Virus record (IMG/VR): IMGVR_UViG_3300028907_000004 | Coordinates: 14,464-78,463 of that record | Length of the DNA: 64,000 bases | Origin: a virus | Taxonomy: Duplodnaviria > Caudoviricetes | Reading direction: 5' to 3' (one strand) | Shown: piece after piece, positions 1 through 64,000 of the stretch | Numbering within the stretch: position 1 is the first letter of the stretch | Layout of the letters: each line of letters starts with the position of its first letter | Notes under the pieces: model-generated | Seen by the model: only the letters and a program-made list of their open reading frames with translations | Database searches by the model: none | Told to the model about the DNA's origin: nothing | Made by a program: the position numbers and the translations under genes

Positions 1-25
1 GTGCGCCCTTAACAGATTCTGCCAT
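1..25 (-). CDS. 5' fragment of next virion gene (MAESVKGA..., truncated by window edge)
   Basis: ATG at 25-23 preceded on minus strand by GGAGGT, just downstream of capsid stop. Confidence 0.5.
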
Positions 26-56
26 ATCAATTACCTCCAGAAAGGGGTCAAAAGGA

Positions 57-983
57 TTACTTCACCACGGCGGCGTTCTTGATGCCCCAGAGACGGGCAG
101 CGGCGCGACCATGGTAACAGGACAGACCAGCGTACCACTCAACACGGGTACGGTAGGCAGGCTTGGCTTCCAGTTCGCCCAGGTCACGGGCGTCGATGCC
201 GCCGTTCTGGATGCCGGTCAACATACCTTCCGCGAAGCTGACACAGTAGATGGAAGTGCCGGTGGCCGTACCGCCGGCAGGGCAGGCTTCGTTGAAGTTC
301 AGAATCTGCATGTCCGTGTTGTCGTTTTCGACGATCAGGATGGGCAGGTCGGCGTAGAAATACACCTGGCGTCCGAACTCGTCCTTGCCGGTGGTGATGA
401 ACCCGCCGACGGTGGTATCACGAGCGGCCTGGGTCAGCAGGCGGCGCATGGTCTTGTTCATGATCAGATGCGTGGGGTTCTGGACCTGGTCAATGAGTTC
501 GTCCAGCTTCATCAGAGACAGCGCATCGCCATTCTGGGTGCTACCTGCGGCGATCAGCTGGTTGCCGGTGATGCGGGCCTGAAGGCCGTCGAACACGCGG
601 GGGTTGGTCGTGGAATCGCCCTTGATGAACTGAAGGGTCCAGTTCAGCGCCAGGGCCTTGACTTTCATGGCTTCCTGAACCGAACGCTGGTCCATACCCA
701 TGGTGTCGATGATGAACTTGTCCACGTCCAGATCGCCGCCAGCGATGGTCAGCGTTTCCGTGATGGGGTTCAGAATGCCGGTGCTTTCGGTGTAGCCTTC
801 GTTGATACCACGGAAGCCGATGCCGGGCAGGGTTTCTTCCCGATTGTACCGCAGGGCGTTGCCGGGGATGCCTTCAAACGGGAGAACTCGCAGAATCTCC
901 GAAGAAGAGGCATACAGTTCGATGATGGCCTGGCGGACCAGATCGTCCGTCTGCTTTGCGGCCTCAATAAGGGTAAGTGCCAT
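57..983 (-). CDS. major capsid protein
   Basis: 308 aa, MALTLIEAAK start, position after scaffold in head module, GGAGG RBS. Confidence 0.85.
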   Translation of the reverse strand: MALTLIEAAKQTDDLVRQAIIELYASSSEILRVLPFEGIPGNALRYNREETLPGIGFRGINEGYTESTGILNPITETLTIAGGDLDVDKFIIDTMGMDQRSVQEAMKVKALALNWTLQFIKGDSTTNPRVFDGLQARITGNQLIAAGSTQNGDALSLMKLDELIDQVQNPTHLIMNKTMRRLLTQAARDTTVGGFITTGKDEFGRQVYFYADLPILIVENDNTDMQILNFNEACPAGGTATGTSIYCVSFAEGMLTGIQNGGIDARDLGELEAKPAYRTRVEWYAGLSCYHGRAAARLWGIKNAAVVK

Positions 984-1016
984 AGTTGTTTTCCTCCTGC
1001 CCGGCTAGGCTTCCAA

Positions 1017-1760
1017 TTAAGCCGACTGCCTGGACATTTTAAGTTTCTCTGTCGGGGACAAGTGAACATCACCGCCCGTCGGGGCCTTGGGCCGCTTCTG
1101 GGGGTTGGGTCCGCCCGTAGAAGGCTCGAAAAGGTGCGGAGCTTCCACCATCAGACCTTCTGCCCATTCCGCCATCGTAATGGGGGCCTTTCCGTCCTTT
1201 CCGAAAATTTTGGAACCGTCAGAACCCAGGGCAACGGGGTTGCCGTTTTCGTCCAGCTTCCATGTGCCTTTTCCGCGTGAAGCAATATCCTGAATGGCCG
1301 ATTTCTTGGGAACTCCCACTTCCATTACCGCAGCAATAAGGCCCTGTTCGATCAGGTGCTTTTCCAGACGGGAGGACAGCGATTTGATCGTGTTCTCTTT
1401 TTCGTCTACGCTTCCCTTCAGAGCCTTGACCTGGGAGTCGAAGTCCATGCGCATCCTTTCGGTACGGCGGGCAACCAGTTCGTCTACCTTGCCCTGATCC
1501 AAAAGGCCCTTGTCCTCCAACTCTTCCATCTTCTTCAACGCTTCCCGCGCCTTTTCCGGGTCCAGGTCTTTGTACTTGTTGTAATCAGATTTCAGGGTTT
1601 TGAGTTCCTCACGAACCGCCGTCAGGCTGTTCTTCAGGCCGGTAACATCTTCGACGCCTTCCGCATCCAGCTTGAAGCCGCCATTACCGTCTTCCACATA
1701 AAACGCACGAGCCGATTCCTGAATCTCATCCAGAGATTTCACAAAAGCCTTCAGAGCCAT
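1017..1760 (-). CDS. capsid scaffolding protein
   Basis: 247 aa charged coiled-coil protein (LDVEGVEDV-GLK-L, DLDPEKAREAL) directly upstream of capsid. Confidence 0.75.
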   Translation of the reverse strand: MALKAFVKSLDEIQESARAFYVEDGNGGFKLDAEGVEDVTGLKNSLTAVREELKTLKSDYNKYKDLDPEKAREALKKMEELEDKGLLDQGKVDELVARRTERMRMDFDSQVKALKGSVDEKENTIKSLSSRLEKHLIEQGLIAAVMEVGVPKKSAIQDIASRGKGTWKLDENGNPVALGSDGSKIFGKDGKAPITMAEWAEGLMVEAPHLFEPSTGGPNPQKRPKAPTGGDVHLSPTEKLKMSRQSA

Positions 1761-1871
1761 AGACCCTCCCGGTCTGCTTGCGGGCCACCAGCCCGACGTT
1801 GCATAAAAATAAAAACAGTCCTGCCATTTCAGCAGTAGTAGCCCTCATAATATAGAAAAAACAAATGATCG

Positions 1872-3011
1872 TCAATCCGAAACACCATACTTTCTTTTCA
1901 ATGCGGCGACAGAAAGCGGCCTCCCCCGCTGGTCAACCAGGTCAGTAAAAGACAAGCCCTTTTCCTTCCAGACGCTCCACCTACGCTGCCCCAATATGTC
2001 TTTCTGGCGGCTTTCCGATAACCTCGCAAACCAGTCCCCATAAGTAGTGGACGCGGGAACTGCTCCGTCCATAGAAGCGCGTTTGCCCCCCTTTACGAAG
2101 TCATCATAAATCGCATCTATCTTGGGGCTGTAGCCTAACTCTTCCCACGACTTTGTAACAGGCACCAAAGTAGAACGGCAGTTCCAATGTGCCGGGGGGC
2201 CACCAAGAAAAGCCTGTGTATGTCCGATAGGCTGACCGTCCAAAGTATATAACTTTCCGTCACGAGCACGACACAATGGAGTGGTGCGATCATCAAGAGT
2301 CGCATGCCACATCATCCCCTTCATTACGTCTTCGTGTCGGCGTATAATTCGCATCCGTACATCTTCGGCTACCGCCTGTACAGACGTTCTAGCCAACGCC
2401 TCTGCCTGGCGTATGGATGTTGAGGACACGCCCCCAGAATAGTATGGCGTAGTTTTCAACTTTCCGTCCGTTCCTCTGTACTGGACGCTTCGGCTAGAAG
2501 ACAGACCACGTACCCGTTCCGTCAGCTGCTTTACCGACTCGCCTTGAAGGTAGCCCATCCGAATTTCCCTGGCAAATCGTTGCTGGAAGGACTGTTTTTG
2601 TCCCTTCCACCATTCCGCAGACGGGGCACCCTCTATGAGTACGTTGGAAGCTGCTGCCACCAGTTGTTCTTCTGTGAGAGATATGGACGGAAAGGCCACG
2701 CCCAGCCCAGCTTTCAAGGCTTTGTTAAAGAAAACCACTTCTGCCCCGGCTACGGACAGCAGGGCCGACGAGTGGCTGGTTTCAAGTGTGGTGTACGTGG
2801 AGGCTACCTGTGCCCGGGCCTGGACAAGCATAGCCTCCATGCGTTTCTTGGTTCTTGCGCCTACCGTTTCCGACGCCAGAGATTCCATAAGGGACTTCTC
2901 CAATTCAAGGAGAAGTCCCGTGATCGTAAGTCTGGAATCTTCGGCTACTCGCATCAAATCTATTGTGTGGGCCACAAAGGCGTCCACCAAATAGAAATTA
3001 ACAGAGGCCAT
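1872..3011 (-). CDS. head morphogenesis protein (SPP1 gp7 / Mu F family)
   Basis: ARTSVQAV...WHATLDDRTTPLCRARDG...PPAHWNCRSTLVP motifs. Confidence 0.9.
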   Translation of the reverse strand: MASVNFYLVDAFVAHTIDLMRVAEDSRLTITGLLLELEKSLMESLASETVGARTKKRMEAMLVQARAQVASTYTTLETSHSSALLSVAGAEVVFFNKALKAGLGVAFPSISLTEEQLVAAASNVLIEGAPSAEWWKGQKQSFQQRFAREIRMGYLQGESVKQLTERVRGLSSSRSVQYRGTDGKLKTTPYYSGGVSSTSIRQAEALARTSVQAVAEDVRMRIIRRHEDVMKGMMWHATLDDRTTPLCRARDGKLYTLDGQPIGHTQAFLGGPPAHWNCRSTLVPVTKSWEELGYSPKIDAIYDDFVKGGKRASMDGAVPASTTYGDWFARLSESRQKDILGQRRWSVWKEKGLSFTDLVDQRGRPLSVAALKRKYGVSD

Positions 3012-3014
3012 GGG

Positions 3015-4406
3015 CTACTCCTCCGGGGTTTCGTCTTCGCCTTCCGGGGTTCCGACCCCGCCGGTGTCCGCATCCGCATTCATATCCAGAGGGAATGGCG
3101 TTCCGTCCAGAATATCCTGTTTTTCCTGTTCGGCGGTCTTCCCTTCTGGAATGAGTTCGCCCCTGGCCAGGTTGTAGAACAACGTATCGAAAGACATCAA
3201 ACCGGACGCCACAAGTTTGTTAAGAGCCACAATCGTATTGGCATCCAGGGTAATGTCTACGAAGTCCATATTCAGCTTGAATTCCAGTTCCTCTTCAAGC
3301 GTGCCGCCCATCCACCAATTAAGGAAGTGAAGTGCCGCTTTCATGGTAGCGTTGTGGGCTACGATCATTTTGGTAAGCACCGAAACTTCGCCAGTGCGCT
3401 TGAGAAGGACGGCCTGTGCAGTTTCTACTCCCGCCCTTGAGGGTTCCAGAAGGCGCGTGCCCATAAGGGCCATTTCGAGCCGAATGTCTTCATACCGCTG
3501 TTTGTTGGGATTCACGCCGTGGCCGTGGGATTCGCAGAAGCCCAAACGAGCTTCCGTGCTGGCGATGCCTACCGCCTTGGACGACCCCAGAACAATCTTG
3601 TCCACTTCGGACTGATCCGCGCCGGTAACATACAGGAAAGGGTTTCCTGTAAAATACAGGGAATTGGCGTAGTCCGCTCCCACACGTAGCAGTTCCGCAT
3701 TCTTTCGAACCAAATCCAGCATCGGCGGTTTTTCCACTTCCGGCTTGCTGTGGGTTACGTTACAGAAAAAGAACGGAATCTGGGTAAGCGGTCGGCCCAG
3801 CTTCTTGAGAACTCTGGAGTCTCCGCCAGACAAAGAAGGGGATTCGTGGATGGTAACTTCCACCACCCCGTTCTCGTTGATTCGCAGTTCCCGATACCGG
3901 GTAACTTCCTTGATTGTGTACCTGTCCTCTTCTACTTCCTCGATTTCCCGAAGAACCACAAGAGTCATGTCATTTTTCCAGTTAATGATGTCTTCTGCGG
4001 GGTACTTGCGAAGGAAGTGCCGCCCGTCTTCCGTCACATCCACGAGAATGCCAAAACGGCCCACCTCAAACTGGTCGTCCAGACACTGCTTACTAAAGGA
4101 CCGAAGGCCGTTGCCCTCATAGTCAATGTCTTCCTGAATTGCCTGGACACGGGGCGGAAGTTCGATAGTTGGCGGCTTTCTGATAATTACGCCAGACAAA
4201 CCTTCTTTGGTAAGTTCCGCGCCATTGAAAAAGAAGGATCGCTGGACATATGCGGAATAGTCCGTATCCTTCGACATCCCAGAAGGTCTGGGAAGGTATT
4301 CGATAGAGTGGTTCTTGACCTGCTCTTCACCTTCAAAAAAATCTCGACACATCGCCCAGGCTTTCTTGCGGCGTTTGTACTGCTTGTGTTCGGTATTGAC
4401 GGGCAT
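3015..4406 (-). CDS. portal protein (DUF4055 type)
   Basis: 463 aa, YLPRP...Y-AY-QRS-FFN N-terminus, located between terminase and gp7-like gene. Confidence 0.85.
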   Translation of the reverse strand: MPVNTEHKQYKRRKKAWAMCRDFFEGEEQVKNHSIEYLPRPSGMSKDTDYSAYVQRSFFFNGAELTKEGLSGVIIRKPPTIELPPRVQAIQEDIDYEGNGLRSFSKQCLDDQFEVGRFGILVDVTEDGRHFLRKYPAEDIINWKNDMTLVVLREIEEVEEDRYTIKEVTRYRELRINENGVVEVTIHESPSLSGGDSRVLKKLGRPLTQIPFFFCNVTHSKPEVEKPPMLDLVRKNAELLRVGADYANSLYFTGNPFLYVTGADQSEVDKIVLGSSKAVGIASTEARLGFCESHGHGVNPNKQRYEDIRLEMALMGTRLLEPSRAGVETAQAVLLKRTGEVSVLTKMIVAHNATMKAALHFLNWWMGGTLEEELEFKLNMDFVDITLDANTIVALNKLVASGLMSFDTLFYNLARGELIPEGKTAEQEKQDILDGTPFPLDMNADADTGGVGTPEGEDETPEE

Positions 4407-4415
4407 GTGTTTCTC

Positions 4416-4634
4416 CTACTTCTTGACCGGACGGGACAGGAGGCCCGCACGCGGGTTGGAATCTTTGGCCACCTTGAGGAACGCCTGCTTTTCCTCCTCC
4501 AGCTTCTTGACCTGTATGTCAATTTTGGACTTCGCCGCGCTCATTCTTTTGGGGTCCGCTTTAATGCGCTCTGCCTCTGCCAGGGTTCTGGCGTCCGATT
4601 CGGCCTGCCAATCTTTTTCGCTAAATGCCGGCAT
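4416..4634 (-). CDS. small head-module hypothetical protein
   Basis: 72 aa ORF tightly packed between terL and portal, with RBS. Confidence 0.7.
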   Translation of the reverse strand: MPAFSEKDWQAESDARTLAEAERIKADPKRMSAAKSKIDIQVKKLEEEKQAFLKVAKDSNPRAGLLSRPVKK

Positions 4635-4643
4635 GGGTTCCTC

Positions 4644-6047
4644 CTAATACCTGTTCAAAATATCAATATCGTAAATAACCCGATTCCTAACAGGAAATTC
4701 CGCTTCTATGTAATAACCAAGAGCGTCCGTCCAGTGGGTGAGCGACGGGTCCGACTTCTTGTCGATTTCCCCCGCGCCCCCCTCCAGAACGCGCACGCCC
4801 TCAAAGTCCTTAACAACATCAGGACACTTATGCGGGTCCACCATCAATCTTATTACGTTTGACTGACTTCGGCAACGACTATTAACGGCATTGACCCTGG
4901 CGCGTTCCGCTGGGTTCGAAGTTCCCACCTTTATGCGTAAGCTGTCCCCGAATTTAGAGTGTAGCATCTGCTTAATGATTTCCCAGTCCGATCCGGTCAC
5001 CTTCGCCGTGCCCTGGGCACCGCCCGTCGCGTCGCCGTAGACATACACCATACCTACATGCGCGCCCCAGTCTTTCAACAGACGCCGAACAACCGCCGGG
5101 GTGTTCGAGTTCCGGGGAATATTGACCTGGCCAATAACGCCGGTGCCAAACACTGGGTGTTTTTGAAGTACCTTGGAGCCTTCCGGAGCACGCCACTCAT
5201 ACTGGCCCGGAAGGTATTGTTCCTGACATACAACCGCCACGCCGGGAGATACGTTGAAGTCAAAACAAAAGATCAACGGTTCCCTGGGATCGTAACGAAG
5301 ATTTTTGGAACAGTTGTAACGATCCTCAAAACAATAGTAGGCGCGGCCCGAAAAGTGAACAAAGTCCGCTTCGTATTCCTGTTGGAACGTCAACGGGTCC
5401 AAGTCCTGCTTGGCCATTTCGATTTCTTCAGGAGGAAGAATGTCCACCGACTTCCAATGAAAACTTTTCCAAATCCCCGTAGTGTCGGCCCTGGCTTTCC
5501 GGTCCATTTCATAATAGTGGTTTCGGCCTTCGGGCACGCCTATGAGCCAACACCACCCCTGTCTATCCGAAAGGGCAGGACGGACGTTTGCCCCCCACGC
5601 CTGCGGCTTCATGTTGGCGTATTCGTCCAGTACGCCGCCGTCCCAGGGAGAGCCTTCTATGCGTTCCGGCTTATCCAGGCCGACTACGTGGATTTCTGCC
5701 CGTTGGCTTTTCCACTTCAGGTATATTTTGAGATCGGATTCCGAAGGCTTCTTTTCCAGCAGCTTCGGAGGGATCATGGCTTTTAGGTCGTTCCAATAAA
5801 TACGCTTGGCCTGATCGCGTACCGGAGCCGCTGCAAAGTAGTAACGCACATCCCATTTAGGGTGTGGCTTCAGAATGCCCTTGAGAGCTTCTTTTACCAC
5901 CTTTCTTTTGGCCAGTTCTGTTTTGCCAGAACGTCTTCCCGCAGGAACCGTAGCAAAGCGGCAGGAAGAGGTCCAGAGGGCCTGCTGTATATGATGAGGA
6001 CGAAGCGGATACATGCGCTTCGTGGGGGCAAAAGGATTATTCGCCAT
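4644..6047 (-). CDS. terL: terminase large subunit
   Basis: Walker A GRRSGKT, Walker B VLDEYA, nuclease motifs FCFDFN and HWTDALGY. Confidence 0.95.
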   Translation of the reverse strand: MANNPFAPTKRMYPLRPHHIQQALWTSSCRFATVPAGRRSGKTELAKRKVVKEALKGILKPHPKWDVRYYFAAAPVRDQAKRIYWNDLKAMIPPKLLEKKPSESDLKIYLKWKSQRAEIHVVGLDKPERIEGSPWDGGVLDEYANMKPQAWGANVRPALSDRQGWCWLIGVPEGRNHYYEMDRKARADTTGIWKSFHWKSVDILPPEEIEMAKQDLDPLTFQQEYEADFVHFSGRAYYCFEDRYNCSKNLRYDPREPLIFCFDFNVSPGVAVVCQEQYLPGQYEWRAPEGSKVLQKHPVFGTGVIGQVNIPRNSNTPAVVRRLLKDWGAHVGMVYVYGDATGGAQGTAKVTGSDWEIIKQMLHSKFGDSLRIKVGTSNPAERARVNAVNSRCRSQSNVIRLMVDPHKCPDVVKDFEGVRVLEGGAGEIDKKSDPSLTHWTDALGYYIEAEFPVRNRVIYDIDILNRY

Positions 6048-6981
6048 TATCGGCCTCTTCCACAGGACTTACATCAATGGGTGGCTGGTAATTCGGTCCC
6101 AGAACAGCCGAATCGTAGGCCTGAAGGGCATCTGTTTCATTTACCTCTTCCGCGTCATCGTAGTCATTATCCATGGTATTGACCTGGGCCGGGTCTACGG
6201 TAGCGGGCGCGTATTGGGTGCGAAGGCGTCTTTCAAGCAGCCACTTTGCGTGTTCCGGGTTGATCTTTCCGGTCTTAAACTCCATGTTTTCTTCAACAAT
6301 TTCGCCCATTACCTTCTTGGTTTTAATGGAAACCATCGGGTCTAGGCCAAAGGCCGCTCTCTGGATAATGTCAAGATACGTCATCTCAAAACGGGTTCGG
6401 GCAATCTCGATTCCCCTGGCCAGGTAGTATTTCAAGCCGGAACCCTTGGCCATTCCTTCCTTTCGCCATTCAAAGATTCGCTTGTAATCTAAACCCAAAT
6501 AGCGACAAATGGAGGCTAGGCTCATTCCTCGTTCCACACCATAGCAGATCGCCTGAATAAGCGGGGGGCTGATCTCTGGATGGGACGCTTTGAGAAATGC
6601 GCCATCCAACATCGGGGGATTCTTCCACAACTCCGGAACTGTAGTGATGACTTTGGGCGTAGGCGTTCCCAGATAGGATTGGATTTCGGCCAAACGATTA
6701 GGCATGTCCCTGGGGAACATTTCGTCTATCCCCACGCCGTTGGCACGGCGATAAATCTCATCCATTTCCTGTTTCTTTTCTGGGTTTCGTACCTTCCGTG
6801 CCTCCTTGATCCGTTTCGTGAAAAGGTCTTTATTTGTTGGACGGCCACGCCGCTTCGTTGATTCCTGGTCGGGCGGCGTGGCCGGGGGCAAGGACCGTTT
6901 GGGCTTCGCTGGCGACTCAAAAGATCGGGAAGGCGTAGAAGTTCGTGATGTCGTCTTTGTGGGCGGTACTGTTCTTGGCAT
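6037..6981 (-). CDS. terminase small subunit (probable)
   Basis: ATG 6981 after GGAGG; HTH-like segment (GMSLASICRYLGLD), AKWLLERR motif; overlaps terL start. Confidence 0.7.
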   Translation of the reverse strand: MPRTVPPTKTTSRTSTPSRSFESPAKPKRSLPPATPPDQESTKRRGRPTNKDLFTKRIKEARKVRNPEKKQEMDEIYRRANGVGIDEMFPRDMPNRLAEIQSYLGTPTPKVITTVPELWKNPPMLDGAFLKASHPEISPPLIQAICYGVERGMSLASICRYLGLDYKRIFEWRKEGMAKGSGLKYYLARGIEIARTRFEMTYLDIIQRAAFGLDPMVSIKTKKVMGEIVEENMEFKTGKINPEHAKWLLERRLRTQYAPATVDPAQVNTMDNDYDDAEEVNETDALQAYDSAVLGPNYQPPIDVSPVEEADNGE

Positions 6982-7098
6982 GGTTATCCTCCGTTTCATT
7001 ATTATAGCGCGATGAAGAACCAAAAGTCTATATGAACAAAAATCCAATAGAAGTTCTCTGCCCTTTGTAGTATATTTCAAACAAGGAGGATTATTGAT

Positions 7099-7545
7099 AT
7101 GACTGTTCGCCGTGTTTTCACTATCCTTAATTTCATCGAAGAGGCAATGAACGAAACCCTTCAACATGCAAGTTCCGCTAATCGGGCGAAGATCGCAAAG
7201 TCGCAGATGAAGGTGATTGCGTGGCTGGAAAAGGCGAGGGCAGCAACTCGTGAATTTCACGGGGATTATCAAGAAATTTTACCCACGCCCTATTTCCCGA
7301 AAGCCCCGAAGACGGAAACAACCATCATCAACGCAGCACTGGCGTTGGCTGAAGATGTTTGGTTCTACATGCGGACGAAAAAGATGATGTGTACAAAGGA
7401 AATGAAGTCTGCGTGGAATCGTATGATTGCCGCCCTCGTTTCCCTGTTTTCCCACTATGACTCGGAGTGGGAAGACTGTGCGGGTCAAGTTACGGGCCTT
7501 GCGTTGGCCCGTAGAGCTTGGAACTCCGCCAGCAGGAGGCCCTGA
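7099..7545 (+). CDS. hypothetical protein
   Basis: 148 aa, AGGAGG RBS, divergent from terminase. Confidence 0.7.
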   Translation: MTVRRVFTILNFIEEAMNETLQHASSANRAKIAKSQMKVIAWLEKARAATREFHGDYQEILPTPYFPKAPKTETTIINAALALAEDVWFYMRTKKMMCTKEMKSAWNRMIAALVSLFSHYDSEWEDCAGQVTGLALARRAWNSASRRP

Positions 7546-7847
7546 TGCGACGTTCTATCAAAATCACGCTTCGCGCTTACGCCGTCTTGTGCGCGTTGTT
7601 CGCCCTTCTGGCCGTTACGTCTTTGTGTAAGGCAGAAACCTTTGAATATAAGGTTACGGGAATCAACCTCAAAACGCAGGAACGTGTAGTGGGGCATATT
7701 ACGGACTCTGCCCAAAACGGTACTGTGTCTGGTATGATTTGGGATAGAATGGGCGTGTATCCCGTTGAAGGGATTTGGGCCGGGAAAGGCCGAATGCGTC
7801 TTTACAGCACATTGTCCTCATTTACCGTGGATGTGGTAGAAGAATGA
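7545..7847 (+). CDS. hypothetical protein with signal peptide
   Basis: MRRSIK + hydrophobic stretch + cleavage-like CKA-E; TGATG coupling. Confidence 0.65.
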   Translation: MRRSIKITLRAYAVLCALFALLAVTSLCKAETFEYKVTGINLKTQERVVGHITDSAQNGTVSGMIWDRMGVYPVEGIWAGKGRMRLYSTLSSFTVDVVEE

Positions 7848-8035
7848 GCTGGGGAGTTTTTGAAATCTACGGTACAGGGGGCATTATTGTAGAAATACAC
7901 ATAATCCCCTGTACCAGAGAAGGGAGAGTGTATAAAGGCCACGATATTTCCTGTTTTTGCGGCTGCTGCCCTACCGTAGACCCCGAAACAGAACCCGGAA
8001 AACCGCCGATTTTCCATCACCACCAACTACATTAG
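7844..8035 (+). CDS. small Cys/His-rich hypothetical protein
   Basis: ATGA overlap; CFCGCC and HHH motifs. Confidence 0.55.
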   Translation: MSWGVFEIYGTGGIIVEIHIIPCTREGRVYKGHDISCFCGCCPTVDPETEPGKPPIFHHHQLH

Positions 8036-8043
8036 AGGCAGCT

Positions 8044-8253
8044 ATGGAATATCTACTTTCCCTGGGGACCGTATATGGGCTTCTATGTTTGTACGCTTTT
8101 TCGATGGAATCCTTGCGGCGTAGAAGTCCTTGGAAATTCATAATCATTTTTTCCCTTATGTTTCCGGTCCTGTTAATCATTTATTCAATATCAGAGCTTC
8201 GACAGTATAAGAGGAGGAGGAGGAATGGGCTTAAACAAAACCAGAACCCCTAG
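8044..8253 (+). CDS. small two-TM membrane protein
   Basis: two hydrophobic segments, GAGG RBS. Confidence 0.55.
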   Translation: MEYLLSLGTVYGLLCLYAFSMESLRRRSPWKFIIIFSLMFPVLLIIYSISELRQYKRRRRNGLKQNQNP

Positions 8254-8428
8254 CGACCCGGCCCCGGATTGGGTGGGTAAGACTTACGGGGCGCGTATCG
8301 TGGACTGTATCATTCAATTGACGTTATTCGAAATCATTAGTGAGGATGAAGCAAAGCGGCTGTTCCTCCGTGTCGATAGATGGAGAGAAGAGGCCGAACA
8401 ACGAGAGGGCAAATCAAATGTTACCTAG
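8225..8428 (+). CDS. hypothetical protein
   Basis: GGAGGAGG RBS, 67 aa. Confidence 0.6.
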   Translation: MGLNKTRTPSDPAPDWVGKTYGARIVDCIIQLTLFEIISEDEAKRLFLRVDRWREEAEQREGKSNVT

Positions 8429-8510
8429 AAACTTTGTAATTGGGCTGATGGTTGCGCTGGTACTCATAGTTGGTGCTGTTTGGTGTAACACATATTTTTG
8501 TATGAACTAG
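8418..8510 (+). CDS. 30-aa membrane peptide
   Basis: MLPRNFVIGLMVALVLIVGAVWCNTYFCMN, GAGG RBS, fills the intergenic gap. Confidence 0.45.
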   Translation: MLPRNFVIGLMVALVLIVGAVWCNTYFCMN

Positions 8511-8518
8511 GGGGCACT

Positions 8519-8779
8519 ATGCAACATACCCCTAATACCTATATGGGGCATAAAATCATCATAGACGAACGGTGTGACGTCTATGATGATGTTCCGATCC
8601 GCACCCATAGGAAAAAACGCCTTCGCAAGAAGTTCCTCAAGAAGTACGGAACGCGAAAAGTGCTGGTAGCTACCGACGCCTATATGACGAAAGGCGGGGC
8701 GATCATTATGAGCCCACATATGTATAACGAGCTTTGCAAATATACTACTTTAGTAAATCCGACAGGAGGGTTATTCTGA
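8519..8779 (+). CDS. hypothetical protein
   Basis: 86 aa, basic central patch, operon packing. Confidence 0.6.
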   Translation: MQHTPNTYMGHKIIIDERCDVYDDVPIRTHRKKRLRKKFLKKYGTRKVLVATDAYMTKGGAIIMSPHMYNELCKYTTLVNPTGGLF

Positions 8780-9066
8780 TGTGGATTATTGATAACGACC
8801 TCATCAACGACGTCAGGGAAGAAGAAACAATCAATCGGGAAGGGGTCCATAGTTCTGATTTTGACCCGATTATGTTTATGGAGATGGAACGGGTTCCGTG
8901 GCGCGTAAAAGATGATGACGGCGAAATCTACTATGAAGGCCGCATGTCAAAAAAGCGTTTGGAAAGCGAAGCCGAACTGGCTTTTGGCCCTCTTGATTTC
9001 GCTATGGCTGATGCCGGGGCCACCACTATGGAATATCTCGAAAACGGGGAATGGGTTCAGTTATGA
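8779..9066 (+). CDS. hypothetical protein
   Basis: GGAGG RBS, TGATG coupling, WRVKDDDGEIYYEGR motif. Confidence 0.65.
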   Translation: MWIIDNDLINDVREEETINREGVHSSDFDPIMFMEMERVPWRVKDDDGEIYYEGRMSKKRLESEAELAFGPLDFAMADAGATTMEYLENGEWVQL

Positions 9067-9347
9067 GCGAAATTGCGAAGTGTCCGTTATGCGGTAAAGA
9101 TGTTAAAAGGTCTATTTGGCGTCCAGAATATGAAGGCTGTGCTGGTAGCGTAGTAGTCACTGTAAAGTGCTGCGGAATGGAAGCATTAACTGTCGAACTT
9201 TGGAACCAGTACGCTGCTGCGATGGATTACGCAAAGAAAACTGCTTACTGGTTCAGCCTCCCTGACAGCATCCCTCATTCAGATGACGCACGCGCAGAAA
9301 AAGCAATGGAGAATGCTGAAACTCGCGTCTTGGAGGTATTCCTATGA
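9063..9347 (+). CDS. CxxC-containing hypothetical protein
   Basis: ATGA overlap, KCPLCGK. Confidence 0.6.
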   Translation: MSEIAKCPLCGKDVKRSIWRPEYEGCAGSVVVTVKCCGMEALTVELWNQYAAAMDYAKKTAYWFSLPDSIPHSDDARAEKAMENAETRVLEVFL

Positions 9348-9604
9348 GCGATAAGAAACAGCCCCCTCTCAAAGTGGTTCCCCTCCATGAATCGAATTAT
9401 CGAGACATAGTGGCTGCTCTTCGGCTTGTAGCCGATCAAATCGAAAGGGGCGAGTTTGGTCAGGTAAATGATTGCGCGATGGTTCTACAGGGGCCGACTT
9501 TCGAAATCTTTCATATGGGTGCCGGTAATGCAGAAACCGCCCATCTACTTTTTGCGTGCGCGCAACGTAAATTTGAATTGGCAGTACTTGATCATTATGA
9601 ATAG
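9344..9604 (+). CDS. hypothetical protein
   Basis: GGAGG RBS, ATGA overlap. Confidence 0.65.
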   Translation: MSDKKQPPLKVVPLHESNYRDIVAALRLVADQIERGEFGQVNDCAMVLQGPTFEIFHMGAGNAETAHLLFACAQRKFELAVLDHYE

Positions 9605-9614
9605 GAACATTGCC

Positions 9615-9785
9615 ATGAGTAAGAACGAACTTCTTGACGATCTTACTTTTGTTGAAGTCTTTGATCCAGTTTACAAGTATCAAAGGAAAATACCGTTGAA
9701 ATGGGAAGTCGGGCAAATTGAAATTCCTGAACCTTCCCCGGAACATAACGGCTATGGCGTGGTAACAGAACACGATCTTGACTAA
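9615..9785 (+). CDS. hypothetical protein
   Basis: AGGA RBS, 56 aa. Confidence 0.5.
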   Translation: MSKNELLDDLTFVEVFDPVYKYQRKIPLKWEVGQIEIPEPSPEHNGYGVVTEHDLD

Positions 9786-9798
9786 AGGAGTATCATTT

Positions 9799-10131
9799 AT
9801 GAATCAGAAACTACAACAGGCCCTCATCCGCCTTCTGGGGCGCAAATTCCTCATCGTAGCCGGTATGCTGGCATCAACGCACTGGCTTATGAACTACAGC
9901 CGTATTGATGCCAATACCTATATGTATGTCATACTGGGAACAGTAGCCGCCTACATCACCGGTAACGTCACCCAGAACATCAAGCTCTCCTCTTCCTCCC
10001 AATCAGAATCTCTTCAAATCAAGAACACCGTTGGCGATGTATCTTCTACAACTACCGTTTCCCTCTCTCCCGACGAAGTAGACGCCATCGTAAGCCAAAT
10101 CAAATACACCCTAGGTAAACGCAATTCCTAA
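9799..10131 (+). CDS. holin-like two-TM membrane protein
   Basis: GRKF + TM + TM ending YITGNV; AAGGAG RBS. Confidence 0.5.
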   Translation: MNQKLQQALIRLLGRKFLIVAGMLASTHWLMNYSRIDANTYMYVILGTVAAYITGNVTQNIKLSSSSQSESLQIKNTVGDVSSTTTVSLSPDEVDAIVSQIKYTLGKRNS

Positions 10132-10158
10132 TCCCCGCCTAGTTTTCCTTCCCCTCCC

Positions 10159-10199
10159 AAGGGTGGCGTATAAAGCAAACATACGCCACCCTTCCTTTT
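10159..10199 (+). terminator. intrinsic terminator
   Basis: 13-bp perfect stem AAGGGTGGCGTAT/ATACGCCACCCTT followed by CCTTTT. Confidence 0.75.
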
Positions 10200-10639
10200 C
10201 TCTAAAAATACCCATATTTCCTTCATCGTCCCATAACAAATCAAATCATATCGAAATCCGCTAAAAATAAGAAATTCTTTTCTACTGGACTTCTACATAA
10301 CTTCAATCTACTTTTACCGCCTACGAGAAGAAGAAAAAATACCATTTTATCATGTCTTACTCGTTCCATAAATCATAAAGAAAGAAAAACATTATTTCGA
10401 AAACGAAAAACACCCCAAAATATATCCCAATAACTGCTTATTTTTGCCTACCCCTTTTCGTATACAGGGGTGGGTTGGTACTTATTTTTCATTTACTATG
10501 GACCACCCACCAAGTACCTTATTTCCATATCCAAAATACCGACAAAATATCGTCAGGTGGGGAGTTATTTACGTTTTCATATGTGGGACAACCCAAGTAT
10601 CATTGTTTGGTATTCGTTTTATTGGCTCGGAGTTCAGAG

Positions 10640-11230
10640 GTGGGGGTCCCGCCGGAGGGGGGTGGGGGCTCATTGGTGTGTGGGGTGGGGGTGTGGCCAG
10701 CGCCATGCGTAGGGGGTCCAGGAAGCGTGCGGCGAGAGCTTTTGGCGTATGGTATGGCTCATGATACCGATGCCGGAGAATGCCAAAGACGTGGCGTAAA
10801 TGGCGTGTGCCTAGGTTTGGCTAGGACGTTGGTTGTGGGTCCTCCATGGCGTATGGTATGGAGTTTGAGGTCGGGCATCATACGCCATCAGATACGTGGG
10901 CAGAATGGGGTCCGAATTATCCCGTGGGCCGTGGGGTCCGTTTGGAGTGGAGGGTGGATGGCCGCCCCCTCCAACCCCGATACCACAGACCCCCGATCTG
11001 AAACGGACCCCGCCAAGAAGGGGGTCCGACTTCCTCTGCCCCCTACGAAGTCCACCTGCCTTCCTACCATCTATCCATAATCATTCCTTGTAGCCATAAG
11101 GGGGTCACGCCTTCCTTCCTCGGAGGTCCGGGTCATATCCCTTCTTGCTAGTCATTATCATTCCTACTATGGGGCCATGGGCAAAAAGAAGGGGTCCGAC
11201 ACACCCTTGCCGGACCCCGTAGGACTATGG
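10640..11230. repeat. non-coding GGGGTCCG/CGGACCCC repeat block 1
   Basis: multiple motif copies, G-rich then C-rich halves, no credible ORF. Confidence 0.75.
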
Positions 11231-11245
11231 AAAAATGGTCTACGT

Positions 11246-11332
11246 CTACGTGATGGCGTAAAGCGCCAGAATGATGAATATCTGCGTGGCTAGGAAGGCC
11301 AGCTGGGCGAAGCGTTGGATGGATATGTTCAT
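11246..11332 (-). CDS. 28-aa hydrophobic early peptide
   Basis: AAGGAG RBS then MNISIQRFAQLAFLATQIFIILALYAIT. Confidence 0.5.
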   Translation of the reverse strand: MNISIQRFAQLAFLATQIFIILALYAIT

Positions 11333-11357
11333 GGTGTTCTCCTTGGCAAATACGTGG

Positions 11358-11789
11358 CTAATATACGGTGAGGCCCGATTCCAGATTGTAACTGGCGTCA
11401 TACGGGGTGACGGTATCGCGCTGGATGTACGCTTCCGCAGACGTTTCCGGACCCGCTTCACGGACCTTCCGTTTGGCGTAAAGCAAAGCATCTCTGCAGT
11501 TGGTAAAAGATACGGGGTCCGACTTTACTACACCGCCTTTCTGGCCATAGTACGTGATAACTACCACGTAGGGCACCGCCTTCTTGTGCGGCTTGATAGT
11601 AGGTGCCGTGAAATAGTCTGCTATGATATTTGATTCCATTTGCGAAAGAAGGGGGCACCGAGCAACTTCTATGGAAAATGCGAAGCAAAGACGCTTCCGG
11701 ACTTCCCTATTATAGTCCTTGACCTGGGGGTTGACCAAAGTAAAGGAAGCGTTGATGAGAGAAGTGGTGTTAGAGTAGATGGCTTTCAT
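11358..11789 (-). CDS. early hypothetical protein
   Basis: GGGAGA RBS, 143 aa. Confidence 0.6.
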   Translation of the reverse strand: MKAIYSNTTSLINASFTLVNPQVKDYNREVRKRLCFAFSIEVARCPLLSQMESNIIADYFTAPTIKPHKKAVPYVVVITYYGQKGGVVKSDPVSFTNCRDALLYAKRKVREAGPETSAEAYIQRDTVTPYDASYNLESGLTVY

Positions 11790-11822
11790 GGTTTTTTTTT
11801 CTCCCGTAGTATGGATGGTTGG

Positions 11823-12227
11823 TTACAAAAAAACGGTCTCTGCCTTGTTGCTTTCCAATCTATGGGCAAAAAGCTCCATAGTGTGAGCGTCAAAGTAGAA
11901 AGAACCCACCAACGCTCCATTAGATCCACCGTTTACCAGGGTCCATGAAAGGTGGACGGCCACGCCAAACTCCATACGGTCGTTGTTCTTGAGTGCGTTA
12001 TAGATCGTGCCCGTCAAGCAGACTTCCTTGAATATGGAGCGGAAAAGAGAAGGAAGGGGAAGCGGGGTGGACTTGAAGACCATATTCTTGACCTTTCCCC
12101 ACCCCGCTTCCTCCACAGAGAAGTCAATACCGTGCCCGTGAAGCGTCTCTGCGGAGAAGTCCGGACCTAATGCGTAGGGAAGAATGGCGGCCAGGTATCT
12201 GTATTCAGCGGGGGTCTGTGTAGTCAT
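11823..12227 (-). CDS. early hypothetical protein
   Basis: CCAAGGAGAAAATCATG start context, 134 aa. Confidence 0.7.
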   Translation of the reverse strand: MTTQTPAEYRYLAAILPYALGPDFSAETLHGHGIDFSVEEAGWGKVKNMVFKSTPLPLPSLFRSIFKEVCLTGTIYNALKNNDRMEFGVAVHLSWTLVNGGSNGALVGSFYFDAHTMELFAHRLESNKAETVFL

Positions 12228-12253
12228 GATTTTTCTCCTTGGTTTTGTGTAGT

Positions 12254-12544
12254 TTAGTAGGCGGTGCGGTACGTGGCGTGAAGGTCCCAAAGGTGGTTCG
12301 CTTCTTCCTCTTCAAGCGTGATCTGCCAATCGGGGTCCGTGACTTCCGTTTGCGTCCCATCGGGGTCCGTGCGGCGCAGGTAGTTTGGACGGGGGTCATT
12401 CACGTCAAAGGCGGTGCGCTTCCGGACGGTATAAAGCACCATGCCGGTGGTGGGGTCCGTGATACCAAAAAGCGTGAAACGGAAGCGTCTGTCTGATGTT
12501 TCGTAGGTCCGCAGGATGGTGATGGTGGAGGCGTCTATTTCCAT
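12254..12544 (-). CDS. early hypothetical protein (Asp-Pro rich)
   Basis: AAGGAGCAAAAATCATG; several TDP/RT segments encoded by the CGGACCCC motif. Confidence 0.7.
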   Translation of the reverse strand: MEIDASTITILRTYETSDRRFRFTLFGITDPTTGMVLYTVRKRTAFDVNDPRPNYLRRTDPDGTQTEVTDPDWQITLEEEEANHLWDLHATYRTAY

Positions 12545-12594
12545 GATTTTTGCTCCTTGGGGTCCGGACCTTCCCCGGACCCCGTTTGGGTGTG

Positions 12595-13158
12595 CTAGTT
12601 GATTTGACCCGCTTCGCGCAGAGCGTCTATAAGGTCCGCCAACCTTCCCCGATGGCCGTCATGCTCCAGACCGGGGGTGTGAAGCACGCGCAAGAATTCT
12701 TGAAGGTCCGCCACGTAGGCGGTCAAGGCGGCATGGTTTTCCTGATACTTTGCGATGGCCTCTGCGGTCTCTACGGCGTGTTCCCGCATCATCTGCTCCT
12801 CCACCGCCTTCTCTGCCGTTTCGATGCCTGCGATGAAGGTCCGCTGCGATACGATGTGGGACTTGAGCATATCTATGGCGGTGGAGAGTTCAACCCAGCC
12901 CACCCGCTTCTTGCTCGTGAGTTTATAGAAAGCGTCCGTTTCGTAGGAAGCAAACGTGCCGTATGCGATGATGGCCCCGGACTTACACCGACCGTCCTTG
13001 GCCATATCCGAAATAATCTGGTCATTCGCACGCTTGGTAGCAACCAAGCCATTCGGATTCAAGAGGTGAAAATGAGCCTTCTCCCAATTAGACCATCCGG
13101 AAGCGGGGGCAGTAGCCGTCCGTGTAACCATTTCCCATCTGGATTCGTACTTGCTCAT
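12595..13158 (-). CDS. early hypothetical protein, C-terminal coiled coil
   Basis: AAGGAGCAAATCATG, 187 aa. Confidence 0.75.
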   Translation of the reverse strand: MSKYESRWEMVTRTATAPASGWSNWEKAHFHLLNPNGLVATKRANDQIISDMAKDGRCKSGAIIAYGTFASYETDAFYKLTSKKRVGWVELSTAIDMLKSHIVSQRTFIAGIETAEKAVEEQMMREHAVETAEAIAKYQENHAALTAYVADLQEFLRVLHTPGLEHDGHRGRLADLIDALREAGQIN

Positions 13159-13632
13159 GATTTGCTCCTTGAACCCCCTTTCGGGGTCCGGTATCGGTGT
13201 GTGTTATGGGTCCCTTTTAAGGGACTTCCACAAAGAAAGGCAAGTGGAAATATAGGTATAGAACCAAAAAGTCCAAAATAATTCCACTTGATTTTTCTAT
13301 AGGTATGATTGAAAAATATCATAGATATTTTGGAAAAAACTGGATATTTGCGCTTGACTTTTTTGATCAAACGCGCTCGCCAACAGAAATGGCCAAATCC
13401 GCAAATAGGACCACCCAGGCATATCATACCCCTATTTTCATCATAGAACCACTTTAGGCATCATCACTTTCTAGCCACAGAAATGGACTTTTCCGGCATT
13501 TTGGCTTTTTTCGAGCTTTTTTGATCATAGAGAAAAATTGCCAGAAAAGCACAAATAGGCGGCAAATACGGCATGTGAAGATTTGCCTTTTTTCATGGGT
13601 CATAGTAACTGAAAAAAGAAAAAACGCAGAAT

Positions 13633-14490
13633 CATTTCGGACTAGGGAAGTCCGAATGGGAGGTGTATCAGACCAGAAAGGTCCGAATGAAAATTCATAC
13701 GGCAGGGGTCCGAATTATGATATCAGACCAGAAAGGTCCGAATCATGAAAGCGGACTTCCCTAGTCCGGATTGAAAACCATACTGCGGGGGTCCGGTATC
13801 GCGGCCATTTCGTACTAGGGAAGTCCGAAAGCAGACACCATGCTGCAGGACGGTGCCCGTGTGTAAATACCGGAAGGGACCCCCGGAAGCGGACGGTGAC
13901 GGACGCTGCAGCATGCTGCAGGACGGTGTCGGGGTCCGTCCGCTTCCGGACCTTCCGGACAGCACGGTGTCGGACGGTGTCGGACCCCCGGAAGCGGACC
14001 CCGTAGGACCCAGGACCCCTGGCCACGCTGGGTCCGGAAGGGGTCTGCCGGAAGGCCACATACACTGGAAGTCTGCCCCCTTGGTGCCGGAAGGCCACAA
14101 ACGCCATCACCCGCGCCAAGGACCCACCGGAAGGCCACATACACCACAGGTCTGCAGGCATTCGGACTTCCCTAATCCGAAAAGCACCAAAAGCCATAGG
14201 GAATGAGGGGAAAAGCACCAATTTTCCCCATAGCCAATTTTCCTACACATTTTTATAGGTGCCACACCACGTAAAGGGCACCGACAAAAAGAAGGGGTCC
14301 GCTTTCCCTACGGGGTCCGCTTCATTTCCACCCTACGTCAAATCATTCGCAACCTAGTCCGCTTCCGGACCTTTCGGACACCCCCGCTTTCCTACGTCAA
14401 ATCATAGACCAAAAAGAAGGGGTCCGAACCCTTCCCACGGCCAGACCCCTTTATTGTTTCCATACTATTGGGCAACCTAGTCCGAAAGCT
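13633..14490. repeat. non-coding repeat block 2 (dyads, direct and inverted repeats)
   Basis: CGGACTAGGGAAGTCCG x4 (two with one mismatch), TATCAGACCAGAAAGGTCCGAAT x2, CCGGAAGGCCACA x3, CCTACGTCAAATCAT x2. Confidence 0.85.
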
Positions 14491-14773
14491 CCATAACACA
14501 ATCCCATTCTCCATATGCCTTTGACGCACCGTAATGCGGGTGGTTGTGTATATAGTCCAAAGAGGAATGTACAGCAAGGAAGTCCGCCACCTGAAGGCCA
14601 GTAAGTCCCGCCGCTTTGTATTCCATCACTTTTTCCTCTGCCTTTCGGCCAAGGTCCTCCACTGTTTTGGCCACAGTATAGTTCAAAAGCGCACGGACTT
14701 CTCCGGCAGTTATGGCCATTCGCTCATCGGATTCCATCAAACGCAGACGTTCATACAACTCTTTTACGGTCAT
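14477..14773 (-). CDS. early hypothetical protein
   Basis: GGAGG RBS, 98 aa. Confidence 0.65.
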   Translation of the reverse strand: MTVKELYERLRLMESDERMAITAGEVRALLNYTVAKTVEDLGRKAEEKVMEYKAAGLTGLQVADFLAVHSSLDYIHNHPHYGASKAYGEWDCVMELSD

Positions 14774-14819
14774 TTTTCTTCCTCCATTCAAATAATCAAA
14801 CAAAATATAATGGGGTCCG

Positions 14820-15056
14820 TCACGTTTGTAGTGGCCTGTTATAGTGCTGGACAGCCTTGTTATACAACTTGTATGCGTGGTCTATGCGCTTTGCCGTACC
14901 AAATAGAGTTTGGAAAGCGGGTGACCGGAAGGCATACACCCGATACACGCCACCGTCATAGACTAGGTTGATCACCACGCCGTCCAGACTATTCGGAAGC
15001 GCAGTGCTGATGCCCAATCCTGCTTTGAATTCGGAAGGTCCCAGTGGGTATCGCAT
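14820..15056 (-). CDS. early hypothetical protein
   Basis: GGAG RBS, 78 aa. Confidence 0.6.
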   Translation of the reverse strand: MRYPLGPSEFKAGLGISTALPNSLDGVVINLVYDGGVYRVYAFRSPAFQTLFGTAKRIDHAYKLYNKAVQHYNRPLQT

Positions 15057-15059
15057 AAT

Positions 15060-15365
15060 TCACTCCACACGGTCAAATATCTTGATAGGATGGGAGAAGG
15101 GGAAGCGTGAGTCACTACTGTACAGGAAGTTGCCCCCAAACATATAATGCCGTCCGCTTCCATAGTCCGATGGCGCTGCTATGTAATCCCTGAATTGCGG
15201 ACGGAAATGGAGGTGTAACACGCTTTCCCTTCCTTCCGTTTCGAACACAGGGGGCACGTTTGTCCCCACAAGAATGACGGCGTGGTACCGCGAAGACACC
15301 CCGCCATTCGTACAATCGCCCATATTGCTGGGCCGATACACTGTACATAAAAGTCCTGTGGCCAT
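15060..15365 (-). CDS. early hypothetical protein
   Basis: DCTNGGVSS...MFGGNF motifs typical of small phage early proteins. Confidence 0.65.
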   Translation of the reverse strand: MATGLLCTVYRPSNMGDCTNGGVSSRYHAVILVGTNVPPVFETEGRESVLHLHFRPQFRDYIAAPSDYGSGRHYMFGGNFLYSSDSRFPFSHPIKIFDRVE

Positions 15366-15366
15366 A

Positions 15367-15555
15367 CTACACCCCCGATATAGGTTGGAGTTCATTTTCT
15401 TCTACAGCGTACCAAGGCGCATCGTGCGGAGTTATGTGGTAACATGGACCCCTTTGCTCCATAACACAGTCCACTATGGTTCGCACCCCATTATCACGTC
15501 CATAACTATTGACCCAGTGGACTTTCTGGCCTGGTTTGTACTTGAAAGTGCCCAT
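15367..15555 (-). CDS. small SH3-like early protein
   Basis: FKYKPGQKVHW pattern, GGAG RBS. Confidence 0.55.
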   Translation of the reverse strand: MGTFKYKPGQKVHWVNSYGRDNGVRTIVDCVMEQRGPCYHITPHDAPWYAVEENELQPISGV

Positions 15556-15556
15556 A

Positions 15557-15934
15557 TCATTCTCCATAACTTGCTGGAATAGGTTCACCCGATATATCGC
15601 AGAACAGCATATCATCTTCGTAGTTAATGTCCACGGCCACAATACGGTTCAATGTTTTTCTTTTAACATTGTCCAATTGCGTCTTCAGGTCCGACAAACA
15701 GCCTTTAAAAGACACGGCATAGCCATCATTGGTCACGAAGTACATCTGGTATCCACCCGGCCAGGCATACTCGCCAGCGCGCAACGTGGCCTTCAGGTCT
15801 GCCGTAGTGTTGATGGTACGGTGTGTTTGTTTATAGTTATGGCGCAGGGGTGCGCGGGTGCTCCAACTAGGGGTCCGGGTATCGTACAAGCCCCCATCGC
15901 TTTCGCTGATAAAAAAGTGCTCCGGAAGGTTCAT
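15557..15934 (-). CDS. early hypothetical protein
   Basis: YAWPGGY-MYFVTNDG motif, 125 aa. Confidence 0.65.
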   Translation of the reverse strand: MNLPEHFFISESDGGLYDTRTPSWSTRAPLRHNYKQTHRTINTTADLKATLRAGEYAWPGGYQMYFVTNDGYAVSFKGCLSDLKTQLDNVKRKTLNRIVAVDINYEDDMLFCDISGEPIPASYGE

Positions 15935-15936
15935 GA

Positions 15937-16164
15937 CTACACCGCCTTGTTTACTATGGTTGAAATTTCACGTTCAAGAAAAAGGGCATACTCAACCCCT
16001 TCCAGGAACACCCCACTATCGCGCTGCCACTTCCTGGCCTTCCGGATTGCTCTTTCTGTTACGTTGAACCTTCCGGACACCGGCCACAAGTGCGAGGTAT
16101 CCGTTTGCCGGAAGCGGGCATTTATCTGGCGTTTGGTCATACTGTTCCAGGGGCTGCTTACCAT
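15937..16164 (-). CDS. early hypothetical protein
   Basis: AAGGAG RBS, 75 aa. Confidence 0.6.
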   Translation of the reverse strand: MVSSPWNSMTKRQINARFRQTDTSHLWPVSGRFNVTERAIRKARKWQRDSGVFLEGVEYALFLEREISTIVNKAV

Positions 16165-16179
16165 GTATGTCTCCTTGGC

Positions 16180-16476
16180 TCAATAGCCATCATCGTAGTC
16201 ATCCGGATACATTCCGCCAGACACGGGGTCATTTTCGTCCGGAAGGTGGGCCGTGCTTGCCTGGGGCGCCAGCGCTTTGCTAGTCCAATTTTCTGCCGCT
16301 TCCGGATATTCGGCCAACGCTGCTTCCTCTGTTTCAAAATTGTCCAGGAAGCAAGTCACCGTTTGCCCCGCCAACACGCTGTCCGGCGGCATTTCCTTGA
16401 AGCCAACTACGTCCACCCCGCCATACTTTCCCTGGCGCAGGGAAAGCCACAAATACTCTTGGTCATTACTAGGCAT
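16180..16476 (-). CDS. acidic early hypothetical protein
   Basis: AAGGAG RBS, first gene downstream of promoter P1. Confidence 0.7.
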   Translation of the reverse strand: MPSNDQEYLWLSLRQGKYGGVDVVGFKEMPPDSVLAGQTVTCFLDNFETEEAALAEYPEAAENWTSKALAPQASTAHLPDENDPVSGGMYPDDYDDGY

Positions 16477-16516
16477 TGTCTTTCTCCTTGGTTTATTTTC
16501 CGACTCACATGCCTTT

Positions 16517-16564
16517 TATATACGTCTGACCCTGTGAGAAGTCAAGGACTTTTCTTGATATCTT
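16517..16564 (-). promoter_or_regulatory. early sigma70-type promoter P1
   Basis: TTGACT(16545-16540)-17 bp-TATATA(16522-16517). Confidence 0.8.
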
Positions 16565-16570
16565 CTATTT

Positions 16571-16795
16571 TTATTTGATACCGGACGATGGGCGGAAGGT
16601 CCCTTTATCAAAATACATCGAGTTGCGGACCCCTTGTTTCACTGGCTTTTTGCGGTACAGCTCCCAGTGGCTTCCGGCATCGCGGACCCCATAGTTGGAC
16701 ATAGTGTCTCCCAAGAATTTCATGTTGTTTCTGCTGAAGAAAAGGCCATTAGGGTGCGCGCTTTCATACTGGCGCTTGAGCTCATATGGGGTCAT
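16571..16795 (-). CDS. early hypothetical protein
   Basis: FFSRNNMKFLGDT motif, AAGGAG RBS. Confidence 0.65.
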   Translation of the reverse strand: MTPYELKRQYESAHPNGLFFSRNNMKFLGDTMSNYGVRDAGSHWELYRKKPVKQGVRNSMYFDKGTFRPSSGIK

Positions 16796-16818
16796 GATAT
16801 TCCACTCCTTGCGTTTGC

Positions 16819-17520
16819 CTATGCGGCAGTTTTGACCATTACGGGGCACAGCCTACTCAATGAATTGGTGAGGTGCTGTAGCATACTATCCATTTCCTCT
16901 GCGGCCCAACTCTGCCCAACAATACCCCACACTGATTCTCCAGGTCCCTCATCGTATATTACACCATCATCATCGCATTCGGGGTCCGTGTGGTCGATGT
17001 GATACGTGCCCACTTCTACGCCAAATACATCCCCATTCAAATACGATATGTATTCATCTATTTCCAGTTCCATGTATCTGCGTGCCTTCCGGTACGCTGC
17101 CGGACCTTTGCCCCATTCCTTCTTTATTGTCTCCGGAGACATGTAGAAAATGGCGTCGTGTGCCCATTCTACTGGGCTGGCGAAGTCCCCAAGCACGCAA
17201 GCGTCCGGATCAATAGGAATGACGAGGAAGCCAAGTTGGCGCGCAGTAGCCACAAGGACTTCGATGTCAGAGAAGTCCCTGAATGCCTTGCTGTCTTCGT
17301 CTTCCCAACCTGCCCGGAAGCGGGGGTGACGTCGGACTTCCGTCAAAAGATTGTACCTGCTGGCGTGCTTGTCCGTGTGAACGTCGGTACGGGGTCCCAG
17401 ACCCAAAAGCGTAGTCGCGCAATCCATCATCGTCCGTGGGTTGGTCGGCCAGGGGTCACGAACAACCTTGCCGTACACTCCACCCTCAAACACGGTCATT
17501 ACGGTATTGCGATCAGACAT
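16819..17520 (-). CDS. early hypothetical protein
   Basis: 233 aa, AAGGAG RBS, YLNGDVFG motif. Confidence 0.7.
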   Translation of the reverse strand: MSDRNTVMTVFEGGVYGKVVRDPWPTNPRTMMDCATTLLGLGPRTDVHTDKHASRYNLLTEVRRHPRFRAGWEDEDSKAFRDFSDIEVLVATARQLGFLVIPIDPDACVLGDFASPVEWAHDAIFYMSPETIKKEWGKGPAAYRKARRYMELEIDEYISYLNGDVFGVEVGTYHIDHTDPECDDDGVIYDEGPGESVWGIVGQSWAAEEMDSMLQHLTNSLSRLCPVMVKTAA

Positions 17521-17845
17521 GGCCATTCTCCTTGTTAGTTTGGGCCGATTTATGGCCGCAGGGGGTCTCATTGAACATCAGGGCAAAAAGGGGTCTGCCA
17601 TTGGATTTGAGCTGGACTTCGATGATGGGCCATTCGTCTGATACCTTGACCCTGCCCTTGCTCCACTGGGACAGCTGTTCCATTTTCCGGAGAAGGGACA
17701 GAACACGGCGGGGGGTGATGTCGTCTTCGCCAAAGACGATGTCCCGCTCAACGATGTAGGACGCATTCCACGTCCAACACCCTTCTTCCTTCCAGGCATC
17801 AATAGACACCAGGTCCGCTTTGAAAAATCGTGCTTCCTTTGCCAT
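17513..17845 (-). CDS. early hypothetical protein
   Basis: AAGGAG RBS preceded by motif hairpin. Confidence 0.65.
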   Translation of the reverse strand: MAKEARFFKADLVSIDAWKEEGCWTWNASYIVERDIVFGEDDITPRRVLSLLRKMEQLSQWSKGRVKVSDEWPIIEVQLKSNGRPLFALMFNETPCGHKSAQTNKENGHV

Positions 17846-17903
17846 GACGTCTACTCCTTGACGGGGGTCCGGAAGGTCCGGACCCCCTGTGTTGTGTTCC
17901 GAC

Positions 17904-18509
17904 TTACTTGGCACCGGCCACCGCCTTGGCCTTCTTGACGTCGGGGAAAGTGGACTTGATCAGCGCGGTGGTGTACTGGTAAACCGTGCGTGCGATGGTG
18001 CCCGCCTTCTCTCCGGTGTACTCTGCGATTTCACGGCTGATGGGCCAAGTGAAGGCAGACGCCAAGTGGCTGCGATTGACCTTTTGGCCTTGCGGGGTCC
18101 GTGCGGCCAAATCGGCATACGCTTCCTTGCCCTTCCGCTTGACGTCCAGCGCCACAGCGCACTGGCCGCACAGATACTTTCCCCGTCTCTTGAGCTCTGC
18201 GCCGGCACCACACTTCTCGCACTGGTGGGCTTCCTGCGCGGGGGTGACGGGGTCCGCTTCCTTCTTTGCTGCCGCCTTGGGCTTGCCTTCCTTCTTGGTC
18301 GGTGCGGGGGTGACGACTTCCTGCACGGGCGTGGGCTCCAGTGCGAGCAGGACAACTTCCGCATCGACGTGGGTGTCACCGAAATGATCGGTCAGTGCGG
18401 CACGCTGGGTGGCCAGGTTGGCTTCCTCGGGCACGTCCACCTTGTAGTGGTTGATCATGGCGGTGGCCTGGGACTTGTTAACACGGTTCAGATTCACGGA
18501 CTTGGACAT
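17904..18509 (-). CDS. early Lys/Ala-rich protein with CxxC...CxxC
   Basis: AAGGAG RBS; CEKC...CGQC; phage-like codon usage. Confidence 0.75.
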   Translation of the reverse strand: MSKSVNLNRVNKSQATAMINHYKVDVPEEANLATQRAALTDHFGDTHVDAEVVLLALEPTPVQEVVTPAPTKKEGKPKAAAKKEADPVTPAQEAHQCEKCGAGAELKRRGKYLCGQCAVALDVKRKGKEAYADLAARTPQGQKVNRSHLASAFTWPISREIAEYTGEKAGTIARTVYQYTTALIKSTFPDVKKAKAVAGAK

Positions 18510-18571
18510 GGCTTGCTCCTTGGGTTGGTGGTTGGTTTTTGTTTTCTTCCTTCTTCGTCTCACTTGCCCTT

Positions 18572-18619
18572 TTTATAGGGGTTTGTGCCGGAGAAGTCAA
18601 GGACTTTTCTTGATATCTT
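18572..18619 (-). promoter_or_regulatory. early sigma70-type promoter P2
   Basis: TTGACT(18600-18595)-17 bp-TATAAA(18577-18572); 29 bp identical to P1. Confidence 0.85.
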
Positions 18620-18631
18620 GAAAATTATTTT

Positions 18632-18766
18632 TTACAGGGCAAATCCGACTACCACGAAAAGTGCGATCAAAATCAAATACAGGGCCAGGACAAAAGGGCC
18701 ATCTTCGTCAAGAAACGGTCCGGACTTGCGGCGAAGTCCTACGGTGCCTTGGTAAAGCGTGCTCAT
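18632..18766 (-). CDS. small membrane peptide
   Basis: 44 aa with C-terminal TM segment. Confidence 0.45.
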   Translation of the reverse strand: MSTLYQGTVGLRRKSGPFLDEDGPFVLALYLILIALFVVVGFAL

Positions 18767-18767
18767 G

Positions 18768-19022
18768 CTAGTAGCCCCGCCGCATGCCGGCAATCTTGCC
18801 TTCCGGAGTGATGGTGATGTCCTTGAGGTACCCACCGCGAATGCGGACCCAATCACCCGATTCGGTGCGGACTTCATACCGGATGGACCTGGCCTGAATC
18901 TTGAGGCGGTACTGCCTGCCCCCTTCTTCCTTCTTCAGGTTGCCATATCGGTCACGAGTGTGCCCACGACCTTCAGCCCAAGCGTAAATTTCACGGACCT
19001 TTTTTTCATTCTTGGTGCTCAT
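18768..19022 (-). CDS. early basic hypothetical protein
   Basis: AAGGAG RBS, 84 aa, first gene after P3. Confidence 0.7.
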   Translation of the reverse strand: MSTKNEKKVREIYAWAEGRGHTRDRYGNLKKEEGGRQYRLKIQARSIRYEVRTESGDWVRIRGGYLKDITITPEGKIAGMRRGY

Positions 19023-19065
19023 AGTCTTACTCCTTGAAGGTTGTTTTCTTGATCCAGATGCCCTT

Positions 19066-19100
19066 TTTATAGGTATGAATTGGGGAAAAGTCAAGGACTT
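19066..19100 (-). promoter_or_regulatory. early sigma70-type promoter P3
   Basis: TTGACT(19094-19089)-17 bp-TATAAA(19071-19066), same AAGTCCTTGACTT context. Confidence 0.85.
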
Positions 19101-19359
19101 TTTTGGACTTCCCCAAAAATAAATTTACTTTTTCCACTTTTTTCTTTCGGCATCATTTCCGGCATCATAAAAAAGGCGCATACCTTTATCCAAGAAAAGT
19201 CCTAGCATGCGGGATTGCCCACTTTCTGCGCGTTGATTTTTGGGTCATATTGGAGCGAACCAGCAAAAGCTCCAAAAGTATCCGGATACAGGAATGCCCC
19301 ACCGTGGTCAATTTTTGGCCCTTCCTGCCGGAGACCAAATTTCACCAGGGTGTAGCTGG

Positions 19360-19780
19360 TTGCCGGACCCCTTCCGGACCCCTATATTGTGACGGAAGGG
19401 GTCCGGACCCCGTAGGACTTCCGGACCCCCGCTTGTGCGGCTTGTGTTTGTAAGTCCTAGTAGGTCCGGAAACGGACCCCGCTCATTGACACGCCACCGG
19501 ACCTTCCGGACCCCCTGGGCCACGCCCACGCAAGCTCCAGACCCCGCACATGAGTGGGACCCCTGGTGGCGTGGGCGTGGGACCCCGCCACCTATCAGTA
19601 ATGATTATGGTTAGCGGCGCAGGGTCCAGGAAAATTCCATCCCCCACCATTTCCCACAATTCCAACCCTACCTACAAATTCTAGTAGCACCCACAGAACT
19701 CTAAAGCACCACACAACAAAAGACCCTACACCACCCTATAGCACGCAAACAGGAATCGGGACAACCCGGACCCTGTGAAA
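19360..19780. repeat. non-coding CGGACCCC repeat block 3
   Basis: about 11 GGACCC/GGGTCC copies incl. perfect palindrome GGGGTCCGGACCCC at 19398-19411. Confidence 0.8.
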
Positions 19781-20345
19781 CGCCCCTTTGCCGTAAATAC
19801 GGCCAATATGTCCAATAAATCCGCCTTTCTTCGCCCCTGCTATAGACATCATAAATGCTACCTATAGGGTTTACCTATAGGACATTTCCGGCGTTCCGCT
19901 TAATCCTTGCCTATAGAATAGCCATCATTGCGCCGCTAGTGGACAAATGACGCACCCGAATCCCTAGAACGCCGAAAGGGTTGTTCCGAATCTCCGGCAC
20001 GTGTACGGTGGCAAATTTTCGATTTTCCGTTTTCGACTCTCCGGCCCTTTACTGTGTCGGCCCTTTCGGTCTATATTTCGCCTTCCTTCGCGCACACCCT
20101 TTCATACTATCTGACCGCGCAGACCCTTTCCAGCCCGCTTTTCCGGGCTTTTTCTTGTCGTTTTCTAGGGGTTTCCACAAAATTATTTTCAGAATATAGG
20201 AGAATTTTTACACACACTTAAAAAATCAAACAAAAATAAATGACATCCGGCAACTATTAGGGCCACTAAAAACACTTGACTTCTTTTGAAAAGTCCGTAC
20301 CTATTGAGTCACGTTGATTGTAAACAACCCAAGGAGGAAACGTCT

Positions 20346-20954
20346 ATGCCTAGAAACACCCGCCCCGGATCAAAAACCGTAGACCCTACCGGATCAACCG
20401 CCTTCAAGCGTTACGAGTTGTACATTCACGCCGCTGTTCGGTCCTTCAATCACACTACCGGGATTGATAAGGACGAACTCTATGGGGCGGCACGCGAAAT
20501 CTACGCACGTGCCCTCAAGTTCTACAAGCCGCAATCCGGCAAGCCCTTCGGGTGCCTCCTGTCTACTATGCTCAAACTTGAGCTCATCAACTTCTGCGAT
20601 CAGTACCGCCGTCAGTTCAATCGAAACATCAAAGATACAGACCAGCGCATGTTTGTAAACATCGACTGGTGTTCTGCCGAAGCCGGGGATGAAGAGAATT
20701 TCCCCGAAAACATGGCCTATATCAGTCAAGAAGATTTAGGGTTTAGAGAGGTGGAGTTTAATGAGAAACTCCAACAACTCTCCGAAGCCGCGCAACGACT
20801 TGTAAAAGATTTAATGGGAGCCACCACAGAGCCTACCCGTCGGAACGGGCCGGAAGATGTGGCCAGATTCGCCAAGAAATATCTTGGCTGGAAGCTGAAA
20901 GACGCCAGGAAAGCCGCAATAGAAATCAACACTATGTTATTCGTGGAAGGTTAG
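20346..20954 (+). CDS. phage sigma-70 family factor (probable)
   Basis: region-2-like DKDELYGAAREIYARALKFYKPQSGKPFGCLL; AAGGAGG RBS; TTGACT at 20276. Confidence 0.6.
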   Translation: MPRNTRPGSKTVDPTGSTAFKRYELYIHAAVRSFNHTTGIDKDELYGAAREIYARALKFYKPQSGKPFGCLLSTMLKLELINFCDQYRRQFNRNIKDTDQRMFVNIDWCSAEAGDEENFPENMAYISQEDLGFREVEFNEKLQQLSEAAQRLVKDLMGATTEPTRRNGPEDVARFAKKYLGWKLKDARKAAIEINTMLFVEG

Positions 20955-20956
20955 AC

Positions 20957-22831
20957 ATGATCGTACCGTCAGACATATGGATCCAGGCTATGTTGAACCT
21001 CTATGCCAAACAAGAAGGCATAGGCTTCAGCAAGACCGAATTTCCCATAATGGCAGAGATCGTTGCTTACTATCGCAACAAGCGAACGGTCACGCCTTCT
21101 ATGATGCGAACCATAAAGAGGACGGTCAAACGCTACCTCCCACTACTAACCCTGGAAGCCCCCCGACCCCAAAGACGGGCGCACCCGTCGAAGAAAGACG
21201 CCGCGCCCGTTATTGTGGAACAGGTCAATTCTACCAAGAAACTGAAACTGACCTGTGATAACGGATTCGCCAACCAGCTCAAAAAGATCAACGGACGCAA
21301 GTACATTCCCAAGAACGGCTACTGGTCTATTCCCATGTCTCTCAAGAACGTGGAAAGGTTGATTGATGCCGGGGCAGAACTAGGCCCCCGCCTTCGTAAC
21401 TGGTACGAGAACATCAATACGCAACCTGACGAAAACACGACAATCCAGTACAATAAACTCAAACGCGAACTCCGGAGCTACCAAGAGTTTGGGGTGCGCT
21501 TTATTGAAGCCAAGAACGGGCGGTGTCTCGTTGCAGACGATATGGGCCTTGGTAAAACAACAGAAATCCTTGCGTGGTTAGACTCCCGGCCCGACGCCTG
21601 GCCCGTACTTATTGTTTGCCCTTCCAGCGTGAAGTACAACTGGGGCCGGGAAATACAGAAGTGCTTGGGCAAAATACGCACACAGTTCCTTTCTGGAAAG
21701 AAGGTCAAGGACGCCCTGACCGGGAAGGCCGTCATCATCAACTACGACATCTTGTACGCCTGGAAGAAAGCCCTAGCCTCCCACGAATTCAAGACCATCG
21801 TGTTTGACGAAGGGCACTACCTCAAGAATACCGAAGCCAAACGCACCAAGGCCGCAGTAGCTCTGGCCGGAAAGTCAAAGCATATTCTTTGGGCTACGGG
21901 CACCCCTATCGAACAGAAGCCTATCGAATTTTGGACAGCCATTAACACCCTGGCCCCCGGCCTCTTCTACGACAAGAAAGAGTTTGGGCTGGAGTACTGC
22001 GGCGCAACCAAAGGCTATTACGGTTGGGACTACAACGGGGCCACCAACACCAAAGAACTTCACAAGCTCTTGACTTCTACGATTATGCTGCGGCGCAAGA
22101 AAACCGAAGTGGCCAAAGAGATTCCCGAAAAGAACCACATAGTCATTCCTATCGAAATGAGCCGGGAAGGTGCCGCCGAATACCGCCGGGCAGAATCCCA
22201 GTTCCTTTCCTGGCTTCGCGGCGAACATGGCGTTGGGGCCTACAACCGGGCCAAAAAAGCAGAACAGATAGTCAAGATCAACTACCTGAAACAGCTGGCT
22301 TGGAAAGCGAAAGCCGACGCCTGTATTGATTGGGTACGGGATTTCCTTGACTCCGGTAACAAACTGGTGACCTTCCACGCCTATACAGAAAGCCTTATTC
22401 AGATGCGGGACGCCTTCAGCGAAATATCCGTGTCCATTAAGGGCGGCATGAAAGCCAAGGATAAATTGGACACTGTTGACGCCTTCGTAAAGAACGGAAA
22501 CATCAAACTCTGTCATTGTAACATCATTGCCGGCGGTACGGGAACGGACGGCCTTCAGCACGCCGCTAGTGACGTTGCCTTCTACGGGCCTATGTGGAAT
22601 CCGATGATTCACGTACAGGCAGAGGACCGCTTACACCGTATCGGCCAGACGCTTCCCTTGACGGTTTGGTGGTTCGTTGCTGTTGATACTGTAGAAGAGG
22701 ATATATTGAACGTGCTCGACGTCAAAAAGCAGAACGTCAGCGCGTGTACCGATGGAGAGGATATTCCCAACAAGGAACTCTTAACCGAAATCTTGAAGCG
22801 CATGTCCAAGAGACACGCCCCGGAGGATTAA
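20957..22831 (+). CDS. SNF2/HARP-like helicase
   Basis: ADDMGLGKT, DEGH, TGTP, QAEDRLHRIGQ motifs. Confidence 0.92.
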   Translation: MIVPSDIWIQAMLNLYAKQEGIGFSKTEFPIMAEIVAYYRNKRTVTPSMMRTIKRTVKRYLPLLTLEAPRPQRRAHPSKKDAAPVIVEQVNSTKKLKLTCDNGFANQLKKINGRKYIPKNGYWSIPMSLKNVERLIDAGAELGPRLRNWYENINTQPDENTTIQYNKLKRELRSYQEFGVRFIEAKNGRCLVADDMGLGKTTEILAWLDSRPDAWPVLIVCPSSVKYNWGREIQKCLGKIRTQFLSGKKVKDALTGKAVIINYDILYAWKKALASHEFKTIVFDEGHYLKNTEAKRTKAAVALAGKSKHILWATGTPIEQKPIEFWTAINTLAPGLFYDKKEFGLEYCGATKGYYGWDYNGATNTKELHKLLTSTIMLRRKKTEVAKEIPEKNHIVIPIEMSREGAAEYRRAESQFLSWLRGEHGVGAYNRAKKAEQIVKINYLKQLAWKAKADACIDWVRDFLDSGNKLVTFHAYTESLIQMRDAFSEISVSIKGGMKAKDKLDTVDAFVKNGNIKLCHCNIIAGGTGTDGLQHAASDVAFYGPMWNPMIHVQAEDRLHRIGQTLPLTVWWFVAVDTVEEDILNVLDVKKQNVSACTDGEDIPNKELLTEILKRMSKRHAPED

Positions 22832-23041
22832 ATGGGACTCAAGGATCAAGCAGCTATGTGTGGGGTTATTCGCACCCATCTACAGAATCTCCAACAGAGC
22901 ATAGACAAAGCTGTAGACATGGGCGTCAAAGTTGATGTGGAGGTTTGCAACAACATCAGGTATATTCCAAACCTCCACCACACCCCTAAAATAGAAATCA
23001 AAACATACATCGAACTTACTGACGAGGTTGAAAATGGCTAG
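22832..23041 (+). CDS. hypothetical protein
   Basis: GGAGG RBS, abuts helicase. Confidence 0.6.
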   Translation: MGLKDQAAMCGVIRTHLQNLQQSIDKAVDMGVKVDVEVCNNIRYIPNLHHTPKIEIKTYIELTDEVENG

Positions 23042-23477
23042 AACAAAACCCGCCCCCGTAATAGAGGACAAACCCCGTAGACGGACTATGCCTTCATTGC
23101 CGCAGAAAGTGGACGCTCCGGCACGCAGAAGGGTTCCCCCAACCCCGAAGACACCTACAGGGGGAAAACCCGCAGGAACGCCGCGAAGGGGAACCAAAGT
23201 GCTCACGAAGTTTACAGAATTTTTTCATAACTGGGGCGGCTGTCTTCCCTTCGTAGACCCCGAAGAGTGTTCCCACCAGCGACTGTTCCGCGATAAACAG
23301 AAAGACGGCGTTGTGTATTGGATTGATAACGGCATCTGTAAGCAATTCTGTCCCAATGGGGCACGGCACTGTACCCGCTACAACAATTACTGGGCCAAGA
23401 ACGGCGACAAGGCCGTCCACGAAGAATTCATGAAGCAACGCTTTATCGAAGCCGGGGCAAGCAATGGCGGTTCTTGA
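23034..23477 (+). CDS. hypothetical protein with Cys cluster
   Basis: GAGG RBS; Pro/Arg-rich N-terminus, Cys-rich C-terminus. Confidence 0.65.
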   Translation: MARTKPAPVIEDKPRRRTMPSLPQKVDAPARRRVPPTPKTPTGGKPAGTPRRGTKVLTKFTEFFHNWGGCLPFVDPEECSHQRLFRDKQKDGVVYWIDNGICKQFCPNGARHCTRYNNYWAKNGDKAVHEEFMKQRFIEAGASNGGS

Positions 23478-23709
23478 TAAGAACCAGTTGCGGGCTATCC
23501 GCCAACGTAATGATATGGAAATAAGCCGTGGGAGTAAATCAGCCCACGGCTATCCGAAAGAAATCATTCACGATCTACTCCAAACAATAGACTTCTTGGC
23601 CAAGGAAAAGAAAAAGTGGCAACGTGTAGCCGAACACAGAGGCGACCGTTTTCGCAAGATCGTTGAAATTTGCGCAGACGCCGCCATAACTCCGGAGGAA
23701 GAATCATGA
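23464..23709 (+). CDS. hypothetical protein
   Basis: overlap-coupled, 81 aa. Confidence 0.65.
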   Translation: MAVLDKNQLRAIRQRNDMEISRGSKSAHGYPKEIIHDLLQTIDFLAKEKKKWQRVAEHRGDRFRKIVEICADAAITPEEES

Positions 23710-24056
23710 TAACAAAGATATTGGAAATCCGGTATTGCATCGAATGCCCCCACTGTAACGGGTACTTCCAGTGCGCCAAGCTGGAAAGGGCCGTTGATGA
23801 GATTCCGGAAGACTGCCCGCTTGAAAGCATTACCTATGTCGACCACGGGGCAAACTCTTTGGATTCCAAAAGACTCGACTTCCTGGAACAGCAAACACGC
23901 AAAAGTCCTACTGGAGTTTCATTACAGTGGATGCCCGCCGGAGCCACACACAGAGAGTCGGCGGGCATCCACTTTATGCGACGTGGTAAAATATACGAAC
24001 AAAAAAAGACTGTGCGCGAAGCCATTGACGTTGCTATAAAAGATTGTTGGAAATAG
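23706..24056 (+). CDS. Cys-rich hypothetical protein
   Basis: GGAGG RBS, CIECPHC...C...CPL. Confidence 0.6.
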   Translation: MITKILEIRYCIECPHCNGYFQCAKLERAVDEIPEDCPLESITYVDHGANSLDSKRLDFLEQQTRKSPTGVSLQWMPAGATHRESAGIHFMRRGKIYEQKKTVREAIDVAIKDCWK

Positions 24057-24065
24057 GAAACTACA

Positions 24066-24980
24066 ATGGCATTTGACGCACTCGCCTTCTTCCGCAGTAT
24101 CGGAATTGAACCGAAGACGGAAGGGCACAAACATACGCAGGTAGGGTGGGCAAACGTGGTATGTCCGTTCTGTACCGGCAACCCTGGCTATCATCTAGGA
24201 TTTCACCTAGAGTCCGGGGCCTGGAAGTGCTGGCGTTGCGGCAATCACGGTCTGTATTCTGTTCTGTCCGCCTTCCTGGGATATGACAAAAAGCGGATTC
24301 AGGAGGCCCTTGACAAGTTCAAGGGCCGTCCTACCGCCAAGACTGAAGACGAAAGAAAGGCGAGAGGGCGCAGCCACTCATTGAATCTTCCCTCCGGTAC
24401 CAAAGACCTTACCCCAGAGCATCGGGCCTACCTCCGCAAGAGAGGCTACCAAGTGGGCAAACTCGTGCGGAACTGGGACTTGAAGAGCACCGGACCCATT
24501 GGGCCGTACAAGCACAGAATCGTCGCTCCTATTACTTTTCAAAAGAAGATCGTGAGCTACACTTGCCGCGACGTTACTGGGAAGTCTGGAATAAAATTCA
24601 AGTCTTGTAAATTGGAAGAGGAGGTGGTGTATCACAAGTCCATTTTGTACGGTATTGATATGCTGCCCTACCGTACCGGTGTCATCGTAGAAGGCCCCCC
24701 GGACGTTTGGAGATTGGGCCCCGGCGCGGTAGCTACCTTTGGAATTGAATTCACCCCGGAACAGGTAATGTGCGCCGCCGTTCATTTGGATCTTGCTTAC
24801 ATATTTTATGATCCGGAAAAACAGGCAAGAACGCAAGCGGAAAAACTTGCGCTGGCTCTTTCGGCCCTGGGCGTTGAAGTCGAAATTCTATACGCCCCTG
24901 ATGGGCACCCGGACCCCGGCGATATGCCCCAAGATGAAGCGGACGACCTCATGTTGGACTTATTTTCAAGCGTAATGTAA
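24066..24980 (+). CDS. DNA primase (Zn finger + TOPRIM)
   Basis: CPFC...H...CWRC zinc finger; VIVEGPPD and YDPE/DPGD TOPRIM motifs. Confidence 0.9.
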   Translation: MAFDALAFFRSIGIEPKTEGHKHTQVGWANVVCPFCTGNPGYHLGFHLESGAWKCWRCGNHGLYSVLSAFLGYDKKRIQEALDKFKGRPTAKTEDERKARGRSHSLNLPSGTKDLTPEHRAYLRKRGYQVGKLVRNWDLKSTGPIGPYKHRIVAPITFQKKIVSYTCRDVTGKSGIKFKSCKLEEEVVYHKSILYGIDMLPYRTGVIVEGPPDVWRLGPGAVATFGIEFTPEQVMCAAVHLDLAYIFYDPEKQARTQAEKLALALSALGVEVEILYAPDGHPDPGDMPQDEADDLMLDLFSSVM

Positions 24981-24991
24981 GGAGTAACATC

Positions 24992-25204
24992 ATGGCACTG
25001 TACAAAACAAAACCCAGATACGTCCTTGAGCATCGCGGTAGCATGCCGCCTACCTTCTTTCCCGAAGGGTATGACACATCGAATCTATTGGAAATTACCA
25101 CTCACGGAGAAGCCTTTGCTGTGTTCATGAATATCGAAACCGGGGAAACGATACGCTGCGAGGATTTCCACAATCAAGCGCGCAAGGAACAGGGACTGCT
25201 ATGA
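24992..25204 (+). CDS. hypothetical protein
   Basis: AAGGAG RBS. Confidence 0.6.
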   Translation: MALYKTKPRYVLEHRGSMPPTFFPEGYDTSNLLEITTHGEAFAVFMNIETGETIRCEDFHNQARKEQGLL

Positions 25205-25413
25205 ACATAGGCCGAAGTGAATACACACGACTGGTTCAGATTGAAGTGAAGTATCGGAAAATCATAGAACTCTACAAATGGATAGACGAATGCCTTGAAA
25301 TGCTTGCGGACCTTACGGTTGATGACGATTCCAACGCCTACTATGATGCGGTAAACGTACTGGATGAAGCATATACCGAATTTCAAAAATACCTTCAGGA
25401 ACTCACGTCATGA
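25201..25413 (+). CDS. hypothetical protein
   Basis: ATGA overlap. Confidence 0.6.
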   Translation: MNIGRSEYTRLVQIEVKYRKIIELYKWIDECLEMLADLTVDDDSNAYYDAVNVLDEAYTEFQKYLQELTS

Positions 25414-25592
25414 TATACCTTGGAATTGGATGGGAAGCTCTTGTTCTACTTTTCTTGCTATGGATTATCATTAGGGCCGTTCTGAAATCAATGGATAGGC
25501 GTCTTGATAAGATATTTTCTGTTTATGATGAGCGGGGAGGGGGAAAACGAGTACCCCGAAGGGGTACGAGTAAGGGGGAGGGGGATTCTTAA
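25410..25592 (+). CDS. small membrane protein
   Basis: N-terminal TM segment, ATGA overlap. Confidence 0.5.
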   Translation: MIYLGIGWEALVLLFLLWIIIRAVLKSMDRRLDKIFSVYDERGGGKRVPRRGTSKGEGDS

Positions 25593-25668
25593 AATCATAC
25601 GAAGTATGATTAAGAAGTGTTTACACTTCCGAAGGAAGTGTAAACAGCTTAGTGTTACGAAGTAACAC
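25551..25668. other. cluster of four perfect hairpins with C-GAA-G loops (candidate replication origin)
   Basis: GTACCCC-GAA-GGGGTAC; AATCATAC-GAA-GTATGATT; TGTTTACACTTCC-GAA-GGAAGTGTAAACA; GTGTTAC-GAA-GTAACAC. Confidence 0.7.
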
Positions 25669-25717
25669 GGTTAGTGCTATTAGGCGCGGGAGCGCGTAGA
25701 ACACCGGAGCGTATCAT

Positions 25718-26605
25718 ATGGCCCTAAAACCGATGCTAACCAAAGCACCTTCCCCAATGGCTAAAAAGTTCAAGGAGGTTGTAAACAAGAAAGACAAACA
25801 AACCCCGGAACAACAATTATGGGACTTTTGGCGAAGTCTTCCCAATGGGATACGACATAAGGCCGGGAACTCCCAAACAAAGAAGCGTACCCTGAGCATG
25901 ATTAAACTTATCATGTCTGGACAACTGGGTTCTGATATACTGCCACTTGATAAAGAGTGGTTGCGAAAAAAGAACATACGCCTTGGTGTAGCTAAACGCC
26001 AATGGCCGATGCTTGCGTTGCGGACGGTCCTTGCCAACATGAACGAATCTTTTGGCCCCGACGCCCCGGATTGGTTGATTGGCTTGAGTAAACGCCCATT
26101 ACATGAGTTGCTGTATAACTCCCTCACCCAACGAAGTTGGTTTCTGGTGTTTTACCAAGAGGGCGCAATAAAGCCAGCAGAAGTGATAGAGCGTAGAATC
26201 ATGGCCCCCTTTACAGACGACATGGTTGCGGCACTGAAAGAAATCACCGAGATCGTGACAACTATCAAGGGAGGCAACACATATCTGTCCCCAGTAGAGC
26301 GTTCTACGCTTCGCAGGATTACACGAGAAATCTGTGACGTGTACAACGAAGTCCCATTGGAGAGGTGCGGTGCGTTCCGGCGCGAGTTTGGGACAGCGGC
26401 CAAGTTTGCCAAAGCGTACAAAGAACACGTGTACGAAAAGGCCATTGGGAAGACCGACCTTGAAGCGTGGCAGTTGGGTCTGAAGTGTAGCCTGTGGAAT
26501 GAATTCTACACGGATATTATGTGCTTCTGTGGTAGACGAGAGAAAGAAATTCTTGAGGTTGTAATAAAGAGACACCGGGAACGAAAAGACGCAGGAAACA
26601 GGTGA
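25718..26605 (+). CDS. hypothetical replication protein (initiator/helicase loader candidate)
   Basis: 295 aa between hairpin cluster and DnaB-like gene; function inferred from position only. Confidence 0.55.
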   Translation: MALKPMLTKAPSPMAKKFKEVVNKKDKQTPEQQLWDFWRSLPNGIRHKAGNSQTKKRTLSMIKLIMSGQLGSDILPLDKEWLRKKNIRLGVAKRQWPMLALRTVLANMNESFGPDAPDWLIGLSKRPLHELLYNSLTQRSWFLVFYQEGAIKPAEVIERRIMAPFTDDMVAALKEITEIVTTIKGGNTYLSPVERSTLRRITREICDVYNEVPLERCGAFRREFGTAAKFAKAYKEHVYEKAIGKTDLEAWQLGLKCSLWNEFYTDIMCFCGRREKEILEVVIKRHRERKDAGNR

Positions 26606-26606
26606 T

Positions 26607-28136
26607 ATGGCCATAAGCAGAAAGAAACTCGACGCACGACTGGAAAAGCGCATACTGACCGGCATGATCGTCAGCCGGGAGTACCTGAAACAGATACACC
26701 CCATTTTCAAGTCTGAACTTTTTGAAGTCCCGTTTATTGCGACAATAGCCCAATGGTGCATAGACCACTTTGAACAGTACGACACGGCCCCTGGCCTAGA
26801 AATTCAAAACATCTATGCTTACCATGCCAAGAACAAGCTACAGGAAGATCAAGCCGAACTGATCGCAGAGTTTCTACAGCGTCTGTCCAGTGAATGGGAT
26901 GCCTCGCAAGAACTCAATGTTCCATACTTGATCGACCAGACAGAACAGCGGTTCAAGGAAAGGGCCATGCGCATGGCCCTTGAGGACGCCGAAGCCTACC
27001 TGTCCAAAGGCGAAATCCTTGAAGCCGAAAAGCTGCTGACAGGATTCAAAGCCCCCATGCGACCTAGTGCCGTGGGGGTTGATCCTTTTTTGGACTCTGA
27101 AGCAATCTATGACGCCGTTGGAGATCACGACTCCAATGCGCTGTTTGCCCTTCCCGGCGATTTGGGGAAGATGCTGGGACCCTTTGAGCGGGAATCGTTT
27201 TGGGGCATACTAGCCCCGGAAAAGCGCGGCAAGTCGTGGCGAATGATTGACATAGCAAACAGGGCCTGGAAGAAACGGTTCCGCGTGGCTATGTTCCAAT
27301 GCGGCGATATGTCCCAAAGAGCTACCACGGCGCGTATTCATTCCAACCTGACGGGAAGACACCCCCGGTACTTCGGCAGATTCCTTATGCCTGTGCTGGA
27401 TTGCGCGTGGAATCAAGACAATTCGTGTACGGCGCGACAGAGAGCCTGCGATTTCGGCGTGCTAGGCAGAAAGGGCCAAATGATGACGTATGAAGAGGCC
27501 CCGGACTACGTGCCGTGTTCCTTCTGCCAGCGCAAGTACCCGGATGCTTTCAAGGGGGCGGTATGGTACAGGGAAGAAAGCACAGAAAGGCTGAACTTCC
27601 AGTATGCGGTAAACTACGCCCAAAAGCTCTCAAAACGCTACAGGGCCCAACCTTTTAAGCTGTCCACCTATCCGACCAAGACCGTAAATGTCAAGATGAT
27701 CAACGCCCAGTTAGACATATGGGAAAACACCGAAGGGTGGGTGCCGGACTTCGTAATCATCGACTATGCGGACATTTTGGCCCCGGAAGACCCGCGAAAA
27801 GAATTTCGCCACCAGCAGAACGAAAGTTGGGAGGCGTTGCGGGCTTTATCCCTAGATCGCAAGTGCTGCGTCATAACGGCCACACAGGCAACGAAAGACG
27901 CACACAAGAAGAGACAAACCGGAGTGACCGATATATCGGAAGACAAAAGAAAGCTCGCACACGTTACGAATATGATCGCCCTCAACCAAACTCCGGAGGA
28001 AAAGAGGGCCGGAATCATGAGAATATCACAATTAGCTGTTCGAGAGGATGAATTTGACGTAGAGGCCAATGTCTGCGTTCTTCAACAATTACGGGTAGGT
28101 AATCCCTGTATTGCTAGTTATTTTGATAAAGAGTAA
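26607..28136 (+). CDS. DnaB-like replicative helicase
   Basis: APEKRGKS Walker A, VIIDYAD, TATQA, SEDKRK motifs. Confidence 0.85.
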   Translation: MAISRKKLDARLEKRILTGMIVSREYLKQIHPIFKSELFEVPFIATIAQWCIDHFEQYDTAPGLEIQNIYAYHAKNKLQEDQAELIAEFLQRLSSEWDASQELNVPYLIDQTEQRFKERAMRMALEDAEAYLSKGEILEAEKLLTGFKAPMRPSAVGVDPFLDSEAIYDAVGDHDSNALFALPGDLGKMLGPFERESFWGILAPEKRGKSWRMIDIANRAWKKRFRVAMFQCGDMSQRATTARIHSNLTGRHPRYFGRFLMPVLDCAWNQDNSCTARQRACDFGVLGRKGQMMTYEEAPDYVPCSFCQRKYPDAFKGAVWYREESTERLNFQYAVNYAQKLSKRYRAQPFKLSTYPTKTVNVKMINAQLDIWENTEGWVPDFVIIDYADILAPEDPRKEFRHQQNESWEALRALSLDRKCCVITATQATKDAHKKRQTGVTDISEDKRKLAHVTNMIALNQTPEEKRAGIMRISQLAVREDEFDVEANVCVLQQLRVGNPCIASYFDKE

Positions 28137-28144
28137 AATTTTTC

Positions 28145-28173
28145 TTGACTTTGAAAAACTTCTCCTGTAAATA
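28145..28173 (+). promoter_or_regulatory. promoter TTGACT-17-TAAATA
   Basis: intergenic, upstream of AAGGAG RBS of 28235 gene. Confidence 0.65.
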
Positions 28174-28234
28174 ACTTCATACGCGGACAACACGCAAACG
28201 AAATTCAACTCAAGTTTCAAAAGGAGAGAACATC

Positions 28235-29041
28235 ATGGCAAAGAAAGTCGAAAAGAAGGAAAAGGGGTTTTGTGGCGTCAAGGGTCTGACCGAAGACATG
28301 CTGATCGCCGCCGCCGAAGACCTGAACGCCTCCATTGGCCTTGATCCGGCCATCGACGTGGAAGACCTCGAAGGCGAAGAACTTCTGGAAGCCGTCAAGA
28401 CGGGCATGAGCGAAGTCTACACCGCCGACCAGCTGGAAGACGACACCTGGAAGGTGATGGAACTCCTGGGCATCGAAGCGCAGGAAGCCCCCGAAGAGGA
28501 AGAACCGGAACCGGAAGAGAAGCCCAAGGCCAAGGCCGGCAAGAAGGCTTCCAAGAAGACCGAACCGGAACCGGAAGACGACGACAACGGCGACGATGAT
28601 GGCGACGATGATGGCGGGGAAGAAGAGGCCCCGAAGTCCAAGAAGGGCAAGGCCGCTCCCGCCCCGGCCAAGGGCAAGAAGGCCGCGCCCAAGGAAGAGC
28701 CGGAAGATGACGGCGATGGCGACGACGATGAGCCGAAGGCCAAGAAGGGTGCGAAGGCCAAGGCCGAACCCGCCAAGAAAGCCGCTCCCAAGAAGGCCAA
28801 CGACGGCCCCAAGTACAGCCGTTCTGACGCCTTCGGGGAAACCCTGATGGCCGGCAAGAAGAACAAGAAGTCCCTGGCCCAGATCATCGAAGATTCCGAC
28901 GCGCTGTACAGCGAAAACACCGGACGCCGCAGCAATCCGAAGGAATCCGCCTGGTGCGCCAATCTGTCCCTGAAGGCCCTGGCCGCTTGCGGCTACGTCA
29001 AAGTGGACGGCGACAGCGTCGAAATTCTGGTCCGGCCCTAG
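28235..29041 (+). CDS. low-complexity acidic/Lys-rich protein (possible DNA-binding)
   Basis: DDDDG and PKAKKG blocks, strong GC3 codon bias suggesting high expression. Confidence 0.75.
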   Translation: MAKKVEKKEKGFCGVKGLTEDMLIAAAEDLNASIGLDPAIDVEDLEGEELLEAVKTGMSEVYTADQLEDDTWKVMELLGIEAQEAPEEEEPEPEEKPKAKAGKKASKKTEPEPEDDDNGDDDGDDDGGEEEAPKSKKGKAAPAPAKGKKAAPKEEPEDDGDGDDDEPKAKKGAKAKAEPAKKAAPKKANDGPKYSRSDAFGETLMAGKKNKKSLAQIIEDSDALYSENTGRRSNPKESAWCANLSLKALAACGYVKVDGDSVEILVRP

Positions 29042-29275
29042 CGTCTTATGGTGACGCTGATACTCCTGGCCGAATGGTTACCCACTCCCCGTAACCTTCG
29101 GCTGGGAACCCCCACCCGGAAAACGGGCACGAAGCCCGCAACGACTACCGCACCGCAGAGGCCGGTGGCTGGTCTGGGGAGAGATAACGACAGAACGCCC
29201 TGTGAACGGCGTAATTGGAAAGCGCGGCCCCAGCCGTCCCGCCTACCATAACGGGACCACGCAACATCCGGGCCC
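29041..29275 (+). ncRNA. candidate structured non-coding RNA
   Basis: stems GCCGAA/TTCGGC + GGTTAC/GTAACC, CCCG/CGGG, ACGCC/GGCGT, CTGGGG/CCCCAG, GTCCCG/CGGGAC; followed by terminator. Confidence 0.4.
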
Positions 29276-29315
29276 AACCCGCCCCCGGCCAGCTTCGGGG
29301 GCGGGTTTCTTTTTC
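29276..29315 (+). terminator. intrinsic terminator
   Basis: 12-bp stem AACCCGCCCCCG/CGGGGGCGGGTT then TCTTTTT. Confidence 0.8.
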
Positions 29316-29333
29316 AGAAAAAGAGAGGTTGTT

Positions 29334-30416
29334 ATGAAAAGACTCAAGACCCCGTTGACCATTCGTGGGGATTGCTTGTACTGCCCGCTTTCTCTTTCCC
29401 TCGACACCTACTGGAACTGTCTTTGTGACTGTTTGCATTGCTACCTTCGCCGCTTGAATAGGACTTGGGGAACGGACCTGCGCCCCGTAGAGCACGAGCT
29501 TGTGGAAAGAATCCTCACCAACGGTCTGAAGAACAAGAACCCCAAGACGCCGCTTGCGCACGCCCTAGCCGCCAAGAAGACGCTTCGCTTTGGAAACAAA
29601 GCCGATCCCTTTCAACCCGCTGAAAGAATCTACCTTGTAAGCGCAGAAGCCCTTCGCGCACTCAAAAAACTCCAATGGTCCTTCGTAATCCAGACCATGG
29701 TTACTGACGTTATGATGGACTACGAGCGCATCATAATGAATTGTCGGGACTTCGCTTGGATTCAGCCTATTATCAGCCCCGGCATGGAAAAGGACTGGGA
29801 AGTTCTGGAGCGTAAGCGCACGACAAACCCGATCCAACGCCTAGAGCATCTTGTTGCCTTGAAGAAGCAGGGCATGCGCGTAGCTGTAAATGGTGAGCCC
29901 TTTATTCCCGGCTTCCATACGGTTCAGGATTTTGAAGATACATGTAAACTTCTCCGGTCCTACGGCATCCGAAGATACAACACCTATAACTTTCACTTCA
30001 ACGATCATGTGGCCAAGAATATGCACGAAGCTGGCATAGACATCCGGGCCATTTACGAAAACAACCAAGACGGGCCTTGGAAGAAAATACTCGTCCAGTT
30101 GTTAGATATTGCCAAGAAATACGACATTCTGTTGGGCTGTCCGGACTTTGTGAATACAGGCCCGCAATATCGGGAAATGGCCAATACCTGCTGCGGCGTA
30201 GACGTTTCCAACCCAATGACCTTCAATACGCATACATGGAAACGTATGATCCAAGACGGGGTTCCCCTTGAGGAAATCTACGAGTCCACCAAAGACGGCG
30301 TAGGGGATGAGGAAGAGGGCCGCAAAGTGCTGTTTGGGGAAGGTCCGCAAGGAATCTATACGATGGAAGATGCCGGACTTGTAAAGAAGGGTAAAGTTCT
30401 GGACACCAAGGAGTAG
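29334..30416 (+). CDS. radical SAM enzyme, SplB/COG1533-like (paralog 1)
   Basis: CLCDCLHC = CxxxCxxC; DPFQPAE motif. Confidence 0.88.
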   Translation: MKRLKTPLTIRGDCLYCPLSLSLDTYWNCLCDCLHCYLRRLNRTWGTDLRPVEHELVERILTNGLKNKNPKTPLAHALAAKKTLRFGNKADPFQPAERIYLVSAEALRALKKLQWSFVIQTMVTDVMMDYERIIMNCRDFAWIQPIISPGMEKDWEVLERKRTTNPIQRLEHLVALKKQGMRVAVNGEPFIPGFHTVQDFEDTCKLLRSYGIRRYNTYNFHFNDHVAKNMHEAGIDIRAIYENNQDGPWKKILVQLLDIAKKYDILLGCPDFVNTGPQYREMANTCCGVDVSNPMTFNTHTWKRMIQDGVPLEEIYESTKDGVGDEEEGRKVLFGEGPQGIYTMEDAGLVKKGKVLDTKE

Positions 30417-30418
30417 CC

Positions 30419-31285
30419 ATGCTGATACACACCCCGGTAGAGAAGTACAGTGGCATCTATGTGAAAAGGGAGGATATGGCCGTAAACGATCCCACGGCCC
30501 CGCCCTTTTCCAAGATGCGTGGAGTTCTGGCGCATCTTACCAAGTTACGTGATTCCGGCATCAGAACAGTAGGATACGCCGAAAGTGCCATTTCTATGGC
30601 TGGTTGGGGACTTGCTTGGACCGCCCGGCAGCTTGGCCTTCAAGCGGTTATTTTTGCCCCTGTGTACAAATGCGACCACCCATATCTTGAAGTGTTGCGT
30701 ATGCATAGAAAACACTGGGAGCGTCTTGGGGCACAAATAGTGCCCATGCCGGCGGGACGTACCAAGATCATTTATTATCAGGGCCGGAAGTGGATGGAGG
30801 ACCATTACCCGAAAAACAGCGAAATGTTGCCCATCGGTATGAGTTTCCCCGAAACCGTAGAGGCTACTGCCGCAGAGTACGTTTGGACGCTGAAAGAGTA
30901 CAAACTCCAGCCCAAAAACGTCGTGTTGTGCGTAGGAAGCGGAACCATTGCCGCCGGGGTGGCACGAGGAATTGCGGAGAGCAATTTGAAAACGAAGCTC
31001 TGGGGAATACTCACGCGGGACGGTAGCGTGCCGGAAAAACTGCGCTACATGGAAAAACTCGCAGGGTTTCCTCTATCCTCCGAGGGCATGCTGGGCACGT
31101 TCTCTTCCGCTTCGGTTACATTGCTGAGTTCTGGGTTCGAATACACACAGAAATCCAAGATCGTTGTCCCCTTTCCCTGCAATCCCTATTACGACGCAAA
31201 AGCGTGGGAGTGGCTTGCTAGCAGAAAGTCTACCTACGAAGAATTTAACAGAAAACAAACGCTTTTTTGGAACATCGGGGCCTAG
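30419..31285 (+). CDS. PLP-dependent enzyme, fold type II (ACC deaminase/D-Cys desulfhydrase-like)
   Basis: TPVE...YVKRED...SKMRG Schiff-base region; VLCVGSGTIAAG phosphate loop. Confidence 0.85.
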   Translation: MLIHTPVEKYSGIYVKREDMAVNDPTAPPFSKMRGVLAHLTKLRDSGIRTVGYAESAISMAGWGLAWTARQLGLQAVIFAPVYKCDHPYLEVLRMHRKHWERLGAQIVPMPAGRTKIIYYQGRKWMEDHYPKNSEMLPIGMSFPETVEATAAEYVWTLKEYKLQPKNVVLCVGSGTIAAGVARGIAESNLKTKLWGILTRDGSVPEKLRYMEKLAGFPLSSEGMLGTFSSASVTLLSSGFEYTQKSKIVVPFPCNPYYDAKAWEWLASRKSTYEEFNRKQTLFWNIGA

Positions 31286-31316
31286 TCTGTAAATATCCTC
31301 GTAGGAGGACAAAAAT

Positions 31317-31991
31317 ATGAAACTCGACGCATTTGTTGAATTACGCAATAGGCTTCTAGCCAAAGACCCCAATTTCATCGTCATACGCAAAACCCCGGCG
31401 GTACTGAACGCACTAGGCCCGTCCAACGACGGCAAGGTGTGGTATTGGGACGCGGTAAACGGAAGGGCCATTCTTGTGTACACGGTGGAGTCCGCGGCCA
31501 ACCTAGCCGCCGACTTCTCCAAATACGAAAAAAGGGCCGAACAGTTCCTCAACAAACTCCTCAATCAGCCCATTAAGCCGTTGTCTTTTGGAATCACGCA
31601 GACGAAAGAAGACTGGTTCGACAAGATATTTAGGGAAGCGGCGACGAAGATTTGTAAAGAAATAAAAAACGACAGAGCTTTCTTCGTTACAATGGAGCCT
31701 GGCGACTATGTTGTTTGGGAAGTTGTAGACGATCCCGCGAAGGAAGTGGATGTCCAGTTTTACTCCCGACTGTCCCCAGATATTGAGAACCGCTTTTCCC
31801 GAAAGACCAGAAATCAGACTTCCGGAATAATCCACATGTTGTTGGACTTGACATTTCCCGACAATTCCAATATCATGTTTTTCTTCGGAAAGTATGAGCG
31901 CGAAGACGGTTCCATCTTTCTGGAAGTGAAAGGCGGCTACAAGAAACAACAGGGCATCGTTATTCAGTTCAATGACGTAACTCGCATCTAG
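31317..31991 (+). CDS. hypothetical protein within radical SAM cluster
   Basis: AGGAGG RBS, 224 aa, no motif recognised. Confidence 0.7.
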   Translation: MKLDAFVELRNRLLAKDPNFIVIRKTPAVLNALGPSNDGKVWYWDAVNGRAILVYTVESAANLAADFSKYEKRAEQFLNKLLNQPIKPLSFGITQTKEDWFDKIFREAATKICKEIKNDRAFFVTMEPGDYVVWEVVDDPAKEVDVQFYSRLSPDIENRFSRKTRNQTSGIIHMLLDLTFPDNSNIMFFFGKYEREDGSIFLEVKGGYKKQQGIVIQFNDVTRI

Positions 31992-32001
31992 TGGAGAGAC
32001 A

Positions 32002-33438
32002 ATGACCAAGAAAGAACTTCTTCAGATGGATTACTGGGAACTGCGTAAAGTGGTTTCCAAACTCGTTCCTCGCACGTTCCGTCTTCGGGAAGACGCCAGA
32101 AAGGGCGAAGCGGTCAAGGAAAAGGGCAGAAAAAAGAATTACCACCAATACGATCTGGTGGGACAGGAAATGACCAAGCGGGAACGCCTTCTGAATACGG
32201 AAGAGGTCAACAGCTTTCTCGAAATATCCTGCCGGGCCCAAGCCTGCCCTATGCCGCTGAATTTGGACGTGTATGACGGCCTTCTTTGTGGCTTCAAATG
32301 CATCTATTGCTACGCCGACGCCTTCCGCGCCTCCCTGTACACATCTTTCTTCGATAACAGCAAATCCGTGGGACTTCGCCACTGTAATCCGGACTTCTAC
32401 AAGGCGAAGCTGGACGATCTGTTCAATAAGTCCCTGGGAAAAGACCCGTTGGAAATCAAGAGCGACGTTGGAAAGGCTCTGGCCAAGCGCATTCCCATTC
32501 GTTTCGGTATTCGGTTTGAAGACTTTCTGCCCGCAGAAAAGTCGAAAGGGATCAGCCTGGAACTTCTGAATTACCTCCGGAAAGCCCAGTACCCGCTGAT
32601 GATCAACACCAAGTCCAACCTCGTAGGCGAAGACGCCTACGTGAAGGCTTTGAGTGGGAATAAGGCCAAGACCGCCGTACACATCACTATGATTTCCTGT
32701 GACGAAGACTTCTTGCGGGTAATTGAGCCGGGGGCACCCACCTTTGAAAAACGCATCCAAGCTGCCAAGAATCTCGTGGACGCTGGCGTGCGTGCCGTTG
32801 CCCGAATCGAACCCTATATGGTGTTCTTGAACGATTCGCAGGACATGGTTCAAGAATACTTTGGACGAATGAAGGAAGCTGGGGTCACGCATCTTACCTT
32901 TGACACATACTCCTATTCCGCCAACAACCCCGGAATCCGCCAGAATTTTGTTAGAAGGGGCTATGACTGGGAACGTATGTTCCTCCTTACCTCCGATTCC
33001 CAGGCCATAGGCTCGCTCCTGCTCTCTAAATTCATGGAGATGTTTAGAGAGCAGGGGTTTTCCGCTTCCAGTTTTGATATGGGCGGCGTTCCCGATAACA
33101 ACGACCCCATTTGTTGTTCTGTAGGCGATTGGTTTAAGGATGCTGGCTATAATTGGGGTTGCGTGGTTGGGGCGGTTCGGTACATCAAGGAACGCGGCCT
33201 GAAGCCTACGTCGTGGAATAATTTCCACAGATACGTGATGCGCAACGGCGGCTTCCTATCTAGGGTTCTTGAAGAAGAGGTCAAGGAACTCTGGAACCTG
33301 GAAGGAAATGCGTCCTACTTCGTCAATTGGGGTCGCGGTATTGAGCCTTGCGGTCATGATGAGCATGGAATCCTCTGGCATTACAGGGAAAACCCCGAAA
33401 CCGACTTTCGCTATAAAATACTGGAGGGGGTGGTATAA
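32002..33438 (+). CDS. radical SAM enzyme, SplB/COG1533-like (paralog 2)
   Basis: CGFKCIYC = CxxxCxxC; EDFLPAE and INTKS motifs; RIEP. Confidence 0.88.
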   Translation: MTKKELLQMDYWELRKVVSKLVPRTFRLREDARKGEAVKEKGRKKNYHQYDLVGQEMTKRERLLNTEEVNSFLEISCRAQACPMPLNLDVYDGLLCGFKCIYCYADAFRASLYTSFFDNSKSVGLRHCNPDFYKAKLDDLFNKSLGKDPLEIKSDVGKALAKRIPIRFGIRFEDFLPAEKSKGISLELLNYLRKAQYPLMINTKSNLVGEDAYVKALSGNKAKTAVHITMISCDEDFLRVIEPGAPTFEKRIQAAKNLVDAGVRAVARIEPYMVFLNDSQDMVQEYFGRMKEAGVTHLTFDTYSYSANNPGIRQNFVRRGYDWERMFLLTSDSQAIGSLLLSKFMEMFREQGFSASSFDMGGVPDNNDPICCSVGDWFKDAGYNWGCVVGAVRYIKERGLKPTSWNNFHRYVMRNGGFLSRVLEEEVKELWNLEGNASYFVNWGRGIEPCGHDEHGILWHYRENPETDFRYKILEGVV

Positions 33439-33696
33439 ATGGAATTTAGCTATTTGAAGTTTCTCCTATACGCAGGGGGGCTTGCCGTCTTTCTTTTCTT
33501 TTTCAACATGTGGTATTTTCGCCGTCTTCAGACAGCAGCAGCCCGTCGTCAGAGAAAAGAAGAAGAGGCGCATATCGAAAACATAAAGAAATGGAAAAGC
33601 TACGCTGTTACTTGTAAGAAGTTTGAGAACGGCGAATGCGACCTGTCCATTGCTTGTGATACTTGTTCATATTATAAGGAGCCTGAAGATGAGTAA
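33439..33696 (+). CDS. small membrane protein with C-terminal Cys motif
   Basis: N-terminal TM, C...C...CDTC. Confidence 0.6.
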   Translation: MEFSYLKFLLYAGGLAVFLFFFNMWYFRRLQTAAARRQRKEEEAHIENIKKWKSYAVTCKKFENGECDLSIACDTCSYYKEPEDE

Positions 33697-34498
33697 GAAG
33701 GTCAATAAACTTCCAGAAGAAACAATGAAACAAATCTTCGCACACGCGGTAGCCCTGGATCAGAACGGCAGGTTGAGAAATACCATCTACGCGAAGGATT
33801 CCACCGTGTACGTCCTGAACTCTGACAACACTGTTCTGCTTCGCTTCAGTACGAGCCAGCCCCTTCCGATTGACGGCGAAGTCCGTTTCAAGGCGTCCGA
33901 CTACGAAGGCGACAGCTTCCAAATCGAAGACGGCAAGATGGTATTCACGACTCGTTGCGGCGGCGTGGAAAGAAAGAAGTCCTGCGGCCTTCCGGACCTG
34001 ACCTTTGCTGATGTGGAACACATCTTCGATTCTCATGAGCCGGATACCGATGAGCCGTTTGCCGCCGCCCTGGTCCTGACGAAGGACATCGTTTCCATCC
34101 TCGACGAGAACCTTTCTCATGTCGAAATTAGTGGCGATAAGAAGACGGGGTGGCTCATAGTCCAGCGGGACATCTACAGCGGCGCAAAAGTGGAAATACG
34201 GCAGATCAAGGCACACGGTATGGGCGTACACGATGCGTCCGAAGTGAGCCAGAACTTCGGCCCCATCGGTTTGCGCACCAACGACTTCATTGCCCTGTTC
34301 CTGTTCCACGGTTCGATCAACTTTGCTTTCCAGTTACTGGAAAAACGCGTTGTCTATATCGAAGCGGAAACGGCGGCATACGATCTGAAAGGCGTAGTTG
34401 CCCAGTGCGTCTACGATGAGATGGGCACTATAGGGGCCACAATTTCCGAGGAATCCGAGGAAAAAAAGAAACCTACTAGACGAACCACAAAGAAGTAG
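33689..34498 (+). CDS. hypothetical protein (possibly clamp-like fold)
   Basis: 269 aa, AAGGAG RBS; fold guess from alternating beta patterns only. Confidence 0.6.
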   Translation: MSKKVNKLPEETMKQIFAHAVALDQNGRLRNTIYAKDSTVYVLNSDNTVLLRFSTSQPLPIDGEVRFKASDYEGDSFQIEDGKMVFTTRCGGVERKKSCGLPDLTFADVEHIFDSHEPDTDEPFAAALVLTKDIVSILDENLSHVEISGDKKTGWLIVQRDIYSGAKVEIRQIKAHGMGVHDASEVSQNFGPIGLRTNDFIALFLFHGSINFAFQLLEKRVVYIEAETAAYDLKGVVAQCVYDEMGTIGATISEESEEKKKPTRRTTKK

Positions 34499-34537
34499 CT
34501 AGAAGGTTTGTAAATACTTTCAACGGAGGGAGTTTCT

Positions 34538-34687
34538 ATGGGAGGAAAGAGCAGAAAGACGGGAGGCGTCAGCAAGGCCCTCATCGACAAGCTCACCGGA
34601 TCGCAGGTACAAAAGGAACGTAAAGGCAAATCCAAACAATCCAAGTCCGACGCTGCCGACAAGAAGGCGGGGATGGGCGTAGGATAA
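34538..34687 (+). CDS. 49-aa basic peptide (MGGKSRKTGG...)
   Basis: GGAGG RBS, TGTAAATA upstream, not in supplied ORF track. Confidence 0.6.
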   Translation: MGGKSRKTGGVSKALIDKLTGSQVQKERKGKSKQSKSDAADKKAGMGVG

Positions 34688-34719
34688 ATCACCAAAACAC
34701 CGTAAAGGAGAAACAGACC

Positions 34720-35160
34720 ATGGCCAAGAAAGAAGCACCCAAGACCACGAAGAAAGCCGCCCCCGCCGCCAAGAAGACCGCCGCCAAGAAGACCGCCGCC
34801 AAGGGCAAGCCCACCGGCAAAGAATCCATTCTCGACAAGGCCCGTGCCGCACGCGAAGCCGCCAAGGAAAACGCCCAGGCGTCCATCTCCAAGGACGGCC
34901 TTCTGAAGGAAATCGCCAAGAAGCTGGGCATTGCCAAGGACGACGTTCAGACCGTCGTTGACGCCTTCCTCGACGCCGCCGGACAGCACCTGGCCGCTGG
35001 CGAGAAGGTCAGCGTCCACGGCTTCGGCATCTTCAACACTTCCGTCATGGCTGCTCGTGACGGAGTCAACCCCCTGACCGGCGAACCCATGCACATCGCG
35101 GAATCCACCCGCGTCACGTTCAAGGCTTCCACCGCCCTGAAGGAACTCGTCAACGGGTAA
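34720..35160 (+). CDS. HU/IHF-family DNA-binding protein with Lys/Ala-rich N-terminal tail
   Basis: VSVHGFGIF...ARDGVNPLTGEPMHI...VTFKASTALKE. Confidence 0.92.
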   Translation: MAKKEAPKTTKKAAPAAKKTAAKKTAAKGKPTGKESILDKARAAREAAKENAQASISKDGLLKEIAKKLGIAKDDVQTVVDAFLDAAGQHLAAGEKVSVHGFGIFNTSVMAARDGVNPLTGEPMHIAESTRVTFKASTALKELVNG

Positions 35161-35164
35161 TTCC

Positions 35165-35986
35165 ATGCTCAATTACCTTACGCTCATGGAACAGGCGGGG
35201 ATCGCCCCGAACTTTTGGACCAGCAGGGCGTACTTGGAAAGAGCAGGAGCAGTAGAACAGACAAAAGGGAACCTCATCTGGCTGGAAGCGGATGAGGTTC
35301 CGCTTTTTCCCACCCTGTCCTTTTCTGGTATGATCGCACCTATGCGAGAATGGCCGGTTCAGTATTGCTGGAGCGACTTTGAGGGCTTCTCCTCCGAAAC
35401 GACCAACAAGGAATTTCTGGATTATGAGTTTATCTATAACCCAACCGACTTTCTTGAGATGGCTGGAGGAAAATGGGCTGTGTTTAGAAAAAACAGCCGT
35501 AAATTTCCACGCCGTTTCGAAGGGTCCGTCTATTCCAGAGGATATGTCCCTAGCTACGGGGATTTGGTCGGATTGCTACAAAGGTGGGCTAGTCGTTTTA
35601 ACGAAGACGACACTATTCACGACGCCGCCATTATCCTAAAGTATTTGGAAGACCTTTCCCCTGGTGTGGATTTTGGCTGGAAAACGCTTCGATTGAATAA
35701 TACCCATAAACCAGAAGATTTGGTGGGAATTAATATCTGGGACCGTAACTGGAAGTATATCAACTTCCGGTACTGTTTTTGTGATCCCGATTACCCTTTT
35801 ATTTCAGAATACATGCGATGGTTGTTTTATACGGACCCCGCCATACTTGCGCAGAAGCGCCTTGTATGTGACGGCGGGTCCGTAGATCGTCCAGAATTAA
35901 AAGCCTTCAAAGAAAAAATGAACCCGCTCCAAGTCCGTGAAGTATATACTTGGGGCAAAGAACCAGGAGAAGGATATGGAGATTGA
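35165..35986 (+). CDS. DUF2156 / LPG_synthase_C-like aminoacyl-tRNA-dependent transferase
   Basis: DYEFIYNPTDFLEMAGGKWAVFRKNSRKF and C-terminal DGGSVDRPELKAFKEKMNP resemble the family's DYIY..DL..L.GKK...RN and D.G..GLR..K.SY.P motifs; no TM domain. Confidence 0.65.
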   Translation: MLNYLTLMEQAGIAPNFWTSRAYLERAGAVEQTKGNLIWLEADEVPLFPTLSFSGMIAPMREWPVQYCWSDFEGFSSETTNKEFLDYEFIYNPTDFLEMAGGKWAVFRKNSRKFPRRFEGSVYSRGYVPSYGDLVGLLQRWASRFNEDDTIHDAAIILKYLEDLSPGVDFGWKTLRLNNTHKPEDLVGINIWDRNWKYINFRYCFCDPDYPFISEYMRWLFYTDPAILAQKRLVCDGGSVDRPELKAFKEKMNPLQVREVYTWGKEPGEGYGD

Positions 35987-36998
35987 TAGAAAGCAGCTAC
36001 TGGACGCGCTTACCCTGGCCCGTCCCGGTCTTGCCTCTTCGGACGTTGTAGAACAGGCGTCCATGTTCGTGTTTCGTCCCAAGGACATTGTAACCTTTAA
36101 TGACGAACTTTGCGTGCGCGTCAAGATCAAGTCCGGTATCGAAGGCGCTGTCCAGGCTCAAGAGCTTTACGCCTACCTTTCCAAGAGTAAGGCCGAAAAG
36201 CTCACGATGGAAACGACGGAAGACGAACTCATCATCAAGGCCGGGAAGCGCGCAAGCGTAGGCATCCGGCTGTCCAGCAAAATCTACCTTCCGGTGGACG
36301 GGATCAATGATGCGGAATCCTTTGAACCGCTTCCCAAGAACTTTACCAAGGCCCTGTCCCTGGTATCGCAGACGGCGGCGAAAAACGCCTCAAGCATGCC
36401 CATTCTTGCTGCTCTTCATTTCGTAGGGGACAAGGTGGAATCCTGCGACAATTTCCGGATCACCGCCTACACATTTGAAGAAGGCACCGACTTCCCCGAA
36501 TTTTTGCTTCCGGCAAACATGGTCAAGGAAGTGCTCAAATTTGAGCCGGTAGAGTATTCTGTTGTCGAGGGTTGGGCGCACTTCCGAACTGCCGAGGGTG
36601 TGTGGCTCTCGTGCCGTACCGTGGCTGCGGGGCCGAAGGGCTACCCGGACCTGTCCGGAATCGTAGAAGTTGAAGGCGTCACTATCGAATTTCCCGAAGG
36701 TTTCGCAGAAGTTCTGGACAGGGCTTCCGTTTTTGTTGATAAATCCGCTACCTTGGACGAGTTTGTAACAATTTCTGTAAAAGAGGGTAGAGCGTCTGTC
36801 GTAGCGGAAGGGACTATGGGTTGGTTCAGGGAATCGGTGAAAGTAGACTCTGATAATCCGGAATGCTCTTTTAACGTCAATCCCGGCTTTCTGTCTGGAA
36901 TCCTTCCGCTTCTGTCCAACGCTATCGTGGGCGACAACTACCTGCGACTGGACGGTGAGGATTTCCTTCACGTTATGTGTTTGTGTGTAGAAAAATAG
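35976..36998 (+). CDS. dnaN: DNA polymerase sliding clamp (beta-like)
   Basis: IDRKQLLDAL start, ESCDNFRI, YPDL, three-domain length 340 aa. Confidence 0.8.
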   Translation: MEIDRKQLLDALTLARPGLASSDVVEQASMFVFRPKDIVTFNDELCVRVKIKSGIEGAVQAQELYAYLSKSKAEKLTMETTEDELIIKAGKRASVGIRLSSKIYLPVDGINDAESFEPLPKNFTKALSLVSQTAAKNASSMPILAALHFVGDKVESCDNFRITAYTFEEGTDFPEFLLPANMVKEVLKFEPVEYSVVEGWAHFRTAEGVWLSCRTVAAGPKGYPDLSGIVEVEGVTIEFPEGFAEVLDRASVFVDKSATLDEFVTISVKEGRASVVAEGTMGWFRESVKVDSDNPECSFNVNPGFLSGILPLLSNAIVGDNYLRLDGEDFLHVMCLCVEK

Positions 36999-37007
36999 GA
37001 GAACGAC

Positions 37008-37187
37008 ATGGGCGGCAAAAGACAGCAGAGAATCGTTTCTATGGAAGCGCAGGGGAAACTGGACTTTGAGAAGTACGGCCACCGCCGCTTCCGCTGGCGC
37101 AAGCCGTGTGCCGAAGAACACGCCTACATGCGCGGTTACGCCAAGGCCAAGTATGGCGTTTTTGTTCGATATGGCCGGCATTTCTAA
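37008..37187 (+). CDS. 59-aa basic peptide (MGGKRQQR...)
   Basis: AGGAG RBS, not in supplied ORF track. Confidence 0.55.
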   Translation: MGGKRQQRIVSMEAQGKLDFEKYGHRRFRWRKPCAEEHAYMRGYAKAKYGVFVRYGRHF

Positions 37188-37197
37188 ATAATCAACA

Positions 37198-37421
37198 AGC
37201 GGGGCGGCGTGGATGGTGACACGCTTTTAGAACTAGAAAGCTCGACAATGCTAGCCATGGCCTACGGCAACGCAGGATGTAATGGCCGGGGCGGACAAGG
37301 CCGCATAACCCGAATGGGCATTCAAAGTTCCTCCTCAATGTTCCGGTATGGGCGGGACAAGCGCTCGCCCGATGCGTTGAGATGATACCGAGCACGGCCG
37401 GTTCGATTCCGGCCCCCGCTT
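37198..37421 (+). ncRNA. tRNA-like RNA with ~150-nt expanded variable arm
   Basis: acceptor AGCGGGG/CCCCGCT, D-arm GCGTG/CACGC, T-arm GCCGG-TTCGATT-CCGGC, non-canonical anticodon-like hairpin, GCTCG/CGAGC closing a structured insert. Confidence 0.7.
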
Positions 37422-37560
37422 TTCACATAATTCCATCCAGACACGGGGTGGAGATCACGGAAAGGGAAGACCCCACCCAAACGGGGTACTGTCTAACCGT
37501 CCTGACCGAGACAGCGCAAAGCGAGTTGTGGTGCGTAGGAGGGACTTTCTAGGGAGGAGC

Positions 37561-37998
37561 ATGAACGACGAACCTACAGAATGGCGTACCTGGGGAATAT
37601 ACGCTATGTCTAAAGAAGGCTACATGACCATAGCTTCCGAAATCCCAGGAGGGAAGCCCGCCGGAACGTATCTCATCCCACGAATAGTAGGAAGCGTAAC
37701 ACCCAGATACCGCCTGACCAAGAAAGGAGTCTTGATCACCTACAAGATTTCTGACCTTTTGAAAAAGATCTGGGGAGTCAAGCGAACCCTCACCAATGAA
37801 AACGCAGCGGAAATGAGAAAAAACGCCTACGCCTGGAATGAGCGTAGACGGGCCTTGCGAGAAGAACAGGAAACTATACGCCGCCCAAGACTGGCGCGTT
37901 CCCGCACAGAAATAGACCCCCAGGACGACTACGGGAACGAAGACCCCTTTATGGACCCGTCCCACCCTCAAAACGACCCCTTTTCAAACTGGAGGTAG
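37561..37998 (+). CDS. hypothetical protein
   Basis: GGAGGAG RBS, 145 aa. Confidence 0.65.
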   Translation: MNDEPTEWRTWGIYAMSKEGYMTIASEIPGGKPAGTYLIPRIVGSVTPRYRLTKKGVLITYKISDLLKKIWGVKRTLTNENAAEMRKNAYAWNERRRALREEQETIRRPRLARSRTEIDPQDDYGNEDPFMDPSHPQNDPFSNWR

Positions 37999-38000
37999 TC

Positions 38001-38354
38001 GTGGCCAGACGAAAACCGCCGAAGACGAAGGAAATCACGCTCAAAGAGCTTCTGTATAAAATACGGAAGACCTATGACGACGCCATAGACGAACTACGCA
38101 AGGAACAGGAACAGAAATTGCGGGAAGCCATTACCAAATTCTGCCCACTTCCCAAAGAAAAAGAGTTTCTTGTGGCGGATTACTCCTTCAAAGGGAAAAC
38201 TTTCCAATACAAAGACTTTCGGCATCAATGGGGCGATGTTATTCTGTTCGGCGGGACGCTTCGTAATAATGGCGAAGTATCAGAAAAACAGTATTGCGAG
38301 TCCAGAATCAACACCGAGCATATAAAAATCACAGTACCCGCAGAGGAAGAGTAA
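38001..38354 (+). CDS. hypothetical protein
   Basis: GGAGG RBS with GTG start. Confidence 0.65.
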   Translation: MARRKPPKTKEITLKELLYKIRKTYDDAIDELRKEQEQKLREAITKFCPLPKEKEFLVADYSFKGKTFQYKDFRHQWGDVILFGGTLRNNGEVSEKQYCESRINTEHIKITVPAEEE

Positions 38355-40966
38355 TGGCCGGATTCTTTCAGAAGGATGACGTATCACACGGAGCTAGGGT
38401 CAAGCCCAAGCAAAAAGTCGAAGCGTTTGGAACTTGCGAGACTTGCGGGCTGTATGAATATGGAAATTCCGTCAAACCCTTTGGAGAGAACAGAAAGCGC
38501 ATAATGATTGTGACCGAAACCCCTTCAGAAGGGGAGGCCCGAAAAGGCAAGATGTGGTCTGGGGAGCAAGGGCAGCTTCTCCGATCCATTTTGCGCGAGA
38601 ACGGAATTGACCTGAATCGGGATTGCGTGTCCATCTACGCAGTACGATGTAACATTCCAGAAGACCGCAACCCCCAACCCAACGAAGTTATCGGGTGTCG
38701 GGATAAACTGTTCAAAGCCATCGAGAAATACGAGCCTAGACTGGTCGTATCATTGGGCTATTTTGCTTTGTTTGCTCTTATAGGGCATCGGATGGGCGAC
38801 GGGCTGGGCGGCACGCTTGATCGCTGGAGAGGGGCCAAAATTCCGTATCACGAAATCGGAGCGTGGCTGTGTCCTACATTCCATCCTATCTACGTGATGG
38901 CAAACGAGAAAAACCCCAACGTCGAACTCTACTGGGAACGGGACATCAAGAATGCTATATGCCAGCTGGACAAAGAACTTCCAAATCCCATTAACGAAGA
39001 TTCGGTTGACGTTTTGGTGGAGCCGAAAGACATCAAAGATCGGCTTGGTTATCTCCTTTCCCGTCCAGACGAAATCAGAGCCGCAGTAGACTGGGAAACA
39101 ACGGGCCTGAAGCCCCATGCCAAGGGGCACCGCATCTTTACCGCCGGATTTTCTACGGGGCTTGATAACACATTTGCCTTTAAGATGGAACCGCAGTACC
39201 GGGAACCGCTCATACAAATCGCCAAAAGCCGAACCGTGGCGAAAATAGCGGCCAACATGAAATTCGAAGATACGTGGGCCCGGCAATGCCTGGGGACACA
39301 TATCAACAATTGGTATTGGGACACTATGGTTGCGCAGCATGTTATCGACAACCGCCGTTACATTACCGGCCTCAAATTCCAATCCGCTGTCCGTTATGGC
39401 GTATGGGATTATGATTCTGAAATCTCTCCTTACTTGAGGGCCGAAGACGAAAGCAACGCAAACGCCTTCAACCGCATATATCAGGCCCCCTTACCGAAAC
39501 TGCTAAAGTACAACGGTATGGACTGCCTACTTGAGTTCCTTCTCCATGAAGATCAGATTTCCGAAGTAAACGAACAAGGCACTATGGACGGCTACATGCT
39601 ATTACATGCCGGAATACTTGCGCTGTCCGATATGGAATGGCGCGGCCTTCCGGTAGAAGATACGCACGTGGTCCAAGAGATCAGACGCCTTGAACAGGAA
39701 GTCGCAGAAATCGAACAAAGCATATGGGCGTCCAAAGAAGGGAAGAAATGGAAAAAGAAGTATGGAACGGACGCCAATTGGAATAGTAATCAGCAGTTTG
39801 TAGAAGTGCTTTCTGAATGCGGCGTAGAGTTTGAAAAGAAGACCGCCAGTGGGCAGTTCGCCGCCGACAAGGGCGTTCTGGAGATGTTGGACCATCCCAT
39901 TGCGAAGCAAATCCTACGTGCCAGAAAGCTGACGAAGAACGGGGGAACATTCCTGGCCAATATCCGGAAAGAGGCCGTAAGTGGCTCTCTCCATCCAATA
40001 CACAACCTTCACAAGGTTATCACATTTCGGTCTTCCTGCGAATCCCCGAACACGCAGAACATGCCTAAACGTGACGAAGAGTCCATGAAGATCGTCCGGG
40101 CGTCCTTTCGCGCCCCGAAGGGTAAGTGTATTGCTGAAATCGACTATTCCGGTGTTGAGGTCCGGGTGGGGTGTTGCTACCACCGGGACAAAAATATGGA
40201 GCGGTACATTCTCGACACTTCTACCGACATGCATAGGGACGAAGCCTGTTCCATATTTTGTTTTGATCCCTATTACATCAACACTGAAGTAATTCAGGGA
40301 AGCGACGACTTGGCCCAGAAATACTTCAAGGCGATTCGAAACAGCGCAAAAAACGGATGGGTCTTTGCCCAGTTCTATGGTGACTGGTACAAGGCTTGTG
40401 CGAAGAACATCTGGAATCAGATCACTCACTGGAACCTCAAGGCCCCGGACGGACGGCCCTTGTTTGACCATCTCCGAAAACAGGGAATCAAAAACCTCAA
40501 GGATTTCGAATCCCATCTCAAGGACTGTGAGCGGAAACTCTGGGAAGAACGCTTTGGTGGGTACGGTAAGTGGAAGGAGAAGACCTGGAAGAAGTATATG
40601 AAACAGGGCTACCTGGACACCTATACGGGTATGCGGTTGTCGGCCCTTTCCTCCAGAAATGAAATCCTCAATGCCCCGATCCAGGGAAGCGCGTTCCACT
40701 GCCTGTTATGGTCCGTTATTGAAATGAACAAGAAGCTCAAGAAGGAAAAGTGGGAAACCGTGCCAGTAGCCCAGATTCATGACTCTTGTATTTTCATAAC
40801 CACTCCTGACGAGATAGATGAATTGTATAAAGTAGCACACGAGATAATGTGCGTAAAGATTGTAAAACACTGGCCCTGGCTAGTCATTCCACTTGAAATA
40901 GATATGGACATTACAGAACCGGGAGGGGCCTGGAGTGAGCAAGAGTCCTATAAGCCCACAAAATAG
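38354..40966 (+). CDS. polA: family A DNA polymerase with N-terminal UDG-like and 3'-5' exonuclease domains
   Basis: CETCGL..TFHP (UDG family 4-like); DWETTGL (ExoI); IDYSGVEVR, R-x3-K-x7-YG, QIHDS (motifs A, B, C). Confidence 0.93.
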   Translation: MAGFFQKDDVSHGARVKPKQKVEAFGTCETCGLYEYGNSVKPFGENRKRIMIVTETPSEGEARKGKMWSGEQGQLLRSILRENGIDLNRDCVSIYAVRCNIPEDRNPQPNEVIGCRDKLFKAIEKYEPRLVVSLGYFALFALIGHRMGDGLGGTLDRWRGAKIPYHEIGAWLCPTFHPIYVMANEKNPNVELYWERDIKNAICQLDKELPNPINEDSVDVLVEPKDIKDRLGYLLSRPDEIRAAVDWETTGLKPHAKGHRIFTAGFSTGLDNTFAFKMEPQYREPLIQIAKSRTVAKIAANMKFEDTWARQCLGTHINNWYWDTMVAQHVIDNRRYITGLKFQSAVRYGVWDYDSEISPYLRAEDESNANAFNRIYQAPLPKLLKYNGMDCLLEFLLHEDQISEVNEQGTMDGYMLLHAGILALSDMEWRGLPVEDTHVVQEIRRLEQEVAEIEQSIWASKEGKKWKKKYGTDANWNSNQQFVEVLSECGVEFEKKTASGQFAADKGVLEMLDHPIAKQILRARKLTKNGGTFLANIRKEAVSGSLHPIHNLHKVITFRSSCESPNTQNMPKRDEESMKIVRASFRAPKGKCIAEIDYSGVEVRVGCCYHRDKNMERYILDTSTDMHRDEACSIFCFDPYYINTEVIQGSDDLAQKYFKAIRNSAKNGWVFAQFYGDWYKACAKNIWNQITHWNLKAPDGRPLFDHLRKQGIKNLKDFESHLKDCERKLWEERFGGYGKWKEKTWKKYMKQGYLDTYTGMRLSALSSRNEILNAPIQGSAFHCLLWSVIEMNKKLKKEKWETVPVAQIHDSCIFITTPDEIDELYKVAHEIMCVKIVKHWPWLVIPLEIDMDITEPGGAWSEQESYKPTK

Positions 40967-41741
40967 CAAACGAATTCGTTTGGTGCTTACAAAACGTACA
41001 GATTTGCGCCTTTTGATACGAATGGAAGATCACTATTCAAAACCACAAGGTTTTGTAGGAAGAAATTTATGTTATGCTGTGTATTGCGATAACGCCTATT
41101 ATGGACACATAGTGGCCGGGTCCGCTACCAAGCACTTGTCTGGAAGGCATGAATTTCTAGGAACCACACAAGAACAGCTTAACAATATAGTGAACAACAT
41201 CTTTTTTAATGTGTCCCCAGTCGAAGGAAAGTATCCATTTAGAAATTTTACATCTGCTGTTGTAAAAGAATTTGTAAAAAAAGTAAAAGTGGATTGGCCT
41301 AGATTTTATCAAGATTCTGTGCTAGGGTTTGAAACGCTTGTAGAACTCCCAAGAAAAGGAACACTATACCTACGCGCTGGTTGGTCTGTTGTCGGTCAAA
41401 CAAAAGGCTACACGTGCAAAAGAACTGCCGGCACAGGAACGGACTCTTGGAGTGGAAAGCGGGTTTGGAATACCGATCCGGAACAATTACGCCCTAAATT
41501 GATATTGTGTTTTCGAGTAAAACCAAAAAGGAGAAACCATCATGCCCCTTCACTTGGACCATCGTCCCAAAACCCTCAAGAAGGTTGTAGGCCAGGGCGC
41601 GACGGTAGCTGCCCTCAAGGCGGTACTGGAACGCGACGACATCCCGCACGCCTTCCTCTTCCACGGCCCGTCCGGGTGCGGAAAGACCACCCTGGCCAGA
41701 ATCGTAGCCAAAAAGCTGGGATGTTCGGAAATGGATATTAA
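40935..41741 (+). CDS. DUF4338 (DruA)/Mom-like protein
   Basis: HYSKPQGFVGRNLCY; GFETLV..RKGTLYLRAGWSVVGQTKG; AT-rich; last 200 nt overlap next gene. Confidence 0.6.
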   Translation: MSKSPISPQNSKRIRLVLTKRTDLRLLIRMEDHYSKPQGFVGRNLCYAVYCDNAYYGHIVAGSATKHLSGRHEFLGTTQEQLNNIVNNIFFNVSPVEGKYPFRNFTSAVVKEFVKKVKVDWPRFYQDSVLGFETLVELPRKGTLYLRAGWSVVGQTKGYTCKRTAGTGTDSWSGKRVWNTDPEQLRPKLILCFRVKPKRRNHHAPSLGPSSQNPQEGCRPGRDGSCPQGGTGTRRHPARLPLPRPVRVRKDHPGQNRSQKAGMFGNGY

Positions 41742-43605
41742 GGAGTTGAACGTGGCGGATGTGCGCGGTATCGACTCTGTGCGCGAAATTACCCGTTCCA
41801 TGATGCTTCGGCCCATGGGGGGAAATGCGCGTGTGTGGATTCTTGACGAATGCTTTCCTGCCAACACCCCAATAACTACGCCGACTGGAGAAAAGCCCAT
41901 ACAGGAATTAGTGGAAGGGGATTCTGTATGCTCTCTGTTTGGAAAAAACGACGTTGTGGAAAAAACATTTAGAAAAGAAATTCCTCTCAGCAGGGTTGTT
42001 CGGATTGACTTTTCCAACGGGAAGGTTCTTTTTTGTTCGGACCACCACCAGTTCTTTACCCCGGACGGTTGGAAGTTCGCAAAAGACTTGATTTCTGGGG
42101 ACTTTACTTTTAGCATCCTTCGTAATACTATGGGAGAAAACGGAGGACTTTATGAAGAGGTACAAGAGAACTATTTGTGTGGTGTGCCGAACGAAGCTCA
42201 AGCCCCACCAGAAAGTTTGCTGTTCGATAGCGTGTCGAAGTCGTTTGCGGGTAACGAAAAAGACCAGACTGTGCGAATACTGCCAAGTGAAAAAGATACC
42301 ATATTACCCGAATCGTCAGGAGAAGTACAACCGGAAATACTGCTCTCTTCAATGTCTGGCAGCAGCGAAAATGGAGAATCCGGAGTTTCGGAAAAAGCTC
42401 CACAATCCGGAAGTGTCGCAGAAGATAGCCTTGGCGCAGAAGGCTTTTTATTCGACAGAAGCGGGGAAAGCGGAAGCGCAGAAAATATCTATTCGCATGC
42501 GAACGAACAACCCTATGGAGAGTGCGGATGTTGTAGAAAAAATGCGAGTGACGAAAGAGCGGAACGGAACGTTGCGCCTACCGCCGAAGATTCGTGGTGG
42601 GAACGGTCAATTAACGCTTCCCCAGAAAACACTTCATGGGCTTCTGGGTCCGGATTGGAAAGCGGAGTTTGTGGTGAATACGGGAGTAAAGAGAATGTGG
42701 AGCCGTCCCATTTACCCCAATCATTACAAACTGGACTTGGCGCTTCCGGGACTGCTTCTTTGCGTAGAGGTAGACGGAGCGAATCACAGAACGAAGCTGA
42801 TTTCCTCTCAAGATCAGAAAAAGACGGAATTTCTGAAAGGGTTAGGGTGGACCGTATTACGTGTTACGAACGAGGAGGTAATGACGAACTCTTCCTTGGT
42901 GTTGTCGAAGATACAGAAAGAAGTAACGGCTTTGTTACGATGTACGACGTAACAGTAACGGGCCACCCTAGCTACTTTGCAAATGGTTTCGCGGTACACA
43001 ATTGTCACGCCATGAGCAAGGACGCGCAGAACGCGCTTCTCAAGCCGCTGGAAGATTGCCCCGACCACGTGTATTTCATGTTGTGTACTACCGATCCCCA
43101 GAAGCTCATTGCTACCATCCGGAATCGGTGTTCGCAGTTCGCCCTTACTCTTGTTTCCGACGAAGACTTGGCCGACTTGTTGAACGCCGTAGCCGCAAAA
43201 GAAGGCGTGGAAATTCCCGAATCGGTCATCAACAGTATCGTGTCCGCTTCCGGGGGATCGCCGCGTGCCGCCCTGGTCCACCTGGATAAGGTCAAGGACT
43301 TGCCCGAAGATGAGATGGAAAAGGCCGTTTCCCGAATCGACACCAACGCTTCTGCCGCCATTGACCTTTGCCGGGCCTTGTTGAAAGATAAGCCCAATTG
43401 GTCCGAAATCGCCAAGGTACTGTCGAACCTTTCCGGGGGAGAACCGGAGCAGATCAGGATGGCTGTATTGGGCTACTGTAACGCCATCCTGCTGAAGGGG
43501 AAGTTCAACGGAAGGGCGTGCTTGGTTATGGAGTGTTTCAAAGACCCCTTTTACAATGACGGCAAGTTCCGTCTTACTCTTGCTTGCGCCGCTTCAGTGG
43601 CGTAG
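41542..43605 (+). CDS. clamp-loader AAA+ subunit (DnaX/RFC-like) containing an intein
   Basis: HRPKTL..VVGQ, GPSGCGKTT, spliced Walker B WILDE-CHAMS, QNALLKPLE, TIRNRC. Confidence 0.92.
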   Translation: MPLHLDHRPKTLKKVVGQGATVAALKAVLERDDIPHAFLFHGPSGCGKTTLARIVAKKLGCSEMDIKELNVADVRGIDSVREITRSMMLRPMGGNARVWILDECFPANTPITTPTGEKPIQELVEGDSVCSLFGKNDVVEKTFRKEIPLSRVVRIDFSNGKVLFCSDHHQFFTPDGWKFAKDLISGDFTFSILRNTMGENGGLYEEVQENYLCGVPNEAQAPPESLLFDSVSKSFAGNEKDQTVRILPSEKDTILPESSGEVQPEILLSSMSGSSENGESGVSEKAPQSGSVAEDSLGAEGFLFDRSGESGSAENIYSHANEQPYGECGCCRKNASDERAERNVAPTAEDSWWERSINASPENTSWASGSGLESGVCGEYGSKENVEPSHLPQSLQTGLGASGTASLRRGRRSESQNEADFLSRSEKDGISERVRVDRITCYERGGNDELFLGVVEDTERSNGFVTMYDVTVTGHPSYFANGFAVHNCHAMSKDAQNALLKPLEDCPDHVYFMLCTTDPQKLIATIRNRCSQFALTLVSDEDLADLLNAVAAKEGVEIPESVINSIVSASGGSPRAALVHLDKVKDLPEDEMEKAVSRIDTNASAAIDLCRALLKDKPNWSEIAKVLSNLSGGEPEQIRMAVLGYCNAILLKGKFNGRACLVMECFKDPFYNDGKFRLTLACAASVA
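41851..43002 (+). mobile_element. intein (384 aa) in clamp-loader Walker B
   Basis: starts CFPANTPITTPTGEKPI, block B CSDHHQF, ends MYDVTV...YFANGFAVHN followed by +1 Cys. Confidence 0.92.
42152..42952 (+). CDS. DUF559/Vsr-like (EDxHD) homing endonuclease nested in the +1 frame of the intein
   Basis: own GGAGG RBS at 42142; CxxC/CS-xC repeats; YKLDLA..LCVEVDGANH..QDQKKTEFLKGLGWTVLRVTN. Confidence 0.88.
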   Translation: MKRYKRTICVVCRTKLKPHQKVCCSIACRSRLRVTKKTRLCEYCQVKKIPYYPNRQEKYNRKYCSLQCLAAAKMENPEFRKKLHNPEVSQKIALAQKAFYSTEAGKAEAQKISIRMRTNNPMESADVVEKMRVTKERNGTLRLPPKIRGGNGQLTLPQKTLHGLLGPDWKAEFVVNTGVKRMWSRPIYPNHYKLDLALPGLLLCVEVDGANHRTKLISSQDQKKTEFLKGLGWTVLRVTNEEVMTNSSLVLSKIQKEVTALLRCTT

Positions 43606-43613
43606 GAGGCCAT

Positions 43614-44198
43614 ATGAGCATTCGAGATCGTGACTTGGACTATTACGCGGATTTAGAGTTCAACCCGGAGAATTTGGGCGAGGAGTGGCAAAAACAGCCA
43701 ATCCTTTATTCCCGATACGCCGACCTGGCCGCTGAAGCTGAACTGGCATACAACAAGGCCGTCGAATACAAGAAGACGGTACGCAGTCAGATTTGGCTGG
43801 ACGTAGCAAAGGCGGGGGAAGGACTTCTGGGCGATGGCGTAAAGCCCACGGAAAAGAACGTGGAAGCCTACATGCGCCAGGCCCCGAAATACATCAAGGC
43901 AAAGGAAGCGGAACTGGAAGCGAAGCGCGTTATGGATGTTCTGAAAAACGCCGTGTTCGCTTTCCATCAGCGGAAGGTTGCGTTGGAGTCTACTGTTCAG
44001 CTGGTAGTTTCCAAGATTTATGCCTCTCCGTCCGAGCCGAAAGAACTGCGCCAGCTTGCCGAGTCGATTTTGCAGGCTTCGTCTGTAAATAAGATTCGGA
44101 AGGCTATGTCTGCGTCTTCTGCGGATGATGATAACGATGACGCGGAAGATGAAAAACCTGTTGTGAGAAAACGTCTTGGATCCAAACGTACAAAGTAA
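43614..44198 (+). CDS. UvsY-like recombination mediator (probable)
   Basis: DLEFNPENLGEEWQKQPILYSRY pattern, coiled coil, precedes SSB and RecA. Confidence 0.55.
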   Translation: MSIRDRDLDYYADLEFNPENLGEEWQKQPILYSRYADLAAEAELAYNKAVEYKKTVRSQIWLDVAKAGEGLLGDGVKPTEKNVEAYMRQAPKYIKAKEAELEAKRVMDVLKNAVFAFHQRKVALESTVQLVVSKIYASPSEPKELRQLAESILQASSVNKIRKAMSASSADDDNDDAEDEKPVVRKRLGSKRTK

Positions 44199-44210
44199 AA
44201 GGAGTACAGC

Positions 44211-45512
44211 ATGTCCAGTATGAGAGATCGGTTCAAAAAGCGCGCAAAGGAAGGGGCCCAGAAGGGGTTCTCTGTTCAGCTTCCCGAAGACGTCAAGCGG
44301 TTTGCCCCTAAAAAGGGAACGTACAAGCTGGACGTAATTCCCTACACAGTTTCCGCCAAGAAGCACCCGGACGGCGTAGCCGCTGGCGAGCTTTGGTGCC
44401 GCCGCCCCTTCCTGATTCACTACGGAATCGGTGTGGACAACAAGCCCCAGGTGTGCCCCCGCACTATCGGCAAGCCCTGCCCCATCTGCGAATACTACGA
44501 GCGCGAAAGGAAACGCCCTGGTGCGGATGAAGACGCACTGAAGGAAATCCGCGCCAAGGCCAGGGAACTGTACAACGTCATCGACTTGGACAACGAGGAT
44601 GACGGCATTCAGGTTCTCGAAATGTCCTACCATCTGTTTGGTAAGCTGCTGGAAAACGAGATCAACGAAGCCGACGATGACGAGGTTGCCGGCTTCGCGG
44701 AACTGAAGGGCGGCAAGACCCTCAAGGTGCGCTTTTCCGAATCTTCGATGGGTACCAACAAGTTCCTGGAAGCCACCCGAATCGACTTCCTGGACCGCGA
44801 CGACTACAAGAAGTCGATTCTTGATGACGTTGTGGACCTCGACACCGTCTTCAACATCCTGCCCTACGAGGAACTGGAAGCCGTCTTCCTTGAGGATGAA
44901 GGGGCCGGCATGGCCGCAGATGACGATGACGACGAAAAGCCCAAGTCGAAGTCCAAGAAAAAGTCCTATAAGGACGACGATGACGACGATGATGAGGCCC
45001 CCAAGACCAAGAAGCGGTCCAAGTCTGATGACGACGATGACGACGATGAAAAGCCCAAGTCCCGTCGCTCTTCCAAGAAGGAAGAACCGGAAGATGACGA
45101 GGACGAGGACGAGGCCCCCAAGTCCCGCCGTTCCGCAAAGAAGGCCGCGCCGGAAGACGACGATGACGACGAAAAGCCCAAGTCCAGACGTTCTGCCAAA
45201 AAGGCCCAGCCTGACGCCGATGACGCCGATGACGACGCCGATGAAAAGCCCAAGCGCAAAGCGTCTTCCAAGAAGGCCGATGACGATGACGATGACGACG
45301 AGCCCAAGGCAAAGTCCAAGGCCAAGAAAAAGCCTGAACCCGACGATGACGATGACGACGAGCCCAAGGCCAAGAAGGGCAAGGGCGGGAAGTCTGCCGG
45401 CGGTGAATGTCCGTTGAGCAACGGCACCTTCGGAAAGGACTTCAACAAGTTCGATGAGTGCGACGACTGTGAAGTCTGGTCCGAGTGCGGCAAGGCCAAA
45501 AAAGCTAAATAA
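44211..45512 (+). CDS. single-stranded DNA-binding protein with repeated acidic/basic tail
   Basis: VCPRTIGKPCPICE, ARELYNVID, IQVLEMSYHLFG; tail of DDDDDEKPK-type repeats. Confidence 0.75.
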   Translation: MSSMRDRFKKRAKEGAQKGFSVQLPEDVKRFAPKKGTYKLDVIPYTVSAKKHPDGVAAGELWCRRPFLIHYGIGVDNKPQVCPRTIGKPCPICEYYERERKRPGADEDALKEIRAKARELYNVIDLDNEDDGIQVLEMSYHLFGKLLENEINEADDDEVAGFAELKGGKTLKVRFSESSMGTNKFLEATRIDFLDRDDYKKSILDDVVDLDTVFNILPYEELEAVFLEDEGAGMAADDDDDEKPKSKSKKKSYKDDDDDDDEAPKTKKRSKSDDDDDDDEKPKSRRSSKKEEPEDDEDEDEAPKSRRSAKKAAPEDDDDDEKPKSRRSAKKAQPDADDADDDADEKPKRKASSKKADDDDDDDEPKAKSKAKKKPEPDDDDDDEPKAKKGKGGKSAGGECPLSNGTFGKDFNKFDECDDCEVWSECGKAKKAK

Positions 45513-45527
45513 GCAAATAAGGACTCC

Positions 45528-46109
45528 ATGATGAGAACTATCATACCGCCGAAATTGATGGGCAGGGTTGCTCCGGACATTCCCCGTGAATATCGCTACG
45601 CGCCCCGGCCCCTGTCCACAACAGAAGCAAGTTTGGTAGCCTATCAACATGGAGTCCGTTTTCTTCCCAAGTCCATCGAAAGGCTCTGCCGTCGTTTGGT
45701 TCATACCGGCCTAGCCTACAAAGTAAGAAACAGATGGGTCATAGACTTCTACCTCTTCTTGGAGTACATCAATGGCAAGGACATCTCTCTTTCCCCGGAA
45801 AGGCTCCACAACCACAAATTCGTCTGCCCGTACTGCGGGAAAACTGAAGAGTATCGCGGCGAACATAAAGAATGGCGCGGATATGAGGCAGAAAGAAAAC
45901 ACCTCGAAAAGAAATCCAAAAAACGACGTAAGCCCAAAAAACTTCGTAAGTACTGGGAGCACACTCCTGAACCTGGTCCTGACGGATCGCAAGGAGGCCG
46001 GTTTCAGAAAAGGAAGGATAGTGAATCTAGTGGGGGACAGCAGTGCGGGAAAGTCGTTTCTCGCACTAACCGTCCTCGCAGAGGCCGCCCACTCTCCAGA
46101 GTTCGATGA
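45528..46109 (+). CDS. HTH-like/CxxC hypothetical protein
   Basis: AAGGA RBS; LSTTEAS..IERLCRR; CPYC; 3' part overlaps recA. Confidence 0.5.
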   Translation: MMRTIIPPKLMGRVAPDIPREYRYAPRPLSTTEASLVAYQHGVRFLPKSIERLCRRLVHTGLAYKVRNRWVIDFYLFLEYINGKDISLSPERLHNHKFVCPYCGKTEEYRGEHKEWRGYEAERKHLEKKSKKRRKPKKLRKYWEHTPEPGPDGSQGGRFQKRKDSESSGGQQCGKVVSRTNRPRRGRPLSRVR

Positions 46110-46941
46110 CTACAGGTTGATCTATGATGACGCAGAAAACGCCCTTTGCTTCAATATGGAGAAGCTGTTTGGAAAGAAGGCCAGCAAACGAATAGACACA
46201 ACCATCAAATCCGACACCGTCCAGAAGTGGAAAAAGAATATGGTGCGCCTTGTTGAAGAGGGCGTTCCATTTCTTTACGTTTTGGACTCTTTTGATTCCC
46301 TGACTTCCGTAGAGGCCCTTGACCGCGCCATCAAAGCTGCGAAGTCTGATGGAGACGAAGGCGGCAGCTACAAGACGGAAAAGCCCCGGATCGGAAGCGA
46401 AACGGCATCCATGATCGTGGAGCCTATTGCGGAAACGGGGTCCATCCTGATTATCGTTTCCCAGACTCGTGATAACATCGGCGTTACCTTCGGGGAGAAA
46501 AAGACCCGTTCCGGCGGTAAGTGGCTTCAGTTCTACTCTACTCATGTTCCCTGGATGGCCATTACAGAAAGGGATCGTCACGAAGTTTCCGTCAACGGAA
46601 AGAAGGTCAAGCGTACCGTTGGCGTTCACACTCGTGTCCGCTGTAAGAAAAACAAGGTCACAGGAAAAGAACGCGAATGCGATATCAAGATTTCCTACGA
46701 CTACGGCATTGATAACATATACTCCAACATCAAGTTCCTCGTAGACTCCGGCACATGGTCCGCCAAGAGCGGATATATTGACCCGGACGGAATCGCTGAC
46801 GAAAAGATGAAAGCCGATGATCTGCGCCAGTATGTGGAAGACAACAACCTTGAAGAAGACCTGGCCGAACTGGTAGAGGAAACCTGGCACAAGATAGAAG
46901 AGGCTTTTGTTTCCAAGGAGAGGAAGCCTAAATATGAATAA
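45883..46941 (+). CDS. recA: RecA/UvsX-family recombinase
   Basis: STGSTLLN, GDSSAGKS, VLDSFDSL, IVSQTRDNIG, SGGKWLQFYS. Confidence 0.93.
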   Translation: MRQKENTSKRNPKNDVSPKNFVSTGSTLLNLVLTDRKEAGFRKGRIVNLVGDSSAGKSFLALTVLAEAAHSPEFDDYRLIYDDAENALCFNMEKLFGKKASKRIDTTIKSDTVQKWKKNMVRLVEEGVPFLYVLDSFDSLTSVEALDRAIKAAKSDGDEGGSYKTEKPRIGSETASMIVEPIAETGSILIIVSQTRDNIGVTFGEKKTRSGGKWLQFYSTHVPWMAITERDRHEVSVNGKKVKRTVGVHTRVRCKKNKVTGKERECDIKISYDYGIDNIYSNIKFLVDSGTWSAKSGYIDPDGIADEKMKADDLRQYVEDNNLEEDLAELVEETWHKIEEAFVSKERKPKYE

Positions 46942-47845
46942 CGGGCTGTTTGATAAAATACTCGTGTTCGACGCGAATGGGGTGGCCTGGACCGAGTTTC
47001 ACGGCATGCCCCAATTCTCTTTTAACAAGATACTCACAGGAGTGGCCTATGGATTCATTCTCCAAATCCTTGCGCTTGCTGGGCACTACAACACAAACCG
47101 CTTCGTGTTCTGTTGGGATTCTCGCAAGTCTTTTAGAAAGGATCGCCACCCGTGGTACAAAGAAAAACGGGCCTATGAAAACAAGACCGAGGAAGAGCAG
47201 GAAAAATATGTTAAGGCCATCGGCCAGTTCCAGAAGATTCGAAAGGAAATGTTACCGGGCCTGGGGTTCAGTCAGAATTATATGATGTCCGGCTATGAGG
47301 GTGATGACCTCATAGCTTCTGTGGTTTTGAATAACCCCGGCGACTTTGTTGTGGTTACCACGGACAACGATATGCTTCAACTTCTGGATCGTTGCGATAT
47401 ATACAATCCCAGGACCAAAACGGAAATCACCAAGAAGTCATTTTGGCGCGAAAACCACCTTACGCCGCAAGATTGGGTCCGGGTCAAGGCGATAGGTGGA
47501 TGCGCGTCTGACTGCGTTCCCGGTGTGCCCGGAGTGGCTGAAAAGACAGCTTCGCAGTATGTTCGAAACGAGCTTTCCCCGAAGTCGAAAAAGTTCCAGA
47601 GCATTGAATCCTTCGAAGGAAAAACGATCATTGAAAGAAACGATTGGCTGGTGCGACTTCCCTTGGAAGATACGCCGCCGATCTACCCCCAGTTCAACGA
47701 AGACTCCTTCGATTACGATAAGTTCTTGGATATGTGCGCTGAATTTGGGTTCCGCTCCTTACTGAAGCCTGATATAAAATCTCTGTGGCGTTCTCTTTTC
47801 TGCGGAGAAGAAGAACGCCCAATGATGGGAGGTATGACGCGATGA
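46934..47845 (+). CDS. 5'-3' exonuclease / flap endonuclease
   Basis: [15 protein letters not shown]...[41 protein letters not shown]. Confidence 0.92.
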
Positions 47846-48063
47846 ACAACGATACGCCCACTAATAGGTACCATGACTATCTGAAGCAGCTCAAGAAAAA
47901 CGAAAAACTAGCTTCGGCCCTGGAAGCTGCCAAAAACGCCAAAACGCTTAAACGGGCATACGGTAAGACTGGAAGGAATGCGCCGTGTCCTTGTGGCAGC
48001 GGAAAGAAGTACAAACACTGCCATATGAAAGAAGTGGAGAGGAAATATGCTGTTGTCTCTTGA
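47842..48063 (+). CDS. SEC-C motif protein
   Basis: [18 protein letters not shown]. Confidence 0.85.
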
Positions 48064-48718
48064 CCTGGGCTTCGTCAATACCGGCTATGTTGTGGTAAGC
48101 GAAAGGGGCCTGGAAACATACGGCACGATTACCACCTCAAAAACAACCAACAAGCAAGGGCGCGTATCTGACGACAACGTCAACCGCTGCTCCCATATCG
48201 CTACCGAAATCAACAAACTTGTAACCCACTATGGCATCCGGGGAATTATGGGGGAACTTCCTTCTGGCGGCACCCAAAGTAGCTCTGCCGCGAAAGCCAT
48301 GAGCCTAGTGACTGGGTGCGTAGGGGCGTGCGTAGCTATTTTGGACCTACCGTGCGAGTGGTGTACGCCCCTTCAGACCAAGATGGCTCTGTGTGGATCA
48401 AAAACGGCCAGCAAGCAGGATATGATGGAAAAGGCCGTAGAGGTTATGCGGGGAGGGTCCGAAAAGAAGGCAAACGGGGTACAGTACTGGATGCCTTTGG
48501 TGTCCGGAAAGCAAGGCCCCAGAATGTTCGGGTCTACTTTCGAACACGTAGCCGACTCCCTTGGGGCCTTTATGGCTCTTGAAAGCGGACTCCTTGTAAA
48601 ACTTATGAAAGTGATGCCCCTATCCGGAGGACCGAGATCATGCCTTTCAAAAAAACACTCCAAATACTCGACAGAATTGCCGCCACGCCGTCCTCAAAGG
48701 ACAAAGCCAAGATCATAG
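48047..48718 (+). CDS. RuvC-like Holliday junction resolvase
   Basis: [37 protein letters not shown]. Confidence 0.85.
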
Positions 48719-49884
48719 AACACCACGCTACTGATCCTTTTTTCCGTAGCGTGGTTTTGTACGCTTTGAATCCGCATTGGCGTTTCAAGATGACGGAGGT
48801 TCTTCCACCAACTACGGACGAAGACCCATTCGGGCTTGACGTATTCCAGAACCTAGATTGTATGGTGGAAGCCTCCGGCCTTACCAACTCCCAGAAACAA
48901 ATAGCCTCCAACATATTTCACGCCTTCGGAAAGGAAGGTGTCGAAGTCGTAAACCGCATTCTCCAGAAAGACCTCAAATGCGGTGCCGGTCCCAAAACCT
49001 TCCGGAAGTTTATTCCAGAAATCCCACTCCATGAAGTTATGAAGTGCGGATTTATGAGCAACCTCGACAAGTGGTTCAAAAACACCCCGAAAGAAAGACG
49101 CGCCTGGTCGCATAAAATCAACGGCGTCCGTAATTGGGCTATTGTTGAATACAAGGGGGCAACTCCCGTTCACCTTTCCAACGACGGCTTGGAGTATCCC
49201 AACTTTTCTGTATTCAACGAAGCAATACTGGAAATGGTGGAGATGCGACCCAAGAGCGAACGCAACAAATATCCTTGTATTTGGGACGGGGAAGTTATTT
49301 CCACAGACGCGCACTTCAATCAAAGAATTAGTGAAATACGAACCCACAACAACGCCCACCCGGACAAGTTCCGGTTTCTCATATTTGATTACGTCCACCC
49401 AGAGTTTCCGTTGTGGATGCGTGATTTAATAATAGACAGGACTCTGGGAAGGGTTCGCCCCAAGAACATTCAAAAAGTAGACCTCATCGAGTTCGCCCAT
49501 AAAGAGCAAGTTGAGCAAATCTTTAGGGAATACGTGGCTAGTGGTGGAGAGGGCCTTGTTCTCAAAGACCTTGACGGCCTATACGAAATCAAACGGGTAA
49601 ACCACCAAGTTAAGTGGACTCCCGAAGAGTTTGTGGACGTTCGTGTCGTGGAAGTGTTAGAGGGCAAAGGAAAGCTGGCCGGGCACGTAGGACGCTTTGT
49701 AATAGAGTACGAAGGACGGATTTGCGAAGCGGGGCCGGGGAAGGCTACTCACAAGCAATTGAAAGAGTACTGGACAAAGCCGCCCACTATGATTGAGGTA
49801 AAGTATAGGGAAGTGACCCCTGACGGCGCACTTCTTTTTCCAGTCTTTAACAGAAACCGGGAAGACAAAAGGAGCGACATATGA
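48640..49884 (+). CDS. ATP-dependent DNA ligase family protein
   Basis: HKINGVR (motif I variant), WDGEV, FLIFDY, GEGLVLK, OB domain ending LLFPVF. Confidence 0.8.
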   Translation: MPFKKTLQILDRIAATPSSKDKAKIIEHHATDPFFRSVVLYALNPHWRFKMTEVLPPTTDEDPFGLDVFQNLDCMVEASGLTNSQKQIASNIFHAFGKEGVEVVNRILQKDLKCGAGPKTFRKFIPEIPLHEVMKCGFMSNLDKWFKNTPKERRAWSHKINGVRNWAIVEYKGATPVHLSNDGLEYPNFSVFNEAILEMVEMRPKSERNKYPCIWDGEVISTDAHFNQRISEIRTHNNAHPDKFRFLIFDYVHPEFPLWMRDLIIDRTLGRVRPKNIQKVDLIEFAHKEQVEQIFREYVASGGEGLVLKDLDGLYEIKRVNHQVKWTPEEFVDVRVVEVLEGKGKLAGHVGRFVIEYEGRICEAGPGKATHKQLKEYWTKPPTMIEVKYREVTPDGALLFPVFNRNREDKRSDI

Positions 49885-50444
49885 GCGATTTTTCTTTGGT
49901 GGAAATGGCCCTCTACCAGTTCATGAAGATGGACGCCGCGCCGTTGGTAGAGTACCAGGAGCTTTGCGAGCAAGTGTTGCCGCTTCTGGAAAACCAAAAG
50001 GCGGACGCTTCTGGGTGCGTCTACATACCCAAGAATACAATTACCAAAGTTATTACAACCTCCAAGACTTTAGCATATTCCGTACTGACCATCAAATCCA
50101 GCCTAGCCGTTAGTGAGCCGGCATCAGAAGCGGAAACCGTTGCTATATGTAGCCGTTTTGTGCAAGGCCCCGGAGTATTGGACCGGGGAGATGTTGTTTA
50201 CTTTCTTCCCCGGTGCTGCACGTTCCGTGACATCCCTCCTGGCGTTCCTTTCGTAGTTGCTGACCCCCTTCCGGATGTCGAAAACGCCGATCTATCCTTT
50301 CCGGCCATCTACGCCATTGAGCTGGTCTACCTCGACACCTACGGGGCAATTCAGTCCTGTATCGTAGACCGGCGGCGCGTATCCAGGGAAAAACATGCCG
50401 TTTCCCCTCTTGCCGAAGCCCCATCCACTTCGGTGGTGTCCTAA
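49881..50444 (+). CDS. hypothetical protein
   Basis: AAGGAG RBS, ATGA overlap. Confidence 0.6.
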   Translation: MSDFSLVEMALYQFMKMDAAPLVEYQELCEQVLPLLENQKADASGCVYIPKNTITKVITTSKTLAYSVLTIKSSLAVSEPASEAETVAICSRFVQGPGVLDRGDVVYFLPRCCTFRDIPPGVPFVVADPLPDVENADLSFPAIYAIELVYLDTYGAIQSCIVDRRRVSREKHAVSPLAEAPSTSVVS

Positions 50445-50445
50445 T

Positions 50446-50679
50446 ATGGAAGCTGTAAACCCGTGCCCCTTCTGCCGGGCCGAACCGTCAAGGCTTCGTG
50501 TGCGTAGGGTGTTTGGTTGGTTGTGGCCTTTTTCCAAAATAGAATACGCCCTTTATTGTAAAGACTGCCGTTGTTGGGGTCCGGTAGAAGCTACGCCCAC
50601 ACGAGCTTTTTGGGCTTTCGGAGCTATAAGCAAGCCCCTAACAGATAAATCCAGATGGCGCTTGGGGTCGGTAAAATGA
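50446..50679 (+). CDS. Lar-like (restriction alleviation family) zinc-finger protein
   Basis: NPCPFC...YCKDCRCWGP...AFWAF pattern. Confidence 0.55.
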   Translation: MEAVNPCPFCRAEPSRLRVRRVFGWLWPFSKIEYALYCKDCRCWGPVEATPTRAFWAFGAISKPLTDKSRWRLGSVK

Positions 50680-51605
50680 TAAAGAAACTTACCCTGAAGA
50701 ACTTCGAAGTCCACCGAAAGTCGGCCTTGGAATTTGTTCCTGGGGTGAACGTGATAGCTGGGCCTTCAGATCACGGCAAGTCTTCTATCGTCCGCGCCCT
50801 GGGGCTGGTTCTTCTGAATCGGCCCCAGGGCCTTTCCTACGTCCGGAATACGGAAGAGGATACCAAAACAAAGGCCGTAGTTGGCGCAATGTTTGACGAT
50901 TGCGAGATAAGCAGGGTTCGGTCCAAGTCAGATAACTACTACACCTTAAACGGGCAACAATTGAAGGCAATGGGTGCGGCGGTTCCGGACGAAATCGCCC
51001 ATGCCAGCCGAATGAACGAGTTGAACATACAGTTCCAATTCTCCCGCAAAATGCAGCACTACCTCCTTTCCCTGTCTTCCGGGGAAGTTGCGCGGTATCT
51101 GAACGCTTTATTGGAATTGGACATTATTGACGAAACCCTCAAGAAAGTTACCAGCATCGCATCTTCTGCCGATCTGGAATACAAGGCAAGTATCAAAAAA
51201 GCGGATGAGTTGGACGCCGACATAAAAAATATGGAATGGCTTCCCGACGCGCTACACCTTCTGGACGAAGCCGACAAATTAGAATCTGAAATAGCCGCCC
51301 ATTCCGAATTGCTGCAAAGAATCAAAAAGGCCCACGCATCCTACACCAGACTCAGCAAGGCATTGGACAATAAGGTCGCCAAACTTCTTAATCTTCAGAC
51401 AAATTTCGAAGTGGTGCGCGGCCTGGCCAAGAAAATAGAGAAGCTAAAAAAAGAAGCAGTTTCTATAAGAAAACACATCACTTCTGTCCACAAAGCGATG
51501 AAACGAGTTGAAGATTCCAAACAGGAACTTATGGAAGCTGCAGCCGCTTATCAAAAGCTAAACAAAACGATCAAACGCTGTCCTTCCTGTAAGAGGCCAT
51601 TATGA
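50676..51605 (+). CDS. SbcC/Rad50-like ATPase, N-terminal half
   Basis: LKNFEVH, GPSDHGKSS Walker A, coiled coil ending in CPSC hook. Confidence 0.85.
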   Translation: MIKKLTLKNFEVHRKSALEFVPGVNVIAGPSDHGKSSIVRALGLVLLNRPQGLSYVRNTEEDTKTKAVVGAMFDDCEISRVRSKSDNYYTLNGQQLKAMGAAVPDEIAHASRMNELNIQFQFSRKMQHYLLSLSSGEVARYLNALLELDIIDETLKKVTSIASSADLEYKASIKKADELDADIKNMEWLPDALHLLDEADKLESEIAAHSELLQRIKKAHASYTRLSKALDNKVAKLLNLQTNFEVVRGLAKKIEKLKKEAVSIRKHITSVHKAMKRVEDSKQELMEAAAAYQKLNKTIKRCPSCKRPL

Positions 51606-52510
51606 TACTTGGAGCTATGGGCGATTTGCACCACCGCAAAACAAGCCCGAAATTACGAACAGACAATTACCCCGACACCTTGCGGCGTAAATGGGAATGG
51701 GCGTTGAAAGAAGCCAAGAAATGCGGCGTGGAGTATATGTTGCTTCCCGGCGACATTTACGACAGCCACGATGCCCCCTACGCCCTTGTGGTGTATCTTC
51801 TGCGCTCTATGAAAAGGAGCAAGCTGGAGTTCGGCGTTGTTTGGGGCCAGCACGATCAACGCTATCACTCCACGAAAAAGAACAACACGCCGCTGGGGGT
51901 TCTTTCCAATACGGCGGTAGATGCTCTAGGAGCTACGCCCCTTGTTTTCGTAGAGGACGACGATTCAGAGATTCACCTATACGGAATGTCATGGGGAGAA
52001 CCGCTTCCATCCATACAGGACCATAACGCCTACAACATACTGTGTTGTCATAAACACATTTACGCGGTAGCCGAAGGCTGGGAAGGCGAAGATGCTGTGG
52101 AAGCCTTAAAATATCTGAAATCGTCGCCTTTTGATCTGATCGTTTCCGGAGACAATCACAAACAATTTGTTAGAACGCACAAGCAGAAATGGCTGGTGAA
52201 CGCTGGATCGCTAGGCCGATCTAAAGTGGACCAAGTGGACCACTTCCCGGCGTTCTATGTAATAGATACGAAAGAGCGTAAAGTGACGCGGGTGGAAATC
52301 CCGCACGATCCTGTAGATGTTGTATTCAATATGGAAGAATACCAACACCAGAAGGAAAGAAAGAACGAATTGGAACAATTTACGTCCAGCCTCAAGGCCG
52401 GAAAGCGTATTTCTCTCAACTTCAAGAAAAACGTAATGGACGCTCTTGAAGAAAACAAAAAAGCCCTTTCGAAAGACACGAAAGACATTATATTGGAGGT
52501 TATGTCATGA
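51602..52510 (+). CDS. SbcD/Mre11-like metallophosphoesterase nuclease
   Basis: GDLH, PGDIYD, GQHD, HKH, SGDNH, NAGS motifs. Confidence 0.9.
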   Translation: MILGAMGDLHHRKTSPKLRTDNYPDTLRRKWEWALKEAKKCGVEYMLLPGDIYDSHDAPYALVVYLLRSMKRSKLEFGVVWGQHDQRYHSTKKNNTPLGVLSNTAVDALGATPLVFVEDDDSEIHLYGMSWGEPLPSIQDHNAYNILCCHKHIYAVAEGWEGEDAVEALKYLKSSPFDLIVSGDNHKQFVRTHKQKWLVNAGSLGRSKVDQVDHFPAFYVIDTKERKVTRVEIPHDPVDVVFNMEEYQHQKERKNELEQFTSSLKAGKRISLNFKKNVMDALEENKKALSKDTKDIILEVMS

Positions 52511-52761
52511 GCGCCATGGAACAATTAGCCGCTCTGGAGAAACAACTTTCCAAGAAGCAAAGCGCGTATGATCAGGAAGTCGGAGCGTTGGATATGGCCA
52601 AACAGACTCTCCAAGAACTGTACGGAAAGTCCTTCAGAATGGAAGCCGTTGAGAAAGACATCCAGAAGAAAGAGGCCCATATCAAGGAATTGGAAGAAGA
52701 GTTCGAAAAGACGGTCAAGGCCCTGACGACTATGATGGAGGAAAACGACGATGGGCGGTGA
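52507..52761 (+). CDS. short coiled-coil protein
   Basis: heptad pattern, GGAGG RBS. Confidence 0.7.
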   Translation: MSAMEQLAALEKQLSKKQSAYDQEVGALDMAKQTLQELYGKSFRMEAVEKDIQKKEAHIKELEEEFEKTVKALTTMMEENDDGR

Positions 52762-53356
52762 ATTGGAGAGGATTCGAAAACGCCTGTACAAACTAGACGG
52801 AAAACGCAGCGGCCTAGTATCGTTGCGAAAGGCCCAGCGTAAATTGGCACGAGAGGCAAGCAAGCGTAGCCTCGCAGCTAAAGAGGCGCGGGAATTTTTC
52901 TTAAAGGTTGCCCAAGACACACAGGCGAACCTGGAAACCAGACTTTCCAAGATCGTTACTATGGCCTTGTGCGCCGTGTTTGACGATCCGTATGAATTCA
53001 AGGTCAAATATGAAATCAGAAGGGGCACCACCGAATGTGATCTGGTTTTGTACCGCGACGGCTACGAGTATGACCCGTTGGCGTCTTCTGGTGGCGGCGT
53101 TGTTGATATTACCTCCCTGGCGCTTCGTATGGCGGTATGGTCCCTTGCCCCGGATTCCCGGCCCGTAATGATTCTTGATGAACCTTTTCGCAACCTTTCG
53201 GAGAACCACCATGAATTGGCAGCAGAAATGCTACACTCCCTTTCCCAGAAGTTGGGAATACAGATTATTATGGCCTCTCACAACAAAGGTATTATTTCCG
53301 GTGCGGATGCGGTATTTCGTCTTGTAAAAAAGGGTGTAGTGGAAAGACAACAGTGA
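52751..53356 (+). CDS. SbcC/Rad50-like ATPase, C-terminal half
   Basis: LASSGGG signature, MILDEPF Walker B, MASHN H-loop. Confidence 0.88.
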   Translation: MGGELERIRKRLYKLDGKRSGLVSLRKAQRKLAREASKRSLAAKEAREFFLKVAQDTQANLETRLSKIVTMALCAVFDDPYEFKVKYEIRRGTTECDLVLYRDGYEYDPLASSGGGVVDITSLALRMAVWSLAPDSRPVMILDEPFRNLSENHHELAAEMLHSLSQKLGIQIIMASHNKGIISGADAVFRLVKKGVVERQQ

Positions 53357-53366
53357 GGGACTCTCC

Positions 53367-53882
53367 ATGTCCAAAGCCCCGTATGATCTGGAAGGAAAGA
53401 AATTTGGAAGGCTTCTTGTATTGGAGCCGGTAAAAGTAAAAAGCAACAACGGGGGCCGTCACTGGCGTTGTTTGTGCGATTGCGGAAACCACACAATAGT
53501 TAGAACTTCCCACTTGACTTCCGGACATACGGTGAGTTGCGGATGCCGCAAGGAAGAGGTCAAAAAGGAAATAGACAAGGCCCATGAAGCGGTTAGGGCC
53601 AAAGGCCGGAAAAAGAAACAGGTACAACGGAAACGCACCCTGCTTCCCCCCAACCTTATGGAACGCTTGAGGAAAGCGGAAGAGGGGATGGCTGCGTTTC
53701 GTTTGGACAATATAAGGCTAAAGGTTCAGATAAATGAGCTCAAGAAAAAGCTCAACAAAGTGTGTGCTACCCCAACACCACGCTATGGGCCAGAAAGTGA
53801 ATTAGGCGATCCTCACTACTGTCCTGTGGACTATTCAACAGAAGGAGCTATGTATGGAACTAAATGGGATGACTTGTTCTGA
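53367..53882 (+). CDS. HNH/AP2-type homing endonuclease N-terminal domain without nuclease core
   Basis: DLEGKKFGRLLVL...WRCLCDCG...LTSGHTVSCGC then coiled coil; no HNH motif. Confidence 0.7.
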   Translation: MSKAPYDLEGKKFGRLLVLEPVKVKSNNGGRHWRCLCDCGNHTIVRTSHLTSGHTVSCGCRKEEVKKEIDKAHEAVRAKGRKKKQVQRKRTLLPPNLMERLRKAEEGMAAFRLDNIRLKVQINELKKKLNKVCATPTPRYGPESELGDPHYCPVDYSTEGAMYGTKWDDLF

Positions 53883-54600
53883 TCGGCCTTTGATTATTGG
53901 GTTTTCCGGAAAAATCGGGTGTGGGAAAACTACCATTTGTGAGCTACTAGAGAGATTGCTCAACACCCGTCTGGAACTTTCCGTAAAGACACTTTCCTTT
54001 GGAACCGTCCTGAAAAAGAGAGTAGCAAAGACGTTTAATTTTCCCCTGGACTGGTGCTACTCTACCGAAGGGAAAGCCGAATATGTTAAATTCTCCCAGC
54101 CGCATTACGTTCTGGAAGAAGAAATGCATACGTTCAAGGATGCCATCAACTTCAAAAAGCAGGTAAGTATTGTTCCGCACGTAAAGGGGATGAATGTACG
54201 AAATCTGCTACAGTGGTGGGGAACGGAAGTGTGCCGCCGACACGATCCCCACTATTGGGTCAAGGCGTGGAAGGCTGAATTAGGACGTACCGGAGTGGAT
54301 GTTGTTTTGGTAGATGATGTGAGATTCCCCAACGAAGTTTATGCTGTGCGTGGTGGTGATTCCTACGGCGGCGTGTTTCGGGTACTTCCTTATGAAGGCT
54401 GGAACTTCTTTTCTTCTCATGAATCTGAAACGGCTTTGGACTCTTACGACTTTGGCGAATACTGGACTTTGTGTCCGGAAAAGGGTCATAATTTCCTTCA
54501 GCAAATCGCCTGGGACGTATTTGAGGCGGTTCAGTCCGGAGAAATCAAAACCCGAATCGCAAATATGAAACAGTGGGAGGGTATGTATGGCTTTGAATGA
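53854..54600 (+). CDS. deoxynucleoside monophosphate kinase
   Basis: IGFSGKIGCGKTT, RNLLQWWGTEVCR, DDVRFPNE, HESE. Confidence 0.9.
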   Translation: MELNGMTCSDRPLIIGFSGKIGCGKTTICELLERLLNTRLELSVKTLSFGTVLKKRVAKTFNFPLDWCYSTEGKAEYVKFSQPHYVLEEEMHTFKDAINFKKQVSIVPHVKGMNVRNLLQWWGTEVCRRHDPHYWVKAWKAELGRTGVDVVLVDDVRFPNEVYAVRGGDSYGGVFRVLPYEGWNFFSSHESETALDSYDFGEYWTLCPEKGHNFLQQIAWDVFEAVQSGEIKTRIANMKQWEGMYGFE

Positions 54601-55039
54601 TGGTCGCATTTCTTGGCCGGAATACTTTATGAGTATTGCCGTGCTCGTTGCGGAGAGGTCCACCTGCCTTCGTAGAAAGGTGGGTGCTGTGGCGATCCGA
54701 AACAGCAGAATCCTGGCCACCGGGTACAATGGGGCGCCCTCCGGAATCCCCCATTGTATTACTCGTGGGTGCTTACGGGAAGAGCTGGGGATACCCTCCG
54801 GAAAACAGTTAGACATATGTTGGTCCGTCCACGCAGAGCAAAATCTCATAGTCCAGGCAGCACTTCATGGAGTGAGTCTTCATCGAGCCGACGTTTACTG
54901 TACCTGTAAGCCCTGTTTTACCTGCGCAAAAATGCTAGTAAACGTGGGCGTCAAAAGCATCGTCACAGCCCACGTTTACCCTGACGAGAATACAGACAAA
55001 CTTCTTTTGGACGCCAACGTGCGTCTCATCTACGTCTAG
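54587..55039 (+). CDS. dCMP deaminase
   Basis: RSTCLRRKVGA, TGYNG, VHAEQN, PCFTC. Confidence 0.95.
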   Translation: MALNDGRISWPEYFMSIAVLVAERSTCLRRKVGAVAIRNSRILATGYNGAPSGIPHCITRGCLREELGIPSGKQLDICWSVHAEQNLIVQAALHGVSLHRADVYCTCKPCFTCAKMLVNVGVKSIVTAHVYPDENTDKLLLDANVRLIYV

Positions 55040-55047
55040 GAGGCGAT

Positions 55048-55728
55048 ATGATTCTTGCACTTCCACAAGCACGCCTAGTGCTTCCTGCCGACCATGAGAC
55101 TTTAGTGGAGGTTTGCGCTACTGGCGCAGCCCTTTGCTATCGAAAGGATATTGACGACATGTCTTTTCCGGAGCTTGCCGACTTTCTGGAAAAACGCATT
55201 AAGATTGGCCACGAGTCGGTTATTGAACACGCCTCCTTTTCGGCGTTACTTTTGACCAACCGGGGCGTGACCCACGAACTGGTACGACACCGTATTGGAG
55301 TCGTCTTTACCCAGGAATCTACGCGATTCACTAACTACGAAAAGAAGGACGGCCATATCACCTTTATCATTCCCCCGCAACTTCGCGGAGAAGTAAGCCC
55401 TGGTGTGTGTACTACGGATGATGCCGAAAATTTACGACTCGAAGACGACATTGACGACGAGGCCGCAGATTGGGTGTATGACATGGCCCTGGCAGAACAT
55501 TCTTATTTTCGAGCCTTGGGACGTGGGTGGGCCCCGGAAGAGGCGCGTTGCTACCTCAACAATGCTACCGCTACCCGGATTCTGGTCACAGCCAATATGC
55601 GCGAATGGCGTCATATCTTCAACCTTCGTTTCCACGGCACAACAGGACGGCCTCACCCGGAAATCAAGGAAGTTATCGGAATGGTTCATGAAGACGCCGC
55701 AACCCGCTATCCCACCTTTTTTGCATAA
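55048..55728 (+). CDS. thyX: FAD-dependent thymidylate synthase
   Basis: GHESVIEH, THELVRHR..FTQESTR, ANMREWRHIFNLR, HPEI. Confidence 0.92.
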   Translation: MILALPQARLVLPADHETLVEVCATGAALCYRKDIDDMSFPELADFLEKRIKIGHESVIEHASFSALLLTNRGVTHELVRHRIGVVFTQESTRFTNYEKKDGHITFIIPPQLRGEVSPGVCTTDDAENLRLEDDIDDEAADWVYDMALAEHSYFRALGRGWAPEEARCYLNNATATRILVTANMREWRHIFNLRFHGTTGRPHPEIKEVIGMVHEDAATRYPTFFA

Positions 55729-55738
55729 GGAGAACACC

Positions 55739-56089
55739 ATGCCTATTGGAGAAATGACCTTCAATGAGTATCAGGAACTGGCCGCTGGAACGGCCATCTA
55801 TCCCAATCGGGGCGAAATCGGGGGCCTGACATACACCGTCTTGGGGCTGAACGGCGAAGCCGGAGAAATCGCAGAAAAACTCAAGAAGGTAATACGCGAC
55901 ACAGACGGCGTGATTGACGAACGCAAAACCTACGAACTGGCAAAGGAACTTGGGGACGTTCTTTGGTACGTCGCAGAAACGGCCTCCCAGCTTAACCTGT
56001 CCCTGGGCCAAATCGCTGAAATCAACGTCGAAAAACTCTACAGCCGGAAAGATCGGGGCCAGCTTCAGGGAAGCGGTGACGAGCGGTAG
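55739..56089 (+). CDS. MazG-like nucleotide pyrophosphohydrolase
   Basis: FNEYQ, LGLNGEAGEIAEKLKK, ELGDVLWY. Confidence 0.92.
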   Translation: MPIGEMTFNEYQELAAGTAIYPNRGEIGGLTYTVLGLNGEAGEIAEKLKKVIRDTDGVIDERKTYELAKELGDVLWYVAETASQLNLSLGQIAEINVEKLYSRKDRGQLQGSGDER

Positions 56090-56169
56090 TGGGCATATGA
56101 TGCGTCGAAACGTTCCGAACAGCCCGACGCCCAACCTTACCCCCTACCGTTAAAATCATCTGGAATTTC

Positions 56170-56222
56170 GGCAAAACAAATGCCGGGTAAGCGCAAGGAG
56201 AGAAACGCTTACCCGGCATTTG
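56170..56222 (-). terminator. intrinsic terminator between convergent modules
   Basis: 17-bp stem CAAATGCCGGGTAAGCG/CGCTTACCCGGCATTTG, U-tract on minus strand. Confidence 0.8.
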
Positions 56223-56244
56223 CCGTTCCGGAGGGTGCCGGAAA

Positions 56245-56529
56245 CTATTTTTCCAACGAATCGTACCAAATGCGCATTGCAGCTTTATCGGCATTGGACT
56301 CGTTCAAGGCGCGTAAGAGTTCAAGAGACCATCGCAGAAGATCGCCGTTTGTAATGTACTGGGTGGAGTTCGCTTCTATCTGCGGGACTTCCGTGGGAAC
56401 CATAAGGCTTTGCGGGGGAAGCTCCCTTTTAATCACTACCTGCGGCACGTATTCCACCTGCTTGGAGCAAGACGCCGACAGCACCAGCAGGGAGAACAGA
56501 AGAATCCCAATCATTGGTTTCCGGATCAT
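56245..56529 (-). CDS. o-spanin (Rz1-like lipoprotein)
   Basis: lipobox-like LSASC after hydrophobic leader, Pro-rich, overlaps i-spanin. Confidence 0.8.
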   Translation of the reverse strand: MIRKPMIGILLFSLLVLSASCSKQVEYVPQVVIKRELPPQSLMVPTEVPQIEANSTQYITNGDLLRWSLELLRALNESNADKAAMRIWYDSLEK

Positions 56530-56851
56530 TTTTCATAGCCTCCGTGTATTGCTGGTAGAGAGAAGACCACTTTCTTTGTATCTTGTTTTTGTCTTCCGTA
56601 GCCTTCGCCAGTGCTTCCTCTAGGCGTCTTTGGCCGTCTATCGCTTCCTGGGCCGCTTTCTCGTTTTCTTTGGCCCACTCTACCGTCTTCTTGATCGTTT
56701 CTTCCAAACCGGCTTTCTGTTCCTTGAGCTGGCCTACCTCTTCCTGAAGGGAATCATTGCGCCACGACAGCCAACGAATACCAACTACCAGCCCCAGAAT
56801 AATTACCAGCACAGTCACCGTTGCTGCTATTTGCATCTTGCTGAAGACCAT
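56429..56851 (-). CDS. i-spanin (Rz-like)
   Basis: N-terminal TM + long coiled coil. Confidence 0.8.
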   Translation of the reverse strand: MVFSKMQIAATVTVLVIILGLVVGIRWLSWRNDSLQEEVGQLKEQKAGLEETIKKTVEWAKENEKAAQEAIDGQRRLEEALAKATEDKNKIQRKWSSLYQQYTEAMKNDPETNDWDSSVLPAGAVGVLLQAGGIRAAGSD

Positions 56852-57461
56852 TCCAATCCTCCTTGTACCGGGGGCCGCGTACCTTTAGGATGTTATAAAC
56901 GTATTCCCGATTGATGTCAAAAAAAGACTTCTTGTAACCTGCTACTGGCTTGGTGTTCCGGTATGTGTGTTTTTCTACGTTTCCAAACCATTTCGAAGGA
57001 TTGCACCCAGAAATCCCTTTACAAATGTTACGGTCCTTTATCAAACCGCCGACACCACCATTATACGCACAAAACATAAAGGCCATTCGATCATAGGGCG
57101 AATCCGTAAGGCTTTTGACGGAAAAATAAATGTGGCGATCATAAACTACAAGAGCGCGAAGTTGCATTCTGGGATTGTACCTGTCGGTCCACTCCCATGC
57201 CTGTAGTTTGGAATCCATCTGCTTGATGATTTCGAAGTTATTGAAACGATCTGTTATGGTTATTTGGCCAAGGCCAAATCCGTACTCCCTAGACGTTTTC
57301 AACTCCGCATGAGGATTCCAGCACTTGGAATGTTTCAACGAAATACATGTTTCTTGCTCTATCTGCCCCGCAAGCATATACGGCAGGTGGAGGTCGGGGA
57401 AAACCTCCACCTGTACCGCAAACAGAAGCGATAAGTACAGAATTGCTCCAGGAGGAATCAT
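56754..57461 (-). CDS. endolysin, lytic transglycosylase (SLT-like)
   Basis: QIEQET catalytic Glu, GLGQIT, AYNGGVG. Confidence 0.85.
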   Translation of the reverse strand: MIPPGAILYLSLLFAVQVEVFPDLHLPYMLAGQIEQETCISLKHSKCWNPHAELKTSREYGFGLGQITITDRFNNFEIIKQMDSKLQAWEWTDRYNPRMQLRALVVYDRHIYFSVKSLTDSPYDRMAFMFCAYNGGVGGLIKDRNICKGISGCNPSKWFGNVEKHTYRNTKPVAGYKKSFFDINREYVYNILKVRGPRYKEDWNGLQQDANSSNGDCAGNYSGAGSWYSLAVVAQ

Positions 57462-57469
57462 AACGCCCC

Positions 57470-57790
57470 CTATGGACGAATCCACCAAATAGGAATGATC
57501 GTCATGGCTAGATAGAATACCAAGACCATACAAAACACGATTGCCGAAGCAACAGGAGACTCATTGGCTTTTTCGACAAAGGCCCTCAAATCCAGATAAG
57601 GGACAACCACCTTGCGAACCAAGTGCCCCAGACCCAGGAGGGCATAAAACACACAAAAGGTCTTAACCAGAGCCTCAAACCCTTTCCAATCAGAAATCAG
57701 GACCAGTGTGGCAGGTAGGAATAAGTACAGAAATCGAAAATCACCCAAAACCAGAAGCGGCTGGACTGCTCTTTCTACAGACTTTCTCAT
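57470..57790 (-). CDS. holin (three TM)
   Basis: three hydrophobic segments directly upstream of endolysin, GGAG RBS. Confidence 0.7.
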   Translation of the reverse strand: MRKSVERAVQPLLVLGDFRFLYLFLPATLVLISDWKGFEALVKTFCVFYALLGLGHLVRKVVVPYLDLRAFVEKANESPVASAIVFCMVLVFYLAMTIIPIWWIRP

Positions 57791-57792
57791 AA

Positions 57793-58482
57793 CTACTTCT
57801 CCAATTCGCAAATAGAGTTACACATACACAACAAGGTGGCTACCCTGGTGGCCAGTCCTTTCAAGTCGTTAAATTCTTCATCTTCCAGATCACGGAAATC
57901 CTCACAATAATCCACCATCAAAAACCCTATGGGAAGGCCGTTGTTAGCATATAAGCCCACACAATACACAGAATATATGCCTTGCATTTTCAATGTTTCG
58001 TAGGTAGAAGGGTCGATTTCTTTGAAGCAGTCTATAGAGGTACACCGCAACCCCTCTCCGGTTATGACCCTGCGGTTAAAAGAACAGAACATAGTAACTG
58101 GAAGGTTTTGGTATATGGGCTGAATCGGTTTTATTCCCAAAGCTACCGTTTCGTGTGTACACGAGCACCTAGCAAAATCCAAACCCATTACATTGTGGCC
58201 GCCGTTATGATAGCTGAATATCGTAATTCTGCTTGCTTCGTATTCGACAATAATGGCTCGGAGAATGTCCATTACCTGCTCATTGATGTCCATTACCTGA
58301 AGCATACGTTCCGGGTATTTCTTTCTGTGGCGTTCGCTTTCGTCCAAACGCATGGCTACTTCAAAAGCCTTATCCACTTTAGGCTTCAGCCACCTCCCCA
58401 AAAGAAACAGAAGAACGAGCGGAAGGCCATATGAGTTTACGAGTTTGAGAACAGTATCCAGAGTGAGAGAATCAACAGCCAT
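57793..58482 (-). CDS. TM + GAF-like domain protein (T-holin/antiholin-like)
   Basis: N-terminal TM; IFSYHNGG..CSCTHE..IGFLMVDY GAF-like pattern; first gene of lysis cassette. Confidence 0.6.
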   Translation of the reverse strand: MAVDSLTLDTVLKLVNSYGLPLVLLFLLGRWLKPKVDKAFEVAMRLDESERHRKKYPERMLQVMDINEQVMDILRAIIVEYEASRITIFSYHNGGHNVMGLDFARCSCTHETVALGIKPIQPIYQNLPVTMFCSFNRRVITGEGLRCTSIDCFKEIDPSTYETLKMQGIYSVYCVGLYANNGLPIGFLMVDYCEDFRDLEDEEFNDLKGLATRVATLLCMCNSICELEK

Positions 58483-58522
58483 TTTCGCGTTCTCCTTGTT
58501 TCATTATGGTTCTAAATAGGCA

Positions 58523-58750
58523 TCACTCGTAATCGTCCCCTGCGCCAAAGTCGTCATAGTCTATCCAGTCTCCGTAATCTGTGTCTGAGCACATGAGCAC
58601 CAGGGGTTTGCCCTTTGTGGCGGCAAGAAAGCTCCGAAGCCTCTCCCGTGCTGCTGGGTAGACGTAGAGATTCGTCATTTCCTCGCGTCCCTGCCCTATC
58701 CATAGACGCTGCCGCGTTTCGTGGCAGACAAGTTCGAATGTCCTGCTCAT
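58523..58750 (-). CDS. hypothetical protein
   Basis: MSRTFELVCHE start coupled by ATGA overlap to DUF2793 gene. Confidence 0.55.
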   Translation of the reverse strand: MSRTFELVCHETRQRLWIGQGREEMTNLYVYPAARERLRSFLAATKGKPLVLMCSDTDYGDWIDYDDFGAGDDYE

Positions 58751-59103
58751 ATCGCCACCCCTGCAGACCACCCAGCCGTCTTGTACGCAGACAGTTTTTC
58801 CTCGTCCTCGATGTACGTCACCCACCCCAGGCGGGGGGCGTAGAACACCCAGGTTGCCCCGTCCCACACGGCAACCTGCTTCTCCTTCCCTGCCCAGGTC
58901 CCGGTAGCCGCTGCGGCGACGATGTAGGTGTCTCCCACTGCGGGGGATGCCGGAGGCGTGGCCAGGTCGCGGTCCTTGACCGAGAGGTGGACGCCAACGC
59001 GGGCCAACTTGAGAAGATTCGCGTCCATCCCGACGTTCCATCCCGATTCGCCAAGCGTCCAGCCATATTGCAAGCCGAACCGTACATCTGTTTGTGCGGG
59101 CAT
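58747..59103 (-). CDS. DUF2793 tail-associated protein
   Basis: PPASPAVGDTYIV..TGTWAG...W.F..PRLGW. Confidence 0.85.
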   Translation of the reverse strand: MPAQTDVRFGLQYGWTLGESGWNVGMDANLLKLARVGVHLSVKDRDLATPPASPAVGDTYIVAAAATGTWAGKEKQVAVWDGATWVFYAPRLGWVTYIEDEEKLSAYKTAGWSAGVAI

Positions 59104-59112
59104 AACTACTCC

Positions 59113-59616
59113 TTATTCCGGCCAGACCATGGCCGGCAGTTCAGCGATCAACTCTTCTGGCTTCGGGATCGGGCGAGTCCCGGCCTGACACTCTGCCAAG
59201 ATCTGATACCCTTTAGTCCAGCAGGCATCGCGCCACTCGACTCCTGCCTGGCCTTCTGCCACGAATTTCGGACTTGGGCTTGTCGCGTAGGTGCATAGCG
59301 AAAGGATGCCGTCGTAGGCCCGCGCCTGCGCCGTCGTGTCGAGGTACTGCTGTATCACGCCGACGAGGTGCGCCTGCACTTCCTCGTGCGTCCACGGCAC
59401 GACCTGCCAGCCCTGCACCCAGGAGCCGTCGATCTGTACGGGGCCAACCTGCTCGACGCGCTCATACGGCCCGCACTCAGGGGAGGGGGATGTTGCGACC
59501 CAGACGTAGCCATCGGGGAGGACGGCTGACGCGAGGTCCGCCGGAAACGATGTGGCGGGGAAGTCGACCTGGAGGTTGGCAGGTCTTGGGCCGTCGTCCG
59601 TAATTTTGAAAATCAT
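59113..59616 (-). CDS. tail fiber assembly-like protein
   Basis: LDTTAQARAYDGILSLCTYA..S.KF.AEG...WRD motif. Confidence 0.75.
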   Translation of the reverse strand: MIFKITDDGPRPANLQVDFPATSFPADLASAVLPDGYVWVATSPSPECGPYERVEQVGPVQIDGSWVQGWQVVPWTHEEVQAHLVGVIQQYLDTTAQARAYDGILSLCTYATSPSPKFVAEGQAGVEWRDACWTKGYQILAECQAGTRPIPKPEELIAELPAMVWPE

Positions 59617-59625
59617 GGTTGTCTC

Positions 59626-60339
59626 CTATGCGGTGGGTAGGGGCCACACGGGTGGCGTGTGGTCGCCGGTGTAGCGGACGCCCTCGGTGATGCGCATCCA
59701 TCGCATATGCCCCGTATATGCAGCGCTTGGGGCTCCTGCCGAAAACATGCCGACCATCATTTGCTGGTGGCTCGCTGTAGACGGGGCGTTTGCTGATTTG
59801 TCACCGCTGGCAACTAGGGTGCCATCAACGTAAAGTTTCAGGTGACCAGATGTTAGTGACGGATCGTATGTGATGCAGATCTTGCTTGTCGTGTTTACGG
59901 CAAATACATAATTAAGGGTCACATTAATTACGTAAGAATTTGACACCCTGCGAGTGATAAACACGTAAATTTTGCTGTTTGTGTATGCGACAAAAACGCC
60001 GCTATTAGATGTTGTTCCTCTGGTTGTGTCTATTATAGCGTCGTCATTGCCTATCTGAGACGGACGCAACTCGGCTTCCAACGTCCACGCACCGCCGTTG
60101 TGCATAAATGCAAAATCAGTAGTGCCCCCAACATCCAGCCGGTCCCCATTGCCGTCAAACAGGATTGACGGATACCCGAGCCCCGTGGACACAACCGTGT
60201 TGCCGACCACGCCGACTGTCTTACCCGTGGCGTCGGAGATTACCGAGCCGGATTCGGGAGCCTGTACCAGCAAACGCACGTTGCTCCATAGCGGATCGCC
60301 CAATGTTTTCCGCACCATCAACCGCTTCGCCAGTTTCAT
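59626..60339 (-). CDS. LamG/concanavalin-A-like tail protein
   Basis: DPLWSNVRLL, SILFDGNGD, WTLEA, KLYVDG, YTGHMRWMRITEGVRY. Confidence 0.8.
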   Translation of the reverse strand: MKLAKRLMVRKTLGDPLWSNVRLLVQAPESGSVISDATGKTVGVVGNTVVSTGLGYPSILFDGNGDRLDVGGTTDFAFMHNGGAWTLEAELRPSQIGNDDAIIDTTRGTTSNSGVFVAYTNSKIYVFITRRVSNSYVINVTLNYVFAVNTTSKICITYDPSLTSGHLKLYVDGTLVASGDKSANAPSTASHQQMMVGMFSAGAPSAAYTGHMRWMRITEGVRYTGDHTPPVWPLPTA

Positions 60340-60698
60340 GCCGAGTCTCCAGAATACAGCCGAAACAGCGTCGTCCCGACTTTCCACAGCACAATCACAT
60401 TGAGGCCAGCGGCAAGACCGGTGGGCCAATCACCAATGATGGTGCTCGTCGGCCATGTGACACTGTACGCTCCAGGAGTAAGGTGCAGCGTCATGGACTG
60501 GCCGTCCGTGAGCGTATCAACTGGCGTGGAGTTGCCTGTCAGCGTCCACTTTGCGATGGAGCCGACAGCCGGATCGTCGGGGTCAAGGTCCGGGGCTGTC
60601 CCGGTCAATTCGCCAACAACTTCCGTCATAGCGATGGAGTCTGGCGCGACGGCGAATTGTGTGCCGCCAGGCCCGTCAAGTAGCGGTTCAAATTTCAT
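60336..60698 (-). CDS. tail fiber-associated protein
   Basis: 120 aa, WTLTGNS...SVTWP...VIVLWKVGTTL; coupled to neighbours. Confidence 0.6.
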   Translation of the reverse strand: MKFEPLLDGPGGTQFAVAPDSIAMTEVVGELTGTAPDLDPDDPAVGSIAKWTLTGNSTPVDTLTDGQSMTLHLTPGAYSVTWPTSTIIGDWPTGLAAGLNVIVLWKVGTTLFRLYSGDSA

Positions 60699-63525
60699 AA
60701 TAAACCTCGGTTGTGCCGTGATACACCTGCGATGCGCCATGATACACGGGCAGTTGAGAGATATAGTCAAATGTATGCGAGAAAACCTGAAAACTCTCCA
60801 ACGCATCACGCACCGACCAAACTTCCAGCCGCACCTCGCCACGATAGGACGGCGTGAATGCAACAGTATTGCCGGTGATCCCTGTCGAAGCATCTAGTTC
60901 AGCCTCGGTGTCCGCACGTACTAACCTGGCCGAATACGTCACTCCCGCCTCCGGGCCGACACTCCCATCAGTCCACCCAAGCACCGATCCGCCCGTCTGC
61001 TGGATGCGGTCCCGGTGGACCCATGTTGCCACAATGCCGACGAGATCGTCGGCAACTACCGTTCCAGGAAAGTACACGCCGCCAATTTTCACATCAGCCG
61101 GAGGATACGGGCGGACGGCCCGCTGGTCCATCACAACGGAGTCAACCGGGGCATCTGCGATGGCCAGGGGGCCCTGGCCGCTGGCTGTCAGGATCTTCAC
61201 ATCCACTTCGTCGCTGGCGACATACTCCACGTCATCACTGGCCGCGTATCCGTCCCAGATTACGACAGCAGTGCCATCCGCATGAGCTGTCGGAACGGTG
61301 TCCAGGCACCCGCGCCGGATTGTGGCTACGCCGTCCACGATGGACTCGATGACGACGATCTCATCGTCAATCTGAGCCAGGCTGCCATCCGCAAACTCAT
61401 CGAGGTCCACGCCGTCCCTGAGCGTTGCCGTCGTGTCGAGGTGGCCGATAGCTCCATCCAGGGCCGCGCAGGGGCAGAAATCCAGCGTGCCACCCTCAGA
61501 GTAGCCTGCCCCGGAATCGACCTGCAGTTCGGCGTTGATCTCTGCGGCTGGACGTCCTGCGGCTACCATCAGGTAGCCCAGTTCTGGCAATCCAGAGAGC
61601 TTCGCGGCGGTGTCCACCTCTCCGAGTTGGCGCACAATCTCGTAGTATGGCGTCTCCATCACCAGTCGTGGCGTTGCCGGGAGCGGCGCTACTGACGGAT
61701 TGGTCCACTCGGTCGGCTCGGCCTCGACGTAGACGATGTCCGGCAGGGAAAACACGTCCTGAGCGCACTGGATGCGGACGGTGTTGTCCACCCCATCGCC
61801 AAACGCAATCTCGGTCACGCGCATGATGTACGAGGTCGCAATGCCGTTGCCGTCCTCGTCTGTCTCGGTCCAGTTCCACCGAAAAACGCTGCCGATATTG
61901 AGGGCCGCCGCATCCCGCTGGGCATAGATCGTGGCCGTCACGAGCGGAGTGCTCATGGCTTTCAGGTCACGCGCTGCCGCCCTTGCAGCGATGGCCTGAT
62001 TTGCAAACCCCATGTACTCGACGGTCGCCGCGATGATCGCACCCTGCTGTTGGATCATCGCCAGATTTTGCAGCGTCACCGTCTCGACCTGGCCAGTTTC
62101 GTTCGAGTTGTAGGTGACTGTGATTTCGTTGACGAGTTCCGCCAGGGTTTGCTTTGAGTAGCCCTCGACGCGAGAAATGTTCGACTGGTCCAGGACGAAC
62201 AGTGACGACTCGTCATAGTCGTCGCGGATCAGCTTCAGTTCAAACTTCCCTGTCGCACGGTCGACGTAGAGCGTGGCGTCAATGTGGCGGATAATCTCTT
62301 CAACAAAGTCCTCGATGCTCGTCTGCTGGCTCCAGAGGATGGATATGCCCATTTTTTCCGCGAAAAGCGTGCTTGCTGCCAAGACAAAGGACTCGCCCAT
62401 GTCCGATTCAGGATAACCCATACCCCAATTTGTATCTGTCAAGCACTCGCGGACAATGTGGGCTGGGTTCATATCTCTAAAATAACCCTCGACATCCAAC
62501 CCTGGGTCAAAAAAACTCTGGCGAAAAACAATTTCTCCGTATTTGGTGACTACAAGAGGCGGATTAATGCTAGCATACGAGTTTTCAATCTGATAGCCGT
62601 TGATGATAGATAATGATCCTGCAATCGTCACAGTTCCTACAACGCCCACATAAAGCAAAGAAAATTCGATTGTGTAATCCTCTTTCTGGACGATAGAAGC
62701 CGAATACTGTCTGCCAGGAATAAGTGGCGTATCAGACAGCGCAGCGCCTCCAAAATAGGGCAAATCCCCGTGTAGGGCCGACCATGGCCGAAACTGATAG
62801 ATTGCACTACCGGAACTGTTTAAAAAGTTCATTACAGCGGAGTCTTTCCCAGCAACCGCGGATTCGAGCATAAAATTAAATTCAATCCTGGACACCGCTC
62901 CTGAAAAACTACCCACGCTGGTCGCCTTGGCAGATCCAACGCCTTGCTTTGACAGGTTGTGGGTGATGCTATTCCCGAGCGCCAACCACACCCCTGGCTG
63001 TGACCCTTCAGGCACCACTAGACTCCAATCGCTGAACGGAACCACCGACTCCTCGGAAATAGGTGGATAGGAATCGTCCACACGATAGTAGTTGATGGCT
63101 GACTTTTCATTGTACCACTGTGCTGTTCCGTCGCTCCTGACTCGTATCCGCTGTAATAGCCACCCCCAGTCCTTCAAATACGGGTTTAGTCCAATGTAGA
63201 CTTGCCGGAGAACGGCACAGCACACGCCGCGAAACGCGGGAAGAAGGTCAGCGCCAAGCTTGGCCGCCAGGTAGGAGTTTTGGGCCTGCGTAGGCCCGCC
63301 CATTTCGATGTCCACCCGACCCGTGACGCCCCCCTCACGGTTCTCTCCTCCGAACAGTCCTGGCTTGTCGATGGTCAACGCGCCGCCGCTGTTTTCGCCC
63401 ACCCACGCTTTTTTCCCGCCGACACGGATGCGCACGAGCTTGTCAACAGGGCCATGACACAAGGCCATGTGCATGCCGACGTAGTATTTGTACCCGACGG
63501 TAACTTCTTTGCTACTGCCGCCCAT
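60688..63525 (-). CDS. tail tip / host-specificity protein
   Basis: 945 aa; MGGSSK..GYKYY, PAFRG, DMNPAHIVRECLTD, RPYPP motifs. Confidence 0.9.
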   Translation of the reverse strand: MGGSSKEVTVGYKYYVGMHMALCHGPVDKLVRIRVGGKKAWVGENSGGALTIDKPGLFGGENREGGVTGRVDIEMGGPTQAQNSYLAAKLGADLLPAFRGVCCAVLRQVYIGLNPYLKDWGWLLQRIRVRSDGTAQWYNEKSAINYYRVDDSYPPISEESVVPFSDWSLVVPEGSQPGVWLALGNSITHNLSKQGVGSAKATSVGSFSGAVSRIEFNFMLESAVAGKDSAVMNFLNSSGSAIYQFRPWSALHGDLPYFGGAALSDTPLIPGRQYSASIVQKEDYTIEFSLLYVGVVGTVTIAGSLSIINGYQIENSYASINPPLVVTKYGEIVFRQSFFDPGLDVEGYFRDMNPAHIVRECLTDTNWGMGYPESDMGESFVLAASTLFAEKMGISILWSQQTSIEDFVEEIIRHIDATLYVDRATGKFELKLIRDDYDESSLFVLDQSNISRVEGYSKQTLAELVNEITVTYNSNETGQVETVTLQNLAMIQQQGAIIAATVEYMGFANQAIAARAAARDLKAMSTPLVTATIYAQRDAAALNIGSVFRWNWTETDEDGNGIATSYIMRVTEIAFGDGVDNTVRIQCAQDVFSLPDIVYVEAEPTEWTNPSVAPLPATPRLVMETPYYEIVRQLGEVDTAAKLSGLPELGYLMVAAGRPAAEINAELQVDSGAGYSEGGTLDFCPCAALDGAIGHLDTTATLRDGVDLDEFADGSLAQIDDEIVVIESIVDGVATIRRGCLDTVPTAHADGTAVVIWDGYAASDDVEYVASDEVDVKILTASGQGPLAIADAPVDSVVMDQRAVRPYPPADVKIGGVYFPGTVVADDLVGIVATWVHRDRIQQTGGSVLGWTDGSVGPEAGVTYSARLVRADTEAELDASTGITGNTVAFTPSYRGEVRLEVWSVRDALESFQVFSHTFDYISQLPVYHGASQVYHGTTEVYYEI

Positions 63526-63765
63526 TTATAGCTCCTGCTCCGACCGTGCCGCAGCGGCAACCTGTAGGGCCATAGCGTCGCCTGTTCTTTCCAGGGCCTC
63601 CACGGGCAGGCCAGCGCGCAGAAACTCGGACCAGTCCAACCCGTGGCGCTCAAACCACGCACGCGCCCCGCGAGAGCACATCTTACATTGCCGGATATGG
63701 CGCATCGTGAACTTGACTTCGCTCATTTCTTGCCGCCTTTCTTTTTGATCGCCACGGTATGCGTG
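63526..63765 (-). CDS. small tail assembly protein
   Basis: CSRGARAWFERHGLDWSEFLRAG...TGDAMA motif. Confidence 0.75.
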   Translation of the reverse strand, partial: HAYRGDQKERRQEMSEVKFTMRHIRQCKMCSRGARAWFERHGLDWSEFLRAGLPVEALERTGDAMALQVAAAARSEQEL

Positions 63766-63953
63766 TCGCCCCACCAAACGATGTTCTGGCCGGTGATTTC
63801 CCTAGACCCGAAAAGCATCGGGATTTCAGCCCCGGCGGTGGCGATGGCCTTCGCTTCGATGGTCCCAGGCTTCGGCGAGTCGTATTTGACCTTGGGCCGG
63901 AAGATGTAGCCGATGACCAGCGATGCGACGAAAAAACCGAGTTCGATCCACAT
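63723..63953 (-). CDS. small tail assembly protein
   Basis: EIPMLFGSR...NIVWWGD..IKKKGGKK. Confidence 0.8.
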   Translation of the reverse strand: MWIELGFFVASLVIGYIFRPKVKYDSPKPGTIEAKAIATAGAEIPMLFGSREITGQNIVWWGDTHTVAIKKKGGKK

Positions 63954-64000
63954 TACACGAGGCTCCTTCCGTCAAACGGATTGCGGGACGGAATCCATGG
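63953..64000 (-). CDS. 3' end of tail protein (DUF2163/BR0599-like), truncated
   Basis: reads ...PWIPSRNPFDGRSLV-stop, the typical C-terminus of this family. Confidence 0.7.
   Translation of the reverse strand, partial: PWIPSRNPFDGRSLV

Follow-up and report, generated by a model that had tools for sequence, protein, structure and literature searches.

The intein that interrupts a phage clamp-loader gene in the window (the whole 64,000-nucleotide stretch of DNA analysed here) is very probably a mobile element whose homing endonuclease is encoded by its own gene in the +1 frame instead of forming a domain within the intein protein. As a result, about 800 nt are read in two frames, a case of dual coding under measurable selection. 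All of the features described below lie on the plus strand.

The intein and its host gene

The precursor gene, delimited by an ORF call (41542..43605), encodes 687 aa including the intein. The precursor matches the clamp-loader family PHROG 5846 in a PHROGs search (E 2.5e-66) and the Pfam families DNA_pol3_delta2, AAA, and RFC lid, and resembles the AAA+ protein DNA polymerase III gamma/tau. PHROG 5846 and DNA_pol3_delta2 each match it as two separated stretches. In the translation, the N-extein (41542..41850, 103 aa) contains Walker A (GPSGCGKT) and ends with the Walker B residues ILDE. The C-extein (43003..43605, 200 aa and a stop codon) starts with Cys+1 (CHAMSKDAQ...). The junctions read ...WILDE / CFPANT...AVHN / CHAMSKD, and the intein is positioned in Walker B, between DE and CH. 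The N-extein is 97% identical to that of the sister phage L010 and can be aligned with L015, an intein-less homologue from a related phage; the C-extein is 89% identical to L015. The predicted spliced product is 303 aa long, which is the length of L015, and L015 has Ala at the +1 position, where the window has Cys+1. The relatives came only from protein-level searches; blastn of the whole gene against GenBank phages gives no match.

The intein itself (41851..43002, 384 aa) carries the full set of class-1 splicing residues: C1, S63-x-x-H66 in block B, D366 in block F, H383-N384, and the Cys+1 nucleophile. C1, H66, D366, H383, and N384 are invariant in the intein alignment (A2). Pfam Intein_splicing covers residues 16-384 (41.5 bits, with a cut-off of 35.8), and Hint_2 covers residues 1-44; the PHROGs search returns no family for the intein. 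In the AlphaFold2 model, residues 1-91 and 327-384 form a beta-rich Hint structure with pLDDT of about 85-93, the fold being read from the model itself. The N-terminal splicing half (41851..42123, residues 1-91) has pLDDT of 83-93, and the C-terminal splicing half (42829..43002, residues 327-384) has pLDDT mostly of 84-92, with one block at 64. Sequence and model together support the assignment of 41851..43002 as a complete, contiguous class-1 intein that is predicted to splice. The intein frame stays open over the whole of 41542..43605, and the host gene is not broken into two ORFs, as it would be in a fractured gene, with a stop ahead of the nuclease gene and a new start behind it. Therefore, a single precursor would be made, and splicing would occur in cis.

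The two splicing halves are joined by a linker of ~235 residues (42124..42828, residues 92-326) that is predicted to be disordered. The pLDDT is about 30, below 50, over residues 92-325, and the dN/dS of the intein frame across the overlap is 1.5 (see below). Therefore, the proposal that the central part of the intein frame encodes a non-functional linker is supported. Its amino-acid identity to L010 is 41%. The preliminary description of this DNA had proposed a 384-aa intein with C1...HN and +1 Cys that splits Walker B at DE-CH, an intein frame open throughout, and a non-functional central part, and all of these features are recovered, the intein at the same coordinates.

The nested nuclease gene

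A second ORF (42152..42952) encodes a protein of 266 aa, followed by a stop codon. Its start is offset by 301 nt from the intein start, which places it in the +1 frame, and the coding of the N-terminal half of the intein is single-frame up to 42151. A Shine-Dalgarno (SD) sequence, GGAGG (42142..42146), is positioned 5 nt upstream of the ATG. GGAGG is also found upstream of the nested gene of L010, SD-like purine runs are found upstream in L004, L007, and L009, but an SD-like 4-mer precedes the nuclease in only 34 of 63 family members. Because of the SD and the conserved start, ribosomes probably initiate internally at 42152.

The nested protein consists of two zinc fingers, a helical region, and a Vsr/EDxHD (DUF559) domain, and also has conserved NNPM and RGGNG motifs. 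The two Cys4 zinc-finger-like units (42179..42355; C10/C13/C25/C29 and C41/C44/C64/C68) are likely to bind DNA, as predicted from their sequence, and C41, C44, C64, and C68 are invariant in the nuclease alignment (A1). The profile matches to FCS/MYM-type fingers (E 0.008-0.03) are too weak to name the family, and we dropped this name. The nuclease domain (42608..42940, residues about 153-263) matches DUF559 (PF04480; E 2.8e-12, 46.9 bits, with a cut-off of 20.6), and the profiles of 3hrl and I-Bth0305I (3r3p) are matched with E-values of 6e-12 and 7e-4, respectively. The match to I-Bth0305I is marginal by sequence alone, but the structural match is good. Residues D195, E206, D208, H212, D221, and K224 are invariant in the domain; all but K224 are noted as invariant columns of A1 within the DUF559 core, and as alignment columns they are candidates for the acidic and His residues of the composite EDxHD motif. 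The model of the protein (pLDDT 84.7) matches 3hrl, I-Bth0305I, and Vsr, and a Vsr-type nuclease fold is predicted. Thus a +1 gene with its own GGAGG, encoding zinc-finger repeats and a DUF559/Vsr-like EDxHD nuclease, as the preliminary description had suggested, is borne out by the ORF, the invariant Cys residues, the PF04480 match, and the fold.

Both reading frames of the overlap are open beyond chance. Over the nested ORF, the intein frame has no stop codon, with a mean of 9.8 expected, and none of 5000 synonymous-codon shuffles is stop-free; the third frame has 18 stops, with 18.1 expected from the 5000 shuffles. Among 70 distinct family members, the intein frame has no stops, with about 905 expected, and the third frame has 1565, with 1416 expected. 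The per-frame dN/dS analysis, which had been proposed as a check, gives 0.17 for the nuclease frame, 1.5 for the intein frame, and 1.1 for the third frame between the window and L010, its closest relative, and six more independent pairs repeat the pattern. The overlap is dual coding; its nuclease frame shows purifying selection, and its intein frame does not. The nuclease frame is selected for its protein sequence, whereas the intein frame is selected only to stay stop-free. The exception is the final ~120 nt of the overlap, in which each frame codes for a folded segment. There, 124 nt (42829-42952) belong both to the C-terminal splicing half and to the C-terminal strand and helix of the nuclease, which are folded (E234-239 and H240-265 in the nuclease model).

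A scan for sigma-70-like promoters over 41300-43700, which contains the whole intein, finds no site and leaves an internal promoter of this type for the nuclease unsupported; phage-specific promoters are outside the scope of the scan. Therefore, expression of the nuclease would depend on the host-gene mRNA or on a promoter of a non-canonical type. The 111-nt context of the nested start is not more stable than its shuffles (z +0.56). A possible, weak hairpin (42116..42147), present in both the MFE and the centroid folds, pairs an anti-SD (42116-42123) with the SD region (42140-42147). Its z-score is -1.1 in the window and -3.6 in L010, where it is stronger, and the hairpin is absent in L005, L007, and L009. 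We speculate that the hairpin masks the SD of the nuclease and would be melted as ribosomes pass along the intein frame. If so, synthesis of the nuclease would be tied to translation of the host gene.

The following mechanism can be proposed. Translation in frame 0 would yield the 687-aa precursor, in which the Hint halves (residues 1-91 and 327-384) would meet, linked by a disordered tether about 235 residues long. Class-1 splicing by C1, the S/TxxH block, D366, H383-N384, and Cys+1 would rebuild the Walker B motif DECH and yield the 303-aa clamp loader. Ribosomes starting at the ATG at 42152 behind GGAGG would produce the 266-aa nuclease. The nuclease would cut intein-less alleles in co-infecting phages, and repair of the break would copy the intein and the nuclease gene into the cut site.

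Family forms, mobility, and alternative readings

At least 447 relatives are confirmed in IMG/VR. The +1 nesting is present in all of the best 80, the only ones counted, the other 367 lying outside this count. It is also present in Vibrio phage 1.088.O, Pseudomonas phage MR14, L004-L009, L010, L013, and L014. The host genes of the family are clamp loaders, SNF2, other helicases, and terminases, and the GenBank carriers include helicase genes of Vibrio and Pseudomonas phages. The insertion site is mostly hhDE/CF...HN/CH, where slashes mark the junctions. The arrangement had been described as rare; this does not hold for the present nuclease-intein family, in which nesting appears to be the rule.

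The family also has other forms. In a UvrD helicase (P0015/L097), the intein holds the DUF559 domain in frame. In a fractured form (L096), the N-extein, the N-intein half, C2H2 fingers, and the nuclease are encoded by one ORF, and the C-intein and C-extein by a separate gene. The nuclease occurs as a free-standing form (L012), and a decayed form (L008) consists of a 203-aa mini-intein with a truncated nuclease remnant.

The history of the intein is non-vertical. The flanks of the window and of the sister phage L010 are about 95% identical, but the intein proteins are only 49.5% identical. Between the two phages, dS is 0.17 for the exteins and 0.21 for polA, but 2.5 for the N-terminal half of the intein. 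Near-identical flanks combined with sharply different inteins therefore indicate recent mobility.

We considered two other readings of the +1 frame of the nuclease. A sequencing or assembly frameshift could have displaced the in-frame nuclease domain of a canonical intein, an explanation that the preliminary description had named as its own refutation and to which the in-frame UvrD relative lends some plausibility. It would need two compensating indels in the window, and the nested ORF has a start, an SD, and a stop of its own. The same nesting recurs at all 80 of the best metagenomic loci, which are independent, and in independent GenBank genomes of cultured phages from different laboratories, and the intein frame avoids stops to a highly significant degree; an error of this kind is hardly credible. 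Programmed +1 frameshifting, by which the nuclease would be made as a fusion with the N-extein and N-intein, has a natural precedent in the layout of L096. It is nevertheless very unlikely as a substitute for internal initiation here: an ATG behind GGAGG opens the ORF both in the window and in L010, the N-terminal zinc finger directly follows this ATG and is aligned with the starts of the relatives, and the search for a slippery site or a stimulatory structure finds neither, with an RNA-fold z-score that is not significant.

Two further readings concern the activity of the element. Out-of-frame nuclease insertions that lack a splicing domain have been reported (PMC11855218), and the clamp loader might work with a 384-residue loop, like the ShiLan insertion with its hidden HNH. 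The present insert has a complete Hint domain with splicing residues conserved across the family, splits Walker B between DE and CH, and is followed by Cys+1 in place of the Ala of the intein-less allele, and we see very little chance that it is non-splicing. The nested ORF might instead be an inactive relic, untranslated or unable to cut, in an intein kept by vertical descent only; decay does occur in the family, as in L008. This is unlikely, as the ORF is full length, retains all of the invariant nuclease and zinc-finger residues, has a strong SD, and evolves with a low dN/dS relative to its nearest relative, and as the inteins differ sharply between two phages with near-identical flanks. 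A mobile intein with a separate +1 nuclease gene thus remains the preferred reading.

How the family arose is a more tentative matter. It is possible, though we would not call it probable, that the family represents a large undescribed lineage of composite elements, founded by a single entry of a zinc-finger Vsr/EDxHD nuclease gene into a mini-intein, with the +1 frame retained from then on, and later spread to Walker B sites in four or more P-loop NTPase families (clamp loader, SNF2, other SF2 helicases, and terminase). If this is true, the free-standing, in-frame, fractured, and decayed relatives would document, in one family, the complete proposed route by which a nuclease is gained and split inteins originate. 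The arrangement connects three types that had been described apart from one another: mini-inteins, split inteins with free-standing Vsr-like genes, and canonical inteins with in-frame nucleases. One nuclease-intein family has members in each state, and the proposed pathway is therefore testable by phylogeny.

Relation to known systems

Inteins whose nuclease is encoded in an overlapping frame or antisense to the intein have been described (bioRxiv 10.1101/2025.01.02.630785 and 10.64898/2026.09.14.751524), and the latter report credits Gorbalenya 1998 for an out-of-frame intein nuclease. With such nucleases published in 1998, 2025, and 2026, the general arrangement has precedents. A search of the literature on DUF559 or EDxHD with inteins finds no contiguous intein in which a Vsr-like nuclease overlaps on the sense strand; subscription journals are mostly outside this search, and an earlier report is possible. 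The +1 family with a Vsr-like nuclease is large and apparently unreported.

The non-canonical inteins of actinobacteriophages (bioRxiv 10.1101/2025.01.02.630785) are likewise contiguous, with a nuclease gene off the intein frame between the splicing blocks and an unstructured intein frame across the nuclease. For these inteins, a free-standing nuclease gene is proposed to have entered a mini-intein, an origin like that of the tentative reading above, and movement between genes via a shared nucleotide-binding site is proposed as well. However, the Vsr-like nucleases of the actinobacteriophage inteins are antisense, and the same-strand out-of-frame case is endonuclease VII-like and in frame 3, whereas the Vsr/EDxHD nuclease with zinc fingers described here is on the sense strand and in frame +1. 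In addition, the present family differs in its host genes (clamp loaders, SNF2/SF2 helicases, and terminases) and its carriers (phages of Vibrio and Pseudomonas, and uncultured viral contigs).

The cyanobacterial dnaX intein (bioRxiv 10.64898/2026.09.14.751524) interrupts a gene of the same family, the clamp loader DNA polymerase III gamma/tau. Its nuclease is encoded on the sense strand in an overlapping frame and has its own SD, the intein frame is disordered, dN/dS is frame-dependent, and intein-free, mini, and full alleles coexist, as here. The dnaX nuclease is LAGLIDADG, in the +2 frame, and in cellular genomes, whereas the present one is Vsr/EDxHD, in the +1 frame, and in phage genomes; this comparison does not extend to the insertion sites.

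Vsr-like nucleases as free genes between split inteins, which the preliminary description had mentioned, match the fractured genes of Dassa et al. 2009 (PMC2677866). Fractured genes share with the present system a Vsr-like nuclease, phage-like genomes, and replication host genes. In fractured genes, the host gene is in two parts and splicing is in trans, whereas the intein frame here is open. The overlap between the 3' end of the nuclease gene and the C-intein coding sequence is 6-69 bp in fractured genes and about 124 nt here. The EDxHD prototype I-Bth0305I (PMC3239194; PDB 3r3p) is encoded by a group I intron and has N-terminal NUMOD-type motifs; the nested nuclease differs in its Cys4 zinc fingers, its NNPM and RGGNG motifs, and its location in an intein.

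The cultured carriers, which include Vibrio phage CP-T1, Vibrio phages of the Nahant collection, and Pseudomonas phage MR14, make experiments feasible. Judged from sequence, new site-specific enzymes could come from a nuclease family positioned at conserved Walker B sites. A pipeline restricted to a single frame at each locus will mislabel one of the two, the host gene or the nuclease: the GenBank phage hits inspected carry an annotation under the match for the host gene alone, and a gene caller applied to the sister phage splits the clamp loader into pieces.

Architecture of the intein and the nested gene

The clamp-loader ORF (687 aa, 41542..43605, + strand) matches phage clamp-loader families at its ends (PHROG 5846, E = 2.5e-66; Pfam DNA_pol3_delta2, AAA, and RFC lid), and the matches form two stretches about 380 residues apart. 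The 384-residue insert (41851..43002, + strand) is matched by Pfam Intein_splicing (41.5 bits, cut-off 35.8) and Hint_2. Its junctions read ...WILDE/CFPANT...AVHN/CHAMSKD. Therefore, the insert splits the Walker B motif, and a Cys nucleophile follows directly after it, in agreement with the preliminary description, which had placed an intein with an HN end and a +1 Cys inside the Walker B DE-CH. In the structural model of the intein, only residues 1-91 and 327-384 are confident. Residues 92-325 have pLDDT values below 50, mostly near 30.

The nested nuclease ORF (266 aa, 42152 to 42952, + strand) begins 301 nt from the intein start, which corresponds to the +1 frame, and a GGAGG at 42142-42146 lies 5 nt upstream of its ATG. 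A separate gene with its own ribosome-binding site, as proposed from the first reading, is thus present at this position. The proposed coding content, a zinc-finger protein with a DUF559/Vsr-like nuclease, is likewise supported: the ORF matches DUF559 (PF04480) at E = 2.8e-12, and its N-terminal part contains two Cys4 units, in which C41, C44, C64, and C68 are invariant across a 12-sequence alignment. These units match FCS/MYM-type zinc fingers weakly. The AlphaFold2 model of the nested protein, computed with the 12-sequence alignment as input, has a mean pLDDT of 84.7. Profile searches match PDB entries 3hrl (6e-12) and 3r3p (7e-4), the latter being I-Bth0305I, the family prototype (PMC3239194). 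The 78.5-kb virus record that holds the window is rated complete by CheckV and contains only this one copy of the nuclease.

Two frames maintained for different reasons

Across the nested ORF, the intein frame contains no stops, compared with a mean of 9.8 in 5000 synonymous-codon shuffles of the ORF, none of which is stop-free. The third frame contains 18 stops, with 18.1 expected. Between the window and its closest relative, the sister phage L010, dN/dS is 0.17 in the nuclease frame (66% amino-acid identity), 1.5 in the intein frame (41%), and 1.1 in the third frame (42%). Both frames are therefore real, for different reasons. Judging from the substitution pattern, the nuclease frame is under selection for protein sequence. 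The intein frame is under selection only for openness, except at 42829-42952, where the shared DNA encodes, in the models, confident C-terminal Hint strands and also the nuclease's C-terminal strand and helix. The low pLDDT of residues 92-325 and the intein-frame dN/dS support the earlier view of the intein centre as a non-functional linker.

The same pattern holds across the family. Summed over 70 distinct nested ORFs, 0 stops occur in the host frame (about 905 expected) and 1565 in the third frame (1416 expected). The preliminary description had called for per-frame dN/dS in homologues. In seven independent pairs, host-frame dN/dS is 0.8-1.7 (7/7), and nuclease-frame dN/dS is 0.16-0.49 in the six pairs with a defined value, dS being saturated in the remaining pair.

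Recurrence, other states, and precedents

A profile scan confirms at least 447 IMG/VR relatives. The best 80 of these 447 without exception have a host frame that stays open over the nuclease ORF, with the nuclease itself in +1. The junctions are hhDE/CF...HN/CH in nearly all of the 74 loci parsed, and clamp loaders are the hosts in 61 of the 74. Other hosts among the best 80 include at least 10 SNF2 helicases, other SF2 helicases, and 2 terminase large subunits. The nested stop lies 8-77 nt upstream of the intein end (most commonly 65 nt), in a constant register. Among individual loci, the layout occurs in the clamp loaders of L004, L005/L006, L009, and L010, in the helicases L007 and L014, and in the SNF2 gene L013. 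In GenBank phages, tblastn matches 40 records; among the matches listed, the feature annotated beneath is only a helicase or an uncharacterised host protein. In Vibrio phage 1.088.O and Pseudomonas phage MR14, an intein is inserted at DE/CF...HN/CHH of an SF2 helicase, and its +1 frame holds the match. A sequencing error or a single-case oddity is ruled out by the nesting in all 80 best relatives and in GenBank phages.

Automatic gene calls in L010 (3388-5457) keep the nested nuclease, reduce the clamp loader to a 221-aa C-terminal piece, and leave the N-extein and N-intein half without any call. The GenBank phage records inspected show the opposite, with the host gene alone annotated. One 68.7-kb viral contig (IMGVR_UViG_3300044800_000040; L016 and L030) carries two nested-nuclease inteins, in a clamp loader and an SNF2 helicase, and offers a natural case for movement between Walker B sites in one genome.

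The family also occurs in other states. Phage contig L012 has a free-standing nuclease gene. The UvrD helicase of L097 (P0015; 1501-5898) has an intein at VDE/CF...HN/CQ with an in-frame DUF559 nuclease domain lacking zinc fingers; the adjoining methylase gene, which has a faint LAGLIDADG match, may hold a second intein. In L096 (P0016; 2501-4968; 67% GC) the gene is fractured. Its first ORF (536 aa) joins the N-extein, the N-intein half, C2H2 zinc fingers, and a DUF559 nuclease, and overlaps by 10 nt a second gene with the C-intein half and the helicase C-extein. In L008, a truncated remnant of the nuclease is left in a mini-intein of 203 aa.

Contiguous inteins with an out-of-frame or antisense nuclease gene have published precedents. 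The link between inteins and Vsr-like nucleases was originally made for split inteins, where a free-standing nuclease gene separates the two halves (PMC2677866). Contiguous inteins of actinobacteriophages contain antisense LAGLIDADG, antisense Vsr-like, and frame-3 endonuclease VII-like genes (bioRxiv 10.1101/2025.01.02.630785), whereas the window nuclease is on the sense strand in +1. A cyanobacterial dnaX intein contains a LAGLIDADG gene in the +2 frame (bioRxiv 10.64898/2026.09.14.751524), in contrast to the Vsr/EDxHD nuclease in +1 here; that preprint credits the first hint to Gorbalenya 1998. In the literature searched, which is incomplete, we found no report of a sense-strand, overlapping-frame Vsr/EDxHD nuclease in a contiguous intein, or of its family. 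The case is of moderate interest by itself, and of higher interest if the family is a single, old, widespread lineage.

Intein history, expression, and neighbouring genes

The related phage L015 has an intein-less clamp loader of 303 aa, which reads DE/AHQLSKDAQ where the window, after predicted splicing, reads DE/CHAMSKDAQ. Between the window and L010, dS is 0.17 in the exteins (95% nucleotide and 97% amino-acid identity) and 0.21 in the neighbouring polA, but 2.5 in the singly coded N-half of the intein; the whole inteins share 49.5% amino-acid identity. This difference in dS indicates that the intein history is not vertical. On sequence divergence, the two inteins cannot have descended jointly with the phage backbones since the backbones split, and the same comparison indicates that one or both were gained or replaced at the same site.

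The analysis demonstrates the anatomy, the folds, the selection on each frame, the recurrence, the empty allele, and the non-vertical history. Beyond this, we propose that the precursor would splice in cis, its Hint halves joined by a long disordered tether, and that ribosomes would start internally at 42152. The nuclease would cut those Walker B sites of co-infecting phages that lack the element, and break repair would then copy the element into the cut site. No sigma-70-like promoter is found in the scanned region, which covers the whole intein, which makes the host-gene mRNA the most likely template for the nuclease. The Shine-Dalgarno sequence pairs with an upstream anti-Shine-Dalgarno sequence in the window and L010. 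Such a hairpin could couple nuclease initiation to the passage of intein-frame ribosomes, but this is speculation only, because the hairpin is absent in the other members examined.

Downstream of polA, a 268-aa ORF (40935-41741, + strand) precedes the clamp loader, and its stop is 200 nt inside the clamp-loader gene. It is an insertion, because it is absent in the sister phages L010 and L015, in which polA directly adjoins the clamp loader. Searches of Pfam, PHROGs, and NCBIfam find no match to it at E ≤ 0.01, and profiles thus do not confirm a DUF4338/Mom-like identity. The DNA polymerase A gene (38294-40966, + strand) has an N-terminal uracil-DNA-glycosylase-like domain, and its L010 orthologue matches Pfam UDG and DNA_pol_A.
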